Source: Auanema rhodensis (Eukaryota > Animalia > Nematoda). Taken from it: DNA of 64,000 nucleotides. The translations under genes were made by a program, and so were the position numbers. The notes below the pieces were generated by a model. That model saw only the letters and a list, made by a program, of their open reading frames with translations. It ran no database searches and was not told the origin of the DNA. Within the stretch, counting starts at the first letter, position 1. Each line of letters begins with the position of its first letter. Shown here piece by piece: positions 1-64,000 of this stretch. The DNA lies in contig CAXKVF010000073.1 in assembly GCA_964057225.1 (NCBI GenBank), positions 868,001 to 932,000 of the forward strand. The letters are read 5' to 3'.

Positions 1-3000
1 TCTTTATCTTTCACGTGAAGCGAGTTACATACCAAGTGCACATCACGTATACATTTAATTAGCATAAATTAAAGTTCACGTAAATTTCAAAGTCATGGTT
101 ACCATGAACCAATATCAATAAAAATTTGTTTTTAGACTAATATGGACATGGGGAATCTAATTTTGAAAACCGCATCTCTTTATCTTTCACGTGAAGCGAG
201 TTACATACCAAGTGCACATCACGTGTACATTTAATTAGCATAAATTAAAGTTCACGTAAATTTCAAAGTCATGGTTACCATGCACCAATATCAATAAAAA
301 TTTGTTTTTAGACTAATATGGACATGGGGAATCTAATTTTGAAAACCGCATCTCTTTATCTTTCACGTGAAGCGAGTTACATACCAAGTGCACATCACGT
401 GTACATTTAATTAGCATAAATTAAAGTTCACGTAAATTTCAAAGTCATGGTTACCATGCACCAATATCAATAAAAATTTGTTTTTAGACTAATATGGACA
501 TGGGGAATCTAATTTTGAAAACCGCATCTCTTCATCTTTCACGTGAAGCGAGTTACATACCAAGTGCACATCACGTGTACATTTAATTAGCATAAATTAA
601 AGTTCACGTAAATTTCAAAGTCATGGTTACCATGAACCAATATCAATAAAAATTTGTTTTTCGACTAATATGGACATGGGGAATCTAATTTTGAAAACCG
701 CATCTCTTTATCTTTCACGTGAAGCGAGTTACATACCAAGTGCACATCACGTGTACATTTAATTAGCATAAATTAAAGTTCACGTAAATTTCAAAGTCAT
801 GGTTACCATGCACCAATATCAATAAAAATTTGTTTTTAAACTAATATGGACATGGGGAATCTAATTTTGAAAACCGCATCTCTTTATCTTTCACGTGAAG
901 CGAGTTACATACCAAGTGCACATCACGTGTACATTTAATTAGCATAAATTAAAGTTCACGTAACTTTCAAAGTCATGGTTACCATGCACCAATATCAATA
1001 AAAATTTGTTTTTAGACTAATATGGACATGGGGAATCTAATTTTGAAAACCGCATCTCTTTATCTTTCACGTGAAGCGAGCTACATACTAAGTGCACATC
1101 ACGTGTACATTTAATTAGCATAAATTAAAGTTCACGTAAATTTCAAAGTCATGGTTACCATGAACCAATATCAATAAAAATTTGTTTTTAGACTAATATG
1201 GACATGGGGAATCTAATTTTGAAAACCGCATCTCTTTATCTTTCACGTGAAGCGAGTTACATACCAAGTGCACATCACGTGTACATTTAATTAGCATAAA
1301 TTAAAGTTCACGTAAATTTCAAAGTCATGGTTACCATGCACCAATATCAATAAAAATTTGTTTTTAGACTAATATGGACATGGGGAATCTAATTTTGAAA
1401 ACCGCATCTCTTTATCTTTCACGTGAAGCGAGTTACATACCAAGTGCACATCACGTGTACATTTAATTAGCATAAATTAAAGTTCACGTAAATTTCAAAG
1501 TCATGGTTACCATGCACCAATATCAATAAAAATTTGTTTTTAAACTAATATGGACATGGGGAATCTAATTTTGAAAACCGCATCTCTTTATCTTTCACGT
1601 GAAGCGAGTTACATACCAAGTGCACATCACGTGTACATTTAATTAGCATAAATTAAAGTTCACGTAAATTTCAAAGTCATGGTTACCATGAACCAATATC
1701 AATAAAAATTTGTTTTTAAACTAATATGGACATGGGGAATCTAATTTTGTAAACCGCATCTCTTTATCTTTCACGTGAAGCGAGTTACATACCAAGTGCA
1801 CATCACGTGTACATTTAATTAGCATAAATTAAAGTTCACGTAAATTTCAAAGTCATGGTTACCATGAACCAATATCAATAAAAATTTGTTTTTAGACTAA
1901 TATGGACATGGGGAATCTAATTTTGAAAACCGCATCTCTTTATCTTTCACGTGAAGCGAGTTACATACCAAGTGCCCATCACGTGTACATTTAATTAGCA
2001 TAAATTAAAGTTCACGTAAATTTCAAAGTCATGGTTACCATGCACCAATATCAATAAAAATTTGTTTCTAAACTAATATGGATATGGGGAATCTAATTTT
2101 GAAAACCGCATCTCTTTATCTTTCACGTGAAGCGAGTTACATACCAAGTGCACATCACGTGTACATTTAATTAGCATAAATTAAAGTTCACGTAAATTTC
2201 AAAGTCATGGTTACCATGCACCAATATCGATAAAAATTTGTTTTTAGACTAATATGGACATGGGGAATCTAATTTTGAAAACCGCATCTCTTTATCTTTC
2301 ACGTGAAGCGAGTTACATACCAAGTGCACATCACGTGTACATTTAATTAGCATAAATTAAAGTTCACGTAAATTTCAAAGTCATGGTTACCATGAACCAA
2401 TATCAATAAAAATTTGTTTTTAGACTAATATGGACATGGGGAATCTAATTTTGAAAACCGCATCTCTTTATCTTTCACGTGAAGCGAGTTACATACCAAG
2501 TGCCCATCACGTGTACATTTAATTAGCATAAATTAAAGTTCACGTAAATTTCAAAGTCATGGTTACCATGAACCAATATCAATAAAAATTTGTTTTTAAA
2601 CTAATATGGACATGGGGAATCTAATTTTGTAAACCGCATCTCTTTATCTTTCACGTGAAGCGAGTTACATACCAAGTGCACATCACGTGTACATTTAATT
2701 AGCATAAATTAAAGTTCACGTAAATTTCAAAGTCATGGTTACCATGAACCAATATCAATAAAAATTTGTTTTTAGACTAATATGGACATGGGGAATCTAA
2801 TTTTGAAAACCGCATCTCTTTATCTTTCACGTTAAGCGAGTTACATACCAAGTGCCCATCACGTGTACATTTAATTAGCATAAATTAAAGTTCACGTAAA
2901 TTTCAAAGTCATGGTTACCATGCACCAATATCAATAAAAATTTGTTTCTAAACTAATATGGATATGGGGAATCTAATTTTGAAAACCGCATCTCTTTATC

Positions 3001-6000
3001 TTTCACGTGAAGCGAGTTACATACCAAGTGCACATCACGTGTACATTTAATTAGCATAAATTAAAGTTCACGTAAATTTCAAAGTCATGGTTACCATGCA
3101 CCAATATCGATAAAAATTTGTTTTTAGACTAATATGGACATGGGGAATCTAATTTTGAAAACCGCATCTCTTTATCTTTCACGTGAAGCGAGTTACATAC
3201 CAAGTGCACATCACGTGTACATTTAATCAGCATAAATTAAAGTTCACGTAAATTTCAAAGTCATGGTTACCATGAACCAATATCAATAAAAATTTGTTTT
3301 TAGACTAATATGGACATGGGGAATCTAATTTTGAAAACCGCATCTCTTTATCTTTCACGTGAAGCGAGTTACATACCAAGTGCACATCACGTGTACATTT
3401 AATTAGCATAAATTAAAGTTCACGTAAATTTCAAAGTCATGGTTACCATGAACCAATATCAATAAAAATTTGTTTTTAGACTAATATGGACATGGGGAAT
3501 CTAATTTTGAAAACCGCATCTCTTTATCTTTCACGTGAAGCGAGTTACATACCAAGTGCCCATCACGTGTACATTTAATTAGCATAAATTAAAGTTCACG
3601 TAAATTTCAAAGTCATGGTTACCATGCACCAATATCAATAAAAATTTGTTTTTAGACTAATATGGACATGGGGAATCTAATTTTGAAAACCGCATCTCGT
3701 TATCTTTCACGTGAAGCGAGTTACATACCAAGTGCACATCACGTGTACATTTAATTAGCATAAATTAAAGTTCACGTAAATTTCAAAGTCATGGTTACCA
3801 TGCACCAATATCAATAAAAATTTGTTTTTAGACTAATATGGACATGGGGAATCTAATTTTGAAAACCGCATCTCTTTATCTTTCACGTGAAGCGAGTTAC
3901 ATACCAAGTGCACATCACGTGTACATTTAATTAGCATAAATTAAAGTTCACGTAAGTTTCAAAGTCATGGTTACCATGCACCAATATCAATAAAAATTTG
4001 TTTTTAGACTAATATGGACATGGGGAATCTAATTTTGAAAACCGCATCTCTTTATCTTTCACGTGAAGCGAGTTACATACCAAGTGCACATCACGTGTAC
4101 ATTTAATTAGCATAAATTAAAGTTCACGTAAATTTCAAAGTCATGGTTACCATGAACCAATATCAATAAAAATTTGTTTTTAGACTAATATGGACATGGG
4201 GAATCTAATTTTGAAAACCGCATCTCTTTATCTTTCACGTGAAGCGAGTTACATACCAAGTGCACATCACGTGTACATTTAATTAGCATAAATTAAAGTT
4301 CACGTAAATTTCAAAGTCATGGTTACCATGCACCAATATCAATAAAAATTTGTTTTTAAACTAATATGGATATGGGGAATCTAATTTTGAAAACCGCATC
4401 TCTTTATCTTTCACGTGAAGCGAGTTACATACCAAGTGCACATCACGTGTACATTTAATTAGCATAAATTAAAGTTCACGTAAATTTCAAAGTCATGGTT
4501 ACCATGCACCAATATCGATAAAAATTTGTTTTTAGACTAATATGGACATGGGGAATCTAATTTTGAAAACCGCATCTCTTTATCTTTCACGTGAAGCGAG
4601 TTACATACCAAGTGCACATCACGTGTACATTTAATTAGCATAAATTAAAGTTCACGTAAATTTCAAAGTCATGGTTACCATGAACCAATATCAATAAAAA
4701 TTTGTTTTTAGACTAATATGGACATGGGGAATCTAATTTTGAAAACCGCATCTCTTTATCTTTCACGTGAAGCGAGTTACATACCAAGTGCACATCACGT
4801 GTACATTTAATTAGCATAAATTAAAGTTCACGTAAATTTCAAAGTCATGGTTACCATGAACCAATATCAATAAAAATTTGTTTTTAGACTAATATGGACA
4901 TGGGGAATCTAATTTTGAAAACCGCATCTCTTTATCTTTCACGTGAAGCGAGTTACCTACCAAGTGCCCATCACGTGTACATTTAATTAGCATAAATTAA
5001 AGTTCACGTAAATTTCAAAGTCATGGTTACCATGCACCAATATCAATAAAAATTTGTTTTTAGACTAATATGGACATGGGGAATCTAATTTTAAAAACCG
5101 CATCTCGTTATCTTTCACGTGAAGCGAGTTACATACCAAGTGCACATCACGTGTACATTTAATTAGCATAAATTAAAGTTCACGTAAATTTCAAAGTCAT
5201 GGTTACCATGCACCAATATCAATAAAAATTTGTTTTTAGACTAATATGGACATGGGGAATCTAATTTTGAAAACCGCATCTCTTTATCTTTCACGTGAAG
5301 CGAGTTACATACCAAGTGCACATCACGTGTACATTTAATTAGCATAAATTAAAGTTCACGTAAATTTCAAAGTCATGGTTACCATGCACCAATATCAATA
5401 AAAATTTGTTTTTAAACTAATATGGATATGGGGAATCTAATTTTGAAAACCGCATCTCTTTATCTTTCACGTGAAGCGAGTTACATACCAAGTGCACATC
5501 ACGTGTACATTTAATTAGCATAAATTAAAGTTCACGTAAATTTCAAAGTCATGGTTACCATGCACCAATATCGATAAAAATTTGTTTTTAGACTAATATG
5601 GACATGGGGAATCTAATTTTGAAAACCGCATCTCTTTATCTTTCACGTGAAGCGAGTTACATACCAAGTGCACATCACGTGTACATTTAATTAGCATAAA
5701 TTAAAGTTCACGTAAATTTCAAAGTCATGGTTACCATGAACCAATATCAATAAAAATTTGTTTTTAGACTAATATGGACATGGGGAATCTAATTTTGAAA
5801 ACCGCATCTCTTTATCTTTCACGTGAAGCGAGTTACCTACCAAGTGCCCATCACGTGTACATTTAATTAGCATAAATTAAAGTTCACGTAAATTTCAAAG
5901 TCATGGTTACCATGCACCAATATCAATAAAAATTTGTTTTTAGACTAATATGGACATGGGGAATCTAATTTTAAAAACCGCATCTCGTTATCTTTCACGT

Positions 6001-9000
6001 GAAGCGAGTTACATACCAAGTGCACATCACGTGTACATTTAATTAGCATAAATTAAAGTTCACGTAAATTTCAAAGTCATGGTTACCATGCACCAATATC
6101 AATAAAAATTTGTTTTTAGACTAATATGGACATGGGGAATCTAATTTTGAAAACCGCATCTCTTTATCTTTCACGTGAAGCGAGTTACATACCAAGTGCA
6201 CATCACGTGTACATTTAATTAGCATAAATTAAAGTTCACGTAAATTTCAAAGTCATGGTTACCATGCACCAATATCAATAAAAATTTGTTTTTAAACTAA
6301 TATGGATATGGGGAATCTAATTTTGAAAACCGCATCTCTTTATCTTTCACGTGAAGCGAGTTACATACCAAGTGCACATCACGTGTACATTTAATTAGCA
6401 TAAATTAAAGTTCACGTAAATTTCAAAGTCATGGTTACCATGCACCAATATCGATAAAAATTTGTTTTTAGACTAATATGGACATGGGGAATCTAATTTT
6501 GAAAACCGCATCTCTTTATCTTTCACGTGAAGCGAGTTACATACCAAGTGCACATCACGTGTACATTTAATTAGCATAAATTAAAGTTCACGTAAATTTC
6601 AAAGTCATGGTTACCATGAACCAATATCAATAAAAATTTGTTTTTAGACTAATATGGACATGGGGAATCTAATTTTGAAAACCGCATCTCTTTATCTTTC
6701 ACGTGAAGCGAGTTACATACCAAGTGCCCATCACGTGTACATTTAATTAGCATAAATTAAAGTTCACGTAAATTTCAAAGTCATGGTTACCATGCACCAA
6801 TATCAATAAAAATTTGTTTTTAGACTAATATGGACATGGGGAATCTAATTTTGAAAACCGCATCTCTTTATCTTTCACGTGAAGCGAGTTACATACCAAG
6901 TGCCCATCACGTGTACATTTAATTAGCATAAATTAAAGTTCACGTAAATTTTAAAGTCATGGTTACCATGCACCAATATCAATAAAAATTTGTTTTTAGA
7001 CTAATATGGACATGGGGAATCTAATTTTGAAAACCGCATCTCGTTATCTTTCACGTGAAGCGAGTTACATACCAAGTGCACATCACGTGTACATTTAATT
7101 AGCATAAATTAAAGTTCACGTAAATTTCAAAGTCATGGTTACCATGCACCAATATCAATAAAAATTTGTTTTTAGACTAATATGGACATGGGGAATCTAA
7201 TTTTGAAAACCGCATCTCTTTATCTTTCACGTGAAGCGAGTTACATACCAAGTGCACATCACGTGTACATTTAATTAGCATAAATTAAAGTTCACGTAAA
7301 TTTCAAAGTCATGGTTACCATGCACCAATATCAATAAAAATTTGTTTTTAAACTAATATGGATATGGGGAATCTAATTTTGAAAACCGCATCTCTTTATC
7401 TTTCACGTGAAGCGAGTTACATACCAAGTGCACATCACGTGTACATTTAATTAGCATAAATTAAAGTTCACGTAAATTTCAAAGTCATGGTTACCATGCA
7501 CCAATATCGATAAAAATTTGTTTTTAGACTAATATGGACATGGGGAATCTAATTTTGAAAACCGCATCTCTTTATCTTTCACGTGAAGCGAGTTACATAC
7601 CAAGTGCACATCACGTGTACATTTAATTAGCATAAATTAAAGTTCACGTAAATTTCAAAGTCATGGTTACCATGAACCAATATCAATAAAAATTTGTTTT
7701 TAGACTAATATGGACATGGGGAATCTAATTTTGAAAACCGCATCTCTTTATCTTTCACGTGAAGCGAGTTACATACCAAGTGCACATCACGTGTACATTT
7801 AATTAGCATAAATTAAAGTTCACGTAAATTTCAAAGTCATGGTTACCATGAACCAATATCGATAAAAATTTGTTTTTAGACTAATATGGACATGGGGAAT
7901 CTAATTTTGGAAACCGCATCTCTTTATCTTTCACGTGAAGCGAGTTACATACCAAGTGCACATCACGTGTACATTTAATTAGCATAAATTAAAGTTCACG
8001 TAAATTTCAAAGTCATGGTTACCATGAACCAATATCAATAAAAATTTGTTTTTAGACTAATATGGACATGGGGAATCTAATTTTGAAAACCGCATCTCTT
8101 TATCTTTCACGTGAAGCGAGTTACATACCAAGTGCACATCACGTGTACATTTAATTAGCATAAATTAAAGTTCACGTAAATTTCAAAGTCATGGTTACCA
8201 TGAACCAATATCAATAAAAATTTGTTTTTAGACTAATATGGACATGGGGAATCTAATTTTGAAAACCGCATCTCTTTATCTTTCACGTGAAGCGAGTTAC
8301 ATACCAAGTGCCCATCACGTGTACATTTAATTAGCATAAATTAAAGTTCACGTAAATTTCAAAGTCATGGTTACCATGCACCAATATCAATAAAAATTTG
8401 TTTTTAGACTAATATGGACATGGGGAATCTAATTTTGAAAACCGCATCTCTTTATCTTTCACGTGAAGCGAGTTACATACCAAGTGCCCATCACGTGTAC
8501 ATTTAATTAGCATAAATTAAAGTTCACGTAAATTTTAAAGTCATGGTTACCATGCACCAATATCAATAAAAATTTGTTTTTAGACTAATATGGACATGGG
8601 GAATCTAATTTTGAAAACCGCATCTCGTTATCTTTCACGTGAAGCGAGTTACATACCAAGTGCACATCACGTGTACATTTAATTAGCATAAATTAAAGTT
8701 CACGTAAATTTCAAAGTCATGGTTACCATGCACCAATATCAATAAAAATTTGTTTTTAGACTAATATGGACATGGGGAATCTAATTTTGAAAACCGCATC
8801 TCTTTATCTTTCACGTGAAGCGAGTTACATACCAAGTGCACATCACGTGTACATTTAATTAGCATAAATTAAAGTTCACGTAAATTTCAAAGTCATGGTT
8901 ACCATGCACCAATATCAATAAAAATTTGTTTTTAAACTAATATGGATATGGGGAATCTAATTTTGAAAACCGCATCTCTTTATCTTTCACGTGAAGCGAG

Positions 9001-12000
9001 TTACATACCAAGTGCACATCACGTGTACATTTAATTAGCATAAATTAAAGTTCACGTAAATTTCAAAGTCATGGTTACCATGCACCAATATCGATAAAAA
9101 TTTGTTTTTAGACTAATATGGACATGGGGAATCTAATTTTGAAAACCGCATCTCTTTATCTTTCACGTGAAGCGAGTTACATACCAAGTGCACATCACGT
9201 GTACATTTAATTAGCATAAATTAAAGTTCACGTAAATTTCAAAGTCATGGTTACCATGAACCAATATCAATAAAAATTTGTTTTTAGACTAATATGGACA
9301 TGGGGAATCTAATTTTGAAAACCGCATCTCTTTATCTTTCACGTGAAGCGAGTTACATACCAAGTGCACATCACGTGTACATTTAATTAGCATAAATTAA
9401 AGTTCACGTAAATTTCAAAGTCATGGTTACCATGAACCAATATCGATAAAAATTTGTTTTTAGACTAATATGGACATGGGGAATCTAATTTTGGAAACCG
9501 CATCTCTTTATCTTTCACGTGAAGCGAGTTACATACCAAGTGCACATCACGTGTACATTTAATTAGCATAAATTAAAGTTCACGTAAATTTCAAAGTCAT
9601 GGTTACCATGAACCAATATCAATAAAAATTTGTTTTTAGACTAATATGGACATGGGGAATCTAATTTTGAAAACCGCATCTCTTTATCTTTCACGTGAAG
9701 CGAGTTACATACCAAGTGCACATCACGTGTACATTTAATTAGCATAAATTAAAGTTCACGTAAATTTCAAAGTCATGGTTACCATGAACCAATATCAATA
9801 AAAATTTGTTTTTAGACTAATATGGACATGGGGAATCTAATTTTGAAAACCGCATCTCTTTATCTTTCACGTGAAGCGAGTTACATACCAAGTGCCCATC
9901 ACGTGTACATTTAATTAGCATAAATTAAAGTTCACGTAAATTTCAAAGTCATGGTTACCATGCACCAATATCAATAAAAATTTGTTTTTAGACTAATATG
10001 GACATGGGGAATCTAATTTTGAAAACCGCATCTCGTTATCTTTCACGTGAAGCGAGTTACATACCAAGTGCACATCACGTGTACATTTAATTAGCATAAA
10101 TTAAAGTTCACGTAAATTTCAAAGTCATGGTTACCATGCACCAATATCAATAAAAATTTGTTTTTAGACTAATATGGACATGGGGAATCTAATTTTGAAA
10201 ACCGCATCTCTCTATCTTTCACGTGAAGCGAGTTACATACCAAGTGCACATCACGTGTACATTTAATTAGCATAAATTAAAGTTCACGTAAATTTCAAAG
10301 TCATGGTTACCATGCACCAATATCAATAAAAATTTGTTTTTAGACTAATATGGACATGGGGAATCTAATTTTGAAAACCGCATCTCTTTATCTTTCACGT
10401 GAAGCGAGTTACATACCAAGTGCACATCACGTGTACATTTAATTAGCATAAATTAAAGTTCACGTAAATTTCAAAGTCATGGTTACCATGCACCAATATC
10501 AATAAAAATTTGTTTTTAGACTAATATGGACATGGGGAATCTAATTTTGAAAACCGCATCTCTTTATCTTTCACGTGAAGCGAGTTACATACCAAGTGCA
10601 CATCACGTGTACATTTAATTAGCATAAATTAAAGTTCACGTAAATTTCAAAGTCATGGTTACCATGAACCAATATCAATAAAAATTTGTTTTTAGACTAA
10701 TATGGACATGGGGAATCTAATTTTGAAAACCGCATCTCTTTATCTTTCACGTGAAGCGAGTTACATACCAAGTGCACATCACGTGTACATTTAATTAGCA
10801 TAAATTAAAGTTCACGTAAATTTCAAAGTCATGGTTACCATGAACCAATATCAATAAAAATTTGTTTTTAGACTAATATGGACATGGGGAATCTAATTTT
10901 GAAAACCGCATCTCTTTATCTTTCACGTGAAGCGAGTTACATACCAAGTGCACATCACGTGTACATTTAATTAGCATAAATTAAAGTTCACGTAAATTTC
11001 AAAGTCATGGTTACCATGCACCAATGTCAATAAAAATTTGTTTTTAAACTAATATGGATATGGGGAATCTAATTTTGAAAACCGCATCTCTTTATCTTTC
11101 ACGTGAAGCGAGTTACATACCAAGTGCACATCACGTGTACATTTAATTAGCATAAATTAAAGTTCACGTAAATTTCAAAGTCATGGTTACCATGCACCAA
11201 TATCGATAAAAATTTGTTTTTAGACTAATATGGACATGGGGAATCTAATTTTGAAAACCGCATCTCTTTATCTTTCACGTGAAGCGAGTTACATACCAAG
11301 TGCACATCACGTGTACATTTAATTAGCATAAATTAAAGTTCACGTAAATTTCAAAGTCATGGTTACCATGCACCAATATCAATAAAAATTTGTTTTTAGA
11401 CTAATATGGACATGGGGAATCTAATTTTGAAAACCGCATCTCTTTATCTTTCACGTGAAGCGAGTTACATACCAAGTGCACATCACGTGTACATTTAATT
11501 AGCATAAATTAAAGTTCACGTAAATTTCAAAGTCATGGTTACCATGCACCAATATCAATAAAAATTTGTTTTTAAACTAATATGGATATGGGGAATCTAA
11601 TTTTGAAAACCGCATCTCTTTATCTTTCACGTGAAGCGAGTTACATACCAAGTGCACATCACGTGTACATTTAATTAGCATAAATTAAAGTTCACGTAAA
11701 TTTCAAAGTCATGGTTACCATGCACCAATATCGATAAAAATTTGTTTTTAGACTAATATGGACATGGGGAATCTAATTTTGAAAACCGCATCTCTTTATC
11801 TTTCACGTGAAGCGAGTTACATACCAAGTGCACATCACGTGTACATTTAATTAGCATAAATTAAAGTTCACGTAAATTTCAAAGTCATGGTTACCATGAA
11901 CCAATATCAATAAAAATTTGTTTTTAGACTAATATGGACATGGGGAATCTAATTTTGAAAACCGCATCTCTTTATCTTTCACGTGAAGCGAGTTACATAC

Positions 12001-15000
12001 CAAGTGCACATCACGTGTACATTTAATTAGCATAAATTAAAGTTCACGTAAATTTCAAAGTCATGGTTACCATGAACCAATATCAATAAAAATTTGTTTT
12101 TAGACTAATATGGACATGGGGAATCTAATTTTGAAAACCGCATCTCTTTATCTTTCACGTGAAGCGAGTTACATACCAAGTGCACATCACGTGTACATTT
12201 AATTAGCATAAATTAAAGTTCACGTAAATTTCAAAGTCATGGTTACCATGCACCAATGTCAATAAAAATTTGTTTTTAAACTAATATGGATATGGGGAAT
12301 CTAATTTTGAAAACCGCATCTCTTTATCTTTCACGTGAAGCGAGTTACATACCAAGTGCACATCACGTGTACATTTAATTAGCATAAATTAAAGTTCACG
12401 TAAATTTCAAAGTCATGGTTACCATGCACCAATATCGATAAAAATTTGTTTTTAGACTAATATGGACATGGGGAATCTAATTTTGAAAACCGCATCTCTT
12501 TATCTTTCACGTGAAGCGAGTTACATACCAAGTGCACATCACGTGTACATTTAATTAGCATAAATTAAAGTTCACGTAAATTTCAAAGTCATGGTTACCA
12601 TGCACCAATATCAATAAAAATTTGTTTTTAGACTAATATGGACATGGGGAATCTAATTTTGAAAACCGCATCTCTTTATCTTTCACGTGAAGCGAGTTAC
12701 ATACCAAGTGCACATCACGTGTACATTTAATTAGCATAAATTAAAGTTCACGTAAATTTCAAAGTCATGGTTACCATGCACCAATATCAATAAAAATTTG
12801 TTTTTAAACTAATATGGATATGGGGAATCTAATTTTGAAAACCGCATCTCTTTATCTTTCACGTGAAGCGAGTTACATACCAAGTGCACATCACGTGTAC
12901 ATTTAATTAGCATAAATTAAAGTTCACGTAAATTTCAAAGTCATGGTTACCATGCACCAATATCGATAAAAATTTGTTTTTAGACTAATATGGACATGGG
13001 GAATCTAATTTTGAAAACCGCATCTCTTTATCTTTCACGTGAAGCGAGTTACATACCAAGTGCACATCACGTGTACATTTAATTAGCATAAATTAAAGTT
13101 CACGTAAATTTCAAAGTCATGGTTACCATGAACCAATATCAATAAAAATTTGTTTTTAGACTAATATGGACATGGGGAATCTAATTTTGAAAACCGCATC
13201 TCTTTATCTTTCACGTGAAGCGAGTTACATACCAAGTGCCCATCACGTGTACATTTAATTAGCATAAATTAAAGTTCACGTAAATTTCAAAGTCATGGTT
13301 ACCATGCACCAATATCAATAAAAATTTGTTTTTAGACTAATATGGACATGGGGAATCTAATTTTGAAAACCGCATCTCTTTATCTTTCACGTGAAGCGAG
13401 TTACATACCAAGTGCACATCACGTGTACATTTAATTAGCATAAATTAAAGTTCACGTAAATTTCAAAGTCATGGTTACCATGCACCAATATCAATAAAAA
13501 TTTGTTTTTAAACTAATATGGATATGGGGAATCTAATTTTGAAAACCGCATCTCTTTATCTTTCACGTGAAGCGAGTTACATACCAAGTGCACATCACGT
13601 GTACATTTAATTAGCATAAATTAAAGTTCACGTAAATTTCAAAGTCATGGTTACCATGCACCAATATCGATAAAAATTTGTTTTTAGACTAATATGGACA
13701 TGGGGAATCTAATTTTGAAAACCGCATCTCTTTATCTTTCACGTGAAGCGAGTTACATACCAAGTGCACATCACGTGTACATTTAATTAGCATAAATTAA
13801 AGTTCACGTAAATTTCAAAGTCATGGTTACCATGAACCAATATCAATAAAAATTTGTTTTTAGACTAATATGGACATGGGGAATCTAATTTTGAAAACCG
13901 CATCTCTTTATCTTTCACGTGAAGCGAGTTACATACCAAGTGCACATCACGTGTACATTTAATTAGCATAAATTAAAGTTCACGTAAATTTCAAAGTCAT
14001 GGTTACCATGAACCAATATCGATAAAAATTTGTTTTTAGACTAATATGGACATGGGGAATCTAATTTTGGAAACCGCATCTCTTTATCTTTCACGTGAAG
14101 CGAGTTACATACCAAGTGCACATCACGTGTACATTTAATTAGCATAAATTAAAGTTCACGTAAATTTCAAAGTCATGGTTACCATGAACCAATATCAATA
14201 AAAATTTGTTTTTAGACTAATATGGACATGGGGAATCTAATTTTGAAAACCGCATCTCTTTATCTTTCACGTGAAGCGAGTTACATACCAAGTGCACATC
14301 ACGTGTACATTTAATTAGCATAAATTAAAGTTCACGTAAATTTCAAAGTCATGGTTACCATGAACCAATATCAATAAAAATTTGTTTTTAGACTAATATG
14401 GACATGGGGAATCTAATTTTGAAAACCGCATCTCTTTATCTTTCACGTGAAGCGAGTTACATACCAAGTGCCCATCACGTGTACATTTAATTAGCATAAA
14501 TTAAAGTTCACGTAAATTTCAAAGTCATGGTTACCATGCACCAATATCAATAAAAATTTGTTTTTAGACTAATATGGACATGGGGAATCTAATTTTGAAA
14601 ACCGCATCTCGTTATCTTTCACGTGAAGCGAGTTACATACCAAGTGCACATCACGTGTACATTTAATTAGCATAAATTAAAGTTCACGTAAATTTCAAAG
14701 TCATGGTTACCATGCACCAATATCAATAAAAATTTGTTTTTAGACTAATATGGACATGGGGAATCTAATTTTGAAAACCGCATCTCTCTATCTTTCACGT
14801 GAAGCGAGTTACATACCAAGTGCACATCACGTGTACATTTAATTAGCATAAATTAAAGTTCACGTAAATTTCAAAGTCATGGTTACCATGCACCAATATC
14901 AATAAAAATTTGTTTTTAGACTAATATGGACATGGGGAATCTAATTTTGAAAACCGCATCTCTTTATCTTTCACGTGAAGCGAGTTACATACCAAGTGCA

Positions 15001-18000
15001 CATCACGTGTACATTTAATTAGCATAAATTAAAGTTCACGTAAATTTCAAAGTCATGGTTACCATGCACCAATATCAATAAAAATTTGTTTTTAGACTAA
15101 TATGGACATGGGGAATCTAATTTTGAAAACCGCATCTCTTTATCTTTCACGTGAAGCGAGTTACATACCAAGTGCACATCACGTGTACATTTAATTAGCA
15201 TAAATTAAAGTTCACGTAAATTTCAAAGTCATGGTTACCATGAACCAATATCAATAAAAATTTGTTTTTAGACTAATATGGACATGGGGAATCTAATTTT
15301 GAAAACCGCATCTCTTTATCTTTCACGTGAAGCGAGTTACATACCAAGTGCACATCACGTGTACATTTAATTAGCATAAATTAAAGTTCACGTAAATTTC
15401 AAAGTCATGGTTACCATGAACCAATATCAATAAAAATTTGTTTTTAGACTAATATGGACATGGGGAATCTAATTTTGAAAACCGCATCTCTTTATCTTTC
15501 ACGTGAAGCGAGTTACATACCAAGTGCACATCACGTGTACATTTAATTAGCATAAATTAAAGTTCACGTAAATTTCAAAGTCATGGTTACCATGCACCAA
15601 TGTCAATAAAAATTTGTTTTTAAACTAATATGGATATGGGGAATCTAATTTTGAAAACCGCATCTCTTTATCTTTCACGTGAAGCGAGTTACATACCAAG
15701 TGCACATCACGTGTACATTTAATTAGCATAAATTAAAGTTCACGTAAATTTCAAAGTCATGGTTACCATGCACCAATATCGATAAAAATTTGTTTTTAGA
15801 CTAATATGGACATGGGGAATCTAATTTTGAAAACCGCATCTCTTTATCTTTCACGTGAAGCGAGTTACATACCAAGTGCACATCACGTGTACATTTAATT
15901 AGCATAAATTAAAGTTCACGTAAATTTCAAAGTCATGGTTACCATGCACCAATATCAATAAAAATTTGTTTTTAGACTAATATGGACATGGGGAATCTAA
16001 TTTTGAAAACCGCATCTCTTTATCTTTCACGTGAAGCGAGTTACATACCAAGTGCACATCACGTGTACATTTAATTAGCATAAATTAAAGTTCACGTAAA
16101 TTTCAAAGTCATGGTTACCATGCACCAATATCAATAAAAATTTGTTTTTAAACTAATATGGATATGGGGAATCTAATTTTGAAAACCGCATCTCTTTATC
16201 TTTCACGTGAAGCGAGTTACATACCAAGTGCACATCACGTGTACATTTAATTAGCATAAATTAAAGTTCACGTAAATTTCAAAGTCATGGTTACCATGCA
16301 CCAATATCGATAAAAATTTGTTTTTAGACTAATATGGACATGGGGAATCTAATTTTGAAAACCGCATCTCTTTATCTTTCACGTGAAGCGAGTTACATAC
16401 CAAGTGCACATCACGTGTACATTTAATTAGCATAAATTAAAGTTCACGTAAATTTCAAAGTCATGGTTACCATGAACCAATATCAATAAAAATTTGTTTT
16501 TAGACTAATATGGACATGGGGAATCTAATTTTGAAAACCGCATCTCTTTATCTTTCACGTGAAGCGAGTTACATACCAAGTGCCCATCACGTGTACATTT
16601 AATTAGCATAAATTAAAGTTCACGTAAATTTCAAAGTCATGGTTACCATGCACCAATATCAATAAAAATTTGTTTTTAGACTAATATGGACATGGGGAAT
16701 CTAATTTTGAAAACCGCATCTCTTTATCTTTCACGTGAAGCGAGTTACATACCAAGTGCCCATCACGTGTACATTTAATTAGCATAAATTAAAGTTCACG
16801 TAAATTTTAAAGTCATGGTTACCATGCACCAATATCAATAAAAATTTGTTTTTAGACTAATATGGACATGGGGAATCTAATTTTGAAAACCGCATCTCGT
16901 TATCTTTCACGTGAAGCGAGTTACATACCAAGTGCACATCACGTGTACATTTAATTAGCATAAATTAAAGTTCACGTAAATTTCAAAGTCATGGTTACCA
17001 TGCACCAATATCAATAAAAATTTGTTTTTAGACTAATATGGACATGGGGAATCTAATTTTGAAAACCGCATCTCTTTATCTTTCACGTGAAGCGAGTTAC
17101 ATACCAAGTGCACATCACGTGTACATTTAATTAGCATAAATTAAAGTTCACGTAAATTTCAAAGTCATGGTTACCATGCACCAATATCAATAAAAATTTG
17201 TTTTTAAACTAATATGGATATGGGGAATCTAATTTTGAAAACCGCATCTCTTTATCTTTCACGTGAAGCGAGTTACATACCAAGTGCACATCACGTGTAC
17301 ATTTAATTAGCATAAATTAAAGTTCACGTAAATTTCAAAGTCATGGTTACCATGCACCAATATCGATAAAAATTTGTTTTTAGACTAATATGGACATGGG
17401 GAATCTAATTTTGAAAACCGCATCTCTTTATCTTTCACGTGAAGCGAGTTACATACCAAGTGCACATCACGTGTACATTTAATTAGCATAAATTAAAGTT
17501 CACGTAAATTTCAAAGTCATGGTTACCATGAACCAATATCAATAAAAATTTGTTTTTAGACTAATATGGACATGGGGAATCTAATTTTGAAAACCGCATC
17601 TCTTTATCTTTCACGTGAAGCGAGTTACATACCAAGTGCACATCACGTGTACATTTAATTAGCATAAATTAAAGTTCACGTAAATTTCAAAGTCATGGTT
17701 ACCATGAACCAATATCAATAAAAATTTGTTTTTAGACTAATATGGACATGGGGAATCTAATTTTGAAAACCGCATCTCTTTATCTTTCACGTGAAGCGAG
17801 TTACATACCAAGTGCACATCACGTGTACATTTAATTAGCATAAATTAAAGTTCACGTAAATTTCAAAGTCATGGTTACCATGAACCAATATCAATAAAAA
17901 TTTGTTTTTAGACTAATATGGACATGGGGAATCTAATTTTGAAAACCGCATCTCTTTATCTTTCACGTGAAGCGAGTTACATACCAAGTGCCCATCACGT

Positions 18001-21000
18001 GTACATTTAATTAGCATAAATTAAAGTTCACGTAAATTTCAAAGTCATGGTTACCATGCACCAATATCAATAAAAATTTGTTTTTAGACTAATATGGACA
18101 TGGGGAATCTAATTTTGAAAACCGCATCTCGTTATCTTTCACGTGAAGCGAGTTACATACCAAGTGCACATCACGTGTACATTTAATTAGCATAAATTAA
18201 AGTTCACGTAAATTTCAAAGTCATGGTTACCATGCACCAATATCAATAAAAATTTGTTTTTAGACTAATATGGACATGGGGAATCTAATTTTGAAAACCG
18301 CATCTCTCTATCTTTCACGTGAAGCGAGTTACATACCAAGTGCACATCACGTGTACATTTAATTAGCATAAATTAAAGTTCACGTAAATTTCAAAGTCAT
18401 GGTTACCATGCACCAATGTCAATAAAAATTTGTTTTTAGACTAATATGGACATGGGGAATCTAATTTTGAAAACCGCATCTCTTCATCTTTCACATGAAG
18501 CGAGTTACATACCAAGTGCACATCACGTGTACATTTAATTAGCATAAATTAAAGTTCACGTAAATTTCAAAGTCATGGTTACCATGCACCAATATCAATA
18601 AAAATTTGTTTTTAGACTAATATGGACATGGGGAATCTAATTTTGAAAACCGCATCTCTTTATCTTTCACGTGAAGCGAGTTACATACCAAGTGCACATC
18701 ACGTGTACATTTAATTAGCATAAATTAAAGTTCACGTAAATTTCAAAGTCATGGTTACCATGAACCAATATCAATAAAAATTTGTTTTTAGACTAATATG
18801 GACATGGGGAATCTAATTTTGAAAACCGCATCTCTTTATCTTTCACGTGAAGCGAGTTACATACCAAGTGCACATCACGTGTACATTTAATTAGCATAAA
18901 TTAAAGTTCACGTAAATTTCAAAGTCATGGTTACCATGAACCAATATCAATAAAAATTTGTTTTTAGACTAATATGGACATGGGGAATCTAATTTTGAAA
19001 ACCGCATCTCTTTATCTTTCACGTGAAGCGAGTTACATACCAAGTGCACATCACGTGTACATTTAATTAGCATAAATTAAAGTTCACGTAAATTTCAAAG
19101 TCATGGTTACCATGCACCAATATCAATAAAAATTTGTTTTTAGACTAATATGGACATGGGGAATCTAATTTTGAAAACCGCATCTCTTTATCTTTCACGT
19201 GAAGCGAGTTACATACCAAGTGCACATCACGTGTACATTTAATTAGCATAAATTAAAGTTCACGTAAATTTCAAAGTCATGGTTACCATGCACCAATATC
19301 AATAAAAATTTGTTTTTAGACCAATATGGACATAGGGAATCTAATTTTGAAAACCGCATCTCTTTATCTTTCAAGTGAAGCGAGTTACATACCAAGTGCA
19401 CATCACGTGTACATTTAATTAGCATAAATTAAAGTTCACGTAAATTTCAAAGTCATGGTTACCATGAACCAATATCAATAAAAATTTGTTTTTAGACTAA
19501 TATGGACATGGGGAATCTAATTTTGAAAACCGCATCTCTTTATCTTTCACGTGAAGCGAGTTACATACCAAGTGCACATCACGTGTACATTTAATTAGCA
19601 TAAATTAAAGTTCACGTAAATTTCAAAGTCATGGTTACCATGCACCAATATCAATAAAAATTTGTTTTTAGACTAATATGGACATGGGGAATCTAATTTT
19701 GAAAACCGCATCTCTTTATCTTTCAAGTGAAGCGAGTTACATACCAAGTGCACATCACGTGTACATTTAATTAGCATAAATTAAAGTTCACGTAAATTTC
19801 AAAGTCATGGTTACCATGAACCAATATCAATAAAAATTTGTTTTTAGACTAATATGGACATGGGGAATCTAATTTTGAAAACCGCATCTCTTTATCTTTC
19901 ACGTGAAGCGAGTTACATACCAAGTGCACATCACGTGTACATTCAATTAGCATAAATTAAAGTTCACGTAAATTTCAAAGTCATGGTTACCATGAACCAA
20001 TATCAATAAAAATTTGTTTTTAGACTAATATGGACATGGGGAATCTAATTTTGAAAACCGCATCTCTTTATCTTTCACGTGAAGCGAGTTACATACCAAG
20101 TGCACATCACGTGTACATTTAATTAGCATAAATTAAAGTTCACGTAAATTTCAAAGTCATGGTTACCATGCACCAATGTCAATAAAAATTTGTTTTTAGA
20201 CTAATATGGACATGGGGAATCTAATTTTGAAAACCGCATCTCTTCATCTTTCACGTGAAGCGAGTTACATACCAAGTGCACATCACGTGTACATTTAATT
20301 AGCATAAATTAAAGTTCACTTAAATTTCAAAGTCATGGTTACCATGCACCAATATCAATAAAAATTTGTTTTTAGACTAATATGGACATGGGGAATCTAA
20401 TTTTGAAAACCGCATCTCTTCATCTTTCACGTGAAGCGAGTTACATACCAAGTGCACATCACGTGTACATTTAATTAGCATAAATTAAAGTTCACGTAAA
20501 TTTCAAAGTCATGGTTACCATGCACCAATATCAATAAAAATTTGTTTTTAGACTAATATGGACATGGGGAATCTAATTTTGAAAACCGCATCTCTCTATC
20601 TTTCACGTGAAGCGAGTTACATACCAAGTGCACATCACATGTACATTTAATTAGCATAAATTAAAGTTCACGTAAATTTCAAAGTCATGGTTACCATGCA
20701 CCAATGTCAATAAAAATTTGTTTTTAGACTAATATGGACATGGGGAATCTAATTTTGAAAACCGCATCTCTTTATCTTTCACGTGAAGCGAGTTACATAC
20801 CAAGTGCACATCACGTGTACATTTAATTAGCATAAATTAAAGTTCACGTAAATTTCAAAGTCATGGTTACCATGAACCAATATCAATAAAAATTTGTTTT
20901 TAGACTAATATGGACATGGGGAATCTAATTTTGAAAACCGCATCTCTTTATCTTTCACGTGAAGCGAGTTACATACCAAGTGCACATCACGTGTACATTT

Positions 21001-24000
21001 AATTAGCATAAATTAAAGTTCACGTAAATTTCAAAGTCATGGTTACCATGCACCAATATCAATAAAAATTTGTTTTTAGACTAATATGGACATGGGGAAT
21101 CTAATTTTGAAAACCGCATCTCTTTATCTTTCACGTGAAGCGAGTTACATACCAAGTGCACATCACGTGTACATTTAATTAGCATAAATTAAAGTTCACG
21201 TAAATTTCAAAGTCATGGTTACCATGCACCAATATCAATAAAAATTTGTTTTTAGACCAATATGGACATAGGGAATCTAATTTTGAAAACCGCATCTCTT
21301 TATCTTTCAAGTGAAGCGAGTTACATACGAAGTGCACATCACGTGTACATTTAATTAGCATAAATTAAAGTTCACGTAAATTTCAAAGTCATGGTTACCA
21401 TGCACCAATATCAATAAAAATTTGTTTTTAGACTAATATGGACATGGGGAATCTAATTTTGAAAACCGCATCTCTTTATCTTTCACTTGAAGCGAGTTAC
21501 ATACCAAGTGCACATCACGTGTACATTTAATTAGCATAAGTTAAAGTTCACGTAAATTTCAAAGTCATGGTTACAATGCACCAATATCAATAAAAATTTG
21601 TTTTTAGACTAATATGGACATGGGGAATCTAATTTTGAAAACCGCATCTCTTTATCTTTCACTTGAAGCGAGTTACATACCAAGTGCACATCACGTGTAC
21701 ATTTAATTAGCATAAATTAAAGTTCACGTAAATTTCAAAGTCATGGTTACAATGCACCAATATCAATAAAAATTTGTTTTTAAACTAATATGGACATGGG
21801 GAATCTAATTTTGGAAACCGCATCTCTTTATCTTTCACGTGAAGCGAGTTACATACCAAGTGCACATCACGTGTACATTTAATTAGCATAAATTAAAGTT
21901 CACGTAAATTTCAAAGTCATGGTTACCATGCACCAATATCAATAAAAATTTGTTTTTAGACTAATATGGACATGGGGAATCTAATTTTGAAAACCGCATC
22001 TCTTTATCTTTCACGTGAAGCGAGTTACATACCAAGTGCACATCACGTGTACATTTAATTAGCATAAATTAAAGTTCACGTAAATTTCAAAGTCATGGTT
22101 ACCATGAACCAATATCAATAAAAATTTGTTTTTAGACTAATATGGACATGGGGAATCTAATTTTGAAAACCGCATCTCTTTATCTTTCACGTGAAGCGAG
22201 TTACATACCAAGTGCACATCACGTATACATTTAATTAGCATAAATTAAAGTTCACGTAAATTTCAAAGTCATGGTTACCATGAACCAATATCAATAAAAA
22301 TTTGTTTTTAGACTAATATGGACATGGGGAATCTAATTTTGAAAACCGCATCTCTTTATCTTTCACGTGAAGCGAGTTACATACCAAGTGCACATCACGT
22401 GTACATTTAATTAGCATAAATTAAAGTTCACGTAAATTTCAAAGTCATGGTTACCATGCACCAATATCAATAAAAATTTGTTTTTAAACTAATATGGACA
22501 TGGGGAATCTAATTTTGGAAACCGCATCTCTTTATCTTTCACGTGAAGCGAGTTACATACCAAGTGCACATCACGTGTACATTTAATTAGCATAAATTAA
22601 AGTTCACGTAAATTTCAAAGTCATGGTTACAATGCACCAATATCAATAAAAATTTGTTTTTAGACTAATATGGACATGGGGAATCTAATTTTGAAAACCG
22701 CATCTCTTTATCTTTCACTTGAAGCGAGTTACATACCAAGTGCACATCACGTGTACATTTAATTAGCATAAATTAAAGTTCACGTAAATTTCAAAGTCAT
22801 GGTTACAATGCACCAATATCAATAAAAATTTGTTTTTAAACTAATATGGACATGGGGAATCTAATTTTGGAAACCGCATCTCTTTATCTTTCACGTGAAG
22901 CGAGTTACATACCAAGTGCACATCACGTGTACATTTAATTAGCATAAATTAAAGTTCACGTAAATTTCAAAGTCATGGTTACCATGCACCAATATCAATA
23001 AAAATTTGTTTTTAGACTAATATGGACATGGGGAATCTAATTTTGAAAACCGCATCTCTTTATCTTTCACGTGAAGCGAGTTACATACCAAGTGCACATC
23101 ACGTGTACATTTAATTAGCATAAATTAAAGTTCACGTAAATTTCAAAGTCATGGTTACCATGAACCAATATCAATAAAAATTTGTTTTTAGACTAATATG
23201 GACATGGGGAATCTAATTTTGAAAACCGCATCTCTTTATCTTTCACGTGAAGCGAGTTACATACCAAGTGCACATCACGTATACATTTAATTAGCATAAA
23301 TTAAAGTTCACGTAAATTTCAAAGTCATGGTTACCATGAACCAATATCAATAAAAATTTGTTTTTAGACTAATATGGACATGGGGAATCTAATTTTGAAA
23401 ACCGCATCTCTTTATCTTTCACGTGAAGCGAGTTACATACCAAGTGCACATCACGTGTACATTTAATTAGCATAAATTAAAGTTCACGTAAATTTCAAAG
23501 TCATGGTTACCATGCACCAATATCAATAAAAATTTGTTTTTAAACTAATATGGACATGGGGAATCTAATTTTGGAAACCGCATCTCTTTATCTTTCACGT
23601 GAAGCGAGTTACATACCAAGTGCACATCACGTGTACATTTAATTAGCATAAATTAAAGTTCACGTAAATTTCAAAGTCATGGTTACCATGCACCAATATC
23701 AATAAAAATTTGTTTTTAGACTAATATGGACATGGGGAATCTAATTTTGAAAACCGCATCTCTTTATCTTTCAAGTGAAGCGAGTTACATACCAAGTGCA
23801 CATCACGTGTACATTTAATTAGCATAAATTAAAGTTCACGTAAATTTCAAAGTCATGGTTACCATGAACCAATATCAATAAAAATTTGTTTTTAGACTAA
23901 TATGGACATGGGGAATCTAATTTTGAAAACCGCATCTCTTTATCTTTCACGTGAAGCGAGTTACATACGAAGTGCACATCACGTGTACATTTAATTAGCA

Positions 24001-24129
24001 TAAATTAAAGTTCACGTAACTTTCAAAGTCATGGTTACCATGCACCAATATCAATAAAAATTTGTTTTTAGACTAATATGGACATGGGGAATCTAATTTT
24101 GAAAACCGCATCTCTTTATCTTTCACTTG

Positions 24130-27100
24130 AAGCGAGTTACATACCAAGTGCACATCACGTGTACATTTAATTAGCATAAATTAAAGTTCACGTAAATTTC
24201 AAAGTCATGGTTACAATGCACCAATATCAATAAAAATTTGTTTTTAGACTAATATGGACATGGGGAATCTAATTTTGAAAACCGCATCTCTTTATCTTTC
24301 ACTTGAAGCGAGTTACATACCAAGTGCACATCACGTGTACATTTAATTAGCATAAATTAAAGTTCACGTAAATTTCAAAGTCATGGTTACAATGCACCAA
24401 TATCAATAAAAATTTGTTTTTAAACTAATATGGACATGGGGAATCTAATTTTGGAAACCGCATCTCTTTATCTTTCACGTGAAGCGAGTTACATACCAAG
24501 TGCACATCACGTGTACATTTAATTAGCATAAATTAAAGTTCACGTAAATTTCAAAGTCATGGTTACCATGCACCAATATCAATAAAAATTTGTTTTTAGA
24601 CTAATATGGACATGGGGAATCTAATTTTGAAAACCGCATCTCTTTATCTTTCACGTGAAGCGAGTTACATACCAAGTGCACATCACGTGTACATTTAATT
24701 AGCATAAATTAAAGTTCACGTAAATTTCAAAGTCATGGTTACCATGAACCAATATCAATAAAAATTTGTTTTTAGACTAATATGGACATGGGGAATCTAA
24801 TTGTGAAAACCGCATCTCTTTATCTTTCACGTGAAGCGAGTTACATACCAAGTGCACATCACGTGTACATTTAATTAGCATAAATTAAAGTTCACGTAAA
24901 TTTCAAAGTCATGGTTACCATGAACCAATATCAATAAAAATTTGTTTTTAGACTAATATGGACATGGGGAATCTAATTTTGAAAACCGCATCTCTTTATC
25001 TTTCACGTGAAGCGAGTTACATACCAAGTGCACATCACGTGTACATTTAATTAGCATAAATTAAAGTTCACGTAAATTTCAAAGTCATGGTTACCATGCA
25101 CCAATATCAATAAAAATTTGTTTTTAGACTAATATGGACATGGGGAATCTAATTTTGAAAACCGCATCTCTTCATCTTTCACGTGAAGCGAGTTACATAC
25201 CAAGTGCACATCACGTGTACATTTAATTAGCATAAATTAAAGTTCACGTAAATTTCAAAGTCATGGTTACCATGAACCAATATCAATAAAAATTTGTTTT
25301 TCGACTAATATGGACATGGGGAATCTAATTTTGAAAACCGCATCTCTTTATCTTTCACGTGAAGCGAGTTACATACCAAGTGCACATCACGTGTACATTT
25401 AATTAGCATAAATTAAAGTTCACGTAAATTTCAAAGTCATGGTTACCATGCACCAATATCAATAAAAATTTGTTTTTAAACTAATATGGACATGGGGAAT
25501 CTAATTTTGAAAACCGCATCTCTTTATCTTTCACGTGAAGCGAGTTACATACCAAGTGCACATCACGTGTACATTTAATTAGCATAAATTAAAGTTCACG
25601 TAACTTTCAAAGTCATGGTTACCATGCACCAATATCAATAAAAATTTGTTTTTAGACTAATATGGACATGGGGAATCTAATTTTGAAAACCGCATCTCTT
25701 TATCTTTCACGTGAAGCGAGCTACATACTAAGTGCACATCACGTGTACATTTAATTAGCATAAATTAAAGTTCACGTAAATTTCAAAGTCATGGTTACCA
25801 TGAACCAATATCAATAAAAATTTGTTTTTATACTAATATGGAAATGAGGAATCTAATTTTGAAAACCGCATCTCTTTATCTTTCACGTGAAGCGAGTTAC
25901 ATACCAAGTGCACATCACGTGTACATTTAATTAGCATAAATTAAAGTTCACGTAAATTTCAAAGTCATGGTTACCATGCACCAATATCAATACAAATTTG
26001 TTTTTAAACTAATATGGAAATGAGGAATCTAATTTTGAAAACCGCATCTCTTTATCTTTCACGTGAAGCGAGTTACATACCAAGTGCACATCACGTGTAC
26101 ATTTAATTAGCATAAATTAAAGTTCACGTAAATTTCAAAGTCATGGTTACCATGCACCAATATCGATAAAAATTTGTTTTTAGACTAATATGGACATGGG
26201 GAATCTAATTTTGAAAACCGCATCTCTTTATCTTTCACGTGAAGCGAGTTACATACCAAGTGCACATCACGTGTACATTTAATTAGCATAAATTAAAGTT
26301 CACGTAAATTTCAAAGTCATGGTTACCATGAACCAATATCAATAAAAATTTGTTTTTAGACTAATATGGACATGGGGAATCTAATTTTGAAAACCGCATC
26401 TCTTTATCTTTCACGTGAAGCGAGTTACATACCAAGTGCACATCACGTGTACATTTAATTAGCATAAATTAAAGTTCACGTAAATTTCAAAGTCATGGTT
26501 ACCATGAACCAATATCAATAAAAATTTGTTTTTAGACTAATATGGACATGGGGAATCTAATTTTGAAAACCGCATCTCTTTATCTTTCACGTGAAGCGAG
26601 TTACATACCAAGTGCCCATCACGTGTACATTTAATTAGCATAAATTAAAGTTCACGTAAATTTCAAAGTCATGGTTACCATGCACCAATATCAATAAAAA
26701 TTTGTTTTTAAACTAATATGGATATGGGGAATCTAATTTTGAAAACCGCATCTCTTTATCTTTCACGTGAAGCGAGTTACATACCAAGTGCACATCACGT
26801 GTACATTTAATTAGCATAAATTAAAGTTCACGTAAATTTCAAAGTCATGGTTACCATGCACCAATATCGATAAAAATTTGTTTTTAGACTAATATGGACA
26901 TGGGGAATCTAATTTTGAAAACCGCATCTCTTTATCTTTCACGTGAAGCGAGTTACATACCAAGTGCACATCACGTGTACATTTAATTAGCATAAATTAA
27001 AGTTCACGTAAATTTCAAAGTCATGGTTACCATGAACCAATATCAATAAAAATTTGTTTTTAGACTAATATGGACATGGGGAATCTAATTTTGAAAACCG

Positions 27101-30100
27101 CATCTCTTTATCTTTCACGTGAAGCGAGTTACATACCAAGTGCACATCACGTGTACATTTAATTAGCATAAATTAAAGTTCACGTAAATTTCAAAGTCAT
27201 GGTTACCATGAACCAATATCAATAAAAATTTGTTTTTAGACTAATATGGACATGGGGAATCTAATTTTGAAAACCGCATCTCTTTATCTTTCACGTGAAG
27301 CGAGTTACATACCAAGTGCCCATCACGTGTACATTTAATTAGCATAAATTAAAGTTCACGTAAATTTCAAAGTCATGGTTACCATGCACCAATATCAATA
27401 AAAATTTGTTTTTAGACTAATATGGACATGGGGAATCTAATTTTGAAAACCGCATCTCGTTATCTTTCACGTGAAGCGAGTTACATACCAAGTGCACATC
27501 ACGTGTACATTCAATTAGCATAAATTAAAGTTCACGTAAATTTCAAAGTCATGGTTACCATGCACCAATATCAATAAAAATTTGTTTTTAGACTAATATG
27601 GACATGGGGAATCTAATTTTGAAAACCGCATCTCTTTATCTTTCACGTGAAGCGAGTTACATACCAAGTGCACATCACGTATACATTTAATTAGCATAAA
27701 TTAAAGTTCACGTAAATTTCAAAGTCATGGTTACCATGAACCAATATCAATAAAAATTTGTTTTTAGACTAATATGGACATGGGGAATCTAATTGTGAAA
27801 ACCGCATCTCTTTATCTTTCACGTGAAGCGAGTTACATACCAAGTGCACATCACGTGTACATTTAATTAGCATAAATTAAAGTTCACGTAAATTTCAAAG
27901 TCATGGTTACCATGAACCAATATCAATAAAAATTTGTTTTTAGACTAATATGGACATGGGGAATCTAATTTTGAAAACCGCATCTCTTTATCTTTCACGT
28001 GAAGCGAGTTACATACCAAGTGCACATCACGTGTACATTTAATTAGCATAAATTAAAGTTCACGTAAATTTCAAAGTCATGGTTACCATGCACCAATATC
28101 AATAAAAATTTGTTTTTAGACTAATATGGACATGGGGAATCTAATTTTGAAAACCGCATCTCTTCATCTTTCACGTGAAGCGAGTTACATACCAAGTGCA
28201 CATCACGTGTACATTTAATTAGCATAAATTAAAGTTCACGTAAATTTCAAAGTCATGGTTACCATGAACCAATATCAATAAAAATTTGTTTTTCGACTAA
28301 TATGGACATGGGGAATCTAATTTTGAAAACCGCATCTCTTTATCTTTCACGTGAAGCGAGTTACATACCAAGTGCACATCACGTGTACATTTAATTAGCA
28401 TAAATTAAAGTTCACGTAAATTTCAAAGTCATGGTTACCATGCACCAATATCAATAAAAATTTGTTTTTAAACTAATATGGACATGGGGAATCTAATTTT
28501 GAAAACCGCATCTCTTTATCTTTCACGTGAAGCGAGTTACATACCAAGTGCACATCACGTGTACATTTAATTAGCATAAATTAAAGTTCACGTAACTTTC
28601 AAAGTCATGGTTACCATGCACCAATATCAATAAAAATTTGTTTTTAGACTAATATGGACATGGGGAATCTAATTTTGAAAACCGCATCTCTTTATCTTTC
28701 ACGTGAAGCGAGCTACATACTAAGTGCACATCACGTGTACATTTAATTAGCATAAATTAAAGTTCACGTAAATTTCAAAGTCATGGTTACCATGAACCAA
28801 TATCAATAAAAATTTGTTTTTATACTAATATGGAAATGAGGAATCTAATTTTGAAAACCGCATCTCTTTATCTTTCACGTGAAGCGAGTTACATACCAAG
28901 TGCACATCACGTGTACATTTAATTAGCATAAATTAAAGTTCACGTAAATTTCAAAGTCATGGTTACCATGCACCAATATCAATACAAATTTGTTTTTAAA
29001 CTAATATGGAAATGAGGAATCTAATTTTGAAAACCGCATCTCTTTATCTTTCACGTGAAGCGAGTTACATACCAAGTGCACATCACGTGTACATTTAATT
29101 AGCATAAATTAAAGTTCACGTAAATTTCAAAGTCATGGTTACCATGCACCAATATCGATAAAAATTTGTTTTTAGACTAATATGGACATGGGGAATCTAA
29201 TTTTGAAAACCGCATCTCTTTATCTTTCACGTGAAGCGAGTTACATACCAAGTGCACATCACGTGTACATTTAATTAGCATAAATTAAAGTTCACGTAAA
29301 TTTCAAAGTCATGGTTACCATGAACCAATATCAATAAAAATTTGTTTTTAGACTAATATGGACATGGGGAATCTAATTTTGAAAACCGCATCTCTTTATC
29401 TTTCACGTGAAGCGAGTTACATACCAAGTGCACATCACGTGTACATTTAATTAGCATAAATTAAAGTTCACGTAAATTTCAAAGTCATGGTTACCATGAA
29501 CCAATATCAATAAAAATTTGTTTTTAGACTAATATGGACATGGGGAATCTAATTTTGAAAACCGCATCTCTTTATCTTTCACGTGAAGCGAGTTACATAC
29601 CAAGTGCCCATCACGTGTACATTTAATTAGCATAAATTAAAGTTCACGTAAATTTCAAAGTCATGGTTACCATGCACCAATATCAATAAAAATTTGTTTT
29701 TAAACTAATATGGATATGGGGAATCTAATTTTGAAAACCGCATCTCTTTATCTTTCACGTGAAGCGAGTTACATACCAAGTGCACATCACGTGTACATTT
29801 AATTAGCATAAATTAAAGTTCACGTAAATTTCAAAGTCATGGTTACCATGCACCAATATCGATAAAAATTTGTTTTTAGACTAATATGGACATGGGGAAT
29901 CTAATTTTGAAAACCGCATCTCTTTATCTTTCACGTGAAGCGAGTTACATACCAAGTGCACATCACGTGTACATTTAATTAGCATAAATTAAAGTTCACG
30001 TAAATTTCAAAGTCATGGTTACCATGAACCAATATCAATAAAAATTTGTTTTTAGACTAATATGGACATGGGGAATCTAATTTTGAAAACCGCATCTCTT

Positions 30101-33100
30101 TATCTTTCACGTGAAGCGAGTTACATACCAAGTGCACATCACGTGTACATTTAATTAGCATAAATTAAAGTTCACGTAAATTTCAAAGTCATGGTTACCA
30201 TGAACCAATATCAATAAAAATTTGTTTTTAGACTAATATGGACATGGGGAATCTAATTTTGAAAACCGCATCTCTTTATCTTTCACGTGAAGCGAGTTAC
30301 ATACCAAGTGCCCATCACGTGTACATTTAATTAGCATAAATTAAAGTTCACGTAAATTTCAAAGTCATGGTTACCATGCACCAATATCAATAAAAATTTG
30401 TTTTTAGACTAATATGGACATGGGGAATCTAATTTTGAAAACCGCATCTCGTTATCTTTCACGTGAAGCGAGTTACATACCAAGTGCACATCACGTGTAC
30501 ATTTAATTAGCATAAATTAAAGTTCACGTAAATTTCAAAGTCATGGTTACCATGCACCAATATCAATAAAAATTTGTTTTTAGACTAATATGGACATGGG
30601 GAATCTAATTTTGAAAACCGCATCTCTTTATCTTTCACGTGAAGCGAGTTACATACCAAGTGCCCATCACGTGTACATTTAATTAGCATAAATTAAATTT
30701 GTTTTTAGACTAATATGGACATGGGGAATCTAATTTTGAAAACCGCATCTCTTTATCTTTCACGTGAAGCGAGTTACATACCAAGTGCCCATCACGTGTA
30801 CATTTAATTAGCATAAATTAAAGTTCACGTAAATTTCAAAGTCATGGTTACCATGCACCAATATCAATAAAAATTTGTTTTTAAACTAATATGGATATGG
30901 GGAATCTAATTTTGAAAACCGCATCTCTTTATCTTTCACGTGAAGCGAGTTACATACCAAGTGCACATCACGTGTACATTTAATTAGCATAAATTAAAGT
31001 TCACGTAAATTTCAAAGTCATGGTTACCATGCACCAATATCGATAAAAATTTGTTTTTAGACTAATATGGACATGGGGAATCTAATTTTGAAAACCGCAT
31101 CTCTTTATCTTTCACGTGAAGCGAGTTACATACCAAGTGCACATCACGTGTACATTTAATTAGCATAAATTAAAGTTCACGTAAATTTCAAAGTCATGGT
31201 TACCATGAACCAATATCAATAAAAATTTGTTTTTAGACTAATATGGACATGGGGAATCTAATTTTGAAAACCGCATCTCTTTATCTTTCACGTGAAGCGA
31301 GTTACATACCAAGTGCACATCACGTGTACATTTAATTAGCATAAATTAAAGTTCACGTAAATTTCAAAGTCATGGTTACCATGAACCAATATCAATAAAA
31401 ATTTGTTTTTAGACTAATATGGACATGGGGAATCTAATTTTGAAAACCGCATCTCTTTATCTTTCACGTGAAGCGAGTTACATACCAAGTGCCCATCACG
31501 TGTACATTTAATTAGCATAAATTAAAGTTCACGTAAATTTCAAAGTCATGGTTACCATGCACCAATATCAATAAAAATTTGTTTTTAGACTAATATGGAC
31601 ATGGGGAATCTAATTTTGAAAACCGCATCTCGTTATCTTTCACGTGAAGCGAGTTACATACCAAGTGCACATCACGTGTACATTTAATTAGCATAAATTA
31701 AAGTTCACGTAAATTTCAAAGTCATGGTTACCATGCACCAATATCAATAAAAATTTGTTTTTAGACTAATATGGACATGGGGAATCTAATTTTGAAAACC
31801 GCATCTCTTTATCTTTCACGTGAAGCGAGTTACATACCAAGTGCACATCACGTGTACATTTAATTAGCATAAATTAAAGTTCACGTAAATTTCAAAGTCA
31901 TGGTTACCATGCACCAATATCAATAAAAATTTGTTTTTAGACTAATATGGACATGGGGAATCTAATTTTGGAAACCGCATCTCTTTATCTTTCACGTGAA
32001 GCGAGTTACATACCAAGTGCACATCACGTGTACATTTAATTAGCATAAATTAAAGTTCACGTAAATTTCAAAGTCATGGTTACCATGCACCAATATCAAT
32101 AAAAATTTGTTTTTAGACTAATATGGACATGGGGAATCTAATTTTGAAAACCGCATCTCTTTATCTTTCACGTGAAGCGAGTTACATACCATGTGCACAT
32201 CACGTGTACATTTAATTAGCATAAATTAAAGTTCACGTAAATTTCAAAGTCATGGTTACCATGAACCAATATCAATAAAAATTTGTTTTTAGACTAATAT
32301 GGACATGGGGAATCTAATTTTGAAAACCGCATCTCTTTATCTTTCACGTGAAGCGAGTTACATACCAAGTGCACATCACGTATACATTTAATTAGCATAA
32401 ATTAAAGTTCACGTAAATTTCAAAGTCATGGTTACCATGAACCAATATCAATAAAAATTTGTTTTTAGACTAATATGGACATGGGGAATCTAATTTTGAA
32501 AACCGCATCTCTTTATCTTTCACGTGAAGCGAGTTACATACCAAGTGCACATCACGTGTACATTTAATTAGCATAAATTAAAGTTCACGTAAATTTCAAA
32601 GTCATGGTTACCATGCACCAATATCAATGAAAATTTGTTTTTAGACTAATATGGACATGGGGAATCTAATTTTGAAAACCGCATCTCTTTATCTTTCACG
32701 TGAAGCGAGTTACATACCAAGTGCACATCACGTGTACATTTAATTAGCATAAATTAAAGTTCACGTAAATTTCAAAGTCATGGTTACCATGCACCAATAT
32801 CAATAAAAATTTGTTTTTAGACTAATATGGACATGGGGAATCTAATTTTGAAAACCGCATCTCTTTATCTTTCACGTGAAGCGAGTTACATACCAAGTGC
32901 ACATCACGTGTACATTTAATTAGCATAAATTAAAGTTCACGTAAATTTCAAAGTCATGGTTACCATGCACCAATATCAATACAAATTTGTTTTTAAACTA
33001 ATATGGACATGGGGAATCTAATTTTGAAAACCGCATCTCTTTATCTTTCACGTGAAGCGAGTTACATACCAAGTGCCCATCACGTGTACATTTAATTAGC

Positions 33101-36100
33101 ATAAATTAAAGTTCACGTAAATTTCAAAATCATGGTTACCATGCACCAATATCAATAAAAATTTGTTTTTAAACTAATATGGATATGGGGAATCTAATTT
33201 TGAAAACCGCATCTCTTTATCTTTCACGTGAAGCGAGTTACATACCAAGTGCACATCACGTGTACATTTAATTAGCATAAATTAAAGTTCACGTAAATTT
33301 CAAAGTCATGGTTACCATGCACCAATATCGATAAAAATTTGTTTTTAGACTAATATGGACATGGGGAATCTAATTTTGAAAACCGCATCTCTTTATCTTT
33401 CACGTGAAGCGAGTTACATACCAAGTGCACATCACGTGTACATTTAATTAGCATAAATTAAAGTTCACGTAAATTTCAAAGTCATGGTTACCATGAACCA
33501 ATATCAATAAAAATTTGTTTTTAGACTAATATGGACATGGGGAATCTAATTTTGAAAACCGCATCTCTTTATCTTTCACGTGAAGCGAGTTACATACCAA
33601 GTGCACATCACGTGTACATTTAATTAGCATAAATTAAAGTTCACGTAAATTTCAAAGTCATGGTTACCATGAACCAATATCAATAAAAATTTGTTTTTAG
33701 ACTAATATGGACATGGGGAATCTAATTTTGAAAACCGCATCTCTTTATCTTTCACGTGAAGCGAGTTACATACCAAGTGCCCATCACGTGTACATTTAAT
33801 TAGCATAAATTAAAGTTCACGTAAATTTCAAAGTCATGGTTACCATGCACCAATATCAATAAAAATTTGTTTTTAGACTAATATGGACATGGGGAATCTA
33901 ATTTTGAAAACCGCATCTCGTTATCTTTCACGTGAAGCGAGTTACATACCAAGTGCACATCACGTGTACATTTAATTAGCATAAATTAAAGTTCACGTAA
34001 ATTTCAAAGTCATGGTTACCATGCACCAATATCAATAAAAATTTGTTTTTAGACTAATATGGACATGGGGAATCTAATTTTGAAAACCGCATCTCTTTAT
34101 CTTTCACGTGAAGCGAGTTACATACCAAGTGCACATCACGTGTACATTTAATTAGCATAAATTAAAGTTCACGTAAATTTCAAAGTCATGGTTACCATGC
34201 ACCAATATCAATAAAAATTTGTTTTTAGACTAATATGGACATGGGGAATCTAATTTTGAAACCGCATCTCTTTATCTTTCACGTGAAGCGAGTTACATAC
34301 CAAGTGCACATCACGTGTACATTTAATTAGCATAAATTAAAGTTCACGTAAATTTCAAAGTCATGGTTACCATGCACCAATATCAATAAAAATTTGTTTT
34401 TAGACTAATATGGACATGGGGAATCTAATTTTGAAAACCGCATCTCTTTATCTTTCACGTGAAGCGAGTTACATACCAAGTGCACATCACGTGTACATTT
34501 AATTAGCATAAATTAAAGTTCATGTAAATTTCAAAGTCATGGTTACCATGCACCAATATCAATAAAAATTTGTTTTTAGACTAATATGGACATGGGGAAT
34601 CTAATTTTGAAAACCGCATCTCTTCATCTTTCACGTGAAGCGAGTTACATACCAAGTGCACATCACGTGTACATTTAATTAGCATAAATTAAAGTTCACG
34701 TAAATTTCAAAGTCATGGTTACCATGAACCAATATCAATAAAAATTTGTTTTTCGACTAATATGGACATGGGGAATCTAATTTTGAAAACCGCATCTCTT
34801 TATCTTTCACGTGAAGCGAGTTACATACCAAGTGCACATCACGTGTACATTTAATTAGCATAAATTAAAGTTCACGTAAATTTCAAAGTCATGGTTACCA
34901 TGCACCAATATCAATAAAAATTTGTTTTTAGACTAATATGGACATGGGGAATCTAATTTTGAAACCGCATCTCTTTATCTTTCACGTGAAGCGAGTTACA
35001 TACCAAGTGCACATCACGTGTACATTTAATTAGCATAAATTAAAGTTCACGTAAATTTCAAAGTCATGGTTACCATGCACCAATATCAATAAAAATTTGT
35101 TTTTAGACTAATATGGACATGGGGAATCTAATTTTGAAAACCGCATCTCTTTATCTTTCACGTGAAGCGAGTTACATACCAAGTGCACATCACGTGTACA
35201 TTTAATTAGCATAAATTAAAGTTCATGTAAATTTCAAAGTCATGGTTACCATGCACCAATATCAATAAAAATTTGTTTTTAGACTAATATGGACATGGGG
35301 AATCTAATTTTGAAAACCGCATCTCTTCATCTTTCACGTGAAGCGAGTTACATACCAAGTGCACATCACGTGTACATTTAATTAGCATAAATTAAAGTTC
35401 ACGTAAATTTCAAAGTCATGGTTACCATGAACCAATATCAATAAAAATTTGTTTTTCGACTAATATGGACATGGGGAATCTAATTTTGAAAACCGCATCT
35501 CTTTATCTTTCACGTGAAGCGAGTTACATACCAAGTGCACATCACGTGTACATTTAATTAGCATAAATTAAAGTTCACGTAAATTTCAAAGTCATGGTTA
35601 CCATGCACCAATATCAATAAAAATTTGTTTTTAAACTAATATGGACATGGGGAATCTAATTTTGAAAACCGCATCTCTTTATCTTTCACGTGAAGCGAGT
35701 TACATACCAAGTGCACATCACGTGTACATTTAATTAGCATAAATTAAAGTTCACGTAACTTTCAAAGTCATGGTTACCATGCACCAATATCAATAAAAAT
35801 TTGTTTTTAGACTAATATGGACATGGGGAATCTAATTTTGAAAACCGCATCTCTTTATCTTTCACGTGAAGCGAGCTACATACTAAGTGCACATCACGTG
35901 TACATTTAATTAGCATAAATTAAAGTTCACGTAAATTTCAAAGTCATGGTTACCATGAACCAATATCAATAAAAATTTGTTTTTAGACTAATATGGACAT
36001 GGGGAATCTAATTTTGAAAACCGCATCTCTTTATCTTTCACGTGAAGCGAGTTACATACCAAGTGCACATCACGTGTACATTTAATTAGCATAAATTAAA

Positions 36101-38920
36101 GTTCACGTAAATTTCAAAGTCATGGTTACCATGCACCAATATCAATACAAATTTGTTTTTAAACTAATATGGACATGAGGAATCTAATTTTGAAAACCGC
36201 ATCTCTTTATCTTTCACGTGAAGCGAGTTACATACCAAGTGCACATCACGTGTACATTTAATTAGCATAAATTAAAGTTCACGTAAATTTCAAAGTCATG
36301 GTTACCATGCACCAATATCGATAAAAATTTGTTTTTAGACTAATATGGACATGGGGAATCTAATTTTGAAAACCGCATCTCTTTATCTTTCACGTGAAGC
36401 GAGTTACATACCAAGTGCACATCACGTGTACATTTAATTAGCATAAATTAAAGTTCACGTAAATTTCAAAGTCATGGTTACCATGCACCAATATCAATAA
36501 AAATTTGTTTTTAAACTAATATGGACATGGGGAATCTAATTTTGAAAACCGCATCTCTTTATCTTTCACGTGAAGCGAGTTACATACCAAGTGCCCATCA
36601 CGTGTACATTTAATTAGCATAAATTAAAGTTCACGTAAATTTCAAAGTCATGGTTACCATGCACCAATATCAATAAAAATTTGTTTTTAGACTAATATGG
36701 ACATGGGGAATCTAATTTTGAAAACCGCATCTCGTTATCTTTCACGTGAAGCGAGTTACATACCAAGTGCACATCACGTGTACATTTAATTAGCATAAAT
36801 TAAAGTTCACGTAAATTTCAAAGTCATGGTTACCATGCACCAATATCAATAAAAATTTGTTTTTAGACTAATATGGACATGGGGGAATCTAATTTTGAAA
36901 ACCGCATCTCTTTATCTTTCACGTGAAGCGAGTTACATACCAAGTGCACATCACGTGTACATTTAATTAGCATAAATTAAAGTTCACGTAAATTTCAAAG
37001 TCATGGTTACCATGCACCAATATCAATAAAAATTTGTTTTTAGACTAATATGGACATGGGGAATCTAATTTTGGAAACCGCATCTCTTTATCTTTCACGT
37101 GAAGCGAGTTACATACCAAGTGCACATCACGTGTACATTTAATTAGCATAAATTAAAGTTCACGTAAATTTCAAAGTCATGGTTACCATGCACCAATATC
37201 AATAAAAATTTGTTTTTAGACTAATATGGACATGGGGAATCTAATTTTGAAAACCGCATCTCTTTATCTTTCACGTGAAGCGAGTTACATACCAAGTGCA
37301 CATCACGTGTACATTTAATTAGCATAAATTAAAGTTCACGTAAATTTCAAAGTCATGGTTACCATGCACCAATATCAATAAAAATTTGTTTTTAGACTAA
37401 TATGGACATGGGGAATCTAATTTTGAAAACCGCATCTCTTCATCTTTCACGTGAAGCGAGTTACATACCAAGTGCACATCACGTGTACATTTAATTAGCA
37501 TAAATTAAAGTTCACGTAAATTTCAAAGTCATGGTTACCATGAACCAATATCAATAAAAATTTGTTTTTCGACTAATATGGACATGGGGAATCTAATTTT
37601 GAAAACCGCATCTCTTTATCTTTCACGTGAAGCGAGTTACATACCAAGTGCACATCACGTGTACATTTAATTAGCATAAATTAAAGTTCACGTAAATTTC
37701 AAAGTCATGGTTACCATGAACCAATATCAATAAAAATTTGTTTTTCGACTAATATGGACATGGGGAATCTAATTTTGAAAACCGCATCTCTTTATCTTTC
37801 ACGTGAAGCGAGTTACATACCAAGTGCACATCACGTGTACATTTAATTAGCATAAATTAAAGTTCACGTAAATTTCAAAGTCATGGTTACCATGCACCAA
37901 TATCAATAAAAATTTGTTTTTAAACTAATATGGACATGGGGAATCTAATTTTGAAAACCGCATCTCTTTATCTTTCACGTGAAGCGAGTTACATACCAAG
38001 TGCACATCACGTGTACATTTAATTAGCATAAATTAAAGTTCACGTAACTTTCAAAGTCATGGTTACCATGCACCAATATCAATAAAAATTTGTTTTTAGA
38101 CTAATATGGACATGGGGAATCTAATTTTGGAAACCGCATCTCTTTATCTTTCACGTGAAGCGAGCTACATACTAAGTGCACATCACGTGTACATTTAATT
38201 AGCATAAATTAAAGTTCACGTAAATTTCAAAGTCATGGTTACCATGAACCAATATCAATAAAAATTTGTTTTTAGACTAATATGGACATGGGGAATCTAA
38301 TTTTGAAAACCGCATCTCTTTATCTTTCACGTGAAGCGAGTTACATACCAAGTGCACATCACGTGTACATTTAATTAGCATAAATTAAAGTTCACGTAAA
38401 TTTCAAAGTCATGGTTACCATGCACCAATATCAATACAAATTTGTTTTTAAACTAATATGGACATGAGGAATCTAATTTTGAAAACCGCATCTCTTTATC
38501 TTTCACGTGAAGCGAGTTACATACCAAGTGCACATCACGTGTACATTTAATTAGCATAAATTAAAGTTCACGTAAATTTCAAAGTCATGGTTACCATGCA
38601 CCAATATCGATAAAAATTTGTTTTTAGACTAATATGGACATGGGGAATCTAATTTTGAAAACCGCATCTCTTTATCTTTCACGTGAAGCGAGTTACATAC
38701 CAAGTGCACATCACGTGTACATTTAATTAGCATAAATTAAAGTTCACGTAAATTTCAAAGTCATGGTTACCATGCACCAATATCAATAAAAATTTGTTTT
38801 TAAACTAATATGGACATGGGGAATCTAATTTTGAAAACCGCATCTCTTTATCTTTCACGTGAAGCGAGTTACATACCAAGTGCACATCACGTGTACATTT
38901 AATTAGCATAAATTAAAGTT
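24130..38920 (+). repeat. Copy 1 of a ~15-kb tandem segmental duplication inside the array
   Basis: An ordered series of rare markers is shared with 39570-53830: TTGTGAAA 24801/40237 and 27793/43229; 51-bp deletion 30697/45958; CAATGA ~32625/47886; CAAAATC ~33125/48210; 1-bp deletions ~34260/49345 and ~34963/50048; G5 36881/51790. Boundaries are approximate. Confidence 0.9.
30625..30749 (+). repeat. Truncated 125-bp monomer (51-bp internal deletion, junction 30697/30698)
   Basis: AATTAAA|TTTGTTTTTAGAC: consensus positions 74-124 are missing, the array phase shifts by 51 bp, and there is AAA microhomology at the junction. Confidence 0.95.
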
Positions 38921-39569
38921 CACGTAACTTTCAAAGTCATGGTTACCATGCACCAATATCAATAAAAATTTGTTTTTAGACTAATATGGACATGGGGAAT
39001 CTAATTTTGAAAACCGCATCTCTTTATCTTTCACGTGAAGCGAGCTACATACTAAGTGCACATCACGTGTACATTTAATTAGCATAAATTAAAGTTCACG
39101 TAAATTTCAAAGTCATGGTTACCATGAACCAATATCAATAAAAATTTGTTTTTAGACTAATATGGACATGGGGAATCTAATTTTGAAAACCGCATCTCTT
39201 TATCTTTCACGTGAAGCGAGTTACATACCAAGTGCACATCACGTGTACATTTAATTAGCATAAATTAAAGTTCACGTAAATTTCAAAGTCATGGTTACCA
39301 TGCACCAATATCAATACAAATTTGTTTTTAAACTAATATGGACATGAGGAATCTAATTTTGAAAACCGCATCTCTTTATCTTTCACGTGAAGCGAGTTAC
39401 ATACCAAGTGCACATCACGTGTACATTTAATTAGCATAAATTAAAGTTCACGTAAATTTCAAAGTCATGGTTACCATGCACCAATATCGATAAAAATTTG
39501 TTTTTAGACTAATATGGACATGGGGAATCTAATTTTGAAAACCGCATCTCTTTATCTTTCACGTGAAGC

Positions 39570-42500
39570 GAGTTACATACCAAGTGCACATCACGTGTAC
39601 ATTTAATTAGCATAAATTAAAGTTCACGTAAATTTCAAAGTCATGGTTACAATGCACCAATATCAATAAAAATTTGTTTTTAGACTAATATGGACATGGG
39701 GAATCTAATTTTGAAAACCGCATCTCTTTATCTTTCACTTGAAGCGAGTTACATACCAAGTGCACATCACGTGTACATTTAATTAGCATAAATTAAAGTT
39801 CACGTAAATTTCAAAGTCATGGTTACAATGCACCAATATCAATAAAAATTTGTTTTTAAACTAATATGGACATGGGGAATCTAATTTTGGAAACCGCATC
39901 TCTTTATCTTTCACGTGAAGCGAGTTACATACCAAGTGCACATCACGTGTACATTTAATTAGCATAAATTAAAGTTCACGTAAATTTCAAAGTCATGGTT
40001 ACCATGCACCAATATCAATAAAAATTTGTTTTTAGACTAATATGGACATGGGGAATCTAATTTTGAAAACCGCATCTCTTTATCTTTCACGTGAAGCGAG
40101 TTACATACCAAGTGCACATCACGTGTACATTTAATTAGCATAAATTAAAGTTCACGTAAATTTCAAAGTCATGGTTACCATGAACCAATATCAATAAAAA
40201 TTTGTTTTTAGACTAATATGGACATGGGGAATCTAATTGTGAAAACCGCATCTCTTTATCTTTCACGTGAAGCGAGTTACATACCAAGTGCACATCACGT
40301 GTACATTTAATTAGCATAAATTAAAGTTCACGTAAATTTCAAAGTCATGGTTACCATGAACCAATATCAATAAAAATTTGTTTTTAGACTAATATGGACA
40401 TGGGGAATCTAATTTTGAAAACCGCATCTCTTTATCTTTCACGTGAAGCGAGTTACATACCAAGTGCACATCACGTGTACATTTAATTAGCATAAATTAA
40501 AGTTCACGTAAATTTCAAAGTCATGGTTACCATGCACCAATATCAATAAAAATTTGTTTTTAGACTAATATGGACATGGGGAATCTAATTTTGAAAACCG
40601 CATCTCTTCATCTTTCACGTGAAGCGAGTTACATACCAAGTGCACATCACGTGTACATTTAATTAGCATAAATTAAAGTTCACGTAAATTTCAAAGTCAT
40701 GGTTACCATGAACCAATATCAATAAAAATTTGTTTTTCGACTAATATGGACATGGGGAATCTAATTTTGAAAACCGCATCTCTTTATCTTTCACGTGAAG
40801 CGAGTTACATACCAAGTGCACATCACGTGTACATTTAATTAGCATAAATTAAAGTTCACGTAAATTTCAAAGTCATGGTTACCATGCACCAATATCAATA
40901 AAAATTTGTTTTTAAACTAATATGGACATGGGGAATCTAATTTTGAAAACCGCATCTCTTTATCTTTCACGTGAAGCGAGTTACATACCAAGTGCACATC
41001 ACGTGTACATTTAATTAGCATAAATTAAAGTTCACGTAACTTTCAAAGTCATGGTTACCATGCACCAATATCAATAAAAATTTGTTTTTAGACTAATATG
41101 GACATGGGGAATCTAATTTTGAAAACCGCATCTCTTTATCTTTCACGTGAAGCGAACTACATACTAAGTGCACATCACGTGTACATTTAATTAGCATAAA
41201 TTAAAGTTCACGTAAATTTCAAAGTCATGGTTACCATGAACCAATATCAATAAAAATTTGTTTTTATACTAATATGGAAATGAGGAATCTAATTTTGAAA
41301 ACCGCATCTCTTTATCTTTCACGTGAAGCGAGTTACATACCAAGTGCACATCACGTGTACATTTAATTAGCATAAATTAAAGTTCACGTAAATTTCAAAG
41401 TCATGGTTACCATGCACCAATATCAATACAAATTTGTTTTTAAACTAATATGGAAATGAGGAATCTAATTTTGAAAACCGCATCTCTTTATCTTTCACGT
41501 GAAGCGAGTTACATACCAAGTGCACATCACGTGTACATTTAATTAGCATAAATTAAAGTTCACGTAAATTTCAAAGTCATGGTTACCATGCACCAATATC
41601 GATAAAAATTTGTTTTTAGACTAATATGGACATGGGGAATCTAATTTTGAAAACCGCATCTCTTTATCTTTCACGTGAAGCGAGTTACATACCAAGTGCA
41701 CATCACGTGTACATTTAATTAGCATAAATTAAAGTTCACGTAAATTTCAAAGTCATGGTTACCATGAACCAATATCAATAAAAATTTGTTTTTAGACTAA
41801 TATGGACATGGGGAATCTAATTTTGAAAACCGCATCTCTTTATCTTTCACGTGAAGCGAGTTACATACCAAGTGCACATCACGTGTACATTTAATTAGCA
41901 TAAATTAAAGTTCACGTAAATTTCAAAGTCATGGTTACCATGAACCAATATCAATAAAAATTTGTTTTTAGACTAATATGGACATGGGGAATCTAATTTT
42001 GAAAACCGCATCTCTTTATCTTTCACGTGAAGCGAGTTACATACCAAGTGCCCATCACGTGTACATTTAATTAGCATAAATTAAAGTTCACGTAAATTTC
42101 AAAGTCATGGTTACCATGCACCAATATCAATAAAAATTTGTTTTTAAACTAATATGGATATGGGGAATCTAATTTTGAAAACCGCATCTCTTTATCTTTC
42201 ACGTGAAGCGAGTTACATACCAAGTGCACATCACGTGTACATTTAATTAGCATAAATTAAAGTTCACGTAAATTTCAAAGTCATGGTTACCATGCACCAA
42301 TATCGATAAAAATTTGTTTTTAGACTAATATGGACATGGGGAATCTAATTTTGAAAACCGCATCTCTTTATCTTTCACGTGAAGCGAGTTACATACCAAG
42401 TGCACATCACGTGTACATTTAATTAGCATAAATTAAAGTTCACGTAAATTTCAAAGTCATGGTTACCATGAACCAATATCAATAAAAATTTGTTTTTAGA

Positions 42501-45500
42501 CTAATATGGACATGGGGAATCTAATTTTGAAAACCGCATCTCTTTATCTTTCACGTGAAGCGAGTTACATACCAAGTGCACATCACGTGTACATTTAATT
42601 AGCATAAATTAAAGTTCACGTAAATTTCAAAGTCATGGTTACCATGAACCAATATCAATAAAAATTTGTTTTTAGACTAATATGGACATGGGGAATCTAA
42701 TTTTGAAAACCGCATCTCTTTATCTTTCACGTGAAGCGAGTTACATACCAAGTGCCCATCACGTGTACATTTAATTAGCATAAATTAAAGTTCACGTAAA
42801 TTTCAAAGTCATGGTTACCATGCACCAATATCAATAAAAATTTGTTTTTAGACTAATATGGACATGGGGAATCTAATTTTGAAAACCGCATCTCGTTATC
42901 TTTCACGTGAAGCGAGTTACATACCAAGTGCACATCACGTGTACATTCAATTAGCATAAATTAAAGTTCACGTAAATTTCAAAGTCATGGTTACCATGCA
43001 CCAATATCAATAAAAATTTGTTTTTAGACTAATATGGACATGGGGAATCTAATTTTGAAAACCGCATCTCTTTATCTTTCACGTGAAGCGAGTTACATAC
43101 CAAGTGCACATCACGTATACATTTAATTAGCATAAATTAAAGTTCACGTAAATTTCAAAGTCATGGTTACCATGAACCAATATCAATAAAAATTTGTTTT
43201 TAGACTAATATGGACATGGGGAATCTAATTGTGAAAACCGCATCTCTTTATCTTTCACGTGAAGCGAGTTACATACCAAGTGCACATCACGTGTACATTT
43301 AATTAGCATAAATTAAAGTTCACGTAAATTTCAAAGTCATGGTTACCATGAACCAATATCAATAAAAATTTGTTTTTAGACTAATATGGACATGGGGAAT
43401 CTAATTTTGAAAACCGCATCTCTTTATCTTTCACGTGAAGCGAGTTACATACCAAGTGCACATCACGTGTACATTTAATTAGCATAAATTAAAGTTCACG
43501 TAAATTTCAAAGTCATGGTTACCATGCACCAATATCAATAAAAATTTGTTTTTAGACTAATATGGACATGGGGAATCTAATTTTGAAAACCGCATCTCTT
43601 CATCTTTCACGTGAAGCGAGTTACATACCAAGTGCACATCACGTGTACATTTAATTAGCATAAATTAAAGTTCACGTAAATTTCAAAGTCATGGTTACCA
43701 TGAACCAATATCAATAAAAATTTGTTTTTCGACTAATATGGACATGGGGAATCTAATTTTGAAAACCGCATCTCTTTATCTTTCACGTGAAGCGAGTTAC
43801 ATACCAAGTGCACATCACGTGTACATTTAATTAGCATAAATTAAAGTTCACGTAAATTTCAAAGTCATGGTTACCATGCACCAATATCAATAAAAATTTG
43901 TTTTTAAACTAATATGGACATGGGGAATCTAATTTTGAAAACCGCATCTCTTTATCTTTCACGTGAAGCGAGTTACATACCAAGTGCACATCACGTGTAC
44001 ATTTAATTAGCATAAATTAAAGTTCACGTAACTTTCAAAGTCATGGTTACCATGCACCAATATCAATAAAAATTTGTTTTTAGACTAATATGGACATGGG
44101 GAATCTAATTTTGAAAACCGCATCTCTTTATCTTTCACGTGAAGCGAGCTACATACTAAGTGCACATCACGTGTACATTTAATTAGCATAAATTAAAGTT
44201 CACGTAAATTTCAAAGTCATGGTTACCATGAACCAATATCAATAAAAATTTGTTTTTATACTAATATGGAAATGAGGAATCTAATTTTGAAAACCGCATC
44301 TCTTTATCTTTCACGTGAAGCGAGTTACATACCAAGTGCACATCACGTGTACATTTAATTAGCATAAATTAAAGTTCACGTAAATTTCAAAGTCATGGTT
44401 ACCATGCACCAATATCAATACAAATTTGTTTTTAAACTAATATGGAAATGAGGAATCTAATTTTGAAAACCGCATCTCTTTATCTTTCACGTGAAGCGAG
44501 TTACATACCAAGTGCACATCACGTGTACATTTAATTAGCATAAATTAAAGTTCACGTAAATTTCAAAGTCATGGTTACCATGAACCAATATCAATAAAAA
44601 TTTGTTTTTAGACTAATATGGACATGGGGAATCTAATTTTGAAAACCGCATCTCTTTATCTTTCACGTGAAGCGAGTTACATACCAAGTGCACATCACGT
44701 GTACATTTAATTAGCATAAATTAAAGTTCACGTAAATTTCAAAGTCATGGTTACCATGAACCAATATCAATAAAAAATTTGTTTTTAGACTAATATGGAC
44801 ATGGGGAATCTAATTTTGAAAACCGCATCTCTTTATCTTTCACGTGAAGCGAGTTACATACCAAGTGCCCATCACGTGTACATTTAATTAGCATAAATTA
44901 AAGTTCACGTAAATTTCAAAGTCATGGTTACCATGCACCAATATCAATAAAAATTTGTTTTTAAACTAATATGGATATGGGGAATCTAATTTTGAAAACC
45001 GCATCTCTTTATCTTTCACGTGAAGCGAGTTACATACCAAGTGCACATCACGTGTACATTTAATTAGCATAAATTAAAGTTCACGTAAATTTCAAAGTCA
45101 TGGTTACCATGCACCAATATCGATAAAAATTTGTTTTTAGACTAATATGGACATGGGGAATCTAATTTTGAAAACCGCATCTCTTTATCTTTCACGTGAA
45201 GCGAGTTACATACCAAGTGCACATCACGTGTACATTTAATTAGCATAAATTAAAGTTCACGTAAATTTCAAAGTCATGGTTACCATGAACCAATATCAAT
45301 AAAAATTTGTTTTTAGACTAATATGGACATGGGGAATCTAATTTTGAAAACCGCATCTCTTTATCTTTCACGTGAAGCGAGTTACATACCAAGTGCACAT
45401 CACGTGTACATTTAATTAGCATAAATTAAAGTTCACGTAAATTTCAAAGTCATGGTTACCATGAACCAATATCAATAAAAATTTGTTTTTAGACTAATAT

Positions 45501-48500
45501 GGACATGGGGAATCTAATTTTGAAAACCGCATCTCTTTATCTTTCACGTGAAGCGAGTTACATACCAAGTGCCCATCACGTGTACATTTAATTAGCATAA
45601 ATTAAAGTTCACGTAAATTTCAAAGTCATGGTTACCATGCACCAATATCAATAAAAATTTGTTTTTAGACTAATATGGACATGGGGAATCTAATTTTGAA
45701 AACCGCATCTCGTTATCTTTCACGTGAAGCGAGTTACATACCAAGTGCACATCACGTGTACATTTAATTAGCATAAATTAAAGTTCACGTAAATTTCAAA
45801 GTCATGGTTACCATGCACCAATATCAATAAAAATTTGTTTTTAGACTAATATGGACATGGGGAATCTAATTTTGAAAACCGCATCTCTTTATCTTTCACG
45901 TGAAGCGAGTTACATACCAAGTGCCCATCACGTGTACATTTAATTAGCATAAATTAAATTTGTTTTTAGACTAATATGGACATGGGGAATCTAATTTTGA
46001 AAACCGCATCTCTTTATCTTTCACGTGAAGCGAGTTACATACCAAGTGCCCATCACGTGTACATTTAATTAGCATAAATTAAAGTTCACGTAAATTTCAA
46101 AGTCATGGTTACCATGCACCAATATCAATAAAAATTTGTTTTTAAACTAATATGGATATGGGGAATCTAATTTTGAAAACCGCATCTCTTTATCTTTCAC
46201 GTGAAGCGAGTTACATACCAAGTGCACATCACGTGTACATTTAATTAGCATAAATTAAAGTTCACGTAAATTTCAAAGTCATGGTTACCATGCACCAATA
46301 TCGATAAAAATTTGTTTTTAGACTAATATGGACATGGGGAATCTAATTTTGAAAACCGCATCTCTTTATCTTTCACGTGAAGCGAGTTACATACCAAGTG
46401 CACATCACGTGTACATTTAATTAGCATAAATTAAAGTTCACGTAAATTTCAAAGTCATGGTTACCATGAACCAATATCAATAAAAATTTGTTTTTAGACT
46501 AATATGGACATGGGGAATCTAATTTTGAAAACCGCATCTCTTTATCTTTCACGTGAAGCGAGTTACATACCAAGTGCACATCACGTGTACATTTAATTAG
46601 CATAAATTAAAGTTCACGTAAATTTCAAAGTCATGGTTACCATGAACCAATATCAATAAAAATTTGTTTTTAGACTAATATGGACATGGGGAATCTAATT
46701 TTGAAAACCGCATCTCTTTATCTTTCACGTGAAGCGAGTTACATACCAAGTGCCCATCACGTGTACATTTAATTAGCATAAATTAAAGTTCACGTAAATT
46801 TCAAAGTCATGGTTACCATGCACCAATATCAATAAAAATTTGTTTTTAGACTAATATGGACATGGGGAATCTAATTTTGAAAACCGCATCTCGTTATCTT
46901 TCACGTGAAGCGAGTTACATACCAAGTGCACATCACGTGTACATTTAATTAGCATAAATTAAAGTTCACGTAAATTTCAAAGTCATGGTTACCATGCACC
47001 AATATCAATAAAAATTTGTTTTTAGACTAATATGGACATGGGGAATCTAATTTTGAAAACCGCATCTCTTTATCTTTCACGTGAAGCGAGTTACATACCA
47101 AGTGCACATCACGTGTACATTTAATTAGCATAAATTAAAGTTCACGTAAATTTCAAAGTCATGGTTACCATGCACCAATATCAATAAAAATTTGTTTTTA
47201 GACTAATATGGACATGGGGAATCTAATTTTGGAAACCGCATCTCTTTATCTTTCACGTGAAGCGAGTTACATACCAAGTGCACATCACGTGTACATTTAA
47301 TTAGCATAAATTAAAGTTCACGTAAATTTCAAAGTCATGGTTACCATGCACCAATATCAATAAAAATTTGTTTTTAGACTAATATGGACATGGGGAATCT
47401 AATTTTGAAAACCGCATCTCTTTATCTTTCACGTGAAGCGAGTTACATACCAAGTGCACATCACGTGTACATTTAATTAGCATAAATTAAAGTTCACGTA
47501 AATTTCAAAGTCATGGTTACCATGAACCAATATCAATAAAAATTTGTTTTTAGACTAATATGGACATGGGGAATCTAATTTTGAAAACCGCATCTCTTTA
47601 TCTTTCACGTGAAGCGAGTTACATACCAAGTGCACATCACGTATACATTTAATTAGCATAAATTAAAGTTCACGTAAATTTCAAAGTCATGGTTACCATG
47701 AACCAATATCAATAAAAATTTGTTTTTAGACTAATATGGACATGGGGAATCTAATTTTGAAAACCGCATCTCTTTATCTTTCACGTGAAGCGAGTTACAT
47801 ACCAAGTGCACATCACGTGTACATTTAATTAGCATAAATTAAAGTTCACGTAAATTTCAAAGTCATGGTTACCATGCACCAATATCAATGAAAATTTGTT
47901 TTTAGACTAATATGGACATGGGGAATCTAATTTTGAAAACCGCATCTCTTTATCTTTCACGTGAAGCGAGTTACATACCAAGTGCACATCACGTGTACAT
48001 TTAATTAGCATAAATTAAAGTTCACGTAAATTTCAAAGTCATGGTTACCATGCACCAATATCAATACAAATTTGTTTTTAAACTAATATGGACATGGGGA
48101 ATCTAATTTTGAAAACCGCATCTCTTTATCTTTCACGTGAAGCGAGTTACATACCAAGTGCCCATCACGTGTACATTTAATTAGCATAAATTAAAGTTCA
48201 CGTAAATTTCAAAATCATGGTTACCATGCACCAATATCAATAAAAATTTGTTTTTAAACTAATATGGATATGGGGAATCTAATTTTGAAAACCGCATCTC
48301 TTTATCTTTCACGTGAAGCGAGTTACATACCAAGTGCACATCACGTGTACATTTAATTAGCATAAATTAAAGTTCACGTAAATTTCAAAGTCATGGTTAC
48401 CATGCACCAATATCGATAAAAATTTGTTTTTAGACTAATATGGACATGGGGAATCTAATTTTGAAAACCGCATCTCTTTATCTTTCACGTGAAGCGAGTT

Positions 48501-51500
48501 ACATACCAAGTGCACATCACGTGTACATTTAATTAGCATAAATTAAAGTTCACGTAAATTTCAAAGTCATGGTTACCATGAACCAATATCAATAAAAATT
48601 TGTTTTTAGACTAATATGGACATGGGGAATCTAATTTTGAAAACCGCATCTCTTTATCTTTCACGTGAAGCGAGTTACATACCAAGTGCACATCACGTGT
48701 ACATTTAATTAGCATAAATTAAAGTTCACGTAAATTTCAAAGTCATGGTTACCATGAACCAATATCAATAAAAATTTGTTTTTAGACTAATATGGACATG
48801 GGGAATCTAATTTTGAAAACCGCATCTCTTTATCTTTCACGTGAAGCGAGTTACATACCAAGTGCCCATCACGTGTACATTTAATTAGCATAAATTAAAG
48901 TTCACGTAAATTTCAAAGTCATGGTTACCATGCACCAATATCAATAAAAATTTGTTTTTAGACTAATATGGACATGGGGAATCTAATTTTGAAAACCGCA
49001 TCTCGTTATCTTTCACGTGAAGCGAGTTACATACCAAGTGCACATCACGTGTACATTTAATTAGCATAAATTAAAGTTCACGTAAATTTCAAAGTCATGG
49101 TTACCATGCACCAATATCAATAAAAATTTGTTTTTAGACTAATATGGACATGGGGAATCTAATTTTGAAAACCGCATCTCTTTATCTTTCACGTGAAGCG
49201 AGTTACATACCAAGTGCACATCACGTGTACATTTAATTAGCATAAATTAAAGTTCACGTAAATTTCAAAGTCATGGTTACCATGCACCAATATCAATAAA
49301 AATTTGTTTTTAGACTAATATGGACATGGGGAATCTAATTTTGAAACCGCATCTCTTTATCTTTCACGTGAAGCGAGTTACATACCAAGTGCACATCACG
49401 TGTACATTTAATTAGCATAAATTAAAGTTCACGTAAATTTCAAAGTCATGGTTACCATGCACCAATATCAATAAAAATTTGTTTTTAGACTAATATGGAC
49501 ATGGGGAATCTAATTTTGAAAACCGCATCTCTTTATCTTTCACGTGAAGCGAGTTACATACCAAGTGCACATCACGTGTACATTTAATTAGCATAAATTA
49601 AAGTTCATGTAAATTTCAAAGTCATGGTTACCATGCACCAATATCAATAAAAATTTGTTTTTAGACTAATATGGACATGGGGAATCTAATTTTGAAAACC
49701 GCATCTCTTCATCTTTCACGTGAAGCGAGTTACATACCAAGTGCACATCACGTGTACATTTAATTAGCATAAATTAAAGTTCACGTAAATTTCAAAGTCA
49801 TGGTTACCATGAACCAATATCAATAAAAATTTGTTTTTCGACTAATATGGACATGGGGAATCTAATTTTGAAAACCGCATCTCTTTATCTTTCACGTGAA
49901 GCGAGTTACATACCAAGTGCACATCACGTGTACATTTAATTAGCATAAATTAAAGTTCACGTAAATTTCAAAGTCATGGTTACCATGCACCAATATCAAT
50001 AAAAATTTGTTTTTAGACTAATATGGACATGGGGAATCTAATTTTGAAACCGCATCTCTTTATCTTTCACGTGAAGCGAGTTACATACCAAGTGCACATC
50101 ACGTGTACATTTAATTAGCATAAATTAAAGTTCATGTAAATTTCAAAGTCATGGTTACCATGCACCAATATCAATAAAAATTTGTTTTTAGACTAATATG
50201 GACATGGGGAATCTAATTTTGAAAACCGCATCTCTTCATCTTTCACGTGAAGCGAGTTACATACCAAGTGCACATCACGTGTACATTTAATTAGCATAAA
50301 TTAAAGTTCACGTAAATTTCAAAGTCATGGTTACCATGAACCAATATCAATAAAAATTTGTTTTTCGACTAATATGGACATGGGGAATCTAATTTTGAAA
50401 ACCGCATCTCTTTATCTTTCACGTGAAGCGAGTTACATACCAAGTGCACATCACGTGTACATTTAATTAGCATAAATTAAAGTTCACGTAAATTTCAAAG
50501 TCATGGTTACCATGCACCAATATCAATAAAAATTTGTTTTTAAACTAATATGGACATGGGGAATCTAATTTTGAAAACCGCATCTCTTTATCTTTCACGT
50601 GAAGCGAGTTACATACCAAGTGCACATCACGTGTACATTTAATTAGCATAAATTAAAGTTCACGTAACTTTCAAAGTCATGGTTACCATGCACCAATATC
50701 AATAAAAATTTGTTTTTAGACTAATATGGACATGGGGAATCTAATTTTGAAAACCGCATCTCTTTATCTTTCACGTGAAGCGAGCTACATACTAAGTGCA
50801 CATCACGTGTACATTTAATTAGCATAAATTAAAGTTCACGTAAATTTCAAAGTCATGGTTACCATGAACCAATATCAATAAAAATTTGTTTTTAGACTAA
50901 TATGGACATGGGGAATCTAATTTTGAAAACCGCATCTCTTTATCTTTCACGTGAAGCGAGTTACATACCAAGTGCACATCACGTGTACATTTAATTAGCA
51001 TAAATTAAAGTTCACGTAAATTTCAAAGTCATGGTTACCATGCACCAATATCAATACAAATTTGTTTTTAAACTAATATGGACATGAGGAATCTAATTTT
51101 GAAAACCGCATCTCTTTATCTTTCACGTGAAGCGAGTTACATACCAAGTGCACATCACGTGTACATTTAATTAGCATAAATTAAAGTTCACGTAAATTTC
51201 AAAGTCATGGTTACCATGCACCAATATCGATAAAAATTTGTTTTTAGACTAATATGGACATGGGGAATCTAATTTTGAAAACCGCATCTCTTTATCTTTC
51301 ACGTGAAGCGAGTTACATACCAAGTGCACATCACGTGTACATTTAATTAGCATAAATTAAAGTTCACGTAAATTTCAAAGTCATGGTTACCATGCACCAA
51401 TATCAATAAAAATTTGTTTTTAAACTAATATGGACATGGGGAATCTAATTTTGAAAACCGCATCTCTTTATCTTTCACGTGAAGCGAGTTACATACCAAG

Positions 51501-53830
51501 TGCCCATCACGTGTACATTTAATTAGCATAAATTAAAGTTCACGTAAATTTCAAAGTCATGGTTACCATGCACCAATATCAATAAAAATTTGTTTTTAGA
51601 CTAATATGGACATGGGGAATCTAATTTTGAAAACCGCATCTCGTTATCTTTCACGTGAAGCGAGTTACATACCAAGTGCACATCACGTGTACATTTAATT
51701 AGCATAAATTAAAGTTCACGTAAATTTCAAAGTCATGGTTACCATGCACCAATATCAATAAAAATTTGTTTTTAGACTAATATGGACATGGGGGAATCTA
51801 ATTTTGAAAACCGCATCTCTTTATCTTTCACGTGAAGCGAGTTACATACCAAGTGCACATCACGTGTACATTTAATTAGCATAAATTAAAGTTCACGTAA
51901 ATTTCAAAGTCATGGTTACCATGCACCAATATCAATAAAAATTTGTTTTTAGACTAATATGGACATGGGGAATCTAATTTTGGAAACCGCATCTCTTTAT
52001 CTTTCACGTGAAGCGAGTTACATACCAAGTGCACATCACGTGTACATTTAATTAGCATAAATTAAAGTTCACGTAAATTTCAAAGTCATGGTTACCATGC
52101 ACCAATATCAATAAAAATTTGTTTTTAGACTAATATGGACATGGGGAATCTAATTTTGAAAACCGCATCTCTTTATCTTTCACGTGAAGCGAGTTACATA
52201 CCAAGTGCACATCACGTGTACATTTAATTAGCATAAATTAAAGTTCACGTAAATTTCAAAGTCATGGTTACCATGCACCAATATCAATAAAAATTTGTTT
52301 TTAGACTAATATGGACATGGGGAATCTAATTTTGAAAACCGCATCTCTTCATCTTTCACGTGAAGCGAGTTACATACCAAGTGCACATCACGTGTACATT
52401 TAATTAGCATAAATTAAAGTTCACGTAAATTTCAAAGTCATGGTTACCATGAACCAATATCAATAAAAATTTGTTTTTCGACTAATATGGACATGGGGAA
52501 TCTAATTTTGAAAACCGCATCTCTTTATCTTTCACGTGAAGCGAGTTACATACCAAGTGCACATCACGTGTACATTTAATTAGCATAAATTAAAGTTCAC
52601 GTAAATTTCAAAGTCATGGTTACCATGAACCAATATCAATAAAAATTTGTTTTTCGACTAATATGGACATGGGGAATCTAATTTTGAAAACCGCATCTCT
52701 TTATCTTTCACGTGAAGCGAGTTACATACCAAGTGCACATCACGTGTACATTTAATTAGCATAAATTAAAGTTCACGTAAATTTCAAAGTCATGGTTACC
52801 ATGCACCAATATCAATAAAAATTTGTTTTTAAACTAATATGGACATGGGGAATCTAATTTTGAAAACCGCATCTCTTTATCTTTCACGTGAAGCGAGTTA
52901 CATACCAAGTGCACATCACGTGTACATTTAATTAGCATAAATTAAAGTTCACGTAACTTTCAAAGTCATGGTTACCATGCACCAATATCAATAAAAATTT
53001 GTTTTTAGACTAATATGGACATGGGGAATCTAATTTTGAAAACCGCATCTCTTTATCTTTCACGTGAAGCGAGCTACATACTAAGTGCACATCACGTGTA
53101 CATTTAATTAGCATAAATTAAAGTTCACGTAAATTTCAAAGTCATGGTTACCATGAACCAATATCAATAAAAATTTGTTTTTAGACTAATATGGACATGG
53201 GGAATCTAATTTTGAAAACCGCATCTCTTTATCTTTCACGTGAAGCGAGTTACATACCAAGTGCACATCACGTGTACATTTAATTAGCATAAATTAAAGT
53301 TCACGTAAATTTCAAAGTCATGGTTACCATGCACCAATATCAATACAAATTTGTTTTTAAACTAATATGGACATGAGGAATCTAATTTTGAAAACCGCAT
53401 CTCTTTATCTTTCACGTGAAGCGAGTTACATACCAAGTGCACATCACGTGTACATTTAATTAGCATAAATTAAAGTTCACGTAAATTTCAAAGTCATGGT
53501 TACCATGCACCAATATCGATAAAAATTTGTTTTTAGACTAATATGGACATGGGGAATCTAATTTTGAAAACCGCATCTCTTTATCTTTCACGTGAAGCGA
53601 GTTACATACCAAGTGCACATCACGTGTACATTTAATTAGCATAAATTAAAGTTCACGTAAATTTCAAAGTCATGGTTACCATGCACCAATATCAATAAAA
53701 ATTTGTTTTTAAACTAATATGGACATGGGGAATCTAATTTTGAAAACCGCATCTCTTTATCTTTCACGTGAAGCGAGTTACATACCAAGTGCACATCACG
53801 TGTACATTTAATTAGCATAAATTAAAGTTC
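39570..53830 (+). repeat. Copy 2 of the ~15-kb tandem segmental duplication
   Basis: Same marker order as copy 1. The offset steps 15436 -> 15261 -> 15085 -> ~14909, so three whole monomers are missing relative to copy 1. Confidence 0.9.
45886..46010 (+). repeat. Second copy of the 125-bp truncated monomer (junction 45958/45959)
   Basis: Identical junction and identical neighbouring GTGCCC variants to the copy at 30697. Confidence 0.95.
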
Positions 53831-56800
53831 ACGTAAATTTCAAAGTCATGGTTACCATGAACCAATATCAATAAAAATTTGTTTTTAGACTAATATGGAC
53901 ATGGGGAATCTAATTTTGAAAACCGCATCTCTTCATCTTTCACGTGAAGCGAGTTACATACCAAGTGCACATCACGTGTACATTTAATTAGCATAAATTA
54001 AAGTTCACGTAAATTTCAAAGTCATGGTTACCATGAACCAATATCAATAAAAATTTGTTTTTAGACTAATATGGACATGGGGAATCTAATTTTGAAAACC
54101 GCATCTCTTCATCTTTCACGTGAAGCGAGTTACATACCAAGTGCACATCACGTGTACATTTAATTAGCATAAATTAAAGTTCACGTAAATTTCAAAGTCA
54201 TGGTTACCATGAACCAATATCAATAAAAATTTGTTTTTAGACTAATATGGACATGGGGAATCTAATTTTGAAAACCGCATCTCTTTATCTTTCACGTGAA
54301 GCGAGTTACATACCAAGTGCACATCACGTGTACATTTAATTAGCATAAATTAAAGTTCACGTAAATTTCAAAGTCATGGTTACCATGAACCAATATCAAT
54401 AAAAATTTGTTTTTAGACTAATATGGACATGGGGAATCTAATTTTGAAAACCGCATCTCTTCATCTTTCACGTGAAGCGAGTTACATACCAAGTGCATAT
54501 CACGTGTACATTTAATTAGCATAAATTAAAGTTCACGTAAATTTCAAAGTCATGGTTACCATGAACCAATATCAATAAAAATTTGTTTTTAGACTAATAT
54601 GGACATGGGGAATCTAATTTTGAAAACCGCATCTCTTTATCTTTCACGTGAAGCGAGTTACATACCAAGTGCACATCACGTGTACATTTAATTAGCATAA
54701 ATTAAAGTTCACGTAAATTTCAAAGTCATGGTTACCATGAACCAATATCAATAAAAATTTGTTTTTAGACTAATATGGACATGGGGAATCTAATTTTGAA
54801 AACCGCATCTCTTTATCTTTCACGTGAAGCGAGTTACATACCAAGTGCACATCACGTGTACATTTAATTAGCATAAATTAAAGTTCACGTAAATTTCAAA
54901 GTCATGGTTACCATGAACCAATATCAATAAAAATTTGTTTTTAGACTAATATGGACATGGGGAATCTAATTTTGAAAACCGCATCTCTTTATCTTTCACG
55001 TGAAGCGAGTTACATACCAAGTGCACATCACGTGTACATTTAATTAGCATAAATTAAAGTTCACGTAAATTTCAAAGTCATGGTTACCATGAACCAATAT
55101 CAATTAAAATTTGTTTTTAGACTAATATGGACATGGGGAATCTAATTTTGAAAACCGCATCTCTTCATCTTTCACGTGAAGCGAGTTACATACCAAGTGC
55201 ACATCACGTGTACATTTAATTAGCATAAATTAAAGTTCACGTAAATTTCAAAGTCATGGTTACCATGAACCAATATCAATAAAAATTTGTTTTTAGACTA
55301 ATATGGACATGGGGAATCTAATTTTGAAAACCGCATCTCTTTATCTTTCACGTGAAGCGAGTTACGTACCAAGTGCACATCACGTGTACATTTAATTAGC
55401 ATAAATTAAAGTTCACGTAAATTTCAAAGTCATGGTTACCATGCACCAATATCAATAAAAATTTGTTTTTAAACTAATATGGATATGGGGAATCTAATTT
55501 TGAAAACCGCATCTCTTCATCTTTCACGTGAAGCGAGTTACATACCAAGTGCCCATCACGTGTACATTTAATTAGCATAAATTAAAGTTCACGTAAATTT
55601 CAAAGTCATGGTTACCATGCACCAATATCAATAAAAATTTGTTTTTAGACTAATATGGACATGGGGAATCTAATTTTGAAAACCGCATCTCTTTATCTTT
55701 CACGTGAAGCGAGTTACATACCAAGTGCACATCACGTGTACATTTAATTAGCATAAATTAAAGTTCACGTAAATTTCAAAGTCATGGTTACCATGAACCA
55801 ATATCAATAAAAATTTGTTTTTAGACTAATATGGACATGGGGAATCTAATTTTGAAAACCGCATCTCTTCATCTTTCACGTGAAGCGAGTTACATACCAA
55901 GTGCACATCACGTGTACATTTAATTAGCATAAATTAAAGTTCACGTAAATTTCAAAGTCATGGTTACCATGAACCAATATCAATAAAAATTTGTTTTTAG
56001 ACTAATATGGACATGGGGAATCTAATTTTGAAAACCGCATCTCTTTATCTTTCACGTGAAGCGAGTTACATACCAAGTGCACATCACGTGTACATTTAAT
56101 TAGCATAAATTAAAGTTCACGTAAATTTCAAAGTCATGGTTACCATGAACCAATATCAATAAAAATTTGTTTTTAGACTAATATGGACATGGGGAATCTA
56201 ATTTTGAAAACCGCATCTCTTTATCTTTCACGTGAAGCGAGTTACATACCAAGTGCACATCACGTGTACATTTAATTAGCATAAATTAAAGTTCACGTAA
56301 ATTTCAAAGTCATGGTTACCATGAACCAATATCAATAAAAATTTGTTTTTAGACTAATATGGACATGGGGAATCTAATTTTGAAAACCGCATCTCTTTAT
56401 CTTTCACGTGAAGCGAGTTACATACCAAGTGCCCATCACGTGTACATTTAATTAGCATAAATTAAAGTTCACGTAAATTTCAAAGTCATGGTTACCATGC
56501 ACCAATATCAATAAAAATTTGTTTTTAGACTAATATGGACATGGGGAATCTAATTTTGAAAACCGCATCTCGTTATCTTTCACGTGAAGCGAGTTACATA
56601 CCAAGTGCACATCACGTGTACATTTAATTAGCATAAATTAAAGTTCACGTAAATTTCAAAGTCATGGTTACCATGAACCAATATCAATAAAAATTTGTTT
56701 TTAAACTAATATGGATATGGGGAATCTAATTTTGAAAACCGCATCTCTTTATCTTTCACGTGAAGCGAGTTACATACCAAGTGCACATCACGTGTACATT

Positions 56801-59800
56801 TAATTAGCATAAATTAAAGTTCACGTAAATTTCAAAGTCATGGTTACCATGCACCAATATCGATAAAAATTTGTTTTTAGACTAATATGGACATGGGGAA
56901 TCTAATTTTGAAAACCGCATCTCTTTATCTTTCACGTGAAGCGAGTTACATACCAAGTGCACATCACGTGTACATTTAATTAGCATAAATTAAAGTTCAC
57001 GTAAATTTCAAAGTCATGGTTACCATGAACCAATATCAATAAAAATTTGTTTTTAGACTAATATGGACATGGGGAATCTAATTTTGAAAACCGCATCTCT
57101 TTATCTTTCACATGAAGCGAGTTACATACCAAGTGCACATCACGTGTACATTTAATTAGCATAAATTAAAGTTCACGTAAATTTCAAAGTCATGGTTACC
57201 ATGAACCAATATCAATAAAAATTTGTTTTTAGACTAATATGGACATGGGGAATCTAATTTTGAAAACCGCATCTCTTTATCTTTCACGTGAAGCGAGTTA
57301 CATACCAAGTGCCCATCACGTGTACATTTAATTAGCATAAATTAAAGTTCACGTAAATTTCAAAGTCATGGTTACCATGCACCAATATCAATAAAAATTT
57401 GTTTTTAGACTAATATGGACATGGGGAATCTAATTTTGAAAACCGCATCTCGTTATCTTTCACGTGAAGCGAGTTACATACCAAGTGCACATCACGTGTA
57501 CATTTAATTAGCATAAATTAAAGTTCACGTAAATTTCAAAGTCATGGTTACCATGAACCAATATCAATAAAAATTTGTTTTTAAACTAATATGGATATGG
57601 GGAATCTAATTTTGAAAACCGCATCTCTTTATCTTTCACGTGAAGCGAGTTACATACCAAGTGCACATCACGTGTACATTTAATTAGCATAAATTAAAGT
57701 TCACGTAAATTTCAAAGTCATGGTTACCATGCACCAATATCGATAAAAATTTGTTTTTAGACTAATATGGACATGGGGAATCTAATTTTGAAAACCGCAT
57801 CTCTTTATCTTTCACGTGAAGCGAGTTACATACCAAGTGCACATCACGTGTACATTTAATTAGCATAAATTAAAGTTCACGTAAATTTCAAAGTCATGGT
57901 TACCATGAACCAATATCAATAAAAATTTGTTTTTAGACTAATATGGACATGGGGAATCTAATTTTGAAAACCGCATCTCTTTATCTTTCACGTGAAGCGA
58001 GTTACATACCAAGTGCACATCACGTGTACATTTAATTAGCATAAATTAAAGTTCACGTAAATTTCAAAGTCATGGTTACCATGAACCAATATCAATAAAA
58101 ATTTGTTTTTAGACTAATATGGACATGGGGAATCTAATTTTGAAAACCGCATCTCTTTATCTTTCACGTGAAGCGAGTTACATACCAAGTGCACATCACG
58201 TGTACATTTAATTAGCATAAATTAAAGTTCACGTAAATTTCAAAGTCATGGTTACCATGAACCAATATCAATTAAAATTTGTTTTTAGACTAATATGGAC
58301 ATGGGGAATCTAATTTTGAAAACCGCATCTCTTCATCTTTCACGTGAAGCGAGTTACATACCAAGTGCACATCACGTGTACATTTAATTAGCATAAATTA
58401 AAGTTCACGTAAATTTCAAAGTCATGGTTACCATGAACCAATATCAATAAAAATTTGTTTTTAGACTAATATGGACATGGGGAATCTAATTTTGAAAACC
58501 GCATCTCTTTATCTTTCACGTGAAGCGAGTTACGTACCAAGTGCACATCACGTGTACATTTAATTAGCATAAATTAAAGTTCACGTAAATTTCAAAGTCA
58601 TGGTTACCATGCACCAATATCAATAAAAATTTGTTTTTAAACTAATATGGATATGGGGAATCTAATTTTGAAAACCGCATCTCTTCATCTTTCACGTGAA
58701 GCGAGTTACATACCAAGTGCCCATCACGTGTACATTTAATTAGCATAAATTAAAGTTCACGTAAATTTCAAAGTCATGGTTACCATGCACCAATATCAAT
58801 AAAAATTTGTTTTTAGACTAATATGGACATGGGGAATCTAATTTTGAAAACCGCATCTCTTTATCTTTCACGTGAAGCGAGTTACATACCAAGTGCACAT
58901 CACGTGTACATTTAATTAGCATAAATTAAAGTTCACGTAAATTTCAAAGTCATGGTTACCATGAACCAATATCAATAAAAATTTGTTTTTAGACTAATAT
59001 GGACATGGGGAATCTAATTTTGAAAACCGCATCTCTTCATCTTTCACGTGAAGCGAGTTACATACCAAGTGCACATCACGTGTACATTTAATTAGCATAA
59101 ATTAAAGTTCACGTAAATTTCAAAGTCATGGTTACCATGAACCAATATCAATAAAAATTTGTTTTTAGACTAATATGGACATGGGGAATCTAATTTTGAA
59201 AACCGCATCTCTTTATCTTTCACGTGAAGCGAGTTACATACCAAGTGCACATCACGTGTACATTTAATTAGCATAAATTAAAGTTCACGTAAATTTCAAA
59301 GTCATGGTTACCATGAACCAATATCAATAAAAATTTGTTTTTAGACTAATATGGACATGGGGAATCTAATTTTGAAAACCGCATCTCTTTATCTTTCACG
59401 TGAAGCGAGTTACATACCAAGTGCACATCACGTGTACATTTAATTAGCATAAATTAAAGTTCACGTAAATTTCAAAGTCATGGTTACCATGAACCAATAT
59501 CAATAAAAATTTGTTTTTAGACTAATATGGACATGGGGAATCTAATTTTGAAAACCGCATCTCTTTATCTTTCACGTGAAGCGAGTTACATACCAAGTGC
59601 CCATCACGTGTACATTTAATTAGCATAAATTAAAGTTCACGTAAATTTCAAAGTCATGGTTACCATGCACCAATATCAATAAAAATTTGTTTTTAGACTA
59701 ATATGGACATGGGGAATCTAATTTTGAAAACCGCATCTCGTTATCTTTCACGTGAAGCGAGTTACATACCAAGTGCACATCACGTGTACATTTAATTAGC

Positions 59801-59957
59801 ATAAATTAAAGTTCACGTAAATTTCAAAGTCATGGTTACCATGAACCAATATCAATAAAAATTTGTTTTTAAACTAATATGGATATGGGGAATCTAATTT
59901 TGAAAACCGCATCTCTTTATCTTTCACGTGAAGCGAGTTACATACCAAGTGCACATC

Positions 59958-59963
59958 ACGTGT
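59958..59963 (+). repeat. Apparent target-site duplication, left copy (ACGTGT)
   Basis: Left junction CACATC-ACGTGT|TCAACC. An uninterrupted monomer has ACGTGT once at this site. Exact length (3-6 bp) is ambiguous because of junction microhomology. Confidence 0.75.
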
Positions 59964-60433
59964 TCAACCTTTTTTGCAGCTACGTTCGACCAATCCTTGA
60001 ATATGCATCCGTGATATGGTCTCCCCAAGTATCTAAAAAAATATCTCGTATTGAGATGGTCCAAAAAAAATTCTTGCGAGCAGTCTTTTCAAGAGCAGGA
60101 ATTTTTTCCGACTACAAAAGTCAGCTCACTTTTTTGAATGCTCAAGAACTATCAACCAGGAGACAGGTAACTGATCTAGGTTTCTATTTCTCTCAAATTA
60201 AAGACGTATCAACGGACAGTATTTTAAGAATTTTTCAAATTAAACATTTCACCCACTCTCTTCGCAGACACCAATGGAATATCGACTATCCCGAGCTTCG
60301 GAAAAAGGCGACAAGAAATGGTATTGAGTACAGAAGCATCAAAACATGGAACGATCTACCTGAAAACCTTATCAACCTTACTAATGTTCATAATTTTAAA
60401 AAACACCTACTCTCTGCTCCAATTGATTTGTAA
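59963..60433 (+). pseudogene. C-terminal ~156-codon fragment of CR1-type LINE ORF2 (RT thumb/C-terminal region; endonuclease and RT catalytic core absent)
   Basis: Open frame FNLFCSYVRPILEY...APIDL* ending in TAA at 60431-60433 with no stops or frameshifts. The 28 aa upstream in the ORF track (59879-59962) are satellite-derived. Confidence 0.9.
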
Positions 60434-60921
60434 ACCATTCATTGTAATTAATGTTCTCACCTCTCGAAAAACTATTTTTTTTTCTTTTATCAGGCTCCTT
60501 TTTATTTGTAGTTCGTATTTTTTCACACTTCTCTATGACCACATGGCAACAGTCTACCATCTATTTTTCTTTGTCCCTTCTCAATAATTGTTACTTCGTC
60601 ACTATTCCTATAGACATTAGTCATACGGATCGGACGCTAGTTACCTCCAAATTGCTAGAACGGGCTTGCCTCACATCACGAGTACCACCGTACCTAACAA
60701 CCACATTAGTGAGGTCAGCCATTGTGCTGAACAAACCCCAAGCATACAGCAAGAATTTTATTTGGCAGACTGTTCACTATTGATCATGGATAAGCGAGCT
60801 CTTATCGAACTTACAATATTAAAAGTCCTTTTTTATGTTCTTATTGAATGGTTCTTGATTTTTTCACTCCATGACTTAACAGCTACTGTCTTAACCTGTG
60901 ATATTGAACAATAAACAATAA
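59964..60921 (+). mobile_element. 5'-truncated non-LTR retrotransposon (LINE), CR1 clade (CR1/L2 group), ~958 bp
   Basis: Unique sequence interrupting a monomer. It encodes YVRPILEYASVIWSP...IEMVQKKFLR...Y..QL..LN...LSTRR...DL...R.H...R...WNDLP......FKKHL, the characteristic post-RT C-terminal motif series of CR1-clade ORF2 (VRPxLEY-WSP, LExVQRR, LxxRR, TRGH, WNxLP, FKxxL). It ends in a short tandem-repeat tail rather than poly(A) and is flanked by an ACGTGT direct repeat. Confidence 0.92.
60434..60921 (+). other. LINE 3' UTR (~490 bp): T-rich proximal part, hairpin-rich distal part
   Basis: Lies between the ORF2 stop and the tail. T9 run at 60475-60483. Inverted repeats: CCTCAC/GTGAGG (60669-60714), TCAGC/GCTGA (60715-60730), GATAAG/CTTATC (60789-60806), ACAG-CTA-CTGT (60879-60889). 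Confidence 0.8.
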
Positions 60922-60923
60922 AC
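60907..60923 (+). repeat. 3'-terminal microsatellite tail (AACAATA)2AAC of the LINE, containing two AATAAA hexamers
   Basis: AACAATA AACAATA AAC read directly. The last AC is shared with the target sequence ACGTGT. Short tandem-repeat tails are typical of CR1/L2 elements. Confidence 0.85.
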
Positions 60924-60927
60924 GTGT
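60922..60927 (+). repeat. Apparent target-site duplication, right copy (ACGTGT)
   Basis: Right junction ACAATAA|ACGTGT-ACATTTAATT. Confidence 0.75.
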
Positions 60928-63900
60928 ACATTTAATTAGCATAAATTAAAGTTCATGTAAATTTCAAAGTCATGGTTACCATGCACCAATATCAATAAAA
61001 ATTTGTTTTTAGACTAATATGGACATGGGGAATCTAATTTTGAAAACCGCATCTCTTCATCTTTCACGTGAAGCGAGTTACATACCAAGTGCACATCACG
61101 TGTACATTTAATTAGCATAAATTAAAGTTCACGTAAATTTCAAAGTCATGGTTACCATGAACCAATATCAATAAAAATTTGTTTTTCGACTAATATGGAC
61201 ATGGGGAATCTAATTTTGAAAACCGCATCTCTTTATCTTTCACGTGAAGCGAGTTACATACCAAGTGCACATCACGTGTACATTTAATTAGCATAAATTA
61301 AAGTTCACGTAAATTTCAAAGTCATGGTTACCATGCACCAATATCAATAAAAATTTGTTTTTAAACTAATATGGACATGGGGAATCTAATTTTGAAAACC
61401 GCATCTCTTTATCTTTCACGTGAAGCGAGTTACATACCAAGTGCACATCACGTGTACATTTAATTAGCATAAATTAAAGTTCACGTAACTTTCAAAGTCA
61501 TGGTTACCATGCACCAATATCAATAAAAATTTGTTTTTAGACTAATATGGACATGGGGAATCTAATTTTGAAAACCGCATCTCTTTATCTTTCACGTGAA
61601 GCGAGCTACATACTAAGTGCACATCACGTGTACATTTAATTAGCATAAATTAAAGTTCACGTAAATTTCAAAGTCATGGTTACCATGAACCAATATCAAT
61701 AAAAATTTGTTTTTAGACTAATATGGACATGGGGAATCTAATTTTGAAAACCGCATCTCTTTATCTTTCACGTGAAGCGAGTTACATACCAAGTGCACAT
61801 CACGTGTACATTTAATTAGCATAAATTAAAGTTCACGTAAATTTCAAAGTCATGGTTACCATGCACCAATATCAATACAAATTTGTTTTTAAACTAATAT
61901 GGACATGAGGAATCTAATTTTGAAAACCGCATCTCTTTATCTTTCACGTGAAGCGAGTTACATACCAAGTGCACATCACGTGTACATTTAATTAGCATAA
62001 ATTAAAGTTCACGTAAATTTCAAAGTCATGGTTACCATGCACCAATATCGATAAAAATTTGTTTTTAGACTAATATGGACATGGGGAATCTAATTTTGAA
62101 AACCGCATCTCTTTATCTTTCACGTGAAGCGAGTTACATACCAAGTGCACATCACGTGTACATTTAATTAGCATAAATTAAAGTTCACGTAAATTTCAAA
62201 GTCATGGTTACCATGAACCAATATCAATAAAAATTTGTTTTTAAACTAATATGGACATGGGGAATCTAATTTTGAAAACCGCATCTCTTTATCTTTCACG
62301 TGAAGCGAGTTACATACCAAGTGCCCATCACGTGTACATTTAATTAGCATAAATTAAAGTTCACGTAAATTTCAAAGTCATGGTTACCATGCACCAATAT
62401 CAATAAAAATTTGTTTTTAGACTAATATGGACATGGGGAATCTTATTTTGAAAACCGCATCTCGTTATCTTTCACGTGAAGCGAGTTACATACCAAGTGC
62501 ACATCACGTGTACATTTAATTAGCATAAATTAAAGTTCACGTAAATTTCAAAGTCATGGTTACCATGCACCAATATCAATAAAAATTTGTTTTTAGACTA
62601 ATATGGACATGGGGGAATCTAATTTTGAAAACCGCATCTCTTTATCTTTCACGTGAAGCGAGTTACATACCAAGTGCACATCACGTGTACATTTAATTAG
62701 CATAAATTAAAGTTCACGTAAATTTCAAAGTCATGGTTACCATGCACCAATATCAATAAAAATTTGTTTTTAGACTAATATGGACATGGGGAATCTAATT
62801 TTGGAAACCGCATCTCTTTATCTTTCACGTGAAGCGAGTTACATACCAAGTGCACATCACGTGTACATTTAATTAGCATAAATTAAAGTTCACGTAAATT
62901 TCAAAGTCATGGTTACCATGCACCAATATCAATAAAAATTTGTTTTTAGACTAATATGGACATGGGGAATCTAATTTTGAAAACCGCATCTCTTTATCTT
63001 TCACGTGAAGCGAGTTACATACCAAGTGCACATCACGTGTACATTTAATTAGCATAAATTAAAGTTCACGTAAATTTCAAAGTCATGGTTACCATGCACC
63101 AATATCAATAAAAATTTGTTTTTAGACTAATATGGACATGGGGAATCTAATTTTGAAAACCGCATCTCTTTATCTTTCACGTGAAGCGAGTTACATACCA
63201 AGTGCACATCACGTGTACATTTAATTAGCATAAATTAAAGTTCACGTAAATTTCAAAGTCATGGTTACCATGAACCAATATCAATAAAAATTTGTTTTTC
63301 GACTAATATGGACATGGGGAATCTAATTTTGAAAACCGCATCTCTTTATCTTTCACGTGAAGCGAGTTACATACCAAGTGCACATCACGTGTACATTTAA
63401 TTAGCATAAATTAAAGTTCACGTAAATTTCAAAGTCATGGTTACCATGCACCAATATCAATAAAAATTTGTTTTTAAACTAATATGGACATGGGGAATCT
63501 AATTTTGAAAACCGCATCTCTTTATCTTTCACGTGAAGCGAGTTACATACCAAGTGCACATCACGTGTACATTTAATTAGCATAAATTAAAGTTCACGTA
63601 ACTTTCAAAGTCATGGTTACCATGCACCAATATCAATAAAAATTTGTTTTTAGACTAATATGGACATGGGGAATCTAATTTTGAAAACCGCATCTCTTTA
63701 TCTTTCACGTGAAGCGAGCTACATACTAAGTGCACATCACGTGTACATTTAATTAGCATAAATTAAAGTTCACGTAAATTTCAAAGTCATGGTTACCATG
63801 AACCAATATCAATAAAAATTTGTTTTTAGACTAATATGGACATGGGGAATCTAATTTTGAAAACCGCATCTCTTTATCTTTCACGTGAAGCGAGTTACAT

Positions 63901-64000
63901 ACCAAGTGCACATCACGTGTACATTTAATTAGCATAAATTAAAGTTCACGTAAATTTCAAAGTCATGGTTACCATGCACCAATATCAATACAAATTTGTT
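60922..64000 (+). repeat. 176-bp tandem satellite array, right arm (~17.5 monomers, continues beyond window end)
   Basis: The satellite resumes at ACGTGTACATTTAATTAGC (60922) in the same orientation and in register with the left arm apart from the 6-bp duplication. Confidence 0.99.

What the first reader, a model, noticed from the sequence alone, without database searches (positions are those of the whole stretch)
60672..60685. The LINE 3' UTR carries a near-perfect copy of its own insertion site: candidate RNA-guided or satellite-targeting retrotransposon
Seen: the 3' UTR contains CACATCACGAGTAC, a 13/14 match to the satellite sequence CACATCACGTGTAC. That is precisely the site the element interrupts (left junction 59952-59963, right junction 60922-60929), in the same orientation. 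Established: in target-primed reverse transcription the bottom strand is nicked and primes on the element RNA. Inference: a sense-orientation copy in the RNA could pair with that bottom strand, and the inferred nick (CACATC^ACGTGTAC, +/-2 nt) would sit near the middle of the duplex. The motif also begins in the 5' arm of a predicted CCTCAC/GTGAGG stem and runs into its loop. Rough hand estimate assuming uniform base composition: 43/4^14 x ~960 positions x ~10 windows x 2 strands gives ~0.003 for a match over the insertion site, or ~0.05 for a match anywhere in the monomer. This is suggestive but post hoc and from one copy. I know of no CR1-clade element with an internal UTR guide segment; known site-specific LINEs (R1, R2, SART/TRAS, Tx1) rely on protein recognition plus terminal read-through homology. 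Alternatives are a shared protein-binding motif on element and satellite, common ancestry of motif and satellite, or chance.
Basis: partly seen in the sequence, partly recalled or inferred. Interest (0 to 1): 0.8.

Follow-up and report, generated by a model that had tools for sequence, protein, structure and literature searches.

The report
Target look-alike in a jumping gene's tail
A roundworm jumping gene that always lands at one exact letter of a 176-letter repeat does carry a near-copy of that landing site in its tail, but the near-copy is the tip of a conserved RNA hairpin and sister families that lack it land at the same letter, so it is very unlikely to steer insertion.

Summary
CACATCACGAGTAC at 60672-60685 matches the satellite site CACATCACGTGTAC at 13 of 14 positions, in the same orientation. 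It lies in the 3' UTR of a 958-bp 5'-truncated LINE (59964-60921) flanked by an ACGTGT target-site duplication.

Site-specific insertion is strongly supported. I read about 60 copies from at least nine families or variants (about 67-99% identical to the window copy where alignable). Of roughly 44 events, 37 end at the same nucleotide (...AA|ACGTGTACATTT), and family-A copies have six different 5' ends.

The guide reading is not supported:
- The 14-mer is the apical hairpin (CUC/GAG stem, 7-nt loop) of a long conserved 3'-UTR hairpin with compensatory changes.
- The loop is the most variable part of that block.
- Families with 12, 11, 10, 9 and about 7 matches out of 14 hit the same nucleotide. 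Family G has an unrelated 6-nt loop.
- The on-target fraction does not follow the match (Fisher p = 0.68).
- The mismatched A is nearly invariant.
- In shuffles, 13/14 occurs anywhere in 6-12%, and across the site on the same strand in 0.2-0.35%.

Full-length copies and duplicated tails carry flanking satellite bases. This fits the known mode: protein recognition plus terminal read-through homology.

The scan noted this idea (s1-421325) and this lineage (s1-393647) earlier on other DNA.

The parts
59958..59963 (+). Left copy of the target-site duplication ACGTGT; the satellite ends here.
   Evidence: The same 6 bases recur at 60922-60927.
59964..60921 (+). 5'-truncated copy (958 bp) of a roughly 5-kb APE-type LINE, family A.
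   Evidence: 99% identical over its full length to 11 other loci. The full-length copy is L031 3569-8554, with ORF1 of 346 aa and ORF2 of 1027 aa carrying Exo_endo_phos and RVT_1 domains.
59966..60433 (+). Remnant of the ORF2 C-terminus (155 codons plus stop).
   Evidence: It is identical in frame to the end of the L031 ORF2.
60434..60921 (+). 3' UTR (488 bp).
60606..60629 (+). Conserved small hairpin (helix 1) upstream of the long hairpin.
   Evidence: Alignment A1 columns 5-28: 100% paired in 10 sequences and mostly invariant.
60644..60714 (+). Long conserved 3'-UTR hairpin (helices 3-5) enclosing the 14-mer.
   Evidence: RNAalifold plus pair counts: 96% of cells paired against 28-37% when partners are slid, and 5 pairs with compensatory changes. 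Families C, D, E and G fold to the same architecture on their own.
60670..60682 (+). Apical hairpin: CUC/GAG stem (60670-60672 with 60680-60682) and 7-nt loop ACAUCAC (60673-60679).
   Evidence: A1 columns 69-81. The stem is invariant and 5 of 7 loop columns vary among families.
60672..60685 (+). The reported 14-mer, 13/14 identical to the satellite insertion site.
60906..60921 (+). A-rich 3' tail with no poly(A), ending in AA directly before the target ACGTGT.
   Evidence: Other family-A copies differ here by one base, and some have the tail unit duplicated.
60922..60927 (+). Right copy of the target-site duplication ACGTGT; the satellite resumes.

Best explanation
The insert is a 5'-truncated copy of an APE-endonuclease LINE. 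It belongs to a multi-family lineage that integrates at one nucleotide of the 176-bp satellite (CACATC|ACGTGT).

The 14-mer is not a guide. It is the tip of a long conserved 3'-UTR hairpin: the last stem pair, the 7-nt loop, the 3' stem arm and three following bases. That hairpin is most likely the structure the element's reverse transcriptase recognises on its own RNA. The resemblance of the family-A loop to the target is coincidental, or at most an ancestral remnant that is not needed.

Targeting most likely comes from sequence-specific nicking or binding by the ORF2 protein at the CACGTG-containing site. Annealing of read-through satellite sequence at the RNA 3' end to the nicked bottom strand probably helps. 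Variable top-strand cleavage then gives 2-6 bp duplications, and the 5' end is joined by microhomology or by upstream read-through sequence.

Shown here: the common junction, the conserved structure, loop variability with an unchanged target, and target-derived bases at element ends.

Inferred: endonuclease specificity and RT-hairpin recognition.
For: 1. Same 3' junction (...AA|ACGTGTACATTT) in families A, B, C1, C2, D, E, F1, F2 and G. The junction pattern occurs 52 times in the genome.

2. Family-A events are independent. The 5' ends differ: the window and L017, L031, L032, and L082 and L083.

3. The motif varies while the target stays the same:
- A: CACATCACGAGTAC, 13/14
- B: CAGATCAC.., 12/14
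- C1: CAAATCAT.., 11/14
- E: CACATCAAGAGTTC, 11/14
- C2: CGAATCAT.., 10/14
- D: CAACTTAT.., 9/14
- F1 and F2: CATGTCAA.. and CAAGTCAA.., 9/14
- G: a 6-nt loop TCTTTT, about 7/14
Families F (7 of 7 counted events; three further F1b-variant copies are also on target) and G (3 copies, at least 2 events) are all on target.

4. On/off-target events by family: A 9/1, B 4/0, E 6/0, C1 1/2, C2 5/0, D 3/4, F1 5/0, F2 2/0. There is no association with the match (Fisher p = 0.68; Spearman rho = -0.15).

5. Structure: 36 consensus pairs, 96% of cells paired against 28-37% when slid, and 14 cells with a change on both sides against 4.0 in shuffles (0 of 500 shuffles reach this). By eye, family G's MFE fold pairs ACUAC with GUAGU where the other families pair ACCUC with GAGGU.

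6. Variable columns: loop 5 of 7, paired columns 9 of 36, core 32 of 76.

7. Terminal homology:
- The full-length L031 starts with 21 nt that copy the satellite just upstream of the site.
- L082 starts with CAC.
- The tails of L004/L005, L024 and L026 contain duplicated target bases (ACGTGT, ACGT, ACGTGTAC).

8. For R2, the 3' UTR is recognised through its structure, the DNA target is read by the protein, and flanking homology at the RNA ends aids integration (PMC12203849).
Against: - The site-spanning 13/14 match is uncommon in shuffles (0.16-0.35%).
- Families A and E, from different branches, share the loop start ACATCA. The ancestor may therefore have matched the target at 11-13 of 14 positions, which leaves room for an ancestral or accessory role.
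- The family with the lowest 7-nt-loop match, D, also has the most off-target insertions (4 of 7 events).
- Neither endonuclease specificity nor RT binding to the hairpin was tested here.
- The LINE clade was not established.
Confidence: 0.8

Rival explanations
1. Accessory or ancestral RNA tether. The exposed apical loop (ACAUCAC in family A) pairs with the bottom strand across the nick. This improves docking or efficiency in families A, B and E. It has decayed in families C, D, F and G, which rely on protein recognition alone.
For: - The site-spanning 13/14 match occurs in only 0.16-0.35% of shuffles.
- The matching bases lie largely in an unpaired loop.
- Families A and E share ACATCA.
- The worst-matching 7-nt-loop family, D, has 4 of 7 events off target.
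Against: - Families F (9/14) and G (unrelated 6-nt loop) are fully on target at the same nucleotide.
- There is no association between match and on-target fraction.
- The loop is the least constrained part of the block although the target is constant.
- The stem base that mismatches the target is nearly invariant.
- A parsimony reading by hand of the ancestor guarantees only 11/14, and shuffles reach that across the site 18% of the time.
Confidence: 0.07
2. Shared protein-binding motif. The same ORF2 (or ORF1) surface reads CACATCACG both in the RNA hairpin and in the satellite DNA, which explains the resemblance.
For: The motif sits in the most conserved UTR block, which is plausibly protein-bound. 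The target is constant across families.
Against: The bases that resemble the target are the variable ones. The invariant bases (CUC...GAGU.CC.CCG) do not resemble the site beyond chance. Family G lacks the loop motif and still hits the site.
Confidence: 0.05
3. Common ancestry or capture. The loop segment was copied from the satellite, for example by template switching onto read-through satellite RNA, or the satellite derives from a LINE UTR.
For: Read-through satellite sequence is demonstrably carried on element ends, so the raw material for capture exists.
Against: Similarity stops exactly at the 14-mer. No other window reaches 13/14, and the remaining 12/14 windows are T/A-rich low-complexity sequence. 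The segment is an integral, length-conserved part of a hairpin shared by all families, which leaves no sign of an insertion.
Confidence: 0.04

Closest known systems
Site-specific APE-type LINEs of the R1 clade (R1, TRAS, SART) and the Tx1 clade (Keno, Kibi, Koshi, Mutsu)
   Same: Both have an APE endonuclease plus RT. Both insert at one nucleotide of a multicopy tandem target. Both carry target-derived sequence at the element ends, show 5' truncation, and have short or variable target-site duplications. Reported target-specific APE LINEs belong to these two clades (PMC4640811).
   Different: The target is a 176-bp satellite, not an RNA gene, a telomeric repeat or a microsatellite. ORF1 has no CCHC knuckles and ORF2 has no C-terminal CCHC. 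From my own knowledge, those knuckles mark the R1 and Tx1 clades respectively. Clade membership was not tested by phylogeny.
R2 (rDNA-specific, restriction-like endonuclease)
   Same: A structured 3' UTR is recognised by shape. The protein reads the DNA target. Flanking homology at the RNA ends helps integration, and the element is co-transcribed with its host repeat (PMC12203849).
   Different: R2 has a different endonuclease type (RLE against APE here), a single ORF and an HDV-like ribozyme. Only the RT cores are similar (E = 1.8e-11 to R2Bm).
CR1/L2-type 'stringent' LINEs with a conserved 3'-UTR stem-loop and a short-repeat tail
   Same: There is no poly(A), the 3' end is a short repeat unit that stutters, a conserved 3'-UTR hairpin is present, and ORF1 is a coiled coil without zinc knuckles. 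The comparison with CR1/L2 rests on my own knowledge.
   Different: CR1/L2 elements are generally dispersed, whereas this lineage is nucleotide-specific. RT phylogeny was not done here.
Group II intron retrohoming (EBS/IBS pairing), the known case of an internal RNA segment choosing the DNA site of a retroelement
   Different: Here the candidate segment is not conserved among relatives that share the target. There is no evidence that it contributes to site choice.

Membership tests
Site-specific non-LTR retrotransposon (APE type) | ORF2 with an apurinic-like endonuclease and a reverse transcriptase | tested here: met
   Pfam hits: RVT_1 at 3.1e-32, Exo_endo_phos at 2.2e-08 and Exo_endo_phos_2 at 2.6e-08 on the 1027-aa ORF2 of L031.
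Site-specific non-LTR retrotransposon (APE type) | Independent insertions share the same target nucleotide and orientation | tested here: met
   The same 3' junction is found in nine families or variants. There are six different 5' ends in family A. About 37 of roughly 44 counted events are on target.
Site-specific non-LTR retrotransposon (APE type) | Hallmarks of target-primed reverse transcription: 5' truncation and a target-site duplication | tested here: met
   The window copy is truncated at 958 bp with an ACGTGT duplication. Other copies have duplications of 2-5 bp.
   Matches of 13, 12, 11, 10, 9 and about 7 of 14 all go with the identical target. 5 of 7 loop columns vary.
   Every family found uses the same site. 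The genome has no relatives in the searchable collections.
   The on-target fraction against the match gives Fisher p = 0.68 and Spearman rho = -0.15.
CR1 clade | The RT groups with CR1-clade references in a phylogeny | not tested
   No named reference set was available. The nearest database proteins are unnamed and at most 30% identical.
CR1 clade | No poly(A); the 3' end is a short repeat unit; a conserved 3'-UTR structure is present | tested here: met
   Tails are described (a (CAAA)n tail in family G). These features are consistent with the clade but do not define it.
R1 and Tx1 clades (the known APE site-specific clades) | CCHC zinc knuckles (ORF1 in R1; ORF2 C-terminus in Tx1), as I recall them | tested here: not met
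   No C-x2-C-x4-H-x4-C pattern occurs in ORF1 or ORF2. ORF1 has 5 Cys in total.

The most novel reading that the evidence does not exclude
The apical loop of the conserved 3'-UTR hairpin was ancestrally complementary to the bottom strand across the nick. In families A, B and E it still acts as an accessory RNA tether that raises the efficiency or precision of target-primed reverse transcription. This would be a first internal RNA-DNA docking element in a LINE, dispensable in families that lost it.
Probability: 0.06. Interest if true: 0.8.

Novelty: new member of a known kind. Interest (0 to 1): 0.35.

Why it matters
An internal RNA guide would have been a new principle for LINE targeting and a route to programmable insertion. 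The family comparison argues against it.

What remains is still useful. This is a rich natural series of at least nine diverged LINE families locked onto one nucleotide of a satellite. They share a covarying 3'-UTR hairpin and show visible read-through homology at both ends.

That makes a good system for three questions: how an APE-type LINE outside the classic R1 and Tx1 clades achieves nucleotide precision, which RNA structure its RT recognises, and how elements persist inside satellite arrays.

Tried and rejected
- Rfam scan of 59900-61000 at E <= 1 found nothing.
- I searched for a second landing site at the other CACGTG of the monomer with a tail-plus-site pattern. The 26 hits were satellite variants, not LINE junctions.
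- I searched for short copies joined to the satellite through the motif, as expected if cDNA of the 14-mer annealed to the target. There were no hits with up to 1 mismatch.
- Pfam on ORF1 and on the ORF2 segments outside APE and RT gave nothing above noise, so no DNA-binding domain was identified.
- The PDB sequence search matched only the RT cores of L1 ORF2p and R2, which says nothing about the clade.
- Literature searches found no description of this element or of an internal LINE guide. This is a limited open-access library.
Smaller requests were accepted, so 5' ends were read only for families A and F1.
I reran it with a monomer consensus computed from the window.
- No consensus of the element was built.
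- The species, and the earlier notes' claim that this satellite is eliminated from somatic cells, were not checked.

Full report
**What is in the window**

The whole 64-kb window is one array of a 176-bp satellite, about 363 copies at 92% matches. It is interrupted once.

Reading 59400-61500 shows the satellite ending ...CACATCACGTGT at 59963. A 958-bp foreign segment follows at 59964-60921, and the satellite resumes with ACGTGTACATTT at 60922. ACGTGT is therefore duplicated (59958-59963 and 60922-60927).

The insert carries the last 155 codons of an ORF (59966-60433). A 488-bp 3' UTR follows, ending in an A-rich tail without poly(A).

The reported 14-mer CACATCACGAGTAC is at 60672-60685. It differs from the satellite site CACATCACGTGTAC at one base.

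**How unusual the match is**

I used dinucleotide-preserving shuffles against a monomer consensus computed from the window.

| Test | Result |
|---|---|
| 13/14 anywhere, either strand, 958-bp insert | 12.4% of shuffles |
| 13/14 anywhere, either strand, UTR alone | 5.7% |
| 13/14 spanning the junction, same strand | 0.30-0.35% |
| 13/14 spanning the junction, same strand (5000 shuffles) | 0.16% |
| At least 12/14 across the site | 2.0% |
| At least 11/14 across the site | 18% |

The match is modestly unusual at the site, unremarkable elsewhere, and was chosen after looking.

**The element and its site specificity**

A search of the window's own genome (180.9 Mb in 112 contigs) found more than 40 related copies.

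A full-length family-A copy lies in L031 at about 3569-8554, between satellite arrays. It has these parts:
- a 5' region with an 18-bp unit repeated 21 times;
- ORF1 of 346 aa, with a coiled-coil-like N-terminus, no Pfam domain and no CCHC knuckle;
- ORF2 of 1027 aa with an APE-type endonuclease and a reverse transcriptase, and no RNase H or CCHC.

The nearest proteins in the large database are unnamed and at most 30% identical.

Nearly every copy ends in ...AA followed by ACGTGTACATTT of the satellite. That junction pattern occurs 52 times in the genome.

Family-A insertions are independent events because their 5' ends differ:
- the window copy is truncated at 958 bp;
- L017-L020 are truncated at 469 bp;
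- L032 is truncated about 2.1 kb into the element;
- L031, L082 and L083 are full-length, with 21, 5 and many repeat units and different joints.

Target-site duplications range from AC to ACGTGT.

The element is a satellite-targeting, nucleotide-specific LINE. Earlier notes of this scan reached the same conclusion on other DNA (s1-393647, s1-418267).

**The test of the guide idea: relatives with the same target**

A pattern anchored on the invariant bases around the motif found 53 copies. Junction-anchored fetches added more. The families are about 67-99% identical to the window copy where alignable.

| Family | Motif at the 14-mer position | Match to site |
|---|---|---|
| A | CACATCACGAGTAC | 13/14 |
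| B | CAGATCACGAGTAC | 12/14 |
| C1 | CAAATCATGAGTAC | 11/14 |
| E | CACATCAAGAGTTC | 11/14 |
| C2 | CGAATCATGAGTAC | 10/14 |
| D | CAACTTATGAGTAC | 9/14 |
| F1 | CATGTCAAGAGTTC | 9/14 |
| F2 | CAAGTCAAGAGTTC | 9/14 |
| G | 6-nt loop TCTTTT in place of the 7-nt loop | about 7/14 |

A variant, F1b, has GGG for GAG.

All of these families insert at the same nucleotide. I treated obvious tandem or segmental duplicates as one event.

| Family | On target | Off target |
|---|---|---|
| A | 9 | 1 |
| B | 4 | 0 |
| E | 6 | 0 |
| C1 | 1 | 2 |
| C2 | 5 | 0 |
| D | 3 | 4 |
| F1 | 5 | 0 |
| F2 | 2 | 0 |
| G | 3 copies, at least 2 events | 0 |

Families with at least 11/14 give 20 on and 3 off. Families with 10/14 or fewer give 15 on and 4 off. 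Fisher p is 0.68 and Spearman rho is -0.15.

A family with an unrelated loop (G) and two with 9/14 (F1, F2) are as precise as family A. The match is therefore not needed for site choice.

No copy is joined to the satellite through the motif. Such copies might be expected if the motif or its cDNA annealed to the target during integration.

**What the 14-mer is**

The motif lies in the best-conserved block of the UTR.

RNAalifold on ten sequences from eight families and variants gives a small upstream hairpin and a long four-helix hairpin. The long hairpin spans alignment columns 43-113, which is window 60644-60714.

Its apex is a CUC/GAG stem with a 7-nt loop. The stem is window 60670-60672 with 60680-60682, and the loop is 60673-60679.

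Pair counts support the structure:
- 96% of cells are paired, against 28-37% when partners are slid by 1-3 columns;
- five pairs show changes on both sides;
- 14 cells show a change on both sides, against 4.0 expected, with 0 of 500 shuffles as high.

Families C, D, E and G fold to the same architecture on their own. By eye in that fold, family G pairs ACUAC with GUAGU where the others pair ACCUC with GAGGU.

The 14-mer is thus the last stem pair, the whole loop, the 3' stem arm and three bases of the next internal loop.

The loop is the least constrained part of the block. Five of 7 loop columns vary, against 9 of 36 paired columns and 32 of 76 core columns. The base that mismatches the target (A at 60681) is in the stem and is nearly invariant. 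This is the opposite of what a guide facing a constant target should show.

Across families it pairs in only 62% of cells, with no covariation.

Rfam has no matching family.

**What most likely does the targeting**

Two observations show that element RNAs carry flanking satellite sequence.
- The full-length copy L031 begins with 21 nt that repeat the satellite immediately upstream of the site, and L082 begins with its last three bases.
- Several tails contain duplicated target bases between repeated tail units: ACGTGT in L004/L005, ACGT in L024 and ACGTGTAC in L026.

This is the terminal read-through homology known from other site-specific LINEs. For R2, a review states three relevant points (PMC12203849):
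- the 3' UTR is recognised through its structure;
- the protein reads the DNA motifs;
- homology to the flanks at the RNA ends aids integration.

By inference, the ORF2 endonuclease nicks the bottom strand opposite CACATC|ACGTGT. The hairpin recruits the RT, and read-through ACGUGU... anneals to the primer.

One off-target family-D insertion sits next to ACGTGTAAATT. This fits recognition of, or annealing to, those few bases.

Endonuclease specificity and RT binding to the hairpin were not tested.

**What keeps a small door open**

Families A and E sit on different branches and share the loop start ACATCA. A parsimony reading by hand puts the ancestral 14-mer at 11-13 matches. Family D, the poorest match among the 7-nt-loop families, has the most off-target events.

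An ancestral or accessory docking role cannot be excluded. I put it at about 6%.

A shared protein-binding motif is unlikely because the target-like bases are the variable ones. Capture from the satellite is unlikely because the similarity stops at the 14-mer and the hairpin length is conserved.

**Comparison with known systems**

Reported target-specific APE LINEs belong to the R1 and Tx1 clades (PMC4640811). This element lacks the CCHC knuckles that I recall as typical of those clades. It has a non-poly(A) stuttering tail and a conserved 3' hairpin, as in CR1/L2-type elements. No RT phylogeny was possible, so the clade is open.

I file it as a new member of the known kind "site-specific LINE", with a satellite as its target. 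It is not an RNA-guided element.

**Limits**

- The census is a sample, because pattern and BLAST searches score only the best candidates.
- No sister genome was available.
- I did not check the earlier notes' statement that the satellite is eliminated from somatic cells.

Noticed in passing
L031:3587-3966; L082 and L083 (family-A 5' ends): Full-length copies begin with an 18-bp unit (TTCCGCGCCGTGACCTCA) repeated 21, 5 or many times. L083 has a run of a 21-nt variant unit instead. The copy number differs between insertions.
   Followed up: partly
L087, L090, L092 (G000:C7 about 480-631 kb): A very short E/F-type insertion has its 5' end made of about 10 reiterations of a roughly 20-nt unit from the element's own 3' end. 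It is joined at ...CACATCACGTG and amplified many times together with the satellite.
   Followed up: partly
L078:1700-1760 (G000:C1 about 327.2 kb): The 5' junction of an F1 copy lies directly after ...ATCTTTC, at the other CACGTG of the monomer, while its 3' junction is at the usual site. This implies loss of about 32 bp of target between two TC|ACGTG positions.
   Followed up: no
L006, L008-L010 (G000:C3:10703953-10714935): Four family-A 3' portions lie outside the satellite, spaced 3260-3505 bp apart with identical flanks (ACTATGAACC...). This looks like a tandemly amplified off-target insertion.
   Followed up: no
L004/L005 (G000:C6:21562516-21571414): Two family-A copies lie head to head about 8 kb apart and share the same unusual duplicated tail. 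This is probably an inverted duplication and not two separate events.
   Followed up: no
window 30570-30822 and 45831-46083: Two identical period-125 irregularities (100% match, 2 copies each) lie 15,261 bp apart in the array. This suggests a large duplication of roughly 15 kb within the satellite.
   Followed up: no
L040-L064 (G000:C80:316923-409766): A satellite variant reads ...ATCTTAAACGTGAAG in place of ...ATCTTTCACGTGAAG. It recurs 25 times at multiples of 176 bp, marking a local subfamily or higher-order repeat.
   Followed up: partly
window, about every 8th monomer (e.g. 1975, 2503, 2855): A minority monomer type has CCCATCACGTGTAC instead of CACATCACGTGTAC at the insertion site.
   Followed up: no
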